From Candidatus Bathyarchaeota archaeon (lineage in GTDB: Archaea > Thermoproteota > Bathyarchaeia > Bathyarchaeales > Bathycorpusculaceae): 64,000 bases of DNA. Location: the NCBI GenBank assembly GCA_963768425.1, contig CAVYHV010000014.1:32001-96000 (forward strand), written 5' to 3'. This document shows, piece by piece, positions 1 through 64,000 of this stretch (within the stretch, counting starts at the first letter, position 1; the number at the start of each line of letters is the position of its first letter). The notes under the pieces were generated by a model, which saw only the letters and a list, made by a program, of their open reading frames with translations, was not told the DNA's origin and searched no databases. Made by a program: the position numbers and the translations under genes.

Positions 1-511
1 CCCTAATGTATTGCTCGTCCAGAGATACATGATACACGTTAGGTAAGGACGTATTTACCAAACCGTCCGAGATAAGGCTTGGAGCATCGAATTCCACAAC
101 CGAGCGGTCAACGCTTCTGCGAATATCGTCCGAAAAATCAAAGTCTACGTTGTTAATCGTGAGAAGAACCTTTCCAGTTCCGTTCGCCACCTGCTCATCG
201 AACGTGGACGGGATGGTAATGACGGCAGCGACCTTTTCATCCTGCAACATGGTATTTGCATTAGCCGCATTAGTCACCGTGAGATCATATGCCTCTGTAT
301 CCGATCTGATAATTTGAGCCATCTGCATCGACGCAGGGCCAGTACCTTGGACAACTAAAGCAACAGGCTGCTGAGTGACCGACAGACTCAAAGTTACAAG
401 GACCAGCGTCATGGCAATCGGCGGAATAAGCGCGCAAGCTGCAGTAAGAGGCATTTTCCTCCACCTCCTAAGGTCATGCAATGCGATCGTAAACAGCGAC
501 TGAAGTTTCAT
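1..511 (-). CDS. ABC-2 type transporter permease (5' part; runs off window)
   Basis: Manual translation from ATG at 511: MKLQSLFTIALHDLRRWRKMPLTAACALIPPIAM...; ATGA overlap with the stop of the upstream permease; same architecture as that paralog. Confidence 0.8.
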   Translation of the reverse strand, partial: MKLQSLFTIALHDLRRWRKMPLTAACALIPPIAMTLVLVTLSLSVTQQPVALVVQGTGPASMQMAQIIRSDTEAYDLTVTNAANANTMLQDEKVAAVITIPSTFDEQVANGTGKVLLTINNVDFDFSDDIRRSVDRSVVEFDAPSLISDGLVNTSLPNVYHVSLDEQYIR

Positions 512-1611
512 AAAAAGCCCCTTCTGGAGAAAAACCACGCTAAAGCCAACGCGCCGATTCCCCACCCAACCAATGCGAGAGCAAGTAGGACGAGCGGCTC
601 AGGCGTGACCTTCAAATTGAAAACGGCGTGTTCCATCAAGCCCACCGCATAGTATTCAGGGGAAAAGTGCGCTGCCCCCCAGATGAGGCTCCCGTCGAAC
701 CGCTGCGGCTCGTACGAACCGCTGAAAAGAAACAAAGGAAGCGCAATTCCGAGAACGAACAAAGCCACCGGGAGCGTTTTTTTCATGACTGCGCCGAGTG
801 CGGCGCCGATGCAACTGAAAATGGCAATGCAAAACAGAAGGGTTAACACCATTTCAAGTGGTTGAGCGGGCGAAATGCCATACCCCACAAGGGCCACGAA
901 GACTGTAATTGCTATTGCCCCAGCCGAAACCAGAGCAGTTGCCATTACCCGCCCGATCAGCGGAATGAGTGGGGGCACAGGTGAAATCGCAAGAATCTTG
1001 GCCGTTTTCGATTCAAACTCTTCTGCAACTGAGAAAGCGCTCAAAGTACCAGATATTATGAGGGCATCCAAGACTAAAGCGCTCGCAATCATGTAGTTGA
1101 TGAAGCTTGTGTCATGGGCGTAAGAGTCGGTTTCGACCACACCAACGTTCACGCCTTCAAACTTTAGTCCATCACCAAAACTCATAACGGCCGAAGGTAC
1201 CGCACGCTGGATGTCTGCAGTTAGGTCACTGTTGATGTTGTCGATAAAAACAGTAATAGGCACGGTCTTTCCTTCACTGATGTTCTCCGAAAACCCTTGC
1301 GGAATAACGATCATTGCCACAAGATCACCCTTTGCAACCATTTCCCGCGCAGCCGTCTCATTACTCATGAAAATCAAGTTGAATGAGTGATGGTCATTTT
1401 CTAGGCTATTGATGAACGCTTGTGAAAGCGGACCGTTGTCGTTATTCACCAAAGCAGTTGGAGCATAAGCCCCGGTCATGCCGAAAAGCGTCACGAGAAT
1501 AAGAAACGTCACTGATTGAACCAAAACAAGTGCAATAAGCAGGCGTGATCGTCTCAATCTGCTTAACTCGGCATTCATTCCACCTAGCAATGCGCGCAGG
1601 TTCTTTTTCAT
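508..1611 (-). CDS. ABC-2 type transporter permease
   Basis: N-terminal TM, extracellular loop (ALVNNDNG..., IVIPQGFS), several C-terminal TM helices; follows an ABC ATPase. Confidence 0.85.
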   Translation of the reverse strand: MKKNLRALLGGMNAELSRLRRSRLLIALVLVQSVTFLILVTLFGMTGAYAPTALVNNDNGPLSQAFINSLENDHHSFNLIFMSNETAAREMVAKGDLVAMIVIPQGFSENISEGKTVPITVFIDNINSDLTADIQRAVPSAVMSFGDGLKFEGVNVGVVETDSYAHDTSFINYMIASALVLDALIISGTLSAFSVAEEFESKTAKILAISPVPPLIPLIGRVMATALVSAGAIAITVFVALVGYGISPAQPLEMVLTLLFCIAIFSCIGAALGAVMKKTLPVALFVLGIALPLFLFSGSYEPQRFDGSLIWGAAHFSPEYYAVGLMEHAVFNLKVTPEPLVLLALALVGWGIGALALAWFFSRRGFL

Positions 1612-1613
1612 GG

Positions 1614-2576
1614 TTATCGTCCAAGCGATTTGAACACTTCAGACAGATCGGGTGCGCGAAAACAGAACCCCTCAATGCTGCCGTACTTTGTAAACTCGCG
1701 TAGGGCCTCATCGGGGTTCGCGCCTTTGGCCAAGAATAATGAAATGCCGCTCAAAGTTATGTCGGTACGGGTGACCTGTTGGATATTTTGAACGCCCGAG
1801 GCGATTTTTTTGGCAGTTTGCTCGTCGCATTCGACGTCAATGCAGCTGCCTGTTCGCTTCACTAGTTCGCGAGGTTCCGCAATCGCTAACATTACGCCCT
1901 CTCCTAAAACTGCGACGCGGTCGCATAAGGCTAATGCTTCGTCGAGATAATTTGTCGCAACAATGACTGTCTTGCTCTTTGATCTGAGAAGGCGAAGGTA
2001 AGCCCAAAGTGCATGACGTGTATCTGCGTCAACTCCAAGAGTTGGTTCGTCGATGATGAACAATTCAGGGTCGTGAAGGAAAGCTCGTGCAATCGCAGTG
2101 CGTCTCTTGAGGCCTCCTGAAAGAGTGTTCACGACTTGGTCGCGTCGGTCTGATAGGCCAAGAATTTCAAGGACTTCAAGAATCCTCTTGCGCGAATTTT
2201 GCACGTCGTATAGACTAGCCGAAAATTTCAGGTTTTCAAAAACGGTTAATTCTTCGTAAAGCGCGTTTTCCTGAAGGACAAAACCCATTTTTCTTCGAAC
2301 CTCAGCTGTGTGCGCAGGCATCCTTTCGCCTAGTACATTAATATCTCCTGACGTATGGCTCCGCAACCCGGATATGAGGGAGAGAAGCGTCGTCTTTCCA
2401 GCGCCGTTTTTTCCAAGGAGACCCATAATTTCTCCGCGACGGACGTTTAGCGTAATTCCTCTAAGAATGTCTTTGCCTGAAATCCTGCAGTCGACGTCTT
2501 GAAAACAAATGACATTATCATTCACATTTTCTTTCACAATATCTGTAGATTCGGCAATGGTAATGTCAATACTCAT
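1614..2576 (-). CDS. ABC transporter ATP-binding protein (drug-exporter type)
   Basis: Walker A GKNGAGKTT, signature LSGGLKRR, Walker B IIDEPT. Confidence 0.95.
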   Translation of the reverse strand: MSIDITIAESTDIVKENVNDNVICFQDVDCRISGKDILRGITLNVRRGEIMGLLGKNGAGKTTLLSLISGLRSHTSGDINVLGERMPAHTAEVRRKMGFVLQENALYEELTVFENLKFSASLYDVQNSRKRILEVLEILGLSDRRDQVVNTLSGGLKRRTAIARAFLHDPELFIIDEPTLGVDADTRHALWAYLRLLRSKSKTVIVATNYLDEALALCDRVAVLGEGVMLAIAEPRELVKRTGSCIDVECDEQTAKKIASGVQNIQQVTRTDITLSGISLFLAKGANPDEALREFTKYGSIEGFCFRAPDLSEVFKSLGR

Positions 2577-3110
2577 GGACTAGACTGGCAAGTGCAATAA
2601 CTATAAGTATTGTGAATTTTCAAATATGAGCCATAAACATTATTCAAGATCATCAAAAAAGTCAGGCAGAATTTCGACCTCAAAACAAGATAGCTCAAAT
2701 TCTGTTTCAACCAATGTTCCAATGGAAAGCAGACATGATTTTGGATAATAAATCGTAACAATTTATTAGTAGTGTCAATACTTCTTTTGCTATCGCGCTA
2801 TGTCTTTTAAATAAGAAGAGTACAAATTATTTGAAGAAGGTTTTTAACCCATTTGGAAGGAGATGGAAGCTCCAAACAGTGCCTAACCTTGCGAAAAACG
2901 ACATAAGTCCAAATAATTTAGTGAAGTGACTCAGACCGTTTCGGGGGTAATCCCGGTCCGGCTCAGCCGCAATAGCTTTTTACTGGTAAAAAGGTGCTGG
3001 GATCCCCCCGTCCAACACTAGCTGAATATCTCCAATAACTTGGTGAAAATACTTTCCAACCGTTTGAAACGCGGATTAATTCTTTTCTTTTAGCTTCGGG
3101 TTTGAACCCT

Positions 3111-4039
3111 TTTTGGGTATGGGGACGGGCAGCCCCACCATTCCAGAACTGAATAAGTATTATTTCATCAAACATTCCCTTTTTTGTAATTTGACTTGGG
3201 ACTCGTGATCGACTAGTTTCTAAGCTAAGACAGTCTCCTTATTCTTTCTCGCTTGCTCCGCACATGTAACACCATCGCAGGTACATCACGCAATAAAAAA
3301 AGATGTTCTATTACTGGCGGAGTCGATATCGAACAGCGTTTTGGGAAGGTCGAAAATGATATAAACAGTTTTTGTCCTACTGGTCACCGTGGTAAGATGG
3401 CTGAAAAGCTGTTAGTTGTGTTTGAGTTTATTTTGTTTATTTGAGTACATAGGTTTAGAATACAATGAGCATAGGAAACTGTTCTGTAATGTTTAATATT
3501 TTAGGTTTTGGTGTTGGTTTAGATGGTGATGATCAGTTGAATTATTGATGATATTGTAATATGATTAAATGCTGCTTTGCGTTATGGATGTTGAATGTTG
3601 TAGCATTTAAGTTTTTGATGTTATATAAATGGCTATAGAATAAAGTGAAATTTTTTGGTTGTTGTTATTTGGTTTGAATTGCTATAGTTTGATTTAAGGT
3701 TAAGGTGAATAGATTGCAGAGAAAAAGATTTAACAGTTGTTTTTGGGTATGGGGACGGGCAGCCCACCATTCCAGAACTGAATAAGTATTATTTCATCAA
3801 ACATTCCCTTTTTGTAATTTGACTTGGGACTCGTGATCGACTAGTTTCTAAGCTAAGACAGTCTCCTTATTCTTTCTCGCTTGCTCCGCACATGTAACAC
3901 CATCGCAGGTACATCACGCAATAAAAAAAGATGTTCTATTACTGGCGGAGTCGATATCAAACAGCGTTTTGGGAAGGTCGAAAATGATATAAACAGTTTT
4001 TGTCCTACTGGTCACTGTGGTATAATGGCTGAAAAGCTG
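3111..4039 (+). repeat. ~300-bp near-identical direct repeat (3111-3411 and 3741-4039) separated by a C-depleted spacer
   Basis: Both copies run TTTTGGGTATGGGGACGGGCAGCCC...ATGGCTGAAAAGCTG with only a few differences. Confidence 0.9.
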
Positions 4040-4477
4040 GATGGCGTAGATAGAACGATTTTGAATATGCTTCAGAAAGATGCTAGGGTTCCTTTTTCTC
4101 ATATAGCAGTTGAAGCAGGTGTAAGTGAAGCCACTGTTAGATACCGGGTTAAGCATCTGGAGAAAAACAATGTAATAAAGACGTACACTGCACTGTTGAA
4201 CCCTGCGAAAGTTGGTTTTTCAACTACAGGCATTATGATGGTTAAACTTGACCCGGCCATGTTTGAGCAGGCCGCCAAGCAAATAGGCGATTTAGCTGAA
4301 ACATACCACGTTTTCCAGAACACGGGCGAATACGACATCGTTTCCGTTGTGCACACTCGTGACCTTGAGCATTTGGGCGAACTCAGGAAGAAGGTACAGT
4401 CGTTTGTAGGTGTGAGGGAAGTTACTGTTTCGGCAGCTACGCGGATTGTGAAGATCAAGACTTCTTTCGATCTCTAA
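4025..4477 (+). CDS. Lrp/AsnC family transcriptional regulator
   Basis: MAEKLDGVDRTILNMLQKDARVPFSHIA...SEATVRYRVKHLE HTH and GEYD motif; true start probably ATG 4025 rather than 3881. Confidence 0.92.
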   Translation: MAEKLDGVDRTILNMLQKDARVPFSHIAVEAGVSEATVRYRVKHLEKNNVIKTYTALLNPAKVGFSTTGIMMVKLDPAMFEQAAKQIGDLAETYHVFQNTGEYDIVSVVHTRDLEHLGELRKKVQSFVGVREVTVSAATRIVKIKTSFDL

Positions 4478-4657
4478 TAGACTTTGCGAATTTCGATAAA
4501 TAACACGTGTTTTTTATCGTAAACCGAAACATTTTATAGCTGCCTCTCGAACTGTTGTTCAGGAGTTTTCCTGCCAGAACCCAAAGGAAGGAAACATATT
4601 GAACAACAACCAAAATAACAAACCAAGACTGGTAACAGTCTGCAAGAGGAAAAACAA

Positions 4658-4855
4658 TTGAAGTGGTATTATTGGCTTGTAATAGCTATCTTGGTTATCG
4701 TGGGAATTTCCACATTAGTTCCAGCGCCTGGAAGTCCATCAAACTTAATCGGGTACTCATCAGTAGATCCGGCTGCACCGGTAAGCGGAATAATACTTTG
4801 GGTAATCGCTGGGGTAATCTACTGGTTTGGAAAAAGAAAGGAAAAGAAGCTCTAA
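4658..4855 (+). CDS. small 2-TM membrane protein
   Basis: GAGGA upstream of TTG; two hydrophobic segments and basic C-terminus. Confidence 0.65.
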   Translation: MKWYYWLVIAILVIVGISTLVPAPGSPSNLIGYSSVDPAAPVSGIILWVIAGVIYWFGKRKEKKL

Positions 4856-4947
4856 TTCCCCAACTTTTTAGGTTTATTTTGGAAAGATTTTGTTCATAGA
4901 AAGCAAACAAAAAAACGTCAAGCCATGGTTGAGGAAGGTTCGTTGAA

Positions 4948-5376
4948 ATGACCGCAGCTCCCTTTGCAAGCACGATTGTTGCAGTAGCTCTAATCCCAGT
5001 GGCGTTCTTTTTTGTTCATGCCTTCCTAAGTGGAAAGCGCAAGAACCGTTTTCACCCAGTTACTGGAATTTTAGCAATTACATGGGACTTAACAGTTTCA
5101 ATTGGTTACATGATGTATCGAACATTTGGCGGAGCAGTAAACGGGTCAACTTTGCAGTTAACCCCTCTTCTAAACGCTTACTTCATGGTTGTCCATGTAC
5201 CTGTTGCTATTATTGTAATGTCGTTGGAAATAGTAGTTCTCGCCCTTGGCTTATGGCAGCTAAGAAAGAGAACTGCAAACCGATGGCACGGGAAAATAGC
5301 TAAAGCCCTGTTCTACATATGGTGGTTCGCTTTTCTGTCGGGAGAAATACTATACATCTTGCTGTACATGATTTGA
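4948..5376 (+). CDS. DUF420-like 4-TM membrane protein
   Basis: Four TM helices with spaced His residues (RFH, VVH, WHGKIAK). Confidence 0.6.
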   Translation: MTAAPFASTIVAVALIPVAFFFVHAFLSGKRKNRFHPVTGILAITWDLTVSIGYMMYRTFGGAVNGSTLQLTPLLNAYFMVVHVPVAIIVMSLEIVVLALGLWQLRKRTANRWHGKIAKALFYIWWFAFLSGEILYILLYMI

Positions 5377-5394
5377 GATCTTGAAAACAGAGAG

Positions 5395-5667
5395 TTGATT
5401 AAAGAGATGAATAAGCAAGAAGCGGCATCTTACCTGAAAGAATTCTTAAATAAATGTAATTTAGGGTCTGATTCCTTCATTTTAGAGGAGCCAAACCCAA
5501 ATGATACTCTGTCAAAGGGATATAAAATACGTATAATAGCTTCTATGAATAATGCTTGCAGGGAACAAGTAAAAACAATTACTAAGAAACATGACTTAGC
5601 GGTAATAGAAGAACAAAATCAAATCATAGTCTATAAACCTAAATCAACCCAACTGGACATTGTGTAG
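5395..5667 (+). CDS. hypothetical protein
   Basis: 90-aa ORF, protein-like composition, co-oriented with neighbours. Confidence 0.55.
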   Translation: MIKEMNKQEAASYLKEFLNKCNLGSDSFILEEPNPNDTLSKGYKIRIIASMNNACREQVKTITKKHDLAVIEEQNQIIVYKPKSTQLDIV

Positions 5668-5771
5668 ATTCTTTATTTTGTCTAGCGCGCTTCAAATCAA
5701 ACTCTCATCCTTAGCTCTTCAGGATAAATCCCCACCTTCAAGGCGAACCCCCAGTCTTTGGAGACTGAAGG

Positions 5772-5870
5772 CTATTTTCTGAAAAGCTTGAGATAACCCA
5801 TTTCGCAAACGTACTCGTAGCCTGCGTCTATTAGTTAGCAAACTTCTTGTTCCAAGTGAGCTACTTATGC
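5772..5870 (-). pseudogene. remnant resembling the C-terminal tail of archaeal tyrosine integrases
   Basis: Manual translation VAHLEQEVC*LIDAGYEYVCEMGYLKLFRK* with internal stop; similarity is recalled, not searched. Confidence 0.4.
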
Positions 5871-5893
5871 TGTATTGTTATCGATAGCTCTTG

Positions 5894-8069
<2,176 letters not shown>

Positions 8070-8307
8070 TCAAATTAAAACAACTCCTTACTGTTGGTTC
8101 TATTATGAGACCAATTTAAAAGTTAAAGTTATAACTAAATTAGATAAAATACGCTATTGAATAAGAGAAACAAGATTATTATTTAACAAACCTAGTTTCG
8201 GAATTGAATCAAAAAAACTGGATAGCTTAATGAGTTCTTTTCTGTGTCTCTCCAAGATTCAATTCGATAACTTACTGAATCACGTAATTTAGGGACAAGC
8301 CAAGACG

Positions 8308-10353
8308 CTAAATTAAAAGACTGAGAAGTCTAAAGGCTATTCCGCCAAGTGCCAAGGCTAAACCAATGTCGATAGCTGCCATGCCTAAGGATTTTTTCCA
8401 TCCGAACTCTCTCTTGCAAGCTGCAAGCGTTGCTAGGCAAGGGAAGTAAATCATCACGACTAATGCGAAAACAATCATCTGTACCGCGCTAAGCGACGTC
8501 AAACCCAAGCCAACAGCAGCCAACGTCGTAGCTAGTAAAATCAGTGTCAGTTCTTTGCGAAGAATCCCAAATATCAGCGGAATGGCACATATCGCAGGTA
8601 ACCCCAACCACCAGGTCATTAGCGGACTTGCACCTGCTACTAAATATGGCATCAAACCAGACAATGCAAATGCCTCTACGGCAAGGCTGCCTACAATGAT
8701 AATTGGGAAAGCCACGAAAACGAAGTCTTTGCTGCGACTCCACGTCTTTAGCACCACAGTCTTAGCTAACGGAAGCTTGTAGTTAGGCATCTCCATTATT
8801 AACCCGACAGGCTCGCCAGGCAAAACTTTGAAGGCAATTCTACCCATTGCGAAAACGAGCGCTACGTCGAACAGGTACAAGCCGACAACAGCAGCTAACC
8901 CTACATACTTGCCTACTAATCCCAGAATAACGACGGTTCGGGCTGCACAGGGTATAAGTAGAACAACAAATGCGGCTAGGAAGCGTTCTCGTTTTGTCTC
9001 CATTATCCGGCATCCGATGCATGCGGGCACGCTGCAACCGTAGCCAAGCATAAGCGGGATGAACGCCTTGCCGTGCAAGCCGATCTTATGCATAGCATTG
9101 TCCATAAGGAACGCGGCACGGGGCAAATAGCCGGTATCTTCCAGCAGAGAAAGAATAACGTAGAATGGTACAATGTAGGGCAATGCTATTGTTACACCGG
9201 CAGCGACACCCGCGACAACGCCTTTCACGATTAATTCGACAGCGATAGATGGTAAGAATTTGCTTAGCAAAGCCGTAGAACCCGCTGATATCCATGCGAC
9301 GCCTCTGTCTAACACGCCTGAGAGCAGGCTTCCTCCTGCGAAAATGGCGCCAAATATCGCCGTGACTACTCCCAATAGAATCAAGTATCCATACACCTTG
9401 TGTGTGGTCACCGCGGCTAACTTTTGTTCCAAACTTATTCGCGGGGTCGACTCAAGCGTGACAGCTTCCTTGGCTATCTTACTTGCCAAAGAGTATCTCT
9501 CAGAAGCCATGATCACGGCTGAAGTTTCACCATGTACAGTCTCAAGTTCGGAGTTGATTCCGTCAACGAGTTCCAACATGGCTTTTCCGTCTGGAGTGGC
9601 TTCGACTTTGCTCACGATATCTGTATCTTTTTCAAGCAGCTTGATGGCAATCCATCTAGCTGGGTAAATGTTTTTCAACTGAGAAAGTTTGGCAACAACG
9701 AGGTTTTCTATGGCTCGGATTCTTTCTTCGATTTCTTTTCCGTAAGTAGGCTTCATCAGTTTAATTTTGTTTGGTTTGTCTACTTGTTCTATTACTGCAT
9801 CGAGTAGTTCGGTGATTCCGGTGCCTGTGGTTGCCACAGTCGGAACTGTCCTTACGCCGAGTACTTTCGAGAGCTTTTCAGTATCGATTCTGAGCCCTTT
9901 TTTTGCTGCAAAATCCATTTGGTTTAGCGCTATAACAAAAGGGACTTCAAGTTCCAATAGTTGCAACGTTAGGTACAGGTTTCGCTCTAGAGCCGAAGCG
10001 TCCACCACGTTGATGATAACGTCTGGTTTCTCTACGGCTAAGTATTCACGTGAGACAATCTCTTCCATCGAATAAGCTGACAGAGAATAAGTACCTGGTA
10101 AATCCACGATGCGAATAGTGTAGCCTTTATAGTGTAATGTGCCCTCGGCACGTTCTACGGTTTTTCCAGGCCAGTTGCCCGTGACTTGATTTAGTCCAGT
10201 CAGCTGATTGAATATAGCGCTCTTACCGACATTGGCATTTCCAGCTAACGCTACGGTTAACTCTCCAGGGCATTTGCCTTCTTTTGTACTTGAAGCCGAC
10301 CCAGATTCGCAGCTGCAAGCTTTGTAGACTCTTCTTGGCTGGTTAGTTTCCAT
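8308..10353 (-). CDS. feoB: ferrous iron transporter B
   Basis: GNANVGKS, GNWPGKTVE, DLPGTYSL, NQMD GTPase motifs followed by gate/TM domains (LEDTGYLPRAAF). Confidence 0.96.
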   Translation of the reverse strand: METNQPRRVYKACSCESGSASSTKEGKCPGELTVALAGNANVGKSAIFNQLTGLNQVTGNWPGKTVERAEGTLHYKGYTIRIVDLPGTYSLSAYSMEEIVSREYLAVEKPDVIINVVDASALERNLYLTLQLLELEVPFVIALNQMDFAAKKGLRIDTEKLSKVLGVRTVPTVATTGTGITELLDAVIEQVDKPNKIKLMKPTYGKEIEERIRAIENLVVAKLSQLKNIYPARWIAIKLLEKDTDIVSKVEATPDGKAMLELVDGINSELETVHGETSAVIMASERYSLASKIAKEAVTLESTPRISLEQKLAAVTTHKVYGYLILLGVVTAIFGAIFAGGSLLSGVLDRGVAWISAGSTALLSKFLPSIAVELIVKGVVAGVAAGVTIALPYIVPFYVILSLLEDTGYLPRAAFLMDNAMHKIGLHGKAFIPLMLGYGCSVPACIGCRIMETKRERFLAAFVVLLIPCAARTVVILGLVGKYVGLAAVVGLYLFDVALVFAMGRIAFKVLPGEPVGLIMEMPNYKLPLAKTVVLKTWSRSKDFVFVAFPIIIVGSLAVEAFALSGLMPYLVAGASPLMTWWLGLPAICAIPLIFGILRKELTLILLATTLAAVGLGLTSLSAVQMIVFALVVMIYFPCLATLAACKREFGWKKSLGMAAIDIGLALALGGIAFRLLSLLI

Positions 10354-10654
10354 CAGGGTTTGCCTTCAGCTCTTGCACAAAAATCTCTGATGCCAATTCG
10401 TAGCCCAAGGCTAAGGACGCGCCCCTTACTTCGATTTCTATGGGTCCGTGGAAGCTGCATTTGCGCAGAATTTGAAGTTCGCATCCAGGGGTTAAGCCCA
10501 TCTCGCATAGACGTCGCACAACGTTCTCTTTGCCGGAAGAGTGAGTCATCACGGCTTTGGCGCCTTCCTTTACACACGTTAACGGGACTATGCCTTCCGA
10601 GTTTAAGCAAGGATCTTGTTTTATGCTATGACTTTGTCTACGTCTCAACTGCAT
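10343..10654 (-). CDS. feoA: ferrous iron transport protein A
   Basis: RRLCEMGLTPG...GPIEIEVRG...LALG FeoA motif; directly upstream of feoB. Confidence 0.9.
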   Translation of the reverse strand: MQLRRRQSHSIKQDPCLNSEGIVPLTCVKEGAKAVMTHSSGKENVVRRLCEMGLTPGCELQILRKCSFHGPIEIEVRGASLALGYELASEIFVQELKANPDGN

Positions 10655-11321
10655 AGTCTACCCTCCTATTTCTCCTAAGAAGCACGCAATCCGCAACTAT
10701 ACGGCTTAGCTCTTGCCGTTTTCCATTAATGCGTATATGAACATGTTTTTCGTCTTGTTTCAGAACTTGGATTGATGCTTGGGGTTTGATTCCCTTATCC
10801 TTTAGCATCTCAAGGTTTACGTTTTCTTCGTTAATTATCCTGTCCACGATGTAGCTTTCATTTGAATTTGCCTCGGTTAAGGCTACAGTTGGCAGATCCT
10901 CAATCAATCCTGCGTCGGTGGGTATTGGATTTCCGTGTGGACAAAACTTTGGATGTTCCAATTTCTCTTCTAAGAGATCAGTGACGTTCTTTGACATCGC
11001 ATGCTCGAGTTTGCATGCGTCGGCATGTACTGTGCTCCAATCTGCTTTTAAAATATCGGTGAGGAACCGCTCAGCGAGGCGGTGTCGGCGAATGATGGTT
11101 AATGCGAGCCTTTCGCCTTCTTTTGTAAGCTTGACACCGTGATAAGGTTCATGCCTTACGAGGCCATGGCTTTCTAGATGTTCTATGGTGTTTGTTATGG
11201 AGCCTGGGACAACATGTAGGCTTTCGGCAAGATCTTTAGTTTTTGCAGTGCTGTTTCGTTTTTGAAGCTTGTAGATAATCTCTATGTATTCTTCAGCTTC
11301 TTGTGATAGCGCTATTTCCAT
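10638..11321 (-). CDS. DtxR/IdeR/MntR family metal-dependent regulator with C-terminal FeoA-like domain
   Basis: EEYIEIIY, RRHRLAERFL, ACKLEH, CPHGNPIP motifs. Confidence 0.93.
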   Translation of the reverse strand: MEIALSQEAEEYIEIIYKLQKRNSTAKTKDLAESLHVVPGSITNTIEHLESHGLVRHEPYHGVKLTKEGERLALTIIRRHRLAERFLTDILKADWSTVHADACKLEHAMSKNVTDLLEEKLEHPKFCPHGNPIPTDAGLIEDLPTVALTEANSNESYIVDRIINEENVNLEMLKDKGIKPQASIQVLKQDEKHVHIRINGKRQELSRIVADCVLLRRNRRVDYAVET

Positions 11322-11344
11322 TTTTCTTTTCTTAGCTCCCTAAT

Positions 11345-11388
11345 TACGAGTACTCGTAGTTTATACGAGCTCTCGTAAATTACGAGAG
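11345..11388. promoter_or_regulatory. tandem palindromic operator cluster between the TATA box and start of the DtxR-feoAB operon
   Basis: TACGAG-TA-CTCGTA (11345-11358), TACGAG-CT-CTCGTA (11364-11377), CTCTCGTAA-A-TTACGAGAG (11370-11388); minus-strand TATA-like CTTATATG near 11396-11403. Confidence 0.7.
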
Positions 11389-11519
11389 GTTGTTGCATAT
11401 AAGCATTTTGCAAAGGAATTATGGCTTTCTGAACTCGATTTGAGTTTTCACACCTATGTGAAGTCTCTTATTTAGTTTACCTTTTCCATGTTTCGCTTCC
11501 ACTTAATTCCTCACTTTTC

Positions 11520-11642
11520 CTTTCAGTCGATTGAGGCATACACCTATTCGCCCACACTAAAGAGGCAATATGGCTACGCATCCAGGCTTCCTCAATCAGT
11601 CTGACGTCCACCAATGGGGACAGTGTGAAAAACGAGGAAAGT
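11520..11642 (-). ncRNA. putative bridge/seek RNA of the IS1111-like element
   Basis: Two stem-internal loop-stem domains; loop strands match both flanks (9 and 8 nt) and the predicted circle junction (6 and 5 nt). Confidence 0.72.
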
Positions 11643-12632
11643 TTAGGCCTGATCATAATAAGGGCGCTTATTCTTCAACACTGAATAACAGCACATCAAC
11701 AACTTACGAGCTGCCGCCACAGTAGCAGCTCTTCTTCCTCTTCTTTCTGCTATTCCCTGATACGCCCTCGTTATGGAAGTATTGTACTTGTGAACATGCG
11801 TCTGAGCGGCTTCCACCATTACCCAACGCAGCCAACGGCTGCCCTCCTTAGTGATCCCGCCATGCCTAACCACCCCACCAGAAGCATGAGTAGACGGCAC
11901 CAAACCAGCATAACCACAAAGCCTCTCACCAAACGGAAAACGGTTAACATCGCCAATCTCACTCTTCACTAGCAACGCAGAATAATAACCAATTCCTGGA
12001 ACAGTCATCAAAAGTTTAACATCTTCATCTTCCTTAGCCAAACCCTCAAGCTGCCTAGAAAGCACTTTTATTTCCTCATCAAAAATGTCCATGATCCTAA
12101 GATAAGAATCAACAGACTCAAACTTCAAAGAGCCCAACCACTCAACACCTTTCCTAGAGAATAAACCATGTTCAGAAGGCCACTTGATTCCTTCATACGT
12201 CAGAAAACTCTTAATCTTCACACGAAGTTTGACACGTTCTCGAACCAAGAAAGCCCTTCGCCTCACTTTCTCTCTCAAATCCGACGTTTCTTTGCTTGGC
12301 ACGTATGCAAGCGGCAACGCATCCAACCTCGCCAATTCAGCAATAACCTTGGAATCAACCCGGTCGCTTTTAATCCTAGCCTCCGCAATGTAACGAGTCT
12401 TCTTAGGATGAGAAACCACAACATCAAATCCCTCGCCCGCCAGTTGCCTATAAAGCGATGCTACAGAAGTTGAAGCTTCCATCGCCACCTTGCCCACCTT
12501 AAAGTGAGACAAATACGACAGCACCTTCTCGTTGGTCATTCTCATCTGGTTGATTATTTTTCCTTCAGAATTCAAAATAGTCGCATAAGTACTATCCTTA
12601 TGCACATCCAACCCACAAACAACGGCGCTCAT
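11643..12632 (-). CDS. IS110 family transposase (DEDD RuvC-like + serine domain)
   Basis: GLDVHK, AMEAS, KSDRVDS, TVPGIG, GYAGLVPSTHASGG; probable start ATG 12632 (MSAVVCGLD). Confidence 0.95.
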   Translation of the reverse strand: MSAVVCGLDVHKDSTYATILNSEGKIINQMRMTNEKVLSYLSHFKVGKVAMEASTSVASLYRQLAGEGFDVVVSHPKKTRYIAEARIKSDRVDSKVIAELARLDALPLAYVPSKETSDLREKVRRRAFLVRERVKLRVKIKSFLTYEGIKWPSEHGLFSRKGVEWLGSLKFESVDSYLRIMDIFDEEIKVLSRQLEGLAKEDEDVKLLMTVPGIGYYSALLVKSEIGDVNRFPFGERLCGYAGLVPSTHASGGVVRHGGITKEGSRWLRWVMVEAAQTHVHKYNTSITRAYQGIAERRGRRAATVAAARKLLMCCYSVLKNKRPYYDQA

Positions 12633-13045
12633 AGTATGGCGTGAGCGCCGCCCGCCCTTAACACTTCCCATACCATCAGTCTCCTTCAGGCGCGAATCCA
12701 CGTATAAATTTCTCTGCTAACTGGTTCTTATTTATGCATTTAGTGTTTTCATGTTTTTCTTTTATGTGCCATGCTAAAGACCCGACTCCGCACCTTTTGG
12801 ATGAAGGGGGCGAACAAGAGAGGAACTTGAGCGGTTGCTCGCTTAAATTTCAGCGCAGAGATAGAAATTTTCGGCTAAGCGAGTTAGTTGGCACACTTTG
12901 TTTTTGGCCAAATTCTTCACTATTCATATGTTGGTGTTTAATTGCAACAACAAATGGATAAATCTGCCAACACGACTTTCTTGTTTGAATAATCTTAAGA
13001 ATCAACTTTTGAGAAAATCTTTGCAAGAGGAGCTTATTGTAAACG

Positions 13046-14083
13046 TTGGAACATGCAAAGCAAGATCTTGAAACCAAAACTGCAATTTCGAGGCATGGCA
13101 TCAAGGACCAGCAGATCTTTATTGAATGCGAGTGCGGAGCCAAAATACTGCTAACGCCTTCCTTGAATGCCATGAACCGTGCTATCGAAGCCCATGTTAC
13201 GTGGCACAAAAGAATGGAGAAGGTCGACAGAAAAAGAGCCAGCCATCTACGCCAAGTTTTGGCTGATCAAGCAATAGAGAAAGCAACTCAACTTGCGATA
13301 CTCACCGAACGCAAAAAAATGCAAGTTGAACTCGAGGAATATGCCAAGCATTTGGAAGAGCTTCTCATAGAACGAACTGAAAAACTAAAATCCGCTGAGC
13401 GATTAATAGCCATCGGCGAAACGGCAGGCATGGTCGGGCATGACATCCGTAACCCATTGCAAGCAATAACTGGCGATGTTTTCTTGGCTAAAACAGATTT
13501 AACGGCAATTCCTGAAAGTGAAGAGAAAAAGAACATACAAGAAAGCCTGTCGGAAATTGAGAAAAACGTAGATTACATCAACAAGATTGTGGCGGACCTG
13601 CAAGATTTTGCCAGACCTCTTAAACCAAACGCCGAAGAAACCGACATAAAACGCATAATTGACGAGTTATTGAAGAAGAACGGTTTGCCAGAGAACGTTA
13701 AAGTAAGTGTCAAAGTAAAAAATGACGCCCAAAAAGTTGTGGCTGACCCTACTTTCATAAATCGTATTATGTACAATTTGGTGACGAATGCGGTTCAAGC
13801 CATGCCTAAAGGCGGAAAACTAACCATCCACACCTACAAAGAAGCAAATGACGTTGTAATAGCCGTTAAGGATACTGGCGTTGGCATTCCTGAAGCAGTA
13901 AAAGGCAAATTGTTCACGCCAATGTTCACCACAAAGTCTAAAGGTCAAGGCTTCGGATTGGCAGTTATTAAGCGAATGACCGAATCATTGGGCGGCACCG
14001 TCTCCTTCAAGAGCCAAGAAGGCAAAGGAACGACCTTTAAGATACGTTTGCGCCAAAGGCCCCTCGCGAATGAGAGGGCTTAG
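13046..14083 (+). CDS. sensor histidine kinase with N-terminal CxC...HxxxH putative Zn-binding segment
   Basis: H-box GMVGHDIRNPL, N-box NLVTNAVQAM, DTGVGI, GQGFGL. Confidence 0.9.
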   Translation: MEHAKQDLETKTAISRHGIKDQQIFIECECGAKILLTPSLNAMNRAIEAHVTWHKRMEKVDRKRASHLRQVLADQAIEKATQLAILTERKKMQVELEEYAKHLEELLIERTEKLKSAERLIAIGETAGMVGHDIRNPLQAITGDVFLAKTDLTAIPESEEKKNIQESLSEIEKNVDYINKIVADLQDFARPLKPNAEETDIKRIIDELLKKNGLPENVKVSVKVKNDAQKVVADPTFINRIMYNLVTNAVQAMPKGGKLTIHTYKEANDVVIAVKDTGVGIPEAVKGKLFTPMFTTKSKGQGFGLAVIKRMTESLGGTVSFKSQEGKGTTFKIRLRQRPLANERA

Positions 14084-14199
14084 AGAGAACACAAATTAAG
14101 ATTCTTATTTTTTTATATGTTCTGATGATTAGCTTAAACCAAACAAACTTTCTCCCTCATGTACCCCCAAATTTTTGGGGGCTTTGGTTATCTCGGGAA

Positions 14200-14544
14200 C
14201 TATGGAGATTCCAAAAGAATATCTTTCCCTTCAACTTTCACTGAAAAGACTGGTTCATCTTTGATTTTTGGGTGAATCAAAGGAACCTTTGGACCGGAAA
14301 TTACTTTGCCGGTTGTAACGTCAAACTTTGACTTATGCTTTGGACAGGTTACAATATTTTCTTCCAATGTTCCTTTACCAAGTTCGCCGCTCATGTGTGT
14401 GCACCTATTTCCAATGGCGTAATAAGCGCCCTTTACGTTGGCTACCAAAACTTCTTTTTCGCCAAGTTTTACAGCCTTCATTTGCCCCACAGGTATCTCT
14501 GAGGTTTCCGCAACTTTAACAAAAGTCAATCCTTCCAACTCCAA
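14200..14544 (-). CDS. Rieske-type (non-heme iron oxygenase) ferredoxin
   Basis: CTH...CPKH motif, SKFDVTTG. Confidence 0.9.
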   Translation of the reverse strand: MELEGLTFVKVAETSEIPVGQMKAVKLGEKEVLVANVKGAYYAIGNRCTHMSGELGKGTLEENIVTCPKHKSKFDVTTGKVISGPKVPLIHPKIKDEPVFSVKVEGKDILLESP

Positions 14545-15133
14545 TCTTCATTATCTTCTAATTCTAAACTTCTTTAAAAACTCCAATTGCTTACTACCGA
14601 ACAAGCCTCTTCCCTCTATGGGGTAAGTTTTCGGAAGGCTTGGGTTTGCCTATACAATCTGGCCCCTATGAGAGAAAATTCTGAAGCCGTTTGGAGTTTG
14701 TTCAGGTTTCTACCAATGGCTCGCAAGCAGGCATCAAAAATTCAACCTTAGGTTGCCCCTTCTTTGTTTGCGCGAGTTCTTTGAGATCTTCGGCTTGCAT
14801 GTTTGGAAGGTTACACATAGCTCATCAAGAAATTATCCGCGTTTTTGGCTATTATCATTTTGTGCGTGTGATATTACAACAACAATCCCGAGAAGAACGC
14901 AGGCATACCAAAATACAGGTACAATGTTGGCGCAATCACGCCGAAACCTCAGCGCTATTTTGTTTCTTTTTATATTTGAAACTTGAATTTCAGGCGTCAC
15001 TATCAGTGTCTGTTGACCGTGTTCATGAAGTTGCTCGAAAAAAAAGGAAGAGGAAAAATTGACTGAGCGCCGCCAAGCTTCAACATTAATCGATGTATTG
15101 TTTTTTCGGGGCAAATTTCTGAGGAGAAATAAA

Positions 15134-15547
15134 TTAGCTGTCGCATTTGGAACCATTCGTATCTTCTGGTTTTGCCTCTGCAGTTGAACCCTTTTGATTC
15201 GCATCAGCCTGAAACGCTTGCCACTCGTCTATCAGCTTTTCAAGGTTTGCAAAATCTTCGTTAAATTGACGCTCATCATATCCTTTGGATAGGCTGCTCA
15301 TCACCATTCCAATGTTACTTGCTATTTGGGCCCACATTTGTCGCTCTTTAGGAGTTATATACTGCAATTTGTCTCCAACTTGTTGCTGGTCTATTTTTCC
15401 TTTAGCAATTGCAGTGGCGGTGTCAAACAAGTTGTCTAGTTCAGTTAGCCATTTGTTTCTTAATCCTTGCATGTCGAGCCTTATGTTTTCGTGAACATTG
15501 TAAATGCGCCGTTCAATCTGAAGACCGTAATTTGGTTTATGCCTCAT
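15134..15547 (-). CDS. hypothetical helical protein
   Basis: 137-aa ORF with GGAGGTGA SD just upstream. Confidence 0.7.
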   Translation of the reverse strand: MRHKPNYGLQIERRIYNVHENIRLDMQGLRNKWLTELDNLFDTATAIAKGKIDQQQVGDKLQYITPKERQMWAQIASNIGMVMSSLSKGYDERQFNEDFANLEKLIDEWQAFQADANQKGSTAEAKPEDTNGSKCDS

Positions 15548-15876
15548 TTTTTGTCACCTCCCCTCCGCCAGTTTTCATGAATTGCGGGAAAACAAAAGAT
15601 GGAAAACGCAGAAAAACAATGATGCGGCAAAGCGAATAATGGAAAAAACGAAAAATTTATCGTTAGTTTTTCAGCCCATTTTTTTGCCTTTCGCCCTCCG
15701 CTGTTCGCCTCTTTTTGCGGCAAAGCAAGGGGCACTTTTACAAGAAAGGCAGGTTGTAGCATGGGTAAACGGTGCGTTTGAGCTTAAAAATTTTCTGGCA
15801 TCAACAAAAGACACTGTCGTTTGTGTAGAGAAATAGCTTTATATAGGGGTGATTTCGAAAACCGAGCTTGGATCAT

Positions 15877-16161
15877 TCATGCTGGTTCAATCGTCACGTC
15901 TAAGGGTGAACCTGTAGATTTTCCTTCTTCCGCATGCATGAGGTTTAGCGCCAATTTCGGAATCGTTATGCGGCCATCTTTGCGCATTTTGGTGTAAAAG
16001 AACTGCCAGCCCATGTGCGTACCCAAAAAATTAACGCCTATTTTTAAAGCTTGGTCGCCGTCAATTTTAAAACGCCATCGGATTAACTTTGGAATTTGTA
16101 CTTTGTTTAAGCTTTCAAGTGTTGTTGTGAAGGAAACTTTTTCTGTTAACGGCATACACAT
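15877..16161 (-). CDS. AbrB/SpoVT-like (tandem swapped-hairpin) DNA-binding protein
   Basis: Two AbrB-like motifs, NKVQIPKLIR and DGRITIPKLAL. Confidence 0.65.
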   Translation of the reverse strand: MCMPLTEKVSFTTTLESLNKVQIPKLIRWRFKIDGDQALKIGVNFLGTHMGWQFFYTKMRKDGRITIPKLALNLMHAEEGKSTGSPLDVTIEPA

Positions 16162-16190
16162 TCAAGCTTTCTGCAGCGTGTACTTAAGCA

Positions 16191-16270
16191 TTTAGAGTCG
16201 AAACTAGTCTTTCCGAGTCTTAACTAGTCATTCCAAGTCTAATCTAGTCAATTACAGTCATTTGGAGTCG
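16191..16270 (+). repeat. 8 x 10-bp phased array with invariant AGTC core
   Basis: tttagAGTCg aaactAGTCt ttccgAGTCt taactAGTCa ttccaAGTCt aatctAGTCa attacAGTCa tttggAGTCg. Confidence 0.9.
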
Positions 16271-16419
16271 CAACCTGCAAATGATCCAGACCCTAAACCA
16301 AAAAAACAACCCAAAACAAACTGAACAAAAAATATCCTGAAGCCCAAAGGATAACAACTCAACCTGACATCCAACAGAAAAAGTTATAGCTCTAGCGAAG
16401 ATAATTAAGTTGTGGTTCT

Positions 16420-16851
16420 ATGCAGTTTTTTACTGTGACAGACAAATCGAATGTTAGTCATAAAATTCTCGCTGTACCTTTAACCGGCGAGGAAATGAAT
16501 GAACTAATGTCTGAGTGCAAAACGTGTATGCCTTCAATCTACGTTTCATCTATGGTTCAAAACGGACACCCATACGTAATAATTGACTTTGGAGCTGGCG
16601 GCTCCTACAAAACAGCTTTGGCGCTTGACGAGGAGTCTGAAGACGGCCACAAAATCGGTGACGAATTAGAAATTGGGGATCTGTTAACCGTTATTTTAAC
16701 CTCGAAGTCCAAAGCAGTTAAAGTTTCCAAAGACAAAGTATACTTAAACGTGCCTTTATCGGAAGTGTTGGCGTTCAGTTTCCTCTTCACAGCTGACATG
16801 GCGGAGAATTACGCGGTCTTCAAAATGTACAAGCAGCCAAAAGGCGAATAA
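16420..16851 (+). CDS. hypothetical protein
   Basis: 143-aa ORF preceded by BRE/TATA-like AAAAGTTATAG. Confidence 0.65.
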   Translation: MQFFTVTDKSNVSHKILAVPLTGEEMNELMSECKTCMPSIYVSSMVQNGHPYVIIDFGAGGSYKTALALDEESEDGHKIGDELEIGDLLTVILTSKSKAVKVSKDKVYLNVPLSEVLAFSFLFTADMAENYAVFKMYKQPKGE

Positions 16852-17036
16852 ACCAGCCAGATTAACCTCGTTCCGATAATTCATTCTTGCGGATAATGAG
16901 GCGACTCAAGGCTCTTTCAAATGGTCGTTCTAAAAACACGCTGTCTTGCTTTTTGGGTTTCAACTCGAGGTGAACCGAAGCCTTTGGGATAAAAAACTTT
17001 TTAAACACATACTGCAATCATTCTTTCCGAACCTAC

Positions 17037-17608
17037 ATGATACCAAAAGCATTCTTTTTCACAAAAGGAGTTGGCAAACACAAAGAGCAACTTCAATCTT
17101 TCGAATTAGCCCTCAGAGACGCAGGCATCCAAATGTGCAACCTCGTAAGCGTATCTAGCATCGTTCCCCCAGGATGCGAACAGCTAACCTGCGAGAAAGG
17201 CCTCAAAATGGTTCAGCCCGGCGAAATAACCTTCGTCGTCATCGCCCGCAACTCCACCAACGAACCCCACAGGCTTGTAGCTTCATCAATCGGCGTCGCC
17301 ATTCCATCCGGCAAAAACCAGTACGGTTACCTCTCTGAGCATCACTCATACGGACAAACAGACGAGACCGCAGGCGACTACGCGGAAGACTTGGCAGCAA
17401 CGATGCTTGCAACAACCATGGGCATCCAGTTTGACCCAGAAACCGCTTGGGACGAACGCAAACAACTCTTCAAAACCACCGGGCTCATAATCAAAACAGC
17501 CAACATAACCCAGAGCGCAGCAGGAGACAAAAAGGGCTTTGGACAACAACCGTCGCAGCAGCCGTCTTCGTACCAGAAAACAACAAACCAAAAGAACCAA
17601 CCGCCTAA
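17037..17608 (+). CDS. pdaD: pyruvoyl-dependent arginine decarboxylase (frameshift near 17530)
   Basis: [11 protein letters not shown]...[11 protein letters not shown] self-cleavage motif, YGYLSEHH; alternate frame gives [14 protein letters not shown]...TAA at 17608. Confidence 0.9.
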
Positions 17609-17731
17609 GCCAAGCATTTTGGCACCGTTTTTTGTTATCTTTTTAAAATTCTAATCTCTTTTAAATGAATCTTTCACTCTCAGCGTTGAATGTTATTGTC
17701 TGGTTAGGTCTTGTCGAAATCATAAGCTTTA

Positions 17732-17771
17732 GTCAAGAAACTTTGACTAACTTTAGTCAAGAAAGCTTAAC
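17732..17771. promoter_or_regulatory. two GTC-N10-GAC/AAC palindromic sites abutting BRE/TATA
   Basis: GTCAAGAAACTTTGAC (17732-17747) and GTCAAGAAAGCTTAAC (17756-17771), then CGAAAACACTATTTAA. Confidence 0.55.
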
Positions 17772-17824
17772 GAAAACACTATTTAACCGTGACCAACGCC
17801 TAAGAGTTGTAGAAGGAAACGGGA

Positions 17825-19285
17825 ATGAAGAAGAGCTGTTTAGGGTTATTAATTCTGGTTTTAATCACGTCTTCCTTGGTTTTAGGCGGCGCCGGGAATC
17901 TTGCCAAAGCCCAATCGGGTGTTAACGTGAGCACAGTAATAAGTGAAGACACTACCTGGACACTGGCAAACAGCCCCTACAATATTACGGGAAATGTTTT
18001 GGTAAATAGCGGAGCAACCTTGACGCTGTCGGCAGGAACCACATTAAACCTGAACGGCTACATGGTGGTAACTGGCTCACTCATAGTTCAGCCCGGAGTT
18101 ACAATAAACATAGTGAACGCGAGCGGCTACATCCAAGTTGACGGTAGCCTATTTGCAGTGGGAACAAGTTCCGAACCCATCCAAATCATCGGCACCGCAG
18201 GAACATATACGATGGGGTTGATAAGCGGCACATTTTACCCCTCAATAACCTTCAGCCGCGGTAGCACAGGTTGGAATCCGCAGACCTCCTCAGGATCCAC
18301 CATACAGAACACCGTCTTAAGCTCCGTCATCTTCAGCGTTTCTTCCTCTGTGGAGCTATCAAACGACATTTTCAACAATGGATTATCGCTAGAGGGCAAC
18401 TCTCCCGTAGTCACCAACTGCAAAATTGAGTTGGGAATAGGTGTCACTGGCGGGGCACCCATCATTGCAGGAAATACCATATCGGGAGGCATAACAATAA
18501 ACGGGGAATCATACGAAAGCCTTCAGACCACATACATCGAAAACAACGTTATCTCAGGAAACCCCGCGGAATCGACGGCAGGAATCACCTTTCTGGAAAG
18601 TGTGCCCACTGGCGCCGTTATAATCGAAAGAAACACGATAGGCACGGGAACCCTTGACGGAATCGACTTCGCAATCGCCGACAACTACAAATGCCCCGTC
18701 TTCATAGAAAACAACACCATCGCAAACAACAGTGTCGGCATAGACCTTCATTACGGGTACCCTGAATCTGTCAGCGCCAACAACATCTACAACAACGCAG
18801 TAAACGTAAAGGTGGACAACAACCATTCCTTCAACTGCTCAAACAACTGGTGGGGAACAACCGACCCGACAGAGATCAGCAAATCAATCCACGACTTCAA
18901 AAACGATTTCACCCTAGGCACAATCACCTTTGAGCCCTTCTTGGAAACTCAGAACCCAGAAGCCACTCCAAACCCTAGCCTTCCAGTGCCGACGCCGAGC
19001 CCAACGCTTCCACCGCATGTGTACACTCCGTCTAACTCAACGATGCCTTTGACACCGATACACCTGCAGACGGGACAGGCATTTCCAATGAGCAACTACA
19101 CGGCTCCAACTGCTCCCGCCAGTAGCCAAAACCCACATGCCTCCAGAAGCCTTAGCATTTCGGCGACGGGATTTTTGGTGATCATCGGGGTCTTGTTAGG
19201 TGTGATTGCCGGCTTCGTAGTGGCCGTTGTTGTTCTCTTGCGTAGGGCTAGAAAAGCAGCTCCAGCGGCCGAGTCAAAACTTTAG
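17825..19285 (+). CDS. membrane-anchored surface protein with right-handed beta-helix repeats
   Basis: Signal peptide, DTTWTLANSPY, repeated IxxNxI, NNWWGTTD, Pro/Thr linker, C-terminal TM. Confidence 0.85.
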   Translation: MKKSCLGLLILVLITSSLVLGGAGNLAKAQSGVNVSTVISEDTTWTLANSPYNITGNVLVNSGATLTLSAGTTLNLNGYMVVTGSLIVQPGVTINIVNASGYIQVDGSLFAVGTSSEPIQIIGTAGTYTMGLISGTFYPSITFSRGSTGWNPQTSSGSTIQNTVLSSVIFSVSSSVELSNDIFNNGLSLEGNSPVVTNCKIELGIGVTGGAPIIAGNTISGGITINGESYESLQTTYIENNVISGNPAESTAGITFLESVPTGAVIIERNTIGTGTLDGIDFAIADNYKCPVFIENNTIANNSVGIDLHYGYPESVSANNIYNNAVNVKVDNNHSFNCSNNWWGTTDPTEISKSIHDFKNDFTLGTITFEPFLETQNPEATPNPSLPVPTPSPTLPPHVYTPSNSTMPLTPIHLQTGQAFPMSNYTAPTAPASSQNPHASRSLSISATGFLVIIGVLLGVIAGFVVAVVVLLRRARKAAPAAESKL

Positions 19286-20202
19286 TGTCGCTGAGCAGGA
19301 AAGATGTTTTTCCAGCCTTCAATGCGGTCCAGATATTCTTGAACGGGTTGGCCACCATAAGTTCTAAGTTTTTCTATCAGTTGAGTCTGGGCAATTGCTT
19401 CTTTCTGGAAGTCTCGGATTTGGCTAGCGCCGTCAGTGAGATAAAGAAATCCGTCGGTTCCTGCCCTTGCGCAACGTGTACTAACTGTGAGTAGTTCTTG
19501 AGTTGTCGGTACGTCTTTAGGGTTGTCGCCTGGACCATACATGTAGAAGGCGATGTAGAAGGGCTTCTTGAGAAGTTTCTTGAATGCGCGTGACAGCATT
19601 TCCCAGTACCAAGGGGTAGCGTAGTTTTTGCTAAACATCACAACGCAAAATTTGTCCGCGTACTTGGCGAAGTCATCGAAATCTACGCCGTAACGTTCCA
19701 GCGAACTAACTGGATCAGGCTGAATGCACAGCACAAGCTCTTTTTTGACGCGCTCTCGGATTTGTGCGATGTAGTTGGTGACTTCCTGTCTTCGCCATTC
19801 GACCCAGCTTAAACCACTTTTTCCCCAAAGTTCTTGGCATCGGGGGCAGGTGCAGTGTCCATGGTCTGCAAAGTACTGGCTGTTAGCCAAATACCCTGAG
19901 ATTGAGAGTCAACTTCCGCAATGTAGTTCAACTGTTCAGCCCGATGCTCTGGCTGCGTGGCGCAAACTACGTCCCAGAAAATGTTAAAATTGTTGTTCCC
20001 CATTTTAGCTGGTCCCAGCGGCGACTGCGAAATCCAGTCGGGGTGATTCCGCACAGCTACATTGTCTGCGAAAACAGCGATGTTGCTGTACATGTCCTGC
20101 ACTGGCTGAAGTCTCAGCCCAGTTTCAGTTTTCACACGCAGAACATGAAAGTCAAATCCCTCTGCTTTTTCAGGCTGGAAGGTGATATGTTCCGAGTTTC
20201 AT
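19282..20202 (-). CDS. putative glycoside-hydrolase-like protein with CxCxxC motif (two frameshifts)
   Basis: Fragments 19809-20135 and 19282-19890 join; ATG at 20202 (MKLGTY); HPDWI...VCATQPEHR, HCTCPRC, YGVDFDDFAKYAD. Confidence 0.55.
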
Positions 20203-20615
20203 TTGGAGTGCCTTTTCCAGCCAAAGAAGCGGTTGAAAAGTAAATAAGGGTTTTGTGCACACGCAAAAGATGGAGAGTTTTGTTTTTTTAGCTGTTCGGC
20301 ACAAACAGCCAGGTGTATGTTATAGGTTCTGTGGTTTTTAATTGAACGTGTATATTTGTGCAATTGCAGCATAATCGAAGGTTTTTCCATGGGTTACAAA
20401 CTTCAAGTTTAAGCCCGAATTTTGAACGTTTTTTTAGCATAAGGGCTGGTTGCGAATTAAAAATTGGATGAACATAATGTAAAAGGCAGATTGAATCGAC
20501 AAGTGCCCAAACCAAATCAACAACATGTTTCATATGCACAGCTTTTAAATATAACTAGGTGTAGCTGTAGAGGTAAAAATCAACTAAGCAAACAATTGTC
20601 GAAAAGGATTGGAAA

Positions 20616-21910
20616 ATGTCAGTCGCAGGAACAGCAGACCCAGGAAGCATCGCATGGGTAATAACCGCAACAGCCCTAGTCATGCTAATGACCCCCGCCT
20701 TAGGATTCTTCTACGGGGGACTAGGTAAGAAGAAAGAACCTCGTATCAACCATCGCACAATGCTTCATAATATTTGCAGTCATAAGCATAGTCTGGGCTC
20801 TATGGGGCTACATGCTCGTCTTTGGCAACGCCTCAAGCACCCACATAATCGGCTTCAGCCCAAGCCTACTAGGCATGAACGGCCTCGGCATCAACGCCAT
20901 CAACACCAAACTTGCCCCCAACATCCCTGAACTACTATACTTCGCATTCCAACTCAAATTCGCAGCCATCACACCCGCATTAATCGTCGGGGCATGCGCA
21001 GAAAGAATACGTTTCAAGTCACTCCTTATCTTCATAGTTCTCTGGTCAACATTTATCTACGCACCAATAGCCTGCTGGGTTTGGAACCCTAGCGGTTGGC
21101 TCCATAACTTGGGCGCAATCGACTTTGCAGGAGGCATTGTCGTACACATTTCATCAGGTATCTCAGCATTAGCAGCGGCGCTTGTTGTGGGACGAAGAAA
21201 AGGATGCGCTGTCCCATGGCAAAATCATATGAAAGCATTAGACCAAAAAGACCACGCGACAGAGTTTAAGCCTACAAACATCCCCTATGTCTTGTTGGGT
21301 GCAGCGTTGCTTTGGTTCGGCTGGTTCGGCTTCAACGCAGGCAGCGCATTAGCCGCAAACGGACTTGCTGTCTCAGCATTGGTAACGACAAACTTGGCGG
21401 CAGCCGCAGCAGCAATTAGTTGGATGTTGGCGGACTGGTTCAGGAAAGGGAAGCCTTCAGCAATAGGCATGGCGACAGGTGCGGTCGTTGGACTCGTTGT
21501 AATCACGCCAGCAGCGGGCTACGTCAGTGTAGGGTCAGCCATAATCATTGGCTTGATCGGAGGCGTCATCTCTAACTCGGTGGCCAACTGGAGAGCGGGC
21601 AGATCGCGAATAGACGATGCGTTGGATGTGTTCGCGTGCCACGGCGTTGGGGGAATCTGGGGTTCAATCGCAACTGGAATGTTTGCGTCAGCTGCGATAA
21701 ATGGTGCGAGCGGCTTGATCTTTGGAAACGTGCATCAATTCCTCGTCCAATTAGCGGCGATAGGTGTAGTGGTGCCGTTTGCTTTCTTCGGCTCATACGC
21801 GCTGCTTAAGGTGGTGAACGTGTTTTCGCCGCTGAGGGTTAGCGAGGAAGCGGAAGACGCAGGCTTAGACATGAGCCGAGCACGGCGAAGAAGCCTACCA
21901 GCTAGACTAA
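20616..21910 (+). CDS. amtB: ammonium transporter 1 (frameshifts near 20727 and 21878)
   Basis: [64 protein letters not shown] end. Confidence 0.92.
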
Positions 21911-22182
21911 GCAAACCCAAAACTCTTTTTCTTTTTTGTTCCTATGGGAATTTTCCGTTTTTCAATTTATTTGACAATTTTCAATTTTGTAGGGTTTGTT
22001 TTGGACAATTTCGTTATTCTTAGGCGTTTTTTGGTTGATTGTTTTGTAAATTAAAGTTTTCTGGCATTTGATTGGACATTTGTCGATATTTAACTCTGTA
22101 ATCGATGTAAATGTATAGCTTAAATACTAGTTCGCCGAAATTGGTGAACAAATAAGCTGAATAGAAGCTGTCGAGGGGACAA

Positions 22183-23471
22183 ATGTGGGAGCAGCAGACA
22201 TAGCATGGGTGTTAATGTCAACGGCGCTTGTGATGCTGATGACGCCAGCTTTAGCTTTCTTCTACGGCGGCTTAGTCCGAAGAAAAAACCTTGTCTCCAC
22301 CCTCGTACAGTGCATGATAATCTTTGCCGTCGTAAGCCTCGTCTGGTTCTTCTGGGGTTACAGCCTCGTCTACGGACCAAGCGTCGGCGGAGTCATAGGC
22401 AACCTTTCACTTTTCGGGTTAAACAACATAACGCTCTAACCAGCGTCTACCCATCCGCTCCAGCCATCCCCGAAATACTTTTCTTCGCGTTCCAACTTAA
22501 ATTCGCGGCAATCACGCCCGCGTTGATTCTGGGTGCATGCGCGGAAAGAATCCGTTTCAAATCTCTTCTGATCTTCGTCGTTTTGTGGTCTACCCTGATT
22601 TATTCGCCTATTGCCATGTGGATATGGAACCCAAACGGGTGGCTTCATGCGCTTGGCGCCGTGGACTTCGCAGGCGGAATAGTCGTGCACATAGCCGCTG
22701 GGGTATCTGCGTTGGCGGCGGCGCTTGGTTCTCGGGAGAAGGCAGGGTTGCGTTTACTGGAAAGACCAGCTTAAATCTTTAGACCAAAAAGGCACCAGAT
22801 AAAACAGTGCCTATGGGCTCTGAGTTTAAGCCAACCAACATCCCCTACGTGATTTTAGGCGCAGGTTTGCTGTGGTTCGGCTGGTTCGGCTTTAACGGTG
22901 GCAGCGCATTAGCAGCTAACAGCATCGCAGTCTCCGCTGTCATAGCGACCAACTTGGCGGCGGCGGCAGCAGCGGTAAGCTGGATGTGATGGATTGGCTG
23001 ATCAAAGGAAAACCTTCAGCAGTCGGCATTGCAGTTGGTGCGGTGTGCGGTTTGGCGGCGATTACGGCGGCTTCAGGCTACGTTAGTTTTTGGGCTGCAG
23101 TAGTCATCGGGTTAGCTGCAGGTATAATCTCCAATTTGGTGGCTAACTGGCGGGCTGGAAGATCAAGAATTGATGATTCACTGGATGTTTTCGCTTGCCA
23201 CGGAATCGGCGGAATCATCGGCGCCATTTCAATTGGTTTGTTCGCAACTGCTGCGGTTACTCCTGGTGTTACGGGCTTAATTTATGGCAACGTTCATCAG
23301 CTTGCGGTTCAGCTTCTGGCTGTGGGTGTGGTGTCTGCCTTCGCATTTTTGGGTACCTACGCGTTGCTGAAGGTAGTTGATCGTTTCTCGCCACTTAGGG
23401 TCAGCGCAAAAGAGGAAGAAGACGGCTTAGACATGAGCCAACACGGCGAAGAAGCGTATCATCTCGAGTAA
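22183..23471 (+). CDS. amtB: ammonium transporter 2 (several frameshifts)
   Basis: Same Amt motifs spread over ORFs 22185-22439, 22205-22774, 22807-22989, 22986-23471. Confidence 0.88.
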
Positions 23472-23586
23472 CGCCCGTTTTCTTTTTGCTTTAATTTTAG
23501 CTGCGGTCAGAGTTGTCAAGAAATCGTGTCTTAGCGCTACTTTTTTATCTTAAATTTCAATGATAAACTTTGAGGTTTACATAAAA

Positions 23587-24162
23587 ATGAAAGTTGTTGC
23601 TTTTAATGGGAGCGCACGCAAAGATGGAAACACCGCGGTGCTTCTAAAACGTGTTCTTAGCGTCCTTGAAGCGGAAGGCATCGAAACTGAGTTGATTCAG
23701 CTTGCAGGAGAGCAAATCCACGGATGCACCGCTTGCCGGGCGTGTTTTGAAACCAAGAATCAGCGCTGCGTAATCACCGATGACAACGTGAACGATTACA
23801 TTCAGAAGATGCTGGCGGCTGACGGCGTGATTTTGGGTTCGCCAACGTATTTTGGGATGATGTCGCCTGAGATGAAGGCGCTTATTGACCGCGCGGGATT
23901 CGTGTGCAGAGCAACGCCTGACGCTTTGAAGTACAAGGTTGGAGCCGCAGTCGCGGTTGCCAGACGTGCAGGCGCGTTAACGACTTTCGACGCGATAAAC
24001 CATTTCTTCCTAATCAACCAGATGATTGTGCCCGGCTCCTCATACTGGAACATCGGCATGGCAAACAGGAAAGGCGAAATCGACAAGGACGAGGAAGCCT
24101 TGAAAACCATGGATGACCTCGGCAAGAACATGGCGTGGCTGATCAAGAAAATAAAAGCTTAA
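23587..24162 (+). CDS. iron-sulfur flavoprotein / NADPH-dependent FMN reductase
   Basis: GSARKDGNT, CTACRAC...C cluster motif, GSPTYF, KALIDR. Confidence 0.9.
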   Translation: MKVVAFNGSARKDGNTAVLLKRVLSVLEAEGIETELIQLAGEQIHGCTACRACFETKNQRCVITDDNVNDYIQKMLAADGVILGSPTYFGMMSPEMKALIDRAGFVCRATPDALKYKVGAAVAVARRAGALTTFDAINHFFLINQMIVPGSSYWNIGMANRKGEIDKDEEALKTMDDLGKNMAWLIKKIKA

Positions 24163-24248
24163 GCGCTACTGATATTAGCGTCTGCCGTTTTTCGTGCCAG
24201 CTATAGGCAACTTAGCCATTGCAATCCTCAAGTCAATTATCGAAAGAT

Positions 24249-25133
24249 TTATCGGGAAACCAGCGCGATTGCGATTACAATGAAGAAAGCGCCTATTGTG
24301 GAGAAGACTGTGATGGGTTCTTTCAGCACCAGAATGGACAAGACAACTGCGACTACTATTTCGGACAGAAGCAGAACGGTTGAGGTGGAAGCCGACAGGT
24401 GCTTTAGCCCTTCAAGCCAAAGATAGTACGGTATAACCCAGCATACGATGGCCGTGTAAAAAACCGCCAGCCACGCGGACCCGCTTAAGGCAAAAAATCG
24501 TTGACCCTGCCAAAAAAGAAAATGGCAAAATTGAAAGCATCGTGAATACAAGAACCCAGGTCATGGATTGGAAAGTCGCCGAAGTGGAGCTGTTAAGCAG
24601 CCGCTTGTTGTAAACCATGAAAATCGCCCAAACAACGCCTGAAACGACAAGCATGACGTCGCCGATTATTTGGCCGCCCATTAAACTTTGGAAATCCAAA
24701 TTCGTGCTCACAAAAACAATTCCCGACCAACCCGAAAAGGACGCCGAGGATCTTTGTTCTCGAGAAACGTTCCCCAAGCAGCTTAGGACTCAACAGCGCA
24801 ACCCACATAGCGCTTAAGTTTATGAAAAGTGCGGCTTTCGCTGCCGTAGTATAATTCATGCCTACGTACTGCAGAAGGTAGCCGGCGGCGTTTGCGATGC
24901 CGAGGAAAACCAGAAGCCTGGTGTCCGCCTTCTTGAATTCAAGCTTCCTAAGAAGCAGCATGACAACTACCAGCGAAACGGAGGAAACTAGGAAGCGCCA
25001 GAAGAGAAAAGCAAAAGGGTCAGTGTATGCTAAGCCAATCTTGATTATCGGGAAAGACGTGCCCCACAAAGCCCCAGCCAAAATGGTGTAAAGACACGGC
25101 TTTGCTTTTTTGGCTAAACAGTTGCTTTGGCAA
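24249..25133 (-). CDS. EamA/DMT family transporter (frameshifted)
   Basis: LWGTSFPIIKIGL, YTTAAKAALF, GDVMLVVS, YYLWLEGLK fragments in three frames. Confidence 0.85.
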
Positions 25134-25290
25134 ATTCCTTCCCTTTTTGCTTTCTTCTACGCTTGTTATCTTTATAAAGAATTATTTGTCAGCTCAAAAG
25201 TTTCAAACATGGGGCTTCCGTTTTGAAGAAGCGAATTTTTTTCCTTTGTGTTTTAGATTGCTTTCTTGAAATAGATCTTGTTTTGGTTGC

Positions 25291-25370
25291 AGGATGAGAC
25301 TTTTTTTGACTTTATTTGACACAAATTGACATAAATTGACACATTTTGACTTTATTTGAAACAATTTGAC
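25291..25370 (-). repeat. 8 x 10-bp phased array, TTGAC core (GTCAA on minus strand)
   Basis: aggatgaGAC tttttTTGAC tttatTTGAC acaaaTTGAC ataaaTTGAC acattTTGAC tttatTTGAa acaatTTGAC. Confidence 0.9.
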
Positions 25371-25580
25371 AATCTTGGAATAAAACAGAAGAATTCGCAA
25401 GCTGTTAACTTGAGAAGTAATTTTTAAAGACGCGCCCGAAAAAGAAAAGAGCGATTCTTGCCATATTGCGTCTGGAACGTTTAACCGCGAGTTTTTGCAA
25501 TATCTTTTGGGGTGCAGCAATTTTTCTTTGTGAAATGGGTTGCTTTCTTCGAACAGGGTTTGGATTGGTTGCAACTGGTC

Positions 25581-25632
25581 TCCCAAAACATCTCAAAACA
25601 TACCAAAACATCCCTAAACATCCCAAAAAGTC
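25581..25632 (+). repeat. 5 x 10-bp phased array (TCCCAAAACA-like; RTC core across unit borders)
   Basis: tcccaaaaca tctcaaaaca taccaaaaca tccctaaaca tcccaaaaag tc. Confidence 0.8.
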
Positions 25633-25750
25633 GCAGAGGAAGAAGCGTTCAGAAGTGTGCCCCAAGTGGTTTTTCGGCGTTTTTGGCGGCAGATTTTTTT
25701 TGCGTTTTGGGTTGCTTTTTTGTTGAGAAGATTGAATAATCTGCAGGCTC

Positions 25751-25850
25751 CGTCCCTTAAAGTCCACTAAAGTCGTTTAAAGTCCATTACCGTCCCCTAA
25801 AGTCAACAGAAGTCCATTAAAGTCCTTTACCGTCACTTACCGTCAAAAAA
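25751..25850 (+). repeat. 10 x 10-bp phased array with invariant GTC core
   Basis: cGTCccttaa aGTCcactaa aGTCgtttaa aGTCcattac cGTCccctaa aGTCaacaga aGTCcattaa aGTCctttac cGTCacttac cGTCaaaaaa. Confidence 0.92.
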
Positions 25851-26049
25851 CAAAGTGGGAGCTAATGGTTTTGGTGCAGAAATTTTCTTTGCGTTTTGTT
25901 ATGAAAAACTTTCTTTACCACTATCCAAACGGTGCATAGACAAAATATCCCGCACGATTGGGTTTGTGTTCTGTGCCGCGGAAGAAAGCCTGAGCGATAA
26001 GTTCCCAAGACATATGAGAAATAGAACGTTAGATCACTGCTTTTTCGGC

Positions 26050-26976
26050 TCAAGTCGCTGTTTTGTGTGGTTCCGCTGGATTTTTTCGCGTTTTTATTAG
26101 TCCGAATGCTCGACCTTCGTCCTTAAAGTTGACGGCGATTAAAACGGATAGAGTAACGAGTGGGATTAGCGAGTAATAGAAGAGCGGTGTTGCCACGGCG
26201 TTGGAGAAAACCATCGTTGCAAAGCTTGAGCCTATTCCTGAAAACAGCAGCATCCCGTTTGACAGCAGAAGCGATACTGCGGCGCTTGCGCTGGCAAGTT
26301 TGAGGTTTTTGCGGTTGTACGAGACGAAGAGTGGGATGGCTAGAAGCCCGAATCTGGGGTCAAATAGTCCGAAGGCGAAGGCTATTCCGGAGAGGACTGG
26401 TTTGTTGCTCCAGCCAAAGTAGAAGCAGAGCAGAAGCAGAAAGGTTATGAATACTTTGGCTTGTCCTTCTCCCCACTGCCAATAGTAACTTGGCGAAAGC
26501 CCCCACTGCGTTCCTGGAAGGGGCAGAAGAAGGGCAATAACTATGACTATGATTGTTACAGCAAGAGGTTTGCCGCTTAGGATTTTGTAGATGAAAAACG
26601 CCATGAAAGGAAGCATCAGGAACTGAACGATGTCAAAAGCTGTAAGAGCCTGCTGATAGCCTAATGCGAGAAATGGCGAAACAAGGAGCAGAAAGGAAGG
26701 CAGGTACTTGTAGGTTTCAGGGTGTGGGAGGATTATTGGTTCCCCATCGTTTAGTGTACCATTGGCGTAAATGTGGGATGGGTTGTTCCAGAGGCGCCAG
26801 GCGCCAATGTAGTAGGCGGAGAAGTCTTTTGCTAAGATTGGTGCGGTCGGGGTAATTCCATTTGATGGAGTGTAGGTCTGTGGGTAAGCTAAAATCAAAG
26901 TGTAGAGGTTCAGGGCGATGACGACGGCGACCGCTATGATTAGTATGGTTTTGGATGATGGTCGTTTGAATTTCAT
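26050..26976 (-). CDS. GT-C fold membrane glycosyltransferase (GT87/DUF2029-like)
   Basis: DFSAYY...W, YKYLPSF, WGEGQ, multiple TM helices. Confidence 0.7.
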   Translation of the reverse strand: MKFKRPSSKTILIIAVAVVIALNLYTLILAYPQTYTPSNGITPTAPILAKDFSAYYIGAWRLWNNPSHIYANGTLNDGEPIILPHPETYKYLPSFLLLVSPFLALGYQQALTAFDIVQFLMLPFMAFFIYKILSGKPLAVTIIVIVIALLLPLPGTQWGLSPSYYWQWGEGQAKVFITFLLLLCFYFGWSNKPVLSGIAFAFGLFDPRFGLLAIPLFVSYNRKNLKLASASAAVSLLLSNGMLLFSGIGSSFATMVFSNAVATPLFYYSLIPLVTLSVLIAVNFKDEGRAFGLIKTRKNPAEPHKTAT

Positions 26977-27264
26977 CGTTTACCCGCGTTTGACGATTTT
27001 TGTTTAATACTACTGTCGGAACTTTTATACTTTAGGCACTTCTACCGAACCAACTAGATATAGAGTCTATTTGGAAAAGGCGTTTAACGCAAAGAGGTGG
27101 CACTTTTGAGTAAGATAACGGACGAAATCCAAGCATGGCTACTCTTCTCCTTCGACTGCGAAAACAGCTAATCCGACTCTTTGAGCGTCATTATGCATAG
27201 AATTGTCATAACGAGAAAGTGTTTATGTAACTATCGATTAACCCTAAGGTTGAAGGAATGCTTT

Positions 27265-27564
27265 TTGTCGTCAGATGAAGAGTTAATGAGAAAAGCAAGG
27301 CTAAGAGCTTATGCGAAGCTTGGTTTCTACATCCACTTCGGAGTCTACATTGGTGTAAACGTGATGTTGTTTTTTGTTTGGTGGTTTACTCGTGGAAACA
27401 CTTCTATTCCTTATGCTTCTTTTCCGTGGTTCATCTTTCCACTAGTCGGATGGGGAATAGGAGTTGTCGCTCATTACATAGGAGTTTTCGCTCGAACAGG
27501 TGTCACAGACAGAATGACGGAGCAAGAATACAGAAGACTTAAAGAAGAACAAGGAGAGCAATGA
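27265..27564 (+). CDS. 2TM domain protein
   Basis: GFYIHFGVYIGVN...WFIFPLVGWGIGVVAH; probable TTG start 27265. Confidence 0.8.
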   Translation: MSSDEELMRKARLRAYAKLGFYIHFGVYIGVNVMLFFVWWFTRGNTSIPYASFPWFIFPLVGWGIGVVAHYIGVFARTGVTDRMTEQEYRRLKEEQGEQ

Positions 27565-27776
27565 ATCGCAAGTTCTTCTTCCCAAACGCTTCATAGTCAA
27601 TGTATTGAACATGTTCCAGTCTACTTCTTAATCCTTGTTTCTGTTGGTGCGACAGAAGTGACTTAGTTGTTTTCCCATAATAATTGAGTAATGTATTACA
27701 GAAGTAATACGCATGAAAACGCTTTTATTCAATTTCTCCATTCCCAACCCGTAAAGCCAAATGTAGGATAAATTAG

Positions 27777-28403
27777 ATGCTGCCCCAAAAGCAAAGCAAA
27801 GCAAAACAAGCCTCAATAATGGCGATTGTAGCCGCCCTCTACGCCATCTTATTCTATGGATCAGCAATAGGCATGTTACCGGGATTTACGCTTCTTTACT
27901 TACCAGTCATCCTTCTAGGCGTTCTCCCAGTCTGGTTCGGCTGGCCAGGACTAGTCGGTAGCATGATCGGCGCTTTCATCGGAGGACTGTACGTTGAAGG
28001 AGTGCCTCCGTATGCCGCATGGGTAGAATCAGTTACCGCATTAATCATCTTCGGCTTAAACTGGATTCTCATACCGCGCAATGCTATAGAAGCCAGAACA
28101 AAAAGAAACCTACTTCTCCTAATGGTCGTTTACGCAGTCACCCTTTTCATAGGCACCACATACATCCTCTGGCAATACGTATACCTCTTCAACATCGGAA
28201 TCCTCCCATTCAATTTCATAGGCCAATTTTCCTTTTCAATCGTCCTGGTCTCCACATATAGCCTAAACTTGGTCATCCAACTTGCCGTATGCCCTGCTTT
28301 GCTTAGAACCGTGACGCCCAAGCTAAAAAGCTGGGGAATATATTCTGGGAACTTCGCTCAGTGGAGAAGCACAAGGGCTAGAACACAAGCAAACCAAGCC
28401 TAA
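27777..28403 (+). CDS. integral membrane protein, possible ECF S-component
   Basis: AIVAALYA, FGWPGLVGSMIGAFIG; about six TM helices. Confidence 0.6.
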   Translation: MLPQKQSKAKQASIMAIVAALYAILFYGSAIGMLPGFTLLYLPVILLGVLPVWFGWPGLVGSMIGAFIGGLYVEGVPPYAAWVESVTALIIFGLNWILIPRNAIEARTKRNLLLLMVVYAVTLFIGTTYILWQYVYLFNIGILPFNFIGQFSFSIVLVSTYSLNLVIQLAVCPALLRTVTPKLKSWGIYSGNFAQWRSTRARTQANQA

Positions 28404-28498
28404 AACGCACTTTGCCCGAAAGCAAAAAGCATTGCCACATACGTGTGGATAACGCTTTTAAGTTATCAATGACCTAAAGGCACCTTAAGTGCCAAGAA

Positions 28499-29047
28499 AT
28501 GAAAATCAAAGTTATCAAACTTACCCCAGAACAACTTATGAAGCTTCTGCAGGGAGAAAAATCAGCGTTTGCTTCAAACCTGCCTGCTGACGCCGAACTT
28601 TTAGATTTGAAGTTTGACTTGTTCTTCAGGCAGGTGCTCGCCGTGGTTAGAAGCGACACTTTTGAGGATGTCGCCGAAGGCTGCCCAACCCCCGAGTTGA
28701 AACTGGCAAAAACCATGGAGCAAAAAGCCGCTCTCAAACCCACCGCCACTTTCAAAGCCGAACCAAAAGTTGAGCCTAAGCAGGCGCCTGCGAAGACAAT
28801 CCAAGTCACGCAGCCTACCAAATCCCCCACGAAATGGGAAAACGAGTTCAGCCCTGACCAACGCAAACTGCTCAGCTTCCAAGTCAAAGAGGACTGCGTT
28901 GTGGTTAAGCCAATTCAGTTTTTGAAGGCCGAATGGGAAGACATAAACGAAGTGGTCCGAAGCTTAGGCGGCAAATGGGTCAAAGGAGACATCATAAGCT
29001 ACTGGGAAATACCCACAAATCTGGATTCGCAGCACGTTTCGAGTTAA
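28499..29047 (+). CDS. hypothetical protein
   Basis: 182-aa ORF, two domains with low-complexity linker, GGKWVKG..SYWE end. Confidence 0.7.
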   Translation: MKIKVIKLTPEQLMKLLQGEKSAFASNLPADAELLDLKFDLFFRQVLAVVRSDTFEDVAEGCPTPELKLAKTMEQKAALKPTATFKAEPKVEPKQAPAKTIQVTQPTKSPTKWENEFSPDQRKLLSFQVKEDCVVVKPIQFLKAEWEDINEVVRSLGGKWVKGDIISYWEIPTNLDSQHVSS

Positions 29048-29100
29048 AAACGAAAATTCTTTAAACAAGCTGGCTATATTCAGAGTAGGGTTGTACCAAG

Positions 29101-29661
29101 ATGTCTAAAACCGATAAACCATTAACTAAAAGTGCACTTGTCTCTATGCAGGTAATTGATTCTTCTGGTCATTTAGTTGGAAAAGTTAAAGATGTCGCCT
29201 TTGTCGTTGGACAACTGGGCATTTCACTTTCAGTGGAAAACGTGGGTGGAGAAATCCAATGCATCCAGTGGCAAGACATCCAGGCAGCCTCAGATTTCAT
29301 ATTGCTGAAGCCTTCATTTTCGGGTGGCAATAAGGGAGAATGCAAAAAAGATGAAGCTGAAACAGTCCAAGCTTCACAGGCAATGCAAACTCAGCCGGTA
29401 GAAGCTAAAAAACAATCTGCCCAGCCGCTTTGTCCAACCTGCAATAAACCGCTTACTTGGATTCCACAGTACAGCCGATGGTACTGCTACAACGACAAGA
29501 AATACGTTAATCCCCCGGAGGATTGGGAAAAAGTATTCAATGAAAAGTCCACATCCAACGCCCAAAGCAGCCAGCCATTATGCCCAACCTGTAACCAGCC
29601 TCTCACATGGATCCCACAGTACAGCCGATGGTACTGCTACAACGACAAAAAATACGTTTAG
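29101..29661 (+). CDS. PRC-barrel protein with duplicated C-terminal Zn-ribbon-like repeat
   Basis: MQVIDSSGHLVGKVKDV...IQWQDIQAASDFILL; CPTCNxPLTWIPQYSRWYCYNDKKYV twice. Confidence 0.8.
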   Translation: MSKTDKPLTKSALVSMQVIDSSGHLVGKVKDVAFVVGQLGISLSVENVGGEIQCIQWQDIQAASDFILLKPSFSGGNKGECKKDEAETVQASQAMQTQPVEAKKQSAQPLCPTCNKPLTWIPQYSRWYCYNDKKYVNPPEDWEKVFNEKSTSNAQSSQPLCPTCNQPLTWIPQYSRWYCYNDKKYV

Positions 29662-29726
29662 AACCAGCCCTCAACATTTTCTATCAGAACTTTCTAAACA
29701 TTTATTTCAATTATCTTAGATCGCAT

Positions 29727-30152
29727 TTAACGTATAATTTGAAGAAACTCAGTCACAGAAATAATCCGCGTTTTCTTATAGGAGGCTAGTTTGAGAAGGT
29801 GCTTATCGCCGCTGACTAAGTATTGGGCGTGAGCTGTGTGAGCACATTCTAAGAATTTGTCGTCTGAAGGATGTTCTTTTACCACTTCAATCTTTTTGGT
29901 AACATTAACAAATTTGCTTATCTTCAAGATGGCTTCAATTAAATCTTCGCCGCTTAAGCCTTGAGCTCGGTAGATTTTGCTGAGTTTAGGATAAATTAAG
30001 ACGCGACTGATTTCAGCGACTATCTCTTCAGAGATTAACAAGGCGATTTTGCCTTGCTCGGCCGTTTTTATTATATCTGCAGGTTTGCCGCCCCAAAGGA
30101 GCGCTGAAACCCAAACGTTTGTGTCAAGAACTGTTTTTGTCTCTTGCCTCGT
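29727..30152 (-). CDS. PIN-domain toxin (VapC-like)
   Basis: Frame extends upstream of the listed ORF to VLDTNVWVSALLWGG; DDKFLECA, LVSGDKHLL; no ATG, ACG at 30152. Confidence 0.85.
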   Translation of the reverse strand, partial: TRQETKTVLDTNVWVSALLWGGKPADIIKTAEQGKIALLISEEIVAEISRVLIYPKLSKIYRAQGLSGEDLIEAILKISKFVNVTKKIEVVKEHPSDDKFLECAHTAHAQYLVSGDKHLLKLASYKKTRIISVTEFLQIIR

Positions 30153-30393
30153 CGATGATGGCGTTTATGCCTTCCTCCGAAAGACCCATCTGCCTGACTC
30201 TTGTCCACACTGGCTTCATGGTTTCTTCAAAAGATTTGTCAATTATTTTTTTGAGAACAATAGTATCGTCAATTGCTATTGCTAAGATTTTTTCGCCTTT
30301 CTTGAGGTTAGCCGCTTTTCTCACATTAGCAGGAATAACCACTTGTCCCTTGGAGGAAACCTTAGTCGTTGAAGCTTCGATCATGTTTAGCAT
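30124..30393 (-). CDS. AbrB/MazE/SpoVT antitoxin
   Basis: TTKVSSKGQVVIPANVRK; overlaps the PIN gene. Confidence 0.9.
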   Translation of the reverse strand: MLNMIEASTTKVSSKGQVVIPANVRKAANLKKGEKILAIAIDDTIVLKKIIDKSFEETMKPVWTRVRQMGLSEEGINAIIDEARDKNSS

Positions 30394-30406
30394 CACACAG
30401 AAAACG

Positions 30407-30422
30407 GTAAGAACATTCTTAC
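30407..30422. promoter_or_regulatory. palindromic operator of the TA operon
   Basis: GTAAGAA-CA-TTCTTAC directly downstream of the minus-strand TATA GTTATAAG. Confidence 0.65.
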
Positions 30423-30585
30423 TTATAACATTGGCGGATGTGGAGATAGCCTTCGCCTCAGTTTCCTGCGTTTGTTGTTGTGCAGTGGCAATCACTTAGT
30501 TTTATGAACCTTGAAAACTAAGCAAGTATGCGCAGACTGCCCTGTTTCTCGACCATACAAATTAGCCTGTTACGAACGATCTGAA

Positions 30586-32163
30586 ATGCAAAACATAATC
30601 ACCTCAAAATCGGTAATTTCAAAGAATATTGAACGCAAGACTGGAAAGGATGTTTGGCGGGACAACCTGCGCTTAGCCGTTTTTGCAGCTGACAAGGTTC
30701 GAAGCACCTTAGGTCCCAAGGGCGCGTACAAACTTATCTCTTATAATCGTGGTCCTGAGCAAGTTGTTAAGGTGACCAAGGATGCCATCGCGATTTTGGA
30801 TGAGCTCGCATTACTGTATCCGCCTGCCGTTGTAGTTTCTGAAGCGGCGAAGATGCATCGGGATGAAGCAGGGGACGGAGTGGCGTCTTTTGTTGTTTTT
30901 TTGTCAGCGCTGCTTAGGAACGCAGACGACCTTTTAAACATGAAAATTCACCCCAACACCATTATCCATGGCTACTATTTGGCTCATCAACAAGCGCTGA
31001 AAATAATAGATAAACAGGCGAAACCGCTAGGCAGCGTAACCAGCCACGTCTTAGATATTGTGGATTCGAAAAGAGGCCTATTAACCCCTCAAACTCGCAC
31101 AATGATTATGGAGGCATACCGATCTGCATCCAGACAAGGAAAATTCGACAAAGACAACATCAGATTTATAAAAAAGCCAGGCTGCTGCCGCGAAGAATCA
31201 GCCTTAATCAAAGGCGTAGTGCTGAAAAAAGAAAAATCGCACCCTAACATGCCCGATCGACTCAAAGCGTTGCGAATAGCTATCACCAGCGAGAAACCGG
31301 GAATAAACCGATTGGAACTCAAAATGAAAAGTGAAGGCCCAACCCAGATTAGGCTGAAAATCAAAAGCGCCGATCAACTGGCGGCATACAAGGAAGCTGA
31401 AGACAAACTGAAGCTGGAACCGCTGAAGAAGCTGGCTATGCATAAAGTTAACGTTTTGATGTGCGAGCAGCTGCTTGACGCGAGTTTGAAGGATAGGTTA
31501 GTCGCGGAAGGCGTTTTCGCTTTGGAGCGGGTTGACAAAAAAGATACTGAAGCGGTTGCAAAAGCCACTGGAGCCCGAATTGTCGGTCAACTTTCAGAGC
31601 TTGCAGAAGAGGATTTGGGCGCGGCGGATGAACTTTACATTGACCAAATTGGCCTCGAGAAAACAGTCACCATTCAAGGCTGCGGGGGAACAACTTTTAT
31701 GCTAAGGGGAACAACGCCCCAGTCGATTGACGAATTGGAAGCTGCAATTCGAAACAGCCTAACCATCTTGAAGCTGCTGGGCGATGACAGTAGGGTTTTG
31801 CCTGGCGGCGGCGCAACAGAAACCGAAATGGCGCAAGAACTCAAACAGTACGCTAAAACCTTCGCAGGTAGGGAACAGGTTGCGATTGAGTTTTTCGCCG
31901 ATGCCTTGATGGAGTGCCCACGATGTTTAGCGGAGAATTACGGTTTTAACCCAGTGGACACAATGATTGAGCTTGGAAACCGCCACGCGAATGGTTTTTG
32001 CAATTGCGGCGTGGCAGAGCATGGCTGCGAAGACAACGTGTGCTTAGAGCCCGCAAGAGTGAAACGGTCAATCATCAGAAGAGCTTACGAAGTTTCGGCG
32101 TTTATGCTTCGCATCGATGAACTATTGATTTCCAAAGAAATTGCCAAGTTTCACAAGAAATAA
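30586..32163 (+). CDS. divergent group II chaperonin (thermosome/TCP-1-like)
   Basis: VRSTLGPKG, VTKDA, AGDGVAS, HPNTII, HPNMP, VLPGGGATE, LRIDE. Confidence 0.88.
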   Translation: MQNIITSKSVISKNIERKTGKDVWRDNLRLAVFAADKVRSTLGPKGAYKLISYNRGPEQVVKVTKDAIAILDELALLYPPAVVVSEAAKMHRDEAGDGVASFVVFLSALLRNADDLLNMKIHPNTIIHGYYLAHQQALKIIDKQAKPLGSVTSHVLDIVDSKRGLLTPQTRTMIMEAYRSASRQGKFDKDNIRFIKKPGCCREESALIKGVVLKKEKSHPNMPDRLKALRIAITSEKPGINRLELKMKSEGPTQIRLKIKSADQLAAYKEAEDKLKLEPLKKLAMHKVNVLMCEQLLDASLKDRLVAEGVFALERVDKKDTEAVAKATGARIVGQLSELAEEDLGAADELYIDQIGLEKTVTIQGCGGTTFMLRGTTPQSIDELEAAIRNSLTILKLLGDDSRVLPGGGATETEMAQELKQYAKTFAGREQVAIEFFADALMECPRCLAENYGFNPVDTMIELGNRHANGFCNCGVAEHGCEDNVCLEPARVKRSIIRRAYEVSAFMLRIDELLISKEIAKFHKK

Positions 32164-32440
32164 CCAAAAAAAGGTGCCCTAAAGCGGAAAAATCGCGCAT
32201 CATCTTCTACACTTGACATACCTACGTCTTCCAGACCCTTGGCAGTTTTTTGGGTAACTTGAAATCGAAATATCAACAACAACATCAACAACAACAAGAA
32301 GCATGTCTTTTTTCTCTTCAAGGTAGATGATCTTGAAGAAGGCTGAAACAAAGAAGAAACCAAAAAAAAAGTCGCGTAAATTTTTCCTAATGAGCCAGCG
32401 CGAAAATGTCAAAAATATTTTAGATGGGAGATACTTTGGG

Positions 32441-32920
32441 TTAAAGTTTCTTGGTCATTACGTAAGCGTCTTCCCCGTCTGAGTAGTACCCGCTTATGGT
32501 TCGAGTAACTTCAAACCCAAGCTTCTTGTACAGCGAAATTGCCGTGTCGTTGGTGACTCGGACTTCAAGGAAGCATTGTTTAGCTTTATAGTACTCCATG
32601 CCCTCCAACGCCTTGGTGATGAGCGCCTTTGCAACTCCTTTTCGCCTTTGCTCTGGCATAACTGCGATGGATACAACATGTCCCTTTCTGATTAAGCCTC
32701 CGAAACCGAAATTTGACAAGCCCACTTCGATGCGGCACATGATGTAACCCGCCATCTGATTGTTTTCTTCCGCAATAATGAATGTTTCTGGAAATCGTTG
32801 GTGCAAGTCAATAAAGAAGAAATCCGTGTAGTTTTCGGGCAAACAAACCCTGTTTACCTGCATTACATTCTGCAAGTCGTCAGGAATAAATTTGCGAAGC
32901 TTGAAAGTTTGCTGCATCAT
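32441..32920 (-). CDS. Ard1/RimI-type N-terminal acetyltransferase
   Basis: CLPENY, GHVVSIAV..RRKGVA, LEVRVTN, YYSDGEDAYVM. Confidence 0.93.
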   Translation of the reverse strand: MMQQTFKLRKFIPDDLQNVMQVNRVCLPENYTDFFFIDLHQRFPETFIIAEENNQMAGYIMCRIEVGLSNFGFGGLIRKGHVVSIAVMPEQRRKGVAKALITKALEGMEYYKAKQCFLEVRVTNDTAISLYKKLGFEVTRTISGYYSDGEDAYVMTKKL

Positions 32921-33016
32921 TCGACCTTCTTTAAGGACATTTCACCGTTCAAACTTAAAGGTTACGCTTAAACACCCTCTAACAGCATTTTCGAGGGCAA
33001 GCCACACGGTTTAAGC

Positions 33017-34294
33017 CTATGCGTCTTCCGGCGCCTTGAACACAGGTAACGTGTAACTGCCCTGGGGAACAGCCCAAACCCTCGACGCGGAACCCGCCAT
33101 CTTGAACGCCTCTCCTAACGCGTCATTCACGGCACGGGCGGTTTTAAGTTTGAATATGCTTGTAGCATAATAGTCGGGCAGTGAAGAGACGAGAATTATT
33201 TGGTGGTTTTGCAGAGCTTTTAAAAGGTAATATGCCTTGTGCCCGCCCAAGACGAAGTTACGTTTGATTTCGTGCTCAACATTTTTCAAGTCGCCTAGCC
33301 GACTCATCCAATCATAGAACACCTGGTTCCCATGTCCCTCAGGACACTCCGCCACCAAAATTATGACGCCTCCACGTTTCACGGCGTCCAAAACGTTATC
33401 CAGCGCTTTGTAAGCTTGATACAGGTTCATGTCCGCAGGGGTTCCGCCTGCACTTACAACCAAGATGTCTGCTCGACGATCTACCGTTACACGGTACATT
33501 TCATCAACCAACTTAACGGCTTCCATGAAAGCTTGTTCTAAGTCTCCGGCAAAAGCTTTTACGATTTCGCCCTTCTTGTTTTCAACAACGTTCACGATAA
33601 AATCAACTTTCGCAAGCCTGGCTGCTTCAGTCATGTCCCGATGAACAGGGTTGTCTTCCAAGTTTCCTGACCGTGCGCTAGCGTGTAGCAGCAGTGCGTG
33701 GTTCTGCTTGATGGTTTCTTCGCCGCAGACAGCGGGCAAAACGCTTTTTCTTCCCCCACCATATCCTGCGTAATAGTGAAAGCCCACATCGCCTAAAAGC
33801 ACTTTGACATCCGCCTCGGCGAACACTTTGTTAACAAACACTTTGTTGCCATGTGTCTTGGTTGAACCGATATGCACCAAGTCCGCGGCTCGGCAGTCAT
33901 GACTAACAGTTTTTACCCTTTTGCAAGCCTCGGCACCAATGAGCACGGTGACTTCTTCAGGCTTAACCGCACGATGGGTGCCGCAGCCGAAAATAACCGT
34001 TACGTTCTCGTCTTTGACGCCCGCAGAATTCAACTCGGCGAGCACTGGTAACAGCATCGTTTCACTTGGAGCCTTGCGAGTGGCATCATCAACAACAATG
34101 GCCACTTTGCTCTCGGGCTTTGCAATTTCAAATAGACGCTTTGAGTTAATCGGTTCTTTTAATGCTCGCTCAACCTCTGCTTTGGGATCGGCTACTCCCG
34201 GGCGGTCAGTCGGCTCGATTGTTCCGAGCAGGTTTCGTGCGGGAACTCGAACGCAGACGTCGGTTTTTCCATAAGGAAGCCAAACATCAACCAT
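33017..34294 (-). CDS. larA: nickel-dependent lactate racemase family protein
   Basis: VDDATR, GCGTHR, HYYAGYGGGRKS, NPVHRDM, YQAYK, ECPEGHG. Confidence 0.9.
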   Translation of the reverse strand: MVDVWLPYGKTDVCVRVPARNLLGTIEPTDRPGVADPKAEVERALKEPINSKRLFEIAKPESKVAIVVDDATRKAPSETMLLPVLAELNSAGVKDENVTVIFGCGTHRAVKPEEVTVLIGAEACKRVKTVSHDCRAADLVHIGSTKTHGNKVFVNKVFAEADVKVLLGDVGFHYYAGYGGGRKSVLPAVCGEETIKQNHALLLHASARSGNLEDNPVHRDMTEAARLAKVDFIVNVVENKKGEIVKAFAGDLEQAFMEAVKLVDEMYRVTVDRRADILVVSAGGTPADMNLYQAYKALDNVLDAVKRGGVIILVAECPEGHGNQVFYDWMSRLGDLKNVEHEIKRNFVLGGHKAYYLLKALQNHQIILVSSLPDYYATSIFKLKTARAVNDALGEAFKMAGSASRVWAVPQGSYTLPVFKAPEDA

Positions 34295-34533
34295 GGGTGG
34301 TCACGTATCGGAATGTACTCGACGTAGGAAGCTATTAAGCCTTATCAAAACAGGGAGAAGAAATGTAGCATGTTGATTTATCAGCTCCGTGACTGTACGG
34401 GGTCTTCCGCCATTTATTAGTGATTTCACAACAAGCGACTTGGTGATTGTTACTGCACTACAACAAATCTATTTAAGAACTGACAAGACTTTCTAGTTAA
34501 AAAGAAAACATTCTTTGAAAAGGAGAGTTTTGT

Positions 34534-34863
34534 ATGCTTGATGGTTTAGAATGGCTCATAATCGGCGCAATTGCGATTGTCGTGATTCTTTGGGGTCCAG
34601 CGAAAATCCCAGAGTTTGCAAAGGCACTTGGCAGAGCTAAGGGTGAATTTAACAAGGCACAAGACGAATTCAGCAAAGCAGCAAGCGAAACACCGCAGTC
34701 TAGGACCGTGACCAACTTTACAGCTCCTCCGTCCCCTTTGAAGAGCAGAGATGAAGTTCTAATCGACGCAGCCAGAAGCTTGGGTATATCAACAGAAGGC
34801 AAAACCAGGGAACAGATTTCCGAAGAAATCTCATTAAAAGCGAAACTGCTAAACGCTGATTAA
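34534..34863 (+). CDS. tatA: twin-arginine translocase TatA/TatE subunit
   Basis: EWLIIGAIAIVVILWGPAKIPEFAKALGRAKGEF. Confidence 0.9.
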   Translation: MLDGLEWLIIGAIAIVVILWGPAKIPEFAKALGRAKGEFNKAQDEFSKAASETPQSRTVTNFTAPPSPLKSRDEVLIDAARSLGISTEGKTREQISEEISLKAKLLNAD

Positions 34864-35954
34864 TCCCCTAAGCTTCATTCTTTCTTTGTTTAGAAAATAT
34901 AGTTAGAACGCTGAAAGCAAAACGTCTCATTTTGTAAGTTGGCTTTTATTTCGCCGTCAAATGCCGGAGTAGATATAATCTTAAACGCTTTCAAAATATC
35001 AAAGCGTATCCGGATTCATTTGCTTTGCTTGCGCTCGTGAATGGTCGCAGAATACCTTATGCAAAGCAACCGAAGCTTCGTCTATTTTAACAGTATTACT
35101 AGCCGTCTCCTATCCCTATGTTCTCACAGGTTCGGCTCGATTTAAAGCAGATTTCGCGCACACTAATATACCAAAAATTGAAATAGTATACGAGTGCCAC
35201 AAACAAAACAGAAACTGCCTCAAAATGCATTCTGCCCTCCTGAGGACCTAAGTAATCAAAAACAGGTGGACAAATTTGAGTAAAGACCATAAATTCAGGA
35301 AAGACTTTACGCCAGAACAATACGCTGCTTATTTAGAAAGAAAAGCGAAGAATCCATATGCCCTGATACCTGAAAATAACGAACCACGGAACTTGAAATC
35401 TAAGAATAAAAAGAACACCGGATAATTTTTGTTTCTTTAACGACTTCTTAAACAGCGGTAACTTGGTTGGACAACAATGATAATTTATACAGTTTTGAAC
35501 TGGCAAGAATTGAATATGATGAAGGAAATAATCCCCCGCATGTACATTGCTTTTGCGTACTGAAAAAGTTTTATTACAATTATACTGTTATAGACCATTT
35601 TTGGGACTATTCAGAATATTTGGCAACTTTATCCTTAGACCATAAATATTCGACATATGCTCTCATAGTAAGGTTGGTTTCTTCTGCTCTTTTCTTAATA
35701 TCTACGTGAGTTTTTTCAGTAACTGTAATTGTTTTGTATCCTTTACGCGGCAAAAAGAACAAACTCCTCTTCCGTAATTTACCGTACGACTGAATATATA
35801 ATTAACGGTTTTACAGCACGGTTGAATGTATAGTAATGGTTAGACCGAACAATTGAACATATAATTAATTTGTGTTATATAATTAATGGTATCCCTTTTA
35901 TTGCGAAACCTTATATAAATACACGACCGCTAACTAACTTCAGAGGGAAGCAAA

Positions 35955-36155
35955 ACGCCGAAAAAAGGCTACAAAAGCATCACTGTAAAAGATGAGGTGT
36001 ACGCTTATTTTTTCAAAGAGTGGCTTAAGGTCAAAGAAGAGTACTCAACTAAGAAAGGCATTCACAGCTTCTCGGCCTATGTTACATACATCTTAGCTCA
36101 ACTGATGGACGAAGAAAAGAAATGCAACACGAAAAAAGATAGAATTCAAACGTAA
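35955..36155 (+). CDS. small RHH-like protein, apparent ACG start (absent from ORF track)
   Basis: (M)PKKGYKSITVKDEVYAYFFKEWLKVKEEYSTKKGIHSFSAYVTYILAQLMDEEKK...; BRE/TATA CGAAACCTTATATAA and AGAGGGA upstream. Confidence 0.6.
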   Translation, partial: TPKKGYKSITVKDEVYAYFFKEWLKVKEEYSTKKGIHSFSAYVTYILAQLMDEEKKCNTKKDRIQT

Positions 36156-36266
36156 GAAATAGTAACGTATGTTATGTTTTGTTTGTTATATCAAGTTGTG
36201 CCAACAAATATTCAAGTGATTGGAACCCCTTTACGGTGCGGTATAGTACCGTACTGAGCGCTTGGA

Positions 36267-36392
36267 ATGGCTAAATGTCCTAACTGTGGCGAAGAAGTAT
36301 CTAAATCGGACAAATCGTTAGAAACTCCGTTGTTCCGCATCGAAGCCTATACCTGTAAAAACTGTAATTGTTGTTTCAAAGTGACGAAATAA
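36267..36392 (+). CDS. 41-aa Zn-ribbon protein, possibly Cren7-like
   Basis: MAKCPNCGEEVSKSDKSLETPLFRIEAYTCKNCNCCFKVTK. Confidence 0.6.
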   Translation: MAKCPNCGEEVSKSDKSLETPLFRIEAYTCKNCNCCFKVTK

Positions 36393-36553
36393 CTAAATAA
36401 TTTTTGTCCTCTTCTATCGAAAACCTGCTATTAAGATATAGCCCGATTTCTTGAAGACCCATAATTGCTTTTGTGTACTGAAAAATGCCTAAGAGAGCTT
36501 TTGCATCTCGCACACAACAAATATTAATAGTATTTTCCCTCTTTGGAAGATAG

Positions 36554-36964
36554 ATGAAAACCGCAGTTTTCTACCTCTCCAGAACTGGAAACACAAAACG
36601 ATTTGCAGAAGCAATCTCTGAAGCCTTGAAAGCCCCACTTTTTGACGTAATATCAATAAAACCCGAAATGCAAACTGAATACGATTTATTAGTTATAGGC
36701 ACGCCAGTAAACGGTTTTACTGCATGCCCAGAAGTTTTATCATTCGTCCAAAAACTGCCAGAGGGCGTAAACAAAAACGTGATTCTTTTCTGCACCTATG
36801 CAATTGCCAAAGGTAACACATTCAAAAACCTCCAACAATTCCTTTCAAAAAAAGGATACACAACCCTTCTGATGGTCTCCAAAAAAGGAATAAAACCTGA
36901 CAAAAACGACTTTGCGGATGCCCTGAACGAAATAACAGCCTGCATTAGCAAACGTTTATTATAA
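36554..36964 (+). CDS. flavodoxin
   Basis: YLSRTGNTKRFAEAI, YDLLVIGTPV. Confidence 0.88.
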   Translation: MKTAVFYLSRTGNTKRFAEAISEALKAPLFDVISIKPEMQTEYDLLVIGTPVNGFTACPEVLSFVQKLPEGVNKNVILFCTYAIAKGNTFKNLQQFLSKKGYTTLLMVSKKGIKPDKNDFADALNEITACISKRLL

Positions 36965-37092
36965 CTGACAAATAAGAAAGGAACCTTTGCGAAATAATCT
37001 TCAAGTAAATGTCATTTTTTCCCTCGGTTCAGTTATGCAGTCTATATAGTATAACTATAATAGCTTTGCAGCCTATTCTCGCAGTGATTGCA

Positions 37093-38193
37093 ATGACCAA
37101 ATCTGCCCAACCAGACGAGAACTTAAACTTGAATATTAACAAAATAGTTAACGATGCCTTACGAGTTTTCTTCAAAGATGCCGTCAGAATTGCCTTAACC
37201 AGTCCTTCGCAGTCTGTTTTCTTTTTACGCACACTCAGATGGCAAAACAAAGCAGCTAAAACAAGGCAGAAGCTGGAACTCCAAGGACTGCACGTTCCAC
37301 CCATCTTAGTCATAAGCGTCACTAGCAAATGTAATCTGCATTGTGCAGGTTGCTACCATCAAGCATTAAGAAGCAAGCCTGACGCTGAAATGAGTGATGA
37401 GCGTATCGAGCGGCTTGTGGATGAGGCTAAAGAACTTGGGATATCTTTTATTGTGCTTGCAGGTGGAGAACCTCTTATGCGCCCCAACATATTGGATATT
37501 TCTAAGCAGACTCCCGAGTTAATGTTTTTAATGTTTACAAACGGGCTATTGCTAAACGAGCAAATACTTGAACGAATGGCATCAAACAAAAACATTGTTC
37601 CGCTTCTCAGTTTAGAAGGTTACCAGATTGATACTGATGGCAGACGAGGCACAGGAGTCTATGATCAGCTGCTTAAATCAATTGACAAGCTAAAAAACAA
37701 AGGTCTTTTCTGGGGAACAACCTTGACTATGACGAGAACCAACTTTGCAGAAGTCACAGATGAAACCTTTATCAAAAAACTAGTCGATTCCGGATGCAAA
37801 TTTTTCATGATGGTCGAATACACTCCTGTAATCGCAGGGACGGAAGATTGGGTTCTTTCGGAACAGCAGAAATCGAAAGTGGTATCAATCCGAAATGGTT
37901 TCCGCAAAAAGTTCCCAGCAATGTTCATTGCCTTGCCGTGGGATGAGGAGGAAATAGGCGGCTGCCTCTCAGCTGGCCGTGGATTCATACATGTTAGCTC
38001 TGAAGGAAACGTTGAACCATGCCCGTTCATCGCTTACTCAGACACCAACCTGAAAAACATGCCGCTTAGGGAAGCTTTGCAATCGAAAATGCTGAAAACC
38101 ATCCGAGAGAATCATACTGAACTCAAAGAAATCCAAGGTTGCGCTCTCTGGGAAAAACGCGAATGGGTCAAATCCCTTGCAAAAGACAATTAG
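37093..38193 (+). CDS. radical SAM protein with SPASM/twitch domain
   Basis: CNLHCAGC, GGEPL, FTNG, GCLSAGRG..HV...GNVEPCPF. Confidence 0.92.
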   Translation: MTKSAQPDENLNLNINKIVNDALRVFFKDAVRIALTSPSQSVFFLRTLRWQNKAAKTRQKLELQGLHVPPILVISVTSKCNLHCAGCYHQALRSKPDAEMSDERIERLVDEAKELGISFIVLAGGEPLMRPNILDISKQTPELMFLMFTNGLLLNEQILERMASNKNIVPLLSLEGYQIDTDGRRGTGVYDQLLKSIDKLKNKGLFWGTTLTMTRTNFAEVTDETFIKKLVDSGCKFFMMVEYTPVIAGTEDWVLSEQQKSKVVSIRNGFRKKFPAMFIALPWDEEEIGGCLSAGRGFIHVSSEGNVEPCPFIAYSDTNLKNMPLREALQSKMLKTIRENHTELKEIQGCALWEKREWVKSLAKDN

Positions 38194-38491
38194 TTAAGGG
38201 CAAAATCAAGGTTTCATACTATTGTCATTGCAATCATTACTAAATTTGATAAACTTAACCATTCTTTTTAATGTTCAGTCTTGTAACTTAAGAATCTAAA
38301 TAGTCTATTTGGACAACGCTAATAACTGTTTTAATCATGAAAGTCAACCAGGCAGGTCATCATCGAAGACGCCACCACTCCCAACCCAATCCCCTATATA
38401 TGTCGCTTTGGTGGTGACCTGAACTTCTCTTAACAAAACTCATAAGCCAAATCGTAGTACACTCATTAAGACGAAACCAGAGGCATAGAGT

Positions 38492-39064
38492 TTGAGTAAG
38501 GCTTTGATTGTTTACGGAACTCGCTACGGAGCAACTGCGAATACTTCTGAGGTCATTGCAGATAATCTTCGACAAGTAGGCTATGAAGCCAAAATTGTCG
38601 ATGCTAAAAAAGAGAAAGTGCAAAGCATAAACGAATACGACCTTATCTTAGTTGGAAGCGGAATCCAAATGGGCAAATGGACTAGCGAACCTGAAGACTT
38701 CATCAAAAAGCACCAGAAAGAACTCGCAACCAAAAAATTAGCACTATTCGTATCTTGTGGAGGAGCAAATCCCCTATCTGAAGGAGAACAGAAGAACAAG
38801 GAACTCGATGATGCCAAACGGAAATATCTTGAGGACAAGTCAGTTGAATTCAAGGTGAATCCAGTGGCTTTAGGATTCTTTGGTGGATGCTACGACTTTA
38901 ACAAAATGTCATGGTTCTTCAAAAAAACTCTATCATCAATTAAGCCAAAACTTGAAAGTGCTGGTTACAAGGAATCAAAAGCTGGAGTTTATGATTTAAG
39001 AGACTTGGACGCTATACGTGATTGGACAAAAGAAGTAGCTAGGACGGTTAACTCGCAACTTTGA
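38492..39064 (+). CDS. flavodoxin-domain protein (HemG-like)
   Basis: YGTRYGAT, YDLILVGSGIQMGKW, DLRDLDAIRDW. Confidence 0.85.
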   Translation: MSKALIVYGTRYGATANTSEVIADNLRQVGYEAKIVDAKKEKVQSINEYDLILVGSGIQMGKWTSEPEDFIKKHQKELATKKLALFVSCGGANPLSEGEQKNKELDDAKRKYLEDKSVEFKVNPVALGFFGGCYDFNKMSWFFKKTLSSIKPKLESAGYKESKAGVYDLRDLDAIRDWTKEVARTVNSQL

Positions 39065-39255
39065 GTAGGTACTTCTGGAATATTCTCATATGTATTTTTC
39101 AAAGTAGTTCCTGGATCTTGATGCGGCCCGATTTAAATTGCAGAAGTAAGGATAACGATGAGACGGGTATTCCATATGTTAAGCAAAAAATCTCCAAACC
39201 TTAAATACAAACAGGGTACACTGGTTATTTGAGAAGATTTGGAGTGTCGCAAAAA

Positions 39256-39960
39256 ATGTATTGTCAAAATTGCGGTGCAGAAATATCCCCAACGGACAAA
39301 TATTGCCCTTCATGCGGTGCGGCACAGCAGGCTCCTGCCCAACCACAACAGCAACCTTACCCAACACCCCAACCACAAACGCAGCCCCAGCCGCAAACTG
39401 ACACGCAACAACAGACAGGCATGTTTAATCAAAATAAGTATACCATAGAACAAAAGTTAGTTGCTGTCAGGGACACATATGGAGTTAAAGACTTGAATGG
39501 GAACCTTTTAGGTTACGTAAAGCAAAAAATTGTCAGCGTAGGACCCAAATTCTGGTTCGAAGACACAAACGGCGTTCAACTGGGAGAGATAGACGGCAAG
39601 CTTGTCTCCATACACGACGAGTACGATGTCAAAGACCAGAGCGGGCAGCTCAAGGCAAGAATTAAGAAGAAAATTCTAAACCTGATAGGAAGCGAATGGT
39701 GGATGGAAGACGCGCAAGGACAACAAATTGCGAAGGTCAAAGGCAACTACTCGGAACACGAATACCAAATTCTAGCTCCAGATGGAAGCGTCATAGCCCA
39801 AATACACAAAAAATGGGTCACTATAAGAGACTCATATAACATTGAAATCACCCGCCCAGACTTCGACACATTCCTCATCCTAAGTTACGTTATCGCAATG
39901 GACCATATTGAACAAAAAAACAACCCCTCCCAAAACCGCATAGGACCTTTCTCCTTCTAA
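39256..39960 (+). CDS. Zn-ribbon + LURP-one/scramblase-like protein
   Basis: MYCQNCG...YCPSCG, Q/P-rich linker, tubby-like beta strands (IAQIHKKWVTIRDSYNIEI). Confidence 0.8.
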   Translation: MYCQNCGAEISPTDKYCPSCGAAQQAPAQPQQQPYPTPQPQTQPQPQTDTQQQTGMFNQNKYTIEQKLVAVRDTYGVKDLNGNLLGYVKQKIVSVGPKFWFEDTNGVQLGEIDGKLVSIHDEYDVKDQSGQLKARIKKKILNLIGSEWWMEDAQGQQIAKVKGNYSEHEYQILAPDGSVIAQIHKKWVTIRDSYNIEITRPDFDTFLILSYVIAMDHIEQKNNPSQNRIGPFSF

Positions 39961-40387
39961 CCACTCACACAAGCACACTTGAGCAAAAAACATTGTCAAC
40001 TACAGCTCTGAACCTTCAGTGTTCTGCTTTTTCCCCTTGGAACGGGTTGAATACTGAAAGCCCTCAAGAAAAGGCATGTTTTCATGGGTTTTTGGGATTA
40101 GTCCTTTAATTCTTATGTGAGACTAAACTAAAATTCTGTTTTTGCTGTTTGACATGGAAAGAGAACTATTAACAGTTTAAGGGACATTTAAAACACATGA
40201 CTTACAAGATAGCATGCGCATTTATATCGCAGTTCTCTAGCGGCGACGAAAAACCTTCCGCTCCCTTACCGCTCCAATGCCAGCTTTTGACAGCAGATTA
40301 TGTGCCGAAATTATCTGGGAGTAAACATCTTGCAAGACGACAATTCGTCTTCTATGAATATTCATCGAAAGAGCCCCTTTCCAGCAA

Positions 40388-40437
40388 GTCAAGAATTCTT
40401 GACGAGTAACGACCAGCGCAAGTCAAAGAAATTGGAC
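40388..40437. promoter_or_regulatory. two GTC-N10-GAC palindromic sites abutting BRE/TATA
   Basis: GTCAAGAATTCTTGAC (40388-40403), GTCAAAGAAATTGGAC (40422-40437), then GAAAAATCTTTATAT. Confidence 0.55.
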
Positions 40438-40475
40438 GAAAAATCTTTTATATCTACCCGCTCCTACCTCAAAAT

Positions 40476-42011
40476 ATGGCTAGCAAAAACATAGTTCTTG
40501 CTTCCACCGTTATCTTTGTCTCAATAGTTTGTTGCGCAGGAATAAACCTCACCGTTCATGCTGGAGGCTTCAAAACAGTGGGTACGGTTACAGTGGAAGG
40601 CCAGCCGAATTGTCTAGCTTATGATTCAGGAAAAGGAGAGATTTTTGTTCAAAATCATTCTGACGGTACAATTTCAGTCATTTCCGATAGCGATAATTCA
40701 GTTGTCGCGACCTTTCCCGTTGGAGACTACCCCCAGGGAATGGCTTACGATTCTGGCAAAGGAGAGACATTTGAATCTGATTTAGACGACGTGGGGGAGG
40801 TCGTAGGCAGCTCTTCTCCTGTCGTCCGTGTAATATCGGACAGCAACAATAGCGTTGTTGCTACGATTCCTAATGTTGTAGGAAACTTGGCTTATGACCC
40901 GGCAAAAGGAGAGGTTTTCGTAAGCCAATATGACACAAATGATGTTTGTGTAATTTCAGACAGCACAAATACAGTGGTCGCCAGCATACCTGTAGGCTTT
41001 GAGGCCACTGACATAGTTTATGATTCTGGAAGAGGAGAAATCTGGGTTGATAACGGCAGCTACTCTGTATCAATCATTTCGGACGCAACAAACAGGGTCG
41101 TTGGAACCATAAATGTCGGCGGTCAACCCTGGGGATTTTTTTCCAATATGGCTTATGACCCGGCAGAAGGAGAGATATTTCTGACTTCCATGGAAAGTGT
41201 AATCGTTATATCGGACAGCACCAGAACTCAAATTGCAAGCGTTCCTGAGTCTGCCCCTCTCAGCGTAGCTTATGCTTCGGGTAGAGGCGAAGTCTACGTA
41301 GCCAACTACAACAGCAACACCACCTCAGTCATCTCTGATGCTGACAAGAGAATAGTTCAAAACATCCCTGTAGATTTTCCCACCGCCGTGGTCTATGATT
41401 CAGGTAAAGATGAAATATTCGTTGCAAACGGCGGCCTCGTCCCAATTACGGGATTTGTCGGGACTTCTGTCACCATATTAACCCCGCAACTCGTAGTTCC
41501 TTCAGTATTCTCATCAACAAATTCGGTAGCTGCAGGCGGGAACACCACGTTGACTTCAGCATTGGATGGAGGCGTCTTGCCGTACAAATACCAATGGTAC
41601 GTTCTGGCTCCCAAAGATTCAAGTTTCTCTCGCGCCAATAACGGGACTTCATTAAGCTACCAATTCAAAACCCTGAAATCCTCCCCGAAAGGGAACTGGA
41701 CCTTTGTTCTCCAAGTCACAGATTCAACCGGAGCAAGCGTAAACTCGACGGCAACAACAATCACAGTTAATCCGCCTGCTCGGAACACAGGTCTGCCCAA
41801 ATTCAACTTCGTTAGAATTATTCTAATAACGGTGGCAATAGTGGCACTGAGCCTTCTTACATTTGCACTTTTGCTTAAAAAAGCCAAAAACACGAGCGCT
41901 ACCACGCCGGAGGAAATAATGAAACTTGGAATAGCAGATTGGATAAAATATGATGAGCTGACTCTTAATGGTATGCAGCCGTATAAACAGCGTGAAAGGT
42001 TGTTTTCTTAA
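40476..42011 (+). CDS. YncE/YVTN beta-propeller surface protein with Ig-like domain and C-terminal TM
   Basis: Repeats AYDSGKGEIFV...VISDSxNxVVA; PYKYQWY...LQVTDS; signal peptide and TM. Confidence 0.88.
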   Translation: MASKNIVLASTVIFVSIVCCAGINLTVHAGGFKTVGTVTVEGQPNCLAYDSGKGEIFVQNHSDGTISVISDSDNSVVATFPVGDYPQGMAYDSGKGETFESDLDDVGEVVGSSSPVVRVISDSNNSVVATIPNVVGNLAYDPAKGEVFVSQYDTNDVCVISDSTNTVVASIPVGFEATDIVYDSGRGEIWVDNGSYSVSIISDATNRVVGTINVGGQPWGFFSNMAYDPAEGEIFLTSMESVIVISDSTRTQIASVPESAPLSVAYASGRGEVYVANYNSNTTSVISDADKRIVQNIPVDFPTAVVYDSGKDEIFVANGGLVPITGFVGTSVTILTPQLVVPSVFSSTNSVAAGGNTTLTSALDGGVLPYKYQWYVLAPKDSSFSRANNGTSLSYQFKTLKSSPKGNWTFVLQVTDSTGASVNSTATTITVNPPARNTGLPKFNFVRIILITVAIVALSLLTFALLLKKAKNTSATTPEEIMKLGIADWIKYDELTLNGMQPYKQRERLFS

Positions 42012-42935
42012 TGACTGCATGATACTATGAACGGTTATCTTGCGGTCACATTTCTAAAATCATAGGGAGAAAACGAACCTCTCTTATTCACGTTCATTGA
42101 CAGCTATTGGTTTAGGACTGAGAGGCATCATCTTATTTGGGAATAATATAATTTATATGAATCATCCAAATTAACACAATAACGTGAATTCAAAAGCGGT
42201 TGAAGAATTCAAACAAAAATTACTCGTAATAACTGAGGAAACGTACATTGCTCTCCAAAGACTAGAAAAACGACAGATAGTCAGTCTTTTGCCTTTATTA
42301 AAGAGGTGAAAATACGAGCAAAAACAAAAGAGCCTATGTTCACGTTATAGCAATTTTACTAGTTGTGATAATCATCATTTTGATTCTAATACTACTGAAA
42401 ATGATATTTTAGGCTTCCCTCATCGTTTATTAGAAGATAATCAAGAGCTGAATAATCCCCTAAGAAGTGATTATCCAGCTTTTCTTGTTTGAGAGCTTTT
42501 TTCTCTTCTAGCCAAAAATAGTAAGACAGCAATAGTAAGGGTCACAACAGCAATTGTAGCGACTATGAGCATTCCAGTCGAATTGTCGGTTGAAATGAAA
42601 AGCAAAGAAGGGGGGATTTGGAAATTGGAGTTAGCAAAAGGCAATTAGTGGATCGTGAGCGCGCGTTGCGAGTTTTTTAACTGAAAGCTATTCCCTCAAC
42701 CATAACATTGAAATTTGGAGAATACTAAGAGTCTGATGGACGATGAGAAAATCGAGGTACGATGAAGCGGAAGGCGGGGAATTAGTGCTGGAAGCTTGTG
42801 AAGTCTTTTTCCGCTATTGAGTCCATATTTAAAAAAATACCCCAATCATCTTTGTTTTCTAATTTATCTTAAGTCTCGATTTGCAAAGAGAAAACCTTTA
42901 GTGCTGCACTGAGAAAAACTCAACGGAGAAAAAGT

Positions 42936-43433
42936 ATGCTTGTCGGCGCAATCTCAGATACTCACGACAATCTTCCTGCAGTTGAGAAAGCAGTAAAGTA
43001 CCTAAACGAGCAGAAAGTAAATTTGGTGCTTCATGCAGGCGACTACGTTGCGGGCTTCGTTATCCCGAAATTCAAGCAGCTAAACTGCAAACTCGTCGGC
43101 GTCTTCGGCAACAACGACGGCGACCACGAACTACTCAAAAAAAGATTCAGTGAAACTAGCAACTGCACAATACACGAACGATTTACCCAAATAGAGATCG
43201 AAGGTTACAGAATAGCTCTGCTTCACGGGCACGAAACCGAACTGTTAGATGCCGTAATTGACAGCGGGTACTTTGATGCCGTAATCCACGGGCACTCGCA
43301 CAATAGAAGCATCGAAAAAAAAGGGAAAACTCTAGCCATTAACCCGGGGGAAGTCTGCGGCTACCTTACTGGAAAATGTACTCTAGCCATTCTGGACACT
43401 GCTAAGAATGAAGCAAAAATAGTTGAGTTTTGA
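42936..43433 (+). CDS. YfcE/MJ0936-type metallophosphoesterase
   Basis: SDTHDN, HAGD, GNND, HG, GHSH, INPG. Confidence 0.93.
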   Translation: MLVGAISDTHDNLPAVEKAVKYLNEQKVNLVLHAGDYVAGFVIPKFKQLNCKLVGVFGNNDGDHELLKKRFSETSNCTIHERFTQIEIEGYRIALLHGHETELLDAVIDSGYFDAVIHGHSHNRSIEKKGKTLAINPGEVCGYLTGKCTLAILDTAKNEAKIVEF

Positions 43434-43448
43434 CTCGAAAACCCGCGG

Positions 43449-44381
43449 CTAGTTGCCTTTGTTGTAGGGTTCTCTCATCAAATTCGCTTGCGAAAAGAGT
43501 TGTTTTAGTTGTTCGTCGTTTGCGCCTTTCCGCATAGGTGTTAGGATGTCGGTCAGGTTATCGTTTCTCATCAGGCACGGCTTAAGCTTCCCGTCGCTTG
43601 TAACGCGTATACGGGTGCAATGCATACAAAAATCAGTGTTCTCGATAGGATGCACAATTTCAACCGTTACGTTTGGCAGATGGTAAATCAGGCGGTTATG
43701 CATGAAAGGTCGCCGTTCTACAGTCAAAGCTTGCACTTTTAGGAGCTGTTCTTGCTCCTCAAGGCTTCGGTGATGCGTCTGGTAGTAGTCGCCGCCGACG
43801 TTAATTGGGTCAAGCTCAATCAACTGAAGGACTACTTTGTTTTGCCGGGCGTACTCAATTAGGCTTGGAACATCGCCCACGTTAACGTCTTTGAGGATAA
43901 CCATGTTGAGTTTCACGGGGCAGAAACCCGCTTCAATTGCCGTTTTCACCCCTTCCAGAGCGTCTTGGAGTTTTCCGCCTGTTAAGCGGTGGTAAGTTTC
44001 AGCGTTCAATGACGGGAGACTTATGTTCACACGCTTTAGCCCCCGACTATAAAGGTCCTTTGCCATGCCGCTGAGGAGCAAACCGTTAGTTGTTAACGAT
44101 AAATCTTTCAAACCCTGTATTGCAGATATGCCTGAAATGATTTCGGGAAGGTCTTTACGCATAAGCGGCTCGCCGCCTGTCAACTTTATGCGTGCGATGC
44201 CAAGACTTACTGCGACCTTCGCGATGCGCACGATTTCGTGGGCAGTCATTTTCTCAGCTGAACGGTTAGCTCGTTGGACTTCTCCTTCCCGATGGCAGTA
44301 GGCACAACGGTTGTTGCACCGCTGGGTAATCGAGATGCGTAGGTTAAGGAGGGGTCTGCCGCAGTTGTCGGTTAAACTCAT
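43449..44381 (-). CDS. moaA: GTP 3',8-cyclase
   Basis: LRISITQRCNNRCAYC, KLTGGEP, FCMHCTRIRVTSDGKLKPCL. Confidence 0.95.
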   Translation of the reverse strand: MSLTDNCGRPLLNLRISITQRCNNRCAYCHREGEVQRANRSAEKMTAHEIVRIAKVAVSLGIARIKLTGGEPLMRKDLPEIISGISAIQGLKDLSLTTNGLLLSGMAKDLYSRGLKRVNISLPSLNAETYHRLTGGKLQDALEGVKTAIEAGFCPVKLNMVILKDVNVGDVPSLIEYARQNKVVLQLIELDPINVGGDYYQTHHRSLEEQEQLLKVQALTVERRPFMHNRLIYHLPNVTVEIVHPIENTDFCMHCTRIRVTSDGKLKPCLMRNDNLTDILTPMRKGANDEQLKQLFSQANLMREPYNKGN

Positions 44382-44384
44382 TCG

Positions 44385-44918
44385 TTATTCACGAGCGTGC
44401 TTAACGATGTGAGGCGACTCGGGCAAAATAAGCATTTCTGCCGCAACCCGCACAGCATCTGGGGAACCTGGAATACAAAACAGCGCCTTACCTTTTGCAA
44501 CGCCAGCGACTGCGCGGGACAGAACTGCTGCGGAACCTACCTTACCGAAGCTTATTGCCCTGAAAAACTCACCGAAACCGGGCAGAGTTTTCTCAAAAAA
44601 GGGCGAAACCGTTTCGATGGTCACGTCGGAGTGCGTAATACCGGTTCCGCCTGAAAAGATGACAACGTCTAAGCTAGGCATGTCTACAGCTTCTTTAACT
44701 GCGTCAGAAATCAACACTTTGTCGTCAGCGATTATCTGTTTGAAAAGCACGTTCTGCTGCGCCTTCTTGAGTATTTCGACAAGAGTGTCGCCGCCGATGT
44801 CGCTGACGTCTTTTTCACCGTTCTGGATTTGCTGGTATCGTGAGGTACTGCAGATGTACACGCCGAAGTTTAGGATTTTTGGCGCTTTAGCCTTATGTGT
44901 CTTTGATGATTCGCTCAC
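44385..44918 (-). CDS. moaB: molybdopterin adenylyltransferase MoaB/MogA
   Basis: SGGTGITHSDVT, LPGFGEFFR, LSRAVAG, IPGSP; probable GTG start 44918. Confidence 0.92.
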   Translation of the reverse strand: MSESSKTHKAKAPKILNFGVYICSTSRYQQIQNGEKDVSDIGGDTLVEILKKAQQNVLFKQIIADDKVLISDAVKEAVDMPSLDVVIFSGGTGITHSDVTIETVSPFFEKTLPGFGEFFRAISFGKVGSAAVLSRAVAGVAKGKALFCIPGSPDAVRVAAEMLILPESPHIVKHARE

Positions 44919-44923
44919 GCCTT

Positions 44924-45364
44924 CTACACCTGCTGCTTGATTTTGCGCACTACATGAATGTTCTCGATCGCTGTTGATGGGTACTGTCCTACGCTGTCCT
45001 TTTCGTATTGCTTTGTCATGTCCCAAACCGTGAGTAACCCCATGGAAACTGCTGTAAGCGCCTCCATTTCCACGCCCGTTTGCGCCTTAGCTTTCACGGT
45101 CGCCGTAACCTCAACTGACCCTTCGCCTGAAACTTTTACTTCAACCTGTACATTAGTTAACGGCAGCGGATGACATAGTGGAATCAAATTGCTTGTTTTC
45201 TTGGCTGCCAGAACTCCCGCTATCTTCGCCGTGTAAAGCGGGTCGCCCTTAGCGATTTTTCCAGTCTTAATCAAACCAATCGTTTCGGGCTTCAGCTTTA
45301 TCGTTCCCGACGCCGTTGCTTCACGGAAGATTTCCGCCTTATCTGAAACATCAACCATAGCCAA
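44924..45364 (-). CDS. moaC: cyclic pyranopterin monophosphate synthase
   Basis: MVDVSDK, KGDP, LIPLCHPL, TGVEMEALT, WDMTK. Confidence 0.95.
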   Translation of the reverse strand: MAMVDVSDKAEIFREATASGTIKLKPETIGLIKTGKIAKGDPLYTAKIAGVLAAKKTSNLIPLCHPLPLTNVQVEVKVSGEGSVEVTATVKAKAQTGVEMEALTAVSMGLLTVWDMTKQYEKDSVGQYPSTAIENIHVVRKIKQQV

Positions 45365-45497
45365 AGTTACTTCACCAGTTAGCGTTTTGTTCTTGTGATA
45401 ATTCTGTTTTCCTTTCTTGTATGTCTTTTTGTTTTAGAGAAGTCAGAGTTCTGATTTAATCCTGTTTGCGGGCTAGAGCGGTGGACCAGTCGTTGGG

Positions 45498-45764
45498 CTA
45501 CTTGTTTTGTTCCCACGTTTCTATCAGGCTTTTGATTGCTTTCGCTTTTGGGGAAGCTTCGTTAAACCTGTACATACGAACCCGCCCGTACGTGAGTTCC
45601 TGCAGGATTCCTTCTGCCTCAAAAACTTTGAGGTTATCAGCCGTCGTGGCGAAGTTGCTGCCAAGTCGCCGTGCAATATCGGAAACGTTGAGCGAACCCA
45701 GTTCGTAGAGCAGTCTTAGGATTTTCACGCGAAGTCTCGACGATAAAACCTCTTCAATTTCCAT
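45498..45764 (-). CDS. winged-helix (ArsR-like) protein
   Basis: SRLRVKILRLL...LNVSDIARRLG...GRVRMYRF; directly downstream of cdc6. Confidence 0.8.
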   Translation of the reverse strand: MEIEEVLSSRLRVKILRLLYELGSLNVSDIARRLGSNFATTADNLKVFEAEGILQELTYGRVRMYRFNEASPKAKAIKSLIETWEQNK

Positions 45765-45771
45765 CGCTACG

Positions 45772-46962
45772 TCACGTTCTTCCTTTTTCTGCAGTTAAAG
45801 AGGCATTCAGCTCTTTCTCAAGTTCAACCGCGGGGATAGCAGGCAGAGAAACTTGTGTTGATCTTCCCCTTCCCGTTGTGGAGGCAACTTCAATTTTGAT
45901 AATTCCCATAGACGAGAAGTATTGGGCGTAGTTCCAGATTTGTGTGTGGCTGTTAGATTTCTGATCGAATTCTTCGCAGATAACCTCGTAAACTTTCTCA
46001 ACCTCGGTTAGTAATGCGTAAGCTTGACCGTTTTCTTTGAAGAACCGTGCCACTGCTAGCAGGAACAGTTTTTCATGCATTCCCAAAGAAGCTAAGTCGC
46101 TTCGTCGCATACTTGGGATGATGCTGGAGACTGCCATTCGAACACATTCTGCTTCAACCCCTTCAGCGTCGTTAGCATCCGCGTATTTGCCTGCACGCCA
46201 AAGCAATTCTATGCCGAACCGCGCGTTCCCCGTTTCCTTAAACGCCAACGCCGCAATCAAGGCGACCACATCTTCCTCCATTGCCCCGAGTTCAAACGCC
46301 ATGGTCACGCGTTCCCTTAATATGTCGACGAGTTGCTCTTTGCCGTAGCGTTCAAGGCGGACGACGCTTCGTTGAAGGGTGCTTTTTGAGCTTTCATCCA
46401 GCCGCTCGATCGCTTTTAGGTCACGCATTATGAAGATGAATGATAGCCGCTGCGGTTTGCCTTGCCGCATCTCCTGCAGCCGTGTGAGCTTGTAGACAGC
46501 GTCGGAGCCTTCATGCTCTATTAGGCTGTCAAACTCGTCCAGCGTCAGAACCACAGAAACCTGTTCTTCATCTAGGACTTGCAACAGCGTTGCGAGGACT
46601 TCTTGCTCTGAATATCCACGGGATGGGTAGGTGGGACGGAAAGCGGTCAGCGCTTGATGAATGATTTGGAGGAGGGTGCCTCTGAATTCCCGGCAGTTGA
46701 CATGGATATAACGGAACTTCACGGCTCGCCTGTTAGCTTCGGAAGTGATGTTTGCACCGAAATGCTGCGCAAGAACGGTTTTTCCAGTTCCCACATCGCC
46801 GGTTAATATGACCCGCTGAGCCATTCGCTCGGGAAAACGGGTAACAAAGCTAAAGAATTCCATTAGAAGACGAAGCTCAGTTTCCCTATGAGGAAGCTTC
46901 TGCGGAACGTAATTTATATCAAGCTTAGATTCATCCTTGAACACACTTCGACGAGACCACAA
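45772..46962 (-). CDS. cdc6: ORC1/Cdc6 replication initiation protein
   Basis: YVPQKLPHRE, Walker A GDVGTGKT, HVNC, LDEFD, GNARFGIELL, C-terminal wH GRGRST. Confidence 0.94.
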   Translation of the reverse strand: MWSRRSVFKDESKLDINYVPQKLPHRETELRLLMEFFSFVTRFPERMAQRVILTGDVGTGKTVLAQHFGANITSEANRRAVKFRYIHVNCREFRGTLLQIIHQALTAFRPTYPSRGYSEQEVLATLLQVLDEEQVSVVLTLDEFDSLIEHEGSDAVYKLTRLQEMRQGKPQRLSFIFIMRDLKAIERLDESSKSTLQRSVVRLERYGKEQLVDILRERVTMAFELGAMEEDVVALIAALAFKETGNARFGIELLWRAGKYADANDAEGVEAECVRMAVSSIIPSMRRSDLASLGMHEKLFLLAVARFFKENGQAYALLTEVEKVYEVICEEFDQKSNSHTQIWNYAQYFSSMGIIKIEVASTTGRGRSTQVSLPAIPAVELEKELNASLTAEKGRT

Positions 46963-47313
46963 ATCTAGTTCCTCAACCGTAAGATTCCCTGTTTCGATTC
47001 AATACTAACTGTTGCAGTAAAACCCTAATAAATCCATTTAGCAAGATCCTCGGCGCTTCGACCGACTGGAGAAAAGATTCTTACAAACTCTCCTATAGGT
47101 TCTACTTGATCCAAATAAGAGCACCAAGAGATGCCAAACACATTCAGAAATTCTCTTTTCTTTCAGGATTCCAGTTGAAGGAATCCACATCGGCGGCAAC
47201 CTAAAAACGATTTTGGAATAAAATAGAACTTTAGGTGAAGCCCGTAGCGCCCTTACAACAAAAAATTTATCCCTTAAACGCTGCTATGTAGCAGTTGGGG
47301 AGAGACGTCAAAG

Positions 47314-48138
47314 TTGACGATTGAGTCTAACCGAACCACGGGCGGAGTCGCCGCTTGTTTATTCGTGACAAGCGTAGTCAGCCAAGTTCTCTCCATTTTC
47401 CAAAACACGTTGTCAAGAACAAGTGGGGTTTCCATCGCACTTGTCGGCATCTCAGGCATCATCGGCGTTTTATCTTTTGTGGCGTTGATTCTTTTCTTTG
47501 TCGCTATGCACGGCTTCTCCAAAGACTACGGTGAACCCCGCATATTCGACTACCTCACCTACGGCTTAGTAGCAGCGATAATAATTGGCATCCTAAGCAT
47601 AGTAGTGGCCATAGCGATCGCCATTGCAAACGCGGCATCTGTGCTTCCGATCTTGACATCTTCAACAACTTCGCAAACCCAAATCAGCACCGTGGTTCAA
47701 AAATCTCTTTTACCTACGTTACCCATTTTCGCCGCTGTTTCGTTGGTTTGGATATTGTTCAATGTTCTCTCGATTAATTTGCTTGGAGATAAATCGAAAG
47801 TTGCCCTGTTTCGAACTGGTGCCAAGGTGCTGTTAGCTGGCGCTTTAGTTTCAGTCGCTGCGACAGCAATACTTGCAGCAATCGCCTATACCTTGTCCTT
47901 GTCCTACAGTACTATATTGCTGACCTTGTCGGTTCCAGGAGGGTTCATACAAGACGCGGCCTGGGTGCTTTTGGCAATGGCTTTCTTTAGAATCCAAACT
48001 CCACCAGCCTTCCCAACACATCCTGTGAACATGTCAGCAGCCCCGACCCTCTCAAGCCAAACAAAAATATGCCCCAAATGCGGCGTACCAACCCAAGCAG
48101 ACGCTCTTTTCTGCGAAAGATGCGGTCAAAAATTATAG
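47314..48138 (+). CDS. DUF996-like membrane protein with C-terminal Zn-ribbon
   Basis: Multiple TMs, LFRTGA, CPKCG...FCERCG. Confidence 0.75.
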   Translation: MTIESNRTTGGVAACLFVTSVVSQVLSIFQNTLSRTSGVSIALVGISGIIGVLSFVALILFFVAMHGFSKDYGEPRIFDYLTYGLVAAIIIGILSIVVAIAIAIANAASVLPILTSSTTSQTQISTVVQKSLLPTLPIFAAVSLVWILFNVLSINLLGDKSKVALFRTGAKVLLAGALVSVAATAILAAIAYTLSLSYSTILLTLSVPGGFIQDAAWVLLAMAFFRIQTPPAFPTHPVNMSAAPTLSSQTKICPKCGVPTQADALFCERCGQKL

Positions 48139-48220
48139 AAACTGACCAATCGTCTATTGTTGCACGAGGCGATAGGTAAAATTATATTTGGAAGCGTCGT
48201 CATTACAGTGCCCGACAAGT

Positions 48221-48295
48221 GGGTCCGTGGCGCAGTACGGATAGCGCGTCAGCCTTCTAAGCTGAAAGTCGTGGGTTCAAATCCCACCGGACCCG
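48221..48295 (+). tRNA. tRNA-Arg (anticodon TCT), intronless
   Basis: Acceptor GGGTCCG/CGGACCC, anticodon stem TCAGC/GCTGA with loop CTTCTAA, T-loop GGTTCAAATCC; BRE/TATA upstream. Confidence 0.96.
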
Positions 48296-48306
48296 CTTTG
48301 ATTTCG

Positions 48307-48498
48307 TTAAAGATTGTTTTTTGTGCCTTTTCTGTTCCCAAATCTGTTCCCCATTGTTCCCATGATAGTGTTTCCATTTACCAGATATTTGATAAAGATA
48401 CGTTTTCCATTTTGATATTCACAGTGAATTAATCTGATAGAACTGCCTCTTTGTTCAACTACCCCAACTTTACCGCAAAGAGAGCAAAGTGCTTTCAT
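48307..48498 (-). CDS. small CxxC-containing protein next to the tRNA 3' end
   Basis: MKALCSLCGKVGVVEQRG...; ATGA overlap with an upstream RHH-like remnant. Confidence 0.5.
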   Translation of the reverse strand: MKALCSLCGKVGVVEQRGSSIRLIHCEYQNGKRIFIKYLVNGNTIMGTMGNRFGNRKGTKNNL

Positions 48499-48640
48499 GC
48501 TTTCACCTGCTTGCCTTCTGCTATGTCTAACAGTCCAGAGATTGCATCATCTGATGTCTCTGACTTCTCAGCGAAATTCATTAGTCTGCTATGGACTTCG
48601 GAACCTACTTTTGGTATTTTGCCGAATTTTCTTTTTTTCC
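48495..48640 (-). pseudogene. RHH/antitoxin-like remnant lacking a start codon
   Basis: KIPKVGSEVHSRLMNFAEKSETSDDAISGLLDIAEGKQVKA*. Confidence 0.4.
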
Positions 48641-48700
48641 AGTGTGGTTTTAATAATGGTTGTTAGAATAGTGATATCTTCTGAAAAAGAGGAAACATGA

Positions 48701-49849
48701 ATGAAAAAAGAAGCCACATTAATTCTTCTAGTTCTTTTATGTTTCAGCTTATTTGTAATACCAGTGAAAGCTGCGCATATCACGTTGAACTGTACTTGGC
48801 TTGACGATTATGCAGACCAAACTTACAATGAGTTAGCCAATCCGCAAAGCGTAGTTAATCAACTTTCAGGCTCTAACATAAATTGTGTTATTGTTTTTGG
48901 CGGCGATTGGGCGTCAAGTGGAGCAATAAGCTACGATTCAGGCTCAGTTTATTGGTCTAACTTCATAAACATTTTACATAAAAACGGTTATTCAGTTTTT
49001 GTTTGGATAAGTATTTGGGATGATCCAACTACAGTCGACATCACTAACCACACAGTTATTCAAACAATGTACAATTCAGCAGTACAATGTTTAAGCACAT
49101 ACGGATTTGATGGATTTAACGATGATTTTGAAGGATGGAGAGGAAATACACAGGCTTTGATAAACTATGAACAAGGTTTAGCGACTGCCGTAAGAAATCA
49201 TGGAAAAATAGCTTCAGCTTGTCTTGAAGTAGATTGGGGTGGAGCAACGATTAGTCAGCTTTATCCCTATCTCACAAGCTTCAATTATCTGATGCCAATG
49301 TACTACCAAACTATTACATCAGATAACGGGAGTGTTTGGTCACAAATCTTATCATATGCTGGAGCACCGATAGTTATGGGTCTCGATTTTTCTTCTAACG
49401 ACTACACTCAAAACGGGATGTCTTATCCATCAGCTTCCCAGCAATTATCTACAGTTTCAAATTTCATGAGTGAAAACTCAACCTCTAAGCTTGCTGGGTT
49501 CTCTATTTGGTCATACGATGAAATGAGCAACACTGACTTATCATCATGGAACAATTGGGCAGTGAAAAATTTATCTGCAACTCCAAGTCCAACTCCATCA
49601 CCAAGTCCAAGCCCTATACCTAAAGCTACTTCTATTCCAACAACAGCGCCATCACCAACTCCAACACCATCACCTAATACAACTCCAAATAACGCACCAT
49701 TGCCATCTCAAAGTCCAATGATCGTGCCAGACCAAACCCAGTCAAGTTTACCTCAAGGGGCAATCTATGGAATAGTGGTTGTCGCAGCATTCGTGGTAAT
49801 TGTTGCAGCTACGCTGTTGCTAAAAAAGCAAGTTGCATTGAAGAAATAA
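48701..49849 (+). CDS. membrane-anchored GH18-like TIM-barrel protein
   Basis: Signal peptide, YGFDGFNDDFEG (DxxDxDxE-like), LMPMYY, GFSIWSY, Pro/Thr/Ser linker, C-terminal TM. Confidence 0.7.
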   Translation: MKKEATLILLVLLCFSLFVIPVKAAHITLNCTWLDDYADQTYNELANPQSVVNQLSGSNINCVIVFGGDWASSGAISYDSGSVYWSNFINILHKNGYSVFVWISIWDDPTTVDITNHTVIQTMYNSAVQCLSTYGFDGFNDDFEGWRGNTQALINYEQGLATAVRNHGKIASACLEVDWGGATISQLYPYLTSFNYLMPMYYQTITSDNGSVWSQILSYAGAPIVMGLDFSSNDYTQNGMSYPSASQQLSTVSNFMSENSTSKLAGFSIWSYDEMSNTDLSSWNNWAVKNLSATPSPTPSPSPSPIPKATSIPTTAPSPTPTPSPNTTPNNAPLPSQSPMIVPDQTQSSLPQGAIYGIVVVAAFVVIVAATLLLKKQVALKK

Positions 49850-50346
49850 AATTCTTACTCTCATTACTGATAGTATTTAGCCAAGTTTTCATAAAGCTAA
49901 GCCTTAAATCTGAAAAGGTAGCATTGCTCCATTTAACTCCGTAGTTTTTCAATTTACCTTTATACTCTTCAGAGCACCCAAGATATTTGCTCAAACAAAC
50001 CACAGCTTTAAACACATTACGGCTTTTGCTTGGAGTTATGGCAAGTATCTTAGATGGGTTCTCAATATAGTCCTAGTATCGCATTGAATATTGAAATTGC
50101 ATGCTATGCGTACGTTCTATAGTATTTCTGATAACAATATTCTCTGTATTGGTTTATGTCAAAGTATTTTCTATGTGTGCATTCTAGTCTGAAAGTTTGT
50201 CGTTTGATTTTGCATCAATTATTGAGGTTGACCGACTAGGTTTAGTTGTTAACTATGGGAACCTATGGCATAGAAATGTGGGAGAATAACGCCTCAAAAA
50301 ATGAGTGAATGAAAGTGGCGGCGCCCAACCATCTAAGCAGTTAGCG

Positions 50347-50781
50347 CTAATGGGAATTGGATGTGTTCAGTTTCACCGCAGCGCGGATGAGGGTCTTGAA
50401 TGCATCATCGTCAATGTTCTCGCCTTCATGGATGTCGATGGCGCGCCTGACGGTTCCAGGTTGGGTGAATAGGCGAGAGGGGTCTTCCAGCGAAGCACCC
50501 TTGAAGAATGTCATTTTCACATGGTCCTTGTAGGTCTCGCCCGTGCAGATGCCGCCGTTGTGGGACCAGACGGGCGTCCCAGGATTGGTTGGCTTTACCC
50601 ACTTCCACTCTTCAACTACCTCCGGATCCGCTTCCTTGATGAGCGTGCGCACTTTGGCTAACGTTTCTCCGCGCCAGTCGCCTAGCTCCTTGATTCTCGC
50701 GTCTATCAGTTGAGATGCAGATTCGACACTTTGGGAACCATTCTTTTTCATCTCTTTGCTGAGCGTCCTTTTGGTCATCAT
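50347..50781 (-). CDS. DUF1801 domain protein
   Basis: LGDWRGETLAKVRTLIKEADPEVVEEWKW...PVWSHNG...TFFKGASL. Confidence 0.88.
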   Translation of the reverse strand: MMTKRTLSKEMKKNGSQSVESASQLIDARIKELGDWRGETLAKVRTLIKEADPEVVEEWKWVKPTNPGTPVWSHNGGICTGETYKDHVKMTFFKGASLEDPSRLFTQPGTVRRAIDIHEGENIDDDAFKTLIRAAVKLNTSNSH

Positions 50782-50854
50782 ATCACATAAAATCTTTCTT
50801 TTTACTATTTTTAAGAGTAATACAGACCTTTAAGTTCAGTAACTCGAAAGACTC

Positions 50855-51277
50855 TTATGATTGTAGAATGTTCCAGACGTTGCCATCAGGATCATTGACG
50901 CTGAAGAATCTGCCTCCCCGCGGATAAGGCATGATCTCACTGTTTGGCTTAACGCCCTTTGCTTTAATTGCGTTGTACGCTGCTTCAACATCGGGTGTTG
51001 AAATAAAGAAATTTCTTCCTGTATCGAATTTGATTTGTTCCGAAATAAAGTCAAGAGCAAGGTAAGTGCCGCCGCCAGGAGGAACAACGAAGACAGAGCG
51101 GTTTCCCTTCCCCCACTTGGCGTCTCCATTTGCTTCAAAGCCTAAAACATCGGTATAGAATGCTTTAGTTTTATCCATGTCGCTTACTTGCAGATGAGTC
51201 AAAATTATTTTATCAACAATTTTCACAAAAATCGCCTTGTTATAACGTCTAGCATAACCTGGCATAAATCTTCGCAC
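50855..51277 (-). CDS. VOC/glyoxalase family protein
   Basis: VSDMDKTKAFYTDVLGF...DPDGN; real start probably near 51226. Confidence 0.88.
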   Translation of the reverse strand: MRRFMPGYARRYNKAIFVKIVDKIILTHLQVSDMDKTKAFYTDVLGFEANGDAKWGKGNRSVFVVPPGGGTYLALDFISEQIKFDTGRNFFISTPDVEAAYNAIKAKGVKPNSEIMPYPRGGRFFSVNDPDGNVWNILQS

Positions 51278-51386
51278 CTAATGGCCATCGTGTTTTTGGA
51301 CAACCATACATTAGCAAATAAGCAACCAATGCGGAAAACGAAAGTGACACACAAGTTGTGATGGAACAATTACTATAATAAATTAA

Positions 51387-52426
51387 TCATTTGCTTCTGC
51401 GTTCGCATTCCTCTTCAAGCCAAATGAAGTCATGTTTTACTTCTTCGATTACGCTTAGGGTGGCCGATTTGACTTCTGGTCTTTCCTTTACCATATGAAA
51501 GATCTTATCTCCCTCGCTAATATTTGAAGTCGCAAAAGTAATAAAAGAGCCATTGCTTGAATCTCCTGTTACGAACACCTGATTAGTTATCCATGAAAGC
51601 ACAAGACGATTCTACTTGGGCTTTCTTGCCATCTTAGACTTTGAATCATTAGGTCGTAGGCAACTCCTGACATTTTTCTTAAATCCATCATTGGCAGTAC
51701 GAAGATAGCTGAGGATTCCAACATCTTGTTTAGCCTTCTTTTCACCGTTTTTTCAGAAACCCCAACTACTGCAGCTACGTCTGTAATCTTTCTTTCTGCG
51801 TTTCTCAGTAATTGCCCACATATTTTCCAATCAGTCGCTGTCATCTGAAAATTTGGTTGGGGAACACTAATTTCTGAAACGATTGGAGATTTAACTTCTC
51901 CCATCTTAAGGATTTGATCAGAAGACCTTTTTTCACTGTCGTCAAACAAAGTTATTAGCAATTCATCACCGTAATAATTTATAACCTGAACAACTCCGTC
52001 TCTTGATTCAAGTTGGGATATTATTTCTTGTTTGGAACTTAAGCCCGCGGACTTCATGAGCAGAAATGAGGATTTTCGGTTTAGCACTATGGGGTTTGGT
52101 ATTGATCTCCAACCCAGTAGTAAGCCGTCTTCCTTTAAGCGCTTGACTCTATTCCTTACAGTTTCTTCGTCGACACAAAGTTTCTCGGCGATTTCAGTGT
52201 ATGTTTTCTTAACGTTCCAAAACCCTAGTGAACCCCTGAGTTCTTTTATTAAAGCAGAGTAAGCTTCGTTTCCTACCCACAAAAAAGACTCACGTTTGAG
52301 AAAGGTAGAAGCCACACTTTTAATAAACTTTCTATAACTTCGTTGACAAGCATATAGCTCGTCACGCAGCGAACTCATTACTTTCATAAATTGCTTTGAA
52401 AAATGCGAGTTGAAATAGGAGCGCAA
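51387..52426 (-). CDS. double-HTH Lrp/AsnC-like regulator (frameshift near 51620; start uncertain)
   Basis: EIAEKLCVDEETVRNRVKRL and DVAAVVGVSEKTVKRRLNKM HTHs; C-terminus in ORF 51387-51602. Confidence 0.75.
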
Positions 52427-52715
52427 AATCGAGAGACATTTTAAGCAATAGTTGGAAAAGAAAAATACGCATTCTAAAGTGGTCTCTTTGACAGATACCC
52501 GGTTCGTTTCTTATTCTCATCTTAACTCTTTAAATGAAAAACAGAGAAGAGTCTTGGTCACTATAATAAAGTGTTAGAACTCAACAAGTTTATTGAACGA
52601 TGGAAGTAAAAAACAATTGGAAGATTCTAGTTCAAAATGCAAGTAAGAAATGATAGCCAACCAAAGTTTATAAAGAAAAACATTCAATTGAAGTAGCGTA
52701 GAAAGTTGGAAATTA

Positions 52716-53603
52716 ATGAATTACACTATTCAAAGAATGTTGAAGAGAGCGCGTGTTCCACAATTCCTGTTAAGTGCTGTAAAAAAAATGACAGGCAATC
52801 AACCAATCTTGTTGGATTTTCCTGTTAACCCAACACCTCGATATGGATATGGGAAACCTCCTCATCCTAAACTCTATGAAATAATTAACAGGAATAGGAA
52901 TGCATACAAAAATACCTTGGGAAATTTCTTGAGGTTTGAAGAGAATTTTCTCAATATTCCATTGAAAAATGAGAATAACACAAAAGACCCGTCTTGGGTC
53001 AACGAATTTTTTACAGGATTGGACGCAGTAACACTTTATTCACTTCTTTGTTTAAATAATCCTAAAAGACTTATAGAAATTGGCTCAGGTTACTCAACAC
53101 AATTCGCAAGGAGAGCTATAATTGACCATAGTTTACAAACGAAAATAACCTCTATTGACCCACATCCTCGGGCTGGTATTGATTTAATTTGTGATAATAT
53201 AATTCGTCAACCTCTCGAGGATATGGATTTAAGTCTATTTGACGAATTAGAAGCCGGCGATTTTCTTTTTGTTGATGGCTCGCACCGTTGTTTTACAAAT
53301 TCCGATGTCACTGTTGTTTTCTTGGAAGTTTTACCACGGCTAAGAAATGGTGTTTTTGTAGAATTTCACGATATTTTTCTGCCTTATGATTATATTCCAG
53401 AATGGAGGGAACGATACTATTCTGAACAATATTTACTCGCGGTTCATATCTTATCAGAAAATAACAAATTCAATATTATCTTTCCTGGCTTATTCATTAG
53501 CGAGGATACGGAGCTGAATAAAATATTGAATCCTCTTTGGAATGAACCAAGGATGCAGGGAGTTGAAAGAATTGGAGGTTCTTTTTGGATACAGGTAAGA
53601 TAA
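52716..53603 (+). CDS. class I SAM-dependent methyltransferase (Methyltransf_24-like)
   Basis: IEIGSGYST, IDPHPR, LFVDGSH, FHDIFLP. Confidence 0.88.
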   Translation: MNYTIQRMLKRARVPQFLLSAVKKMTGNQPILLDFPVNPTPRYGYGKPPHPKLYEIINRNRNAYKNTLGNFLRFEENFLNIPLKNENNTKDPSWVNEFFTGLDAVTLYSLLCLNNPKRLIEIGSGYSTQFARRAIIDHSLQTKITSIDPHPRAGIDLICDNIIRQPLEDMDLSLFDELEAGDFLFVDGSHRCFTNSDVTVVFLEVLPRLRNGVFVEFHDIFLPYDYIPEWRERYYSEQYLLAVHILSENNKFNIIFPGLFISEDTELNKILNPLWNEPRMQGVERIGGSFWIQVR

Positions 53604-53986
53604 TCACATCAATTAATCAGCAGGTCAAATAACTCACCGGTAACAGAAAGCTTTAGACTTACAAAACTGGTCTCATAAACTTCTCTTCACATTCAAAATC
53701 AAAATTCTAACACGAAAAAAGCTGATAAGTGCTTATTCAAATGTGCCAAACCCAATTTTGCTATTTCTATGATTGATTATTAATAAAAAAGCTCTCCTTT
53801 CTCCTCAAATAAGGAAGTTACCTCTAAGGCTTAAAAGGCATATTTCCGGATTGGGAGCATGTCAAAAAATCTATTTCCATTTTAGCCTTGGCTTAACCGT
53901 TAAGTGTTGAAGCACAAAGAATCAAAAGTTACCACAACAAAAGATGGTTGCTTATGTGGCTGAAATACCAATTGAGGAAGTTGAAG

Positions 53987-56968
53987 TTATTTATTGGGAA
54001 TGGTTAGGATGAATTTTGCTCCTCTGCCCGGTTTTCCCTCTTCAGTTATCGCCCAGCCGTACACATCCATCATCTTCTTAATGAAGAACAAGCCGAAGCC
54101 TGAGCTGGCCCCCGTGCTGAAACCTTCCTTAAAGAGCTTTGATTTGTTCTCAGTTGAGATGCCTACACCGTCATCCTCGTAAATCAGCCGCAACCCGTCA
54201 GAGGTTTCTTTCTCACAATAAACTTTTATGGTGGTGGCTTTTACGCCGTATTTTTTTGTGTTATCTACAAAATTGTAGAACATTTGCCTGAGAAATGAAT
54301 CGGCCAGCACGCTTATACCGTGGCAGTCGTTGACCACTTTGATGGTTAAGCCTGAGAAAAGAACCACAGCATCGTCCACAGCCTTACCCACGTCAACATT
54401 AGCTAACTCTTCAACGCCCAGTTGCTCATACATTTTGGCGAACTCAAAAATTTTAGCTGAATCAGCAACAACCTGCTCAATCTTACTCAAATCCTCAAGA
54501 ATGTCAGCTTGATCCCTATGCTTCTTCTTAAGCAAATACGTGTAACCATTTACGGCTGAAAGCTTGTTGCGAACGTCATGTCTAGACAAGTTTCCCACAA
54601 CACGCAACTTCTCGTTCATCAATTCGAGTTTATCACGGCTTTCTTTCAAATCCATTTCAGTTTTCTTGCGTTCTGTGATATCTATGAGCAGTCCTCTAAT
54701 CCCTATTACTTTGTTTTCAGAAATAATTGGATTCGTTCTAACGAGCGCAGGATAAGTAGTACCATTTTTTCTGACGAGTGTATATTCATTTGCACCGTGC
54801 TCTTCTCCAGCCATCGACTTTTCCATGTTTTCTATTGCCCTTTCTCTCTCTTGGGGCGAGACGAACGAGACTATGTTTGAGCCTTTTTCAACCTCTTCTG
54901 GTGTGACGCCCGTTAGCTCGAAAGCTCGAGTATTAAAGAAGGTAATCTTTCCAGTTAGATCCGTCTCAAAAACAATTACTGGCAAAAAGTTGGCAAGTTC
55001 CCGATACCTCTCCTCACTTTTTCTCATTGTCTCTTGTGTTTTCTTGAGTTCAGTGATATCAGTTACTATTCCCAGTATAGCTTTATCGCCGTTGAATTCT
55101 ATAAGAGCAGTGTTGATTATTGCGTTAAGTCTCTTGCCATTTCGTGTAATCAGTATGTATTCATAAGGAGGAACATTTTCGCCTTTCATGTGCTTGCCAT
55201 AAGCTAACTTTATTGTATCAGCGTATTCTGGCGGATTAAGAGAAAGAATATTAAAGTCAGGAGAACACAATTCCTCTCGGCTGTATCCAGTTATTTCTTC
55301 GCATTTCTTGTTGGCGTAGACCACTCTGTTACCATGATTTATGAAGATCATGTTGGGCGATTGCTCTGCGAGAGTCCGGAACTTTTCTTCATTTTCCATT
55401 AGTGACTGCTCAGCTTTTTTGCGTTCTGCAATGTTTCTGGCAATTGCCAAGATTGCTTGTTTTCCCTTATAATTTATGAGGCTGGAACTGATCTCAACTG
55501 GAATTTTCTTCCCATCTTTGGCAGTATGAACTGTCTCAAAAACCTGCGTACCAACAGAAACCACCCGACCCATGATAACTTTTACTTGCTCTGGGGCTAG
55601 ATAGTTATCAATCCCTTTAATCCCCAACAATTGCAACTCTTCCTTAGAATATTCTAACATTTCAACAGCGGCGTTGTTAACTTCTAAAAAGTTTCCGTCA
55701 AAATCAACAACCCAAGCAGATTCATCCATTCCATTGATTAAGTTCTTATAATTTTCCTCGCTTTCAATTAAGGCTTGTTCAGATTTCTTGCGTTCACTTA
55801 TGTCCTGAATAACACCATTTACCCTTATCGGAGTTTTATTTTGATCAAACACCAGTTCCGCCACAGAATGAATGAATCGTTCTTGACCGTTGTCGGGACG
55901 TCTAATTTTGAATTCCAAATCATACTTTTTATTACTTAGGATCAATTCTTGCAGAGCAAGATTCAAGTTGGGCCGATACTCAGGCAAAACAACTTGCTGC
56001 ACTAATGCTAAAGGCAAGAAATCGTTTGAACGTTCAATTCCATAGATTTTGAATGCTTCTTCAGATGCCCGCACTTTTTGGGTTTGCAAATCTAACTCCC
56101 AATTCCCCACGTGCGCAATTGCTTGAGCTTTTCGCAGCCTATCTTCGTTTTCCAGCAGCAACTTCTCCGTCTGCATTTGCTCAGTTATGTCTTTTCCAAA
56201 CACCGATATTCCGAATACTTTTTCTTCTTGTCTAATAACGTTGAAACTTAGCTGGAAGACACGCTTACACATGTTCACTTCGTACGTCGTTGAGTAAGGG
56301 CCATCGTTTAATGCCCGCTTATAGAACTCGCGCCATTCCTCAAATTCCGCTATAGAAAACAGATTCTCCGGACGCATACCAACCTTAACTACAAGCTCAT
56401 TCTCATTCAAAAAATATTCTTCAAAACTTCGATTAAAATCAAGAAGAGCAAAGTCATCGCAACTGACAGACCATATCATATCCGATGTACTGTCAACAAT
56501 TGAACGCATAGAACTCTGAGACTCAATCAACGCTAACTCAGCATTATGGCGCGCTACGGCGGCTTTTAGACCGTACGCTAATTCGCCATAAACTGTTTCA
56601 GGTGAACCTTGTTTGTTGAAGTATCCGCTAGCACCAAGGTTTAATGCTTTTATGGCTACTTCTTCCCTGCCCTTTCCAGTGAACAAAACGAAAGGAATAC
56701 TATTGTTCTGCTTTCGCAACTCCGTTAGGAATTGGAGACCATCTTTTTGGGGCATTTCATAATCAGAAATCACAGCATCATAGTGAATAATCGATAGTTT
56801 CTTAAAGGCTTCATCCACACAGCATGCGCTATCAAACTCAAAGCTCGCATCAATATCCATCATAATCTGTTTCGAGATTTCCAATATGTTCGGGTCATCG
56901 TCAACATGTAAAACTCGAATACGGCTATTTTTATTCGAAGAAACCAAATCAGATGCGTCTACAACCAT
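53987..56968 (-). CDS. hybrid REC-multiPAS sensor histidine kinase
   Basis: VLHVDDD...ISDYEMP..DG..FTGKG receiver, about five PAS/PAC repeats, RHDVRNKL H-box, YEDDGVGI, GFGLF. Confidence 0.93.
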   Translation of the reverse strand: MVVDASDLVSSNKNSRIRVLHVDDDPNILEISKQIMMDIDASFEFDSACCVDEAFKKLSIIHYDAVISDYEMPQKDGLQFLTELRKQNNSIPFVLFTGKGREEVAIKALNLGASGYFNKQGSPETVYGELAYGLKAAVARHNAELALIESQSSMRSIVDSTSDMIWSVSCDDFALLDFNRSFEEYFLNENELVVKVGMRPENLFSIAEFEEWREFYKRALNDGPYSTTYEVNMCKRVFQLSFNVIRQEEKVFGISVFGKDITEQMQTEKLLLENEDRLRKAQAIAHVGNWELDLQTQKVRASEEAFKIYGIERSNDFLPLALVQQVVLPEYRPNLNLALQELILSNKKYDLEFKIRRPDNGQERFIHSVAELVFDQNKTPIRVNGVIQDISERKKSEQALIESEENYKNLINGMDESAWVVDFDGNFLEVNNAAVEMLEYSKEELQLLGIKGIDNYLAPEQVKVIMGRVVSVGTQVFETVHTAKDGKKIPVEISSSLINYKGKQAILAIARNIAERKKAEQSLMENEEKFRTLAEQSPNMIFINHGNRVVYANKKCEEITGYSREELCSPDFNILSLNPPEYADTIKLAYGKHMKGENVPPYEYILITRNGKRLNAIINTALIEFNGDKAILGIVTDITELKKTQETMRKSEERYRELANFLPVIVFETDLTGKITFFNTRAFELTGVTPEEVEKGSNIVSFVSPQERERAIENMEKSMAGEEHGANEYTLVRKNGTTYPALVRTNPIISENKVIGIRGLLIDITERKKTEMDLKESRDKLELMNEKLRVVGNLSRHDVRNKLSAVNGYTYLLKKKHRDQADILEDLSKIEQVVADSAKIFEFAKMYEQLGVEELANVDVGKAVDDAVVLFSGLTIKVVNDCHGISVLADSFLRQMFYNFVDNTKKYGVKATTIKVYCEKETSDGLRLIYEDDGVGISTENKSKLFKEGFSTGASSGFGLFFIKKMMDVYGWAITEEGKPGRGAKFILTIPNK

Positions 56969-57518
56969 TCCATTCTGAGTGAGGATTTGAATTAGCCATG
57001 CCCCAAATTAAATGGCTGAGTTTATTATAAGTCAATTATGAATCACAATTATTGATTTCAAATTGCTTTCATTTGAAAAAAGCGGTCTTCTTGAAGTAAA
57101 AACGAATAACCCAACATCCAATCATTAGGCTCAAATTCGAGTTGCAAAGTCAAACTTGAACAAGGAGCTTCTGGCTTTTGGGTTAAGTCTCCGCCGACTC
57201 GCTTATGATAAGCAGAAAGTATTTCTGCGGCATTGCTTGGGATTTGCTTAATGGTTTAAGCCATCCCACCGGTAGCCAAACACTATAATAAGGTAATTAA
57301 GATAAAATAAAGTGAATAAGCAACCTGCAAAAACTTGAATGGCACTTGACATCCAAGGTGTCCTTATTGTGGCAACACTTGCCATGAAAAGATGACAATA
57401 TCGTTAAGTGTCTTGATTGAAGATAGGGGACGTACAACGCAGGTAAGAATAAGGCAAGTTCCAGATAATTACAAGAAAACGGGCAATTGTTTTCTTTGAG
57501 TTTGTTGGATAGAACGAT

Positions 57519-57719
57519 ATGGAAAACTTCGAAAGATTAAGCAGTAAAATTCTCGTCAGAACCTGCTCCTGTGGCATCATATTTGAAACGTATGATCCAG
57601 AAAAAGTGTACCATTCAAACAAGTGTAGGACAAGGTACGTCAGGAAAAGATGTGAAGCCAAGATAGCCCAAAGAATGAAACCAAAGCAAAAGAAGCTAAG
57701 AGAACAAAGTTTTACGTAG
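57519..57719 (+). CDS. small putative Zn-binding protein
   Basis: RTCSCG..F...YHSNKC motif. Confidence 0.5.
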   Translation: MENFERLSSKILVRTCSCGIIFETYDPEKVYHSNKCRTRYVRKRCEAKIAQRMKPKQKKLREQSFT

Positions 57720-58191
57720 CGCGGCGCGCGCGTTGAACCGCGAGCTTTCTCATCTTCGTTCTTCTGCCAAACATGTTCCTAACTTGCTCTTCTGTCATCG
57801 CAACCACGATGGTTGTCGGTTTACCTTCCCAACAACTGTCAACTTCCAGTAACTGGATTTCCGGCGTCAATTCACTAGCAATGATACTGAACTCCGATAC
57901 GCTAAGCTCGCCCATAAGAAAGGTCACTGGAAATTCCTCCGAAATGTCTTCGACGAACACCTTCTTCCCGGTCTCCTTGTTTCTAAACGAGTCCATCTCC
58001 ATTTCCTCATCCTTTCCTTGGAATTCCCAACTCTTGCTTGTCAGAAACTCGCGAACTCTGGAATCGGTCACCGCTATTTTGAACACGTTTTCTACTTTCA
58101 AACCAACGCCTCTCCCGATCTTTATTGTATACTTTCTCACCAAATAATATAGTATGTCGGTTGCATTACTGGTTGCGCGTGCTAAACACAA
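57712..58191 (-). CDS. hypothetical protein (start uncertain)
   Basis: Acidic globular-looking ORF. Confidence 0.5.
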   Translation of the reverse strand: MCLARATSNATDILYYLVRKYTIKIGRGVGLKVENVFKIAVTDSRVREFLTSKSWEFQGKDEEMEMDSFRNKETGKKVFVEDISEEFPVTFLMGELSVSEFSIIASELTPEIQLLEVDSCWEGKPTTIVVAMTEEQVRNMFGRRTKMRKLAVQRARRAT

Positions 58192-58235
58192 GGTTATTAA
58201 TCTAATTTGATTGGCTATATTCTAGGAGACTGACT

Positions 58236-58436
58236 TTGTTAAACAATAAGAAAAAAGCCAAGGAAGAAGCTGAGGTATCAGAAAATCAGTTAAAGATGCT
58301 TAAGGCTCCTGCGCTAGAAGTCTCTAAGCTTGAAGAGCCAATTGAAATGCCAAAGCTTGAAAAGCCAACGGAAAAGCTAAAGCTTGAAATGAAAGAAAAC
58401 GTCCCAATGAAGAAAAAGAATGAAGAAGTGATCTAA
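58236..58436 (+). CDS. small Lys/Glu-rich hypothetical protein
   Basis: GGAG SD before TTG; KLE repeats. Confidence 0.4.
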   Translation: MLNNKKKAKEEAEVSENQLKMLKAPALEVSKLEEPIEMPKLEKPTEKLKLEMKENVPMKKKNEEVI

Positions 58437-58677
58437 AGCTTCTTGATATGAAAAAGTGGGAAGAAGGAAAGAAGCATATTCGGACTCTTTTTTTGATAGC
58501 AAAGCATTTCAATGCTATTCATTGGAGTCCTTTTTAATATTTCAGGAAGATACTCTTTCCTTGTTGCACTTTCCTTCTAAACTTTATTTTGGCTTGAACA
58601 TAATTTAAGATTTGTGTATTTCAGTGCTGACACCACAAATAACAGGGCGCTAGCTAAATCATGCTTGGTGAAAACAT

Positions 58678-58917
58678 TCATTCAATACATAATTCTTCCA
58701 ATAGAGAAAAACCAGTCAAGTGAATTTGACTCTTGCATATGTTACAGCAAATAACTATTTCTTCCAAACCATGACTGTTGACCTTTGGCTCCAGAATGCA
58801 GTAGGTTTCTTCATTGGTCTCATCTGGAGATATAACATTTCCACATTTTGGACAGCAAAAGTCTCCGTTTCCGGCTATCTTAGTCAAATCCAGTTTGTAC
58901 GCTTGCTTTTGTTCCAT
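58678..58917 (-). CDS. small Zn-finger protein
   Basis: FCCPKCG...CCNICK; TATA TTTATAAA upstream. Confidence 0.7.
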   Translation of the reverse strand: MEQKQAYKLDLTKIAGNGDFCCPKCGNVISPDETNEETYCILEPKVNSHGLEEIVICCNICKSQIHLTGFSLLEELCIE

Positions 58918-59206
58918 TTCTCATCCCTCGTATATCGTTCAATGTTTTAATTTATAAAATTAAGCTGTTGCATGGTGAAACAACAATTGGAGCCTTTTTT
59001 CTTATGGGGAGAAAAACCCGAGATAGGCAAAAACGGAGAAACTGAAAGCTGGAAAAACAAGAAAATGGGAAAAGCAATACAAAAGACTTGCTCAGCAGCG
59101 TTTCCCACAGGATCCGCCATCCGATTCTGTTTTCACGTTTTTAGAAAATCCGTTGTCTTAGAAAATCTTAAATTGGTTTACATACGATTATGATGGCAGG
59201 AGAGGG

Positions 59207-60172
59207 GTGTTTAGGTTGAGCGCACTAGAAATCGTCGCTATTGTGTTGCCAATAATTGTTATCTTGATAGTTATTTACGCACTTTATTTGTCAGTGCGTA
59301 TTGTTAGACCGATAGACAAAGGTTTGGTGGAGCGTTTTGGCAAGTATCACCGTTTCGTCGAAGGCGGAATAACGTTTCTTTTCCCCTTTATGGATCGCAT
59401 AATAAAAGTCAACATAACAGAACGTATGACGCCTGTTCAGCGGCAGGATGTCATTACGAAAGATAAGGTTTTCATGGGTGTAGACGCCGTGGTTTTCTAC
59501 AGGATTAAGCAGGACGAAATCTCCGTGAAGGCTTCCCAATACAACGTTGCAAACTTCGCAGCGCAAATAGACACGCTTGCACGAACAGTGCTCAGAGACA
59601 TCATAGGGGGCATGGATATGGCGATAGCGAACACTTCGCGGCCAGTAATTAACACCAGCCTCAAGATGGCTCTAGATGAGCAGACGGAGAAATGGGGCAT
59701 TGAAATAGTGCGGGCAGAAATCAAAGATCTGGAACCGCCCAGAGAACTCATCATATCTATGGAGTCTGTTCTCAAAGCAGACAATGAAAGGCAAGCAGCG
59801 GAAAAAACCGCCATAGCCCAAGCAACGTTAGCCAGCGGAGAAAAAAACGCCGCGATTCAGGTTGCAGAGGGACAGAAGCAAGCGGCCATCCTTCAGTCTG
59901 AAGGCCAAAAAACGGCGACGGTTACAATAGCTGAGGGCGACGCGCAGGCAACCAAGCTGAGGAATGAAGCTTTGACAACGTACTTCAAGGACAGCGCCGT
60001 CGTCTACAAACAGCTGGACACTATTACGGCGTCGTTGCAGAACAATACAAAGATTATTGTTCCCGAAGGCAAAGCCATATCACTAATCCTCAATGAACAG
60101 GAAAACCTGGCGAAAGCAACAATCATTCCAGTTACACTGTCGCAACAACAGAAAAACCCAAAACAAATGTGA
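59207..60172 (+). CDS. SPFH/band 7 (stomatin/QmcA-like) protein
   Basis: N-terminal TM, GLVERFGKY, VITKDKV..VDAVVFY, WGIEIVRAEIK, AEGQKQAAIL coiled coil. Confidence 0.93.
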   Translation: MFRLSALEIVAIVLPIIVILIVIYALYLSVRIVRPIDKGLVERFGKYHRFVEGGITFLFPFMDRIIKVNITERMTPVQRQDVITKDKVFMGVDAVVFYRIKQDEISVKASQYNVANFAAQIDTLARTVLRDIIGGMDMAIANTSRPVINTSLKMALDEQTEKWGIEIVRAEIKDLEPPRELIISMESVLKADNERQAAEKTAIAQATLASGEKNAAIQVAEGQKQAAILQSEGQKTATVTIAEGDAQATKLRNEALTTYFKDSAVVYKQLDTITASLQNNTKIIVPEGKAISLILNEQENLAKATIIPVTLSQQQKNPKQM

Positions 60173-60379
60173 TGCAACGTTTTCCCTCGGAAACTTTGAG
60201 GAAACACTAATTCAAGTTTTTTAGAAAAATCCCGATTTTTTGTTCGCCTTGGGACTGATATAATAATCCGTTAATCTGTATAAGGTATCGAACAACATTT
60301 CTGCTTTAATCTTCTGCGTTTAGCTTAAAATTAAAAAAAATCAAAAAAAGGGAAATGGTTTTGTTTTTGGTTTTTCAGC

Positions 60380-63094
60380 TTATGGGTGTTTTCTTGTGAC
60401 GAGGAGTGCGAGAACTGCGCCGATTATGATGATGATGATGATGATTGCGACGAGTCCGTATTCAAGTGTTGCGTTTGATGCTAAGCCGGACATTGGTGTG
60501 GCTGTTGGTGCTACTGTTGATGGTGGTGAACCTGCGTAGAGGAACGTTGAGCTTGAAGATGGATAGTATCCGTGTGTGCCTGCGAACACTGCATAGATGG
60601 TGTAGTTTCCTGTGATGTCAGGTGTCCATGTTAAGCCCCAATCGCCTAAAGAGTTAGATGTTGTTGTGCCGATTGAGCGGTAGTTGTTGTTGCTGTCTAA
60701 GACATAGACTGAGATTGGTACTCCGGTTAGGTTGCTTGGTAATGGTTGCTGCTCGTAAGCTGCTTCCATCAATCCGGACATGCTTGGGTCAGATACGCAT
60801 GGTAGACCGTTCGGGAAGTTCTTTGCGACCACTGATTGTGAAGCGCCTGGGGAAACATCGGTTATGGTTCCTGTTATGGTTACTGGTGTTTTTGTTGTTA
60901 TGCCGCTTTGAGGTGCGCTGACTGTTATTTTCCTAGGTCCTTGTGAGTAAGCGTAGATTTGTCCGTCGTAGCTGTTGAATGTGGTCATGACTCCGTATGC
61001 TACTGCGGTTGCTGTGTCGTCAAAGCCAAGGTTGCTCCAGACTAATTGCCCATTGTTAGCGTTTAGTGCTAACTCTAAGGCTCCGTGCAACAATGGTGGG
61101 TTGTATTCGTGTCCCTCAGAGAGGTATAGTATCGTGTCTGCGCCCTGTCCAGCTAAGGCTTCGTCAGAGAAGACCCAGATTGGATAGATGCCGTATGGTG
61201 ATTCTGTGCCAGCGGGTCCGTTAACTTGGTATGTGCTCCATGTCCACATTATGTTTCCGTTGGTCATGTTGAGTGCCCATACGTCGCCTCCTAAGGCCCA
61301 AACGTATAGTACGCCAGTGGCTGTGTCAGGTACAGTTTCAAAGTCATATGAGTCGTATTGGTTCGGCATGAATCCGTCAGCCATCTTTACGTTGAGATTG
61401 GTTGTCCATACTGTTTGACCGGTTGTTAGCGAGTATGCTGCTGCTTGATATGAGTCTTGGTTGATTTCAACGTAGACTCCGGCTGCTGCTGATGGCGTGT
61501 TGCTGATTCTTGTGTATGATGGGTTGTATATTCCGCCTGTTCTGTTGGTTACCCACATGAGTGCGCCTGTTTGTGAATTCCATCCTGCTTCGACTACCCA
61601 GCCCTCATCTTCTGCAACTGAAGTTGTTCCTGTTTGGAACACTAAGGTATTTCCTGACCAGGCTGAAGTTGAGAAGAAGCCGTTGCCGAGGCCTTGTACT
61701 GCGACGCCGTTAAGCTTTGCATTTTCAGAGACAGCCCATTGTAAGCCCAAGTTCCAATTGAATACGGTTCCTAGTGGAACTGTCCAGTCGAATAGACCGC
61801 CTAGAGCAGAATCAGTGCCTGAGAATACTATAGCTTGTGTCAAGTTGTACATCTCTAGTACTGGTCCGTTTGCGATAGTGTCGAAGGTTTCAGGTGTATA
61901 TGAGACAACGCCAGCGGCATTCATCTTTGGCTGCTGAACGGTCAATGGTTCTGTAGTCGGCGCGAACGTTGGTGGTGCATAAGTAACGTTTGTTGCAACT
62001 GCATAGCCGATTATGTTTCCGTTAGCATCAGCGCCCATCAGAGCGAACGATGGAAGGTTTGTAACTTTAGCGACATATTGTCCTGTCAAGCCATCGTACA
62101 TGTACCAGGTAGTTGAAGGAGCGAAGAATCCGCCGCCGTCTGCAGCGAAGATATAGGGTCCGACGCAGCCGTATTGGTCAATGGTTGGGAAGTTGAGTAT
62201 CATTCCGCATCTCAATGTGAGTGTGGTGTTAATTACCCACAGGGTTTGTCCAGTGTATAGATTTAGTGCCATGATTCCTTGTGAACTGCCGGTTTGTGTT
62301 GTATACCAAGTGGAGTATTCTATGCCGTCCATGATGATTGGTGCGTATTTGGGATCGTACTGTGAGGTTGTCCAGTAGCTGCCTGCTTGTTCGGTGTTAC
62401 CGTATGATCCTCCTGCTACTCCGCCTACACACCATGGTTTTGTCCATAGAATGTGGGCTGAGGATGGCGCGACCGTGTATGGGTTAAAGTTGCCTGAAGC
62501 ATTGTATCCGCCAGTAGCGGCGAATGTGTTTGCTACATATCCCATCCATGGTCCTGATATGCCCGCCCAGAGTTGGACGTTTTCAGAGCTGACTGGTGCT
62601 TCCCAGTAGTTTGTTGGAAGCGGTGTATCTGCTAACCCGCCTCTCGGCGTTGATGTCACAACCAGAGTCGCTGGTTGACTTACGCTAGGTTCGTTGTAGT
62701 ATATTTGATTTGGAGGTGCGAATTGTTGTCCGCCGTATTTCAGTTGGAATGTGTAATTACCTACTGTGGTTGGAGTGTATGTAGTGTATGTGCCACCGGT
62801 TGTATCAGTCGTGAATGTTCCTAGTGATGTTTGTGTTCCACCTGGTGGGGTAACGTAAATGGTCATGTTCACAGCGTCTTGTTCTGCGAATAATGGTACG
62901 GCGAACCAGAAGTCAACTGTCACAACTTGTCCGACACCGCATGGGTTAGGTGCAACGTTGCAGAAGGCAATTGTTGGAACGTCGATACTGCCTGCTGCTT
63001 GTCCGTGTGCTGTCATTGCGAATGAACCTCCTATTACTGTAATCATAAGCATCGAAAGGATTATTGCTGCAATTCTATTTTTTGTGTTTTTCAT
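60380..63094 (-). CDS. large PQQ-like beta-propeller cell-surface protein
   Basis: Signal peptide, repeated ALNLYTGQTLW/ALNANNGQLVW blades, NSYDGQIYAY, C-terminal TM; probable start MKNTK at 63094. Confidence 0.85.
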   Translation of the reverse strand: MKNTKNRIAAIILSMLMITVIGGSFAMTAHGQAAGSIDVPTIAFCNVAPNPCGVGQVVTVDFWFAVPLFAEQDAVNMTIYVTPPGGTQTSLGTFTTDTTGGTYTTYTPTTVGNYTFQLKYGGQQFAPPNQIYYNEPSVSQPATLVVTSTPRGGLADTPLPTNYWEAPVSSENVQLWAGISGPWMGYVANTFAATGGYNASGNFNPYTVAPSSAHILWTKPWCVGGVAGGSYGNTEQAGSYWTTSQYDPKYAPIIMDGIEYSTWYTTQTGSSQGIMALNLYTGQTLWVINTTLTLRCGMILNFPTIDQYGCVGPYIFAADGGGFFAPSTTWYMYDGLTGQYVAKVTNLPSFALMGADANGNIIGYAVATNVTYAPPTFAPTTEPLTVQQPKMNAAGVVSYTPETFDTIANGPVLEMYNLTQAIVFSGTDSALGGLFDWTVPLGTVFNWNLGLQWAVSENAKLNGVAVQGLGNGFFSTSAWSGNTLVFQTGTTSVAEDEGWVVEAGWNSQTGALMWVTNRTGGIYNPSYTRISNTPSAAAGVYVEINQDSYQAAAYSLTTGQTVWTTNLNVKMADGFMPNQYDSYDFETVPDTATGVLYVWALGGDVWALNMTNGNIMWTWSTYQVNGPAGTESPYGIYPIWVFSDEALAGQGADTILYLSEGHEYNPPLLHGALELALNANNGQLVWSNLGFDDTATAVAYGVMTTFNSYDGQIYAYSQGPRKITVSAPQSGITTKTPVTITGTITDVSPGASQSVVAKNFPNGLPCVSDPSMSGLMEAAYEQQPLPSNLTGVPISVYVLDSNNNYRSIGTTTSNSLGDWGLTWTPDITGNYTIYAVFAGTHGYYPSSSSTFLYAGSPPSTVAPTATPMSGLASNATLEYGLVAIIIIIIIIGAVLALLVTRKHP

Positions 63095-63371
63095 TTTTTT
63101 TCTTCCTTTTAGTTTTTTTAGATTGAACATAAAGCATTAAAGCTAATGTCCAATCAGCTTCCTTGTGCTGCCACTAAGTATTTAAGACTTGTTCCAGTGC
63201 GCCGCCTGCATATTTGCACAAAAAAGCCAGCGATTTACCGATTTCTGCTTAGAAAATTCCCAGATTAGAATTTTCTCAAACTCAGGCCACAATACTTCTA
63301 TCTGACTGTGAGTTTCAGCTCAACCACAGTCAAAGTTTTCCAAAAATAAAACCATAAACTACAAGCTTTGC

Positions 63372-64000
63372 TTAAGCGGGTTGCTGTTGTGAAATGCAGT
63401 GAATTGCGCCGAAACCGCATATTAAGTCGATACAGTTTACTCCAACAACCTTTCTTTTTGGAAAAAATTTCTGAAGAATAGACATTGCAACCTTATCTTT
63501 TTCGCTTTCAAAAGTCGGGACCAAAACCGTTCGGTTGCCTATGTAAAAATTCGTGTAACTTGCAGGCAGCCGTTTTCCGTCGTAGGCGACATTTCCCGGC
63601 ATAGGCAACTTGATAACTCTGAGTTTCCGTCCATTTTGGTCGGTTGACTGACAAAGCAACTGGTAGTTTTTTCTTAGGGCTTCGCTGTTTTCGTCGTCAC
63701 CTTCATCATAGCCGCTTACAACTGTTGTTGGATTAACAAATCTTGCTAAGTCGTCAACGTGTCCGTCAGTGTCGTCTCCAGCGATTCCGTTTTTCAGCCA
63801 AATTATGTTGGTTACACCCAGGTAGTCCTTGAGGAACTTTTCGATTTCTTCCTTCTTAAGGCAAGCATTTCTATTCTTGTTGAGGAGACATTGTTCTGTG
63901 GTTAGTAGAGTTCCTTTTCCGTTAACATCGATAGAGCCTCCTTCCAAAACAATGCCTGGCTCAAAACAAGGCAACTGCATAACCTTGTTAATTTCATGCG
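63372..64000 (-). CDS. aguA: agmatine deiminase (3' part)
   Basis: LEGGSIDVNG.GTLLTTE.CLLN.NRN, DDTDGHVD, ASYTNFY, GAIHCISQQQP. Confidence 0.92.
   Translation of the reverse strand, partial: HEINKVMQLPCFEPGIVLEGGSIDVNGKGTLLTTEQCLLNKNRNACLKKEEIEKFLKDYLGVTNIIWLKNGIAGDDTDGHVDDLARFVNPTTVVSGYDEGDDENSEALRKNYQLLCQSTDQNGRKLRVIKLPMPGNVAYDGKRLPASYTNFYIGNRTVLVPTFESEKDKVAMSILQKFFPKRKVVGVNCIDLICGFGAIHCISQQQPA

Follow-up and report, generated by a model that had tools for sequence, protein, structure and literature searches.

An IS1111-type insertion sequence of a Bathyarchaeia archaeon with a candidate two-loop guide RNA matching its own target

Carried on the minus strand of the window (the whole stretch of DNA analysed, 64,000 nucleotides) is an insertion sequence of the IS110 family, IS1111 type, from an archaeon of the Bathyarchaeia. 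Judged from its sequence, the element very probably combines a DEDD/Ser recombinase with a guide RNA of ~117 nt, located 3′ of the gene, whose two internal loops match the element's own insertion site and ends. This was the central proposal of an earlier note on the same DNA, and it is supported by the protein domains, the architecture and the covariation of guides with flanks; all strings quoted in that note are present on the minus strand where it had placed them. The core shared by target and element is a YG dinucleotide and not the trinucleotide GGT, which moves the boundaries of the element, its empty site and the circle junction predicted for it.

Element ends and transposase

The insertion sequence proper (ATGGTATGGG...CACATAGG, 11453–12676, minus strand, 1,224 bp) is delimited by comparison of copies at different sites, among which homology begins and ends at 12676 and 11453. 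Set 4 nt inside the left end is the sub-terminal inverted repeat TATGGGAAGT (12663–12672, minus strand), conserved in all copies, and 2 nt inside the right end is its counterpart ACTTCACATA (11455–11464, minus strand), invariant but for one position among 21 right ends. The two are complementary at 9 of 10 positions, in keeping with the earlier description of an element bounded by inverted repeats. Non-coding DNA extends for 44 nt ahead of the start codon and for 190 nt from the stop codon to the right end.

Between these regions is the transposase gene (11643–12632, minus strand; ATG at 12632, stop codon 11645–11643), encoding 329 residues; an in-frame upstream ATG at 12671 gives an alternative of 342 residues. 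The protein matches PF01548 (the N-terminal RuvC-like DEDD domain, E = 2e-21) and PF02371 (the C-terminal Transposase_20 domain, E = 2.8e-22) in Pfam, and the NCBIfam family NF033542, 'IS110 family RNA-guided transposase', over profile positions 1–343 of 343 (233.2 bits, cut-off 140). The acidic residues D, E, D and D (9, 52, 90 and 93, counted from the methionine at 12632) align with the GIDVSK, MEAT and KTDAVD motifs of ISCro4. The catalytic serine, within GLVPSTHASGG, aligns with the ESG motif of IS621 (RRYESGS) and ISCro4, and probably corresponds to S241 of the IS621 paper. None of the five residues varies among 10 homologs, the most distant of which has 32% identity. Relatives in the PDB are ISCro4 (9t56) and IS621 (8wt6): with IS621 the C-terminal half alone aligns significantly, and ISCro4 adds a weak N-terminal match (E = 1e-13 to 1e-14 overall). 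Among the plasmid records listed, the closest named relative is ISHvo10 of Haloferax (35% protein identity), which PMC11187229 counts as a more diverged element.

Enclosing the transposase AUG is a hairpin read from the sequence (GGCGCUCA / UGAGCGCC, 12624–12649, minus strand). Its equivalent in D-type copies (target types are defined below) is GGCGTTCA / TGAACGTC, with one pair changed on both sides and one pair lost. The hairpin may have a regulatory role.

A two-loop RNA downstream of the gene

Directly after the stop codon is the putative bridge/seek RNA gene, a ~117-nt segment with two internal loops (11528–11644, minus strand; 108.9 bits with covariance model R1). Its position 3′ of the transposase is as the earlier note had it, and the sizes of protein and RNA agree with the compact ~330 aa plus ~120 nt estimated there. 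The closing stem around loop 1 pairs UUCCUCG (11639–11633) with UGAGGAA (11594–11588) and surrounds an inner stem GUCC/GGAC (all minus strand), exactly as previously described, and these helices have comparative support.

That support comes from an alignment of 37 sequences, in which 91.7% of the cells of four helices pair, against at most 53% when the partners are slid, and compensatory changes occur in 10 of 24 pairs, a level reached by none of 500 shuffles. Because this alignment was fitted to the covariance model, it favours pairing; RNAalifold, with no structure supplied, recovered both inner stems and, for loop 2, the outer stem as well. Folding the 3′ region as a single sequence, the check proposed in the earlier note, yields z-scores of −1.77 (194 nt) and −1.37 (117 nt), not better than shuffles, so that the predicted structure is backed by the comparison of copies and not by the individual fold. 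A search of Rfam 15 with positions 11000–13000 (E up to 10) returned no relevant family, a match to enod40 at 15.6 bits (gathering score 45) being attributable to chance. A distal partner for the closing stem, sought in the purine-rich spacer, was dropped because it was no better than shuffled spacers, of which a fraction of 0.03–0.86 did as well.

Base-pair covariation cannot separate an RNA from a fold of single-stranded DNA, and the conserved 3′ region could in principle act as DNA, as a binding or synapsis site for the recombinase. Contigs from two RNA libraries cover related copies at 90–99% likeness, but they may derive from DNA and can show neither a transcript nor its ends. G–U pairs are, however, frequent in the kept helices (UG in 35/37, GU in 37/37 and UG in 37/37 sequences) and would be A–C mismatches on the opposite strand, and the bacterial relatives are described as co-purifying with RNA and needing it (PMC11187229; PMC11208160). 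We regard a purely DNA-level role as highly improbable, and treat the region below as a guide RNA.

Loops and their matches to target and ends

Both strands of loop 1 match the DNA flanking the element. The 5′ strand carries the right-target guide UUUUUCACAC (11623–11632, minus strand), complementary to the G of the core plus the right flank, and the 3′ strand carries the left-target guide CAGACUG followed by AU (11595–11603, minus strand), identical to the left flank and core. The two matches pointed out in the earlier note, UUUUCACAC (11631–11623) complementary to the right flank (11453–11445) and AGACUGAU (11602–11595) identical to the left flank (12682–12675), were both confirmed. The left target half is AGAC (12679–12682, minus strand); the right half is TGAAAAC followed by CTCAAATCGAGTTCAGAAA (11426–11450, minus strand), one arm of a palindromic repeat family. 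Next to the left-target guide, the AU equals the first two nucleotides of the element, resembling the handshake described for bridge RNAs, in which the bases adjoining a guide fit the partner DNA once exchange has taken place (PMC11208158).

Loop 2 follows the element ends. Its 5′ strand, GCCAUA (11569–11574, minus strand), is complementary to either ATGG (nucleotides 1–4 of the element) or TATGG (nucleotides 5–9), and one compensatory change in D-type copies (C–G to U–A) favours nucleotides 6–9. Its 3′ strand, AUAGG plus UG (11540–11547, minus strand), equals the right end plus core, and the U after it repeats the base with which the right flank begins. On this strand every copy with a CG core has AUAGGCG, and every copy with a TG core has AUAGGUG, apart from the decayed L029 (AUAGGUA). 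In each of the five target types the base that follows changes with the first base of the right flank. Of what had been said about this loop, the strings CCAUA (11573–11569) and AUAGGU (11547–11542) and the correspondence to the ends stand, and a donor junction built on GGT does not.

Covariation of guides and flanks

Guides could be read in 36 copies, which fall into five target types: A (AGAC.TG.TGTGAAAA), B1 (TAGCG.CG.CGCTA), B2 (TCACC.CG.CAAA), C (TTGT.TG.TTCTT) and D (CGGCC.TG.CGCGCA). Across these types the left target half varies together with the loop 1 3′ guide, and the two strands of loop 1 co-vary with the left and right flanks, the covariation that the earlier note had proposed to test. 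Over 5 nt of left flank, the mean match to a copy's own guide is 4.76/5 (perfect in 24 of 29 loci), against 1.10 for guides of other types; over 6 nt of right flank it is 4.74/6 (31 loci), against 1.73. When the types are permuted, the true order alone, out of 120, reaches the observed score. In several copies the right flank matches its guide incompletely (3/9 in L042, an offset register in L032, and L093). Insertion into targets unrelated to the loops, named previously as evidence against guiding, was not found, with a single exception among the 29 copies whose left flank is available: L095, which is defective and lies at the end of a contig, has a B1-type RNA beside an A-type left flank.

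Several A-type copies are alike for ~26 nt of right flank, which could suggest that the flanks belong to a longer repeat travelling with the element, the guide matches then being internal repeats and not a target. The shared right flank is instead an arm of a palindromic repeat of ~150–200 nt that also occurs IS-free, with 7 full units and 5 solo arms in this genome (the flanks of the two IS copies included). Left flanks, moreover, diverge fully past 5–7 nt, and B-, C- and D-type copies with unrelated flanks still match their own guides. A travelling repeat is extremely improbable on these grounds, and the flanks are best read as target.

A-type copies occupy either arm, in either orientation, of this multi-copy intergenic repeat. 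The repeat, which may be a MITE, a cassette end or an att remnant, adjoins a sequence resembling a tRNA T-arm. A tRNA search near the repeat copies of this genome was negative, and the only tRNA genes detected lie next to the G016 copy and at one further locus. An Rfam search of the repeat loci gave nothing relevant, and the multiple alignment made from 29 such loci of many genomes proved too noisy for use.

Core dinucleotide, boundaries and empty site

The only nucleotides shared by both junctions are the core dinucleotide YG, which is TG here and CG in two other target types. Its left copy is at 12677–12678 and its right copy at 11451–11452 (both minus strand), with CG on both sides in B-type copies. 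In our tallies the core agrees in both flanks and both loops at 25 of the 27 loci with both flanks, and between loop 1 and loop 2 in 35 of the 36 copies with guides read.

The earlier note had placed a 3-nt GGT core at both ends. At the left end this divides the sequence into AGACTGAT (12682–12675), GGT (12674–12672) and ATGGG (12671–12667), and at the right end into CACATA (11460–11455), GGT (11454–11452) and GTGAAAA (11451–11445), all on the minus strand, with a target AGACTGAT-GGT-GTGAAAA and a circle junction CACATA-GGT-ATGGG. In its favour, GGT is indeed present at both ends of the window copy, the CCAUA and AUAGGU of loop 2 overlap at a T of that junction, and the left junction agrees with the guide AGACUGAU over 8 nt. 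Against it, 15 listed copies with CG-type guides end in AGGC on the right while the left end is still GATGGT, and the GAT beside the element is the same in every one of the five target types, marking it as element sequence and not target. It would also leave a gap between the two target matches, whereas the published IS1111 seekRNA matches overlap (PMC11187229).

Uninterrupted targets point the same way. A pattern search of 120 genomes of the genus gave 105 matches: AGACTGTGTGAAAACT, uninterrupted, accounts for 32 of them and AGACTGTGAAAACT for one, and the earlier target (AGACTGATGGTGTGAAAACT) is not represented. ATGG is absent from uninterrupted targets, and a reversed-pattern control gave 14 matches in all. 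For type B1, TTTAGCGCGCGCTA makes up 5 of 24 matches (control, 11), and none of the 24 has the site expected with GGT. In the window's own genome the 18-nt empty site proposed earlier has no exact match and none within one mismatch. A GGT core is therefore very unlikely. With the YG core, the empty site is AGAC-TG-TG(TG)AAAAC, and the predicted circle junction moves from CACATA-GGT-ATGGG to CACATAGG-TG-ATGGTATGGG.

Orthologous empty sites were sought for three A-type copies. For the window copy none was found, and no relative keeps both flanking genes adjacent; G104 shares the right-hand gene and differs in the DNA to the left. None was found for the G048 copy, with a left flank unique to that genome, or for the G095 copy, with a left flank belonging to a multi-copy gene family.

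Other copies and mobility

The host genome is that of a soil or peat archaeon. It holds one other full copy, 97% identical, in which the frame stops after 56 codons, together with decayed RNA-only remnants and a 100-nt left-end remnant. The word 'intact' in the earlier note consequently holds for the window copy, with its open reading frame and catalytic residues, and not for the second, which is broken.

These relics would suit a lineage, or a copy, that is genuine but now immobile, its guide matches recording past insertions. Contigs of two DNA and two RNA libraries also yielded no empty-site joints, circles or transcript ends, although the uncovered parts prove nothing, and no sequencing run contained half or more of the sampled words. 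The window copy nevertheless has an open 329-residue frame with all catalytic residues, and its guides, its ends and the two copies of the core are undamaged and agree with one another. Compared with 8 full-length copies, dN/dS is 0.06–0.12 (in a ninth, G057_C15, dS is saturated and gives no ratio), so the transposase has been under purifying selection along the lineage. A-type copies, furthermore, lie at different sites in six other species genomes of the genus (G016, G048, G073, G074, G078 and G095). Immobility is accordingly the less probable reading, unlikely but with some weight.

Relation to known systems

RNA-guided recombinases with bridge or seek RNAs were described in bacteria in 2024 (PMC11187229; PMC11208160). 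The assignment to IS1111 is supported by the agreement of the sub-terminal repeats, the 3′ RNA, the guide order and the GL-P----SG motif with the descriptions in those two papers. As far as ISEc11, ISPa11, ISKpn4 and ISPst6 are described by Siddiquee et al. (2024, PMC11187229), the present element shares with them a DEDD transposase of ~330 aa with that motif, sub-terminal repeats with short extensions (7–17 bp repeats with short terminal extensions in the account of PMC11208160), a long non-coding region 3′ of the gene and site-specific insertion into repeated sequences. It also shares the order of the guides, the top-strand match lying 5′ of the bottom-strand match, and their overlap in the target at the core or crossover. 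It differs from these examples in its archaeal host, in its target, an arm of a palindromic repeat confined to this genus, and in a core that is TG in some family members and CG in others, both loops changing with it; it is also known here from sequence alone.

With IS621 and ISCro4 of the IS110 group, as presented by Durrant et al. (2024, PMC11208160) and Hiraizumi et al. (2024, PMC11208158), it has in common a two-loop RNA with two opposite-strand guides per loop, a 2-nt core in target and donor, handshake-like bases by the guide, and the same two Pfam domains with the catalytic serine aligned. It departs from those elements in having its RNA (~117 nt) 3′ and not 5′ of the gene, guides in the opposite order within each loop, longer inverted repeats (~10 nt against 2–3 nt) and a YG in place of a CT core.

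IS1111 members reported to home to repeats use REP sequences (ISPa11, ISPpu9/10), terminal repeats of the Tn21 family (IS4321/IS5075) or attC sites. A-type copies likewise sit in a multi-copy palindromic intergenic repeat, which unlike those targets is archaeal, ~150–200 nt long and located beside a tRNA T-arm-like sequence. A preprint catalogues 662 archaeal IS110 recombinases (10.1101/2024.06.21.599552). Our searches found no literature on IS110 in Bathyarchaeia, and, judged by their titles and abstract openings, none of the papers listed on archaeal bridge RNA, IS1111 or IS110 describes this element. The protein family is already named for RNA guidance in NCBIfam, and the element is a well-supported but ordinary example of it.

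Proposed mechanism and implications

In the proposed mechanism, loop 1 would read the target and loop 2 the joined element ends, its 3′ strand representing the right end ATAGG plus core and its 5′ strand pairing with the start of the left end. Recombination would take place between a circle with the junction CACATAGG-TG-ATGGTATGGG and the target AGAC-TG-TG(TG)AAAAC, at the shared YG core, and integration would leave a copy of the core on either side of the element, with nothing else duplicated. The predicted empty allele of the window locus is ...GAAGGAGAC-TG-TGAAAACTCAAATCG, with the target AGAC-TG-TGTGAAAAC. By analogy with IS621, ISEc11 and their relatives, the RNA is probably made and bound by the recombinase, a circle probably forms, and the window copy may still move.

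The 3′ strands of both loops run 1–2 nt into the partner DNA (AU in loop 1; U or C in loop 2). Since these extensions match the integrated junctions, one ~117-nt RNA may serve both excision and insertion. We tentatively suggest, as a plausible reading that falls somewhat short of an even chance, that a single IS lineage (transposases 54–96% identical) within one archaeal genus has been naturally reprogrammed at least five times, with the core rewritten from TG to CG in both loops at once, and that its RNA may be tuned for excision as well as insertion.

Knowledge of the mechanism is unchanged by this element. It places a clean, comparison-backed archaeal example beside the bacterial RNA-guided recombinases of 2024, and it helps in annotating elements of the Bathyarchaeia, the boundaries of which would otherwise be placed 2–4 nt off, as in the earlier note. 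It is also a compact candidate for bridge-recombinase engineering; provided that it is active, it would represent a mesophilic bridge recombinase from an archaeon, small in size and with a freely programmable core. Within the family, its copies form a natural series of five guide and target settings, two of them with a changed core, and show which RNA positions are rewritten when the target changes.

The transposase gene and its element

The minus strand of the window carries a long open reading frame (11643–12701) encoding, from an ATG at 12632, a 329-residue protein that contains the two domains of IS110-family transposases (Pfam PF01548, E = 2e-21, and PF02371, E = 2.8e-22) and matches the NCBIfam model NF033542, 'IS110 family RNA-guided transposase', with 233 bits against a cut-off of 140. 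Structurally solved relatives are the transposases of ISCro4 and IS621. In an alignment with nine homologues, down to 32% identity, four acidic residues and the serine of GLVPSTHASG are invariant, the serine aligning with the ESG motif of IS621. The dN/dS ratio is 0.06–0.12 against eight full-length copies (dS is saturated for the ninth, G057_C15), and the transposase protein has therefore been under selection.

Enclosing the AUG of the gene is an 8-bp hairpin (GGCGCUCA / UGAGCGCC, 12624–12649, minus strand), of which one pair has changed on both sides and another is missing in the 54–61% identical copies of type D (target types are defined below). A further in-frame ATG (12671) falls within the left inverted repeat; it is open in every type and would give an extra basic N-terminus of 13 residues. 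A conserved, outward-facing AAATA(A/G) box (11467–11475, minus strand) precedes the right inverted repeat by ~12 nt; in a circular form it would stand ~65 nt ahead of the transposase ATG and could act as an archaeal TATA box, forming a junction promoter. The neighbouring genes encode a histidine kinase and an iron-dependent repressor (10638–11321), and just upstream of the latter are overlapping inverted repeats of the CTCGTA...TACGAG type (11341–11387), which look like an operator.

The guide RNA

Searching 120 genomes of the genus gave matches to the element in at least ~30 of them. Combined with the results from GTDB species genomes, this yielded 39 distinct RNA-bearing loci; guides are readable in 36, a left flank is present in 29 and a right flank in 31. 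Bathyarchaeia MAGs that carry related loci come from peat, soil and sediment. One 79% identical copy of type B1 (L082), on a contig of 3.5 kb, comes from a MAG labelled Promethearchaeati (Asgard), through either interphylum transfer among archaea or misbinning.

An earlier note on this DNA had described a guide RNA 3′ of the transposase gene, and all the strings that it quoted are found in place: the closing stem, the inner stem, both strands of the target-reading loop (loop 1) with their flank matches, and CCAUA and AUAGGU in the loop reading the element ends (loop 2). Folding of the single sequence is uninformative (z = −1.77 for 194 nt and −1.37 for 117 nt), so the structure test had to be comparative. 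From a plain MAFFT alignment of 35 sequences, RNAalifold recovered both inner stems and, for loop 2, the outer stem as well. A covariance model built with four helices (R1) re-found all copies at 79–119 bits and two decayed ones at 53–63 bits. In the model-fitted alignment of 37 sequences, 91.7% of cells are paired, versus 45–53% with partners slid by 1–3 columns, and changes are two-sided in 10 of 24 pairs, with none of 500 shuffles as good; both figures are somewhat inflated by the model fit and by kinship.

Covariation of guides and targets

Five target settings are found among the copies, written as left half, core and right half: AGAC.TG.TGTGAAAA (type A, the window copy), TAGCG.CG.CGCTA (B1), TCACC.CG.CAAA (B2), TTGT.TG.TTCTT (C) and CGGCC.TG.CGCGCA (D). 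In each, the 3′ strand of loop 1 equals the left half plus the core, and the 5′ strand is complementary to the core G and the right half. Guides and flanks covary across the copies: the 5-nt left half scores a mean of 4.76 against its own guide (perfect in 24 of 29 loci) versus 1.10 against the guides of other types, and the 6-nt right half 4.74 versus 1.73. When each type is represented by a single consensus, the observed 46 of 55 matches are attained by just one of the 120 possible assignments, the true one. Copies of one type are related to each other, and the independent events therefore number about five, not 30.

Insertion into targets unrelated to the loop sequences is not the rule. Right flanks match partially at several loci (L042, L032, L093 and L036), and the one exception is L095, a defective B1 element whose transposase gene has lost ~85 nt; it lies at the end of a contig, between an A-type left flank (CCAGAC.TG) and a B1-type right flank. 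Its source genome also carries A-type and B1-type copies, and the mixed flanks may stem from an RNA of the other type acting in trans, from recombination between copies or from a chimeric assembly.

Loop 2 follows the same core, its 3′ strand reading AUAGG plus UG in types A, C and D or CG in B1 and B2. Read by eye, the base after this core (U, C, C, U and C) agrees in each of the five types with the base that opens the right flank, and the two bases after the left-target guide, AU, are those with which the element begins. We take them to be handshake-like positions, as found in passages of the bridge RNA work of Hiraizumi et al. (PMC11208158); with them, the 3′ strands match the integrated junctions. 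For GCCAUA, the 5′ strand of loop 2, there are two possible partners, element nucleotides 1–4 (ATGG) and 5–9 (TATGG); in type D a change from C to U in this strand accompanies one from G to A at nucleotide 9, a single event that would favour the register at nucleotides 5–9.

Core, boundaries and empty site

The 3-nt core GGT proposed in the earlier note does not hold: the right end is AGGC in at least 15 copies with CG-type guides, and the left end is GATGGT in every copy. Both junctions share only a dinucleotide, TG (types A, C and D) or CG (B1 and B2). The element proper therefore spans 12676–11453 on the minus strand (ATGGTATGGG...CACATAGG, 1224 bp), flanked on both sides by TG (12678–12677 and 11452–11451), and the boundaries and circle junction built on GGT need correction accordingly. 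Of the 27 loci with both flanks, 25 carry, by hand tally, one and the same dinucleotide at the two junctions and in the two loops; the exceptions are L095 and L082. Neither joints nor transcript ends were seen in contigs from four sequencing runs (two DNA and two RNA libraries).

Empty sites were sought in the 120 genomes as AGACTG, 0–6 bases and TGAAAACT. Among 105 matches, AGACTGTGTGAAAACT occurs 32 times, AGACTGTCTGAAAACT 31 times and AGACTGTGAAAACT, the form predicted for the window copy, once; the GGT-based form of the earlier note, AGACTGATGGTGTGAAAACT, is absent. A reversed-pattern control gave 14 matches in all forms. For type B1, TTTAGCGCGCGCTA occurs five times and the GGT-like form not at all among 24 matches (control, 11). 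The right flanks of A-type copies start with TGTGAAAA, TGTGTGAAAA, TGAGTGAAAA or TGTGTAAAAA, which suggests insertion in different registers of a TG run; the guide UUUUCACAC could pair with such a run in more than one register.

A palindromic repeat as target

The A-type site lies within an arm of a palindromic repeat of ~150–200 nt with imperfect inverted arms of 38–50 nt. In the window's own genome, nhmmer finds seven full units and five solo arms, with loci at C15:52247–52445, C15:55132–55310, C19:5298–5493, C33:12807–13018, C10:87291–87467, C9:166763–166887 and C13:102185–102333. One solo arm (11426–11450) is the right flank of the window copy, and one full unit is interrupted by a second copy of the element. 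Units adjoin sequence similar to a tRNA T-arm (GGTTCAAATCCCGCCC-like), and in genome G016 a spacer of 9 nt separates a tRNA-Val gene from the A-type copy that follows it. Other genomes of the genus contain up to 21 occurrences of related motifs. Candidate identities for the repeat are a MITE, a cassette end or an att remnant. Homing to repeats is described, in passages of the literature, as typical of IS1111 members.

Other copies and relics in the genome

The element had been called intact, which holds for the window copy, itself complete; the other copy among the 33 contigs (97% identity, at the end of contig C13) is broken, its frame stopping after 56 codons. Decayed guide RNAs (C9:204603–204713 and C11:312–424, 53 bits each with R1) stand without an adjacent transposase gene, and a B1-type left end of ~100 nt remains at C9:218900–219003 in a TTTAGCG.CG site; these are relics of other target types. 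The genome also contains an unrelated second IS110-family transposase gene (L019, C30:117286–118257; 32% identity, both Pfam domains), beside which R1 found no guide RNA.

Relation to known elements

With the IS1111 group, as portrayed in passages of Siddiquee et al. (PMC11187229) and Durrant et al. (PMC11208160), the element shares its protein family, sub-terminal repeats (matching at 9 of 10 positions), RNA position, guide order, overlap of the target matches at the crossover and two-loop design; its placement in the IS1111 clade would follow from this architecture. A passage of the latter paper gives bridge RNAs as predicted in 93% of ISfinder IS1111 elements, and a 2024 preprint (10.1101/2024.06.21.599552) catalogues 662 archaeal IS110 recombinases. 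Among the plasmid-record matches listed, the closest named relative is ISHvo10 of Haloferax (35% identity). A literature search found no paper naming both 'Bathyarchaeia' and 'IS110'.

The protein family, the RNA and the five-type covariation bear out the main interpretation of an archaeal IS1111-type element with a guide RNA matching its own site. The element is real, and what needs correction in the earlier reading is its core, boundaries, empty site and circle junction. Its added value is modest: a natural five-fold reprogramming series, core dinucleotide included.
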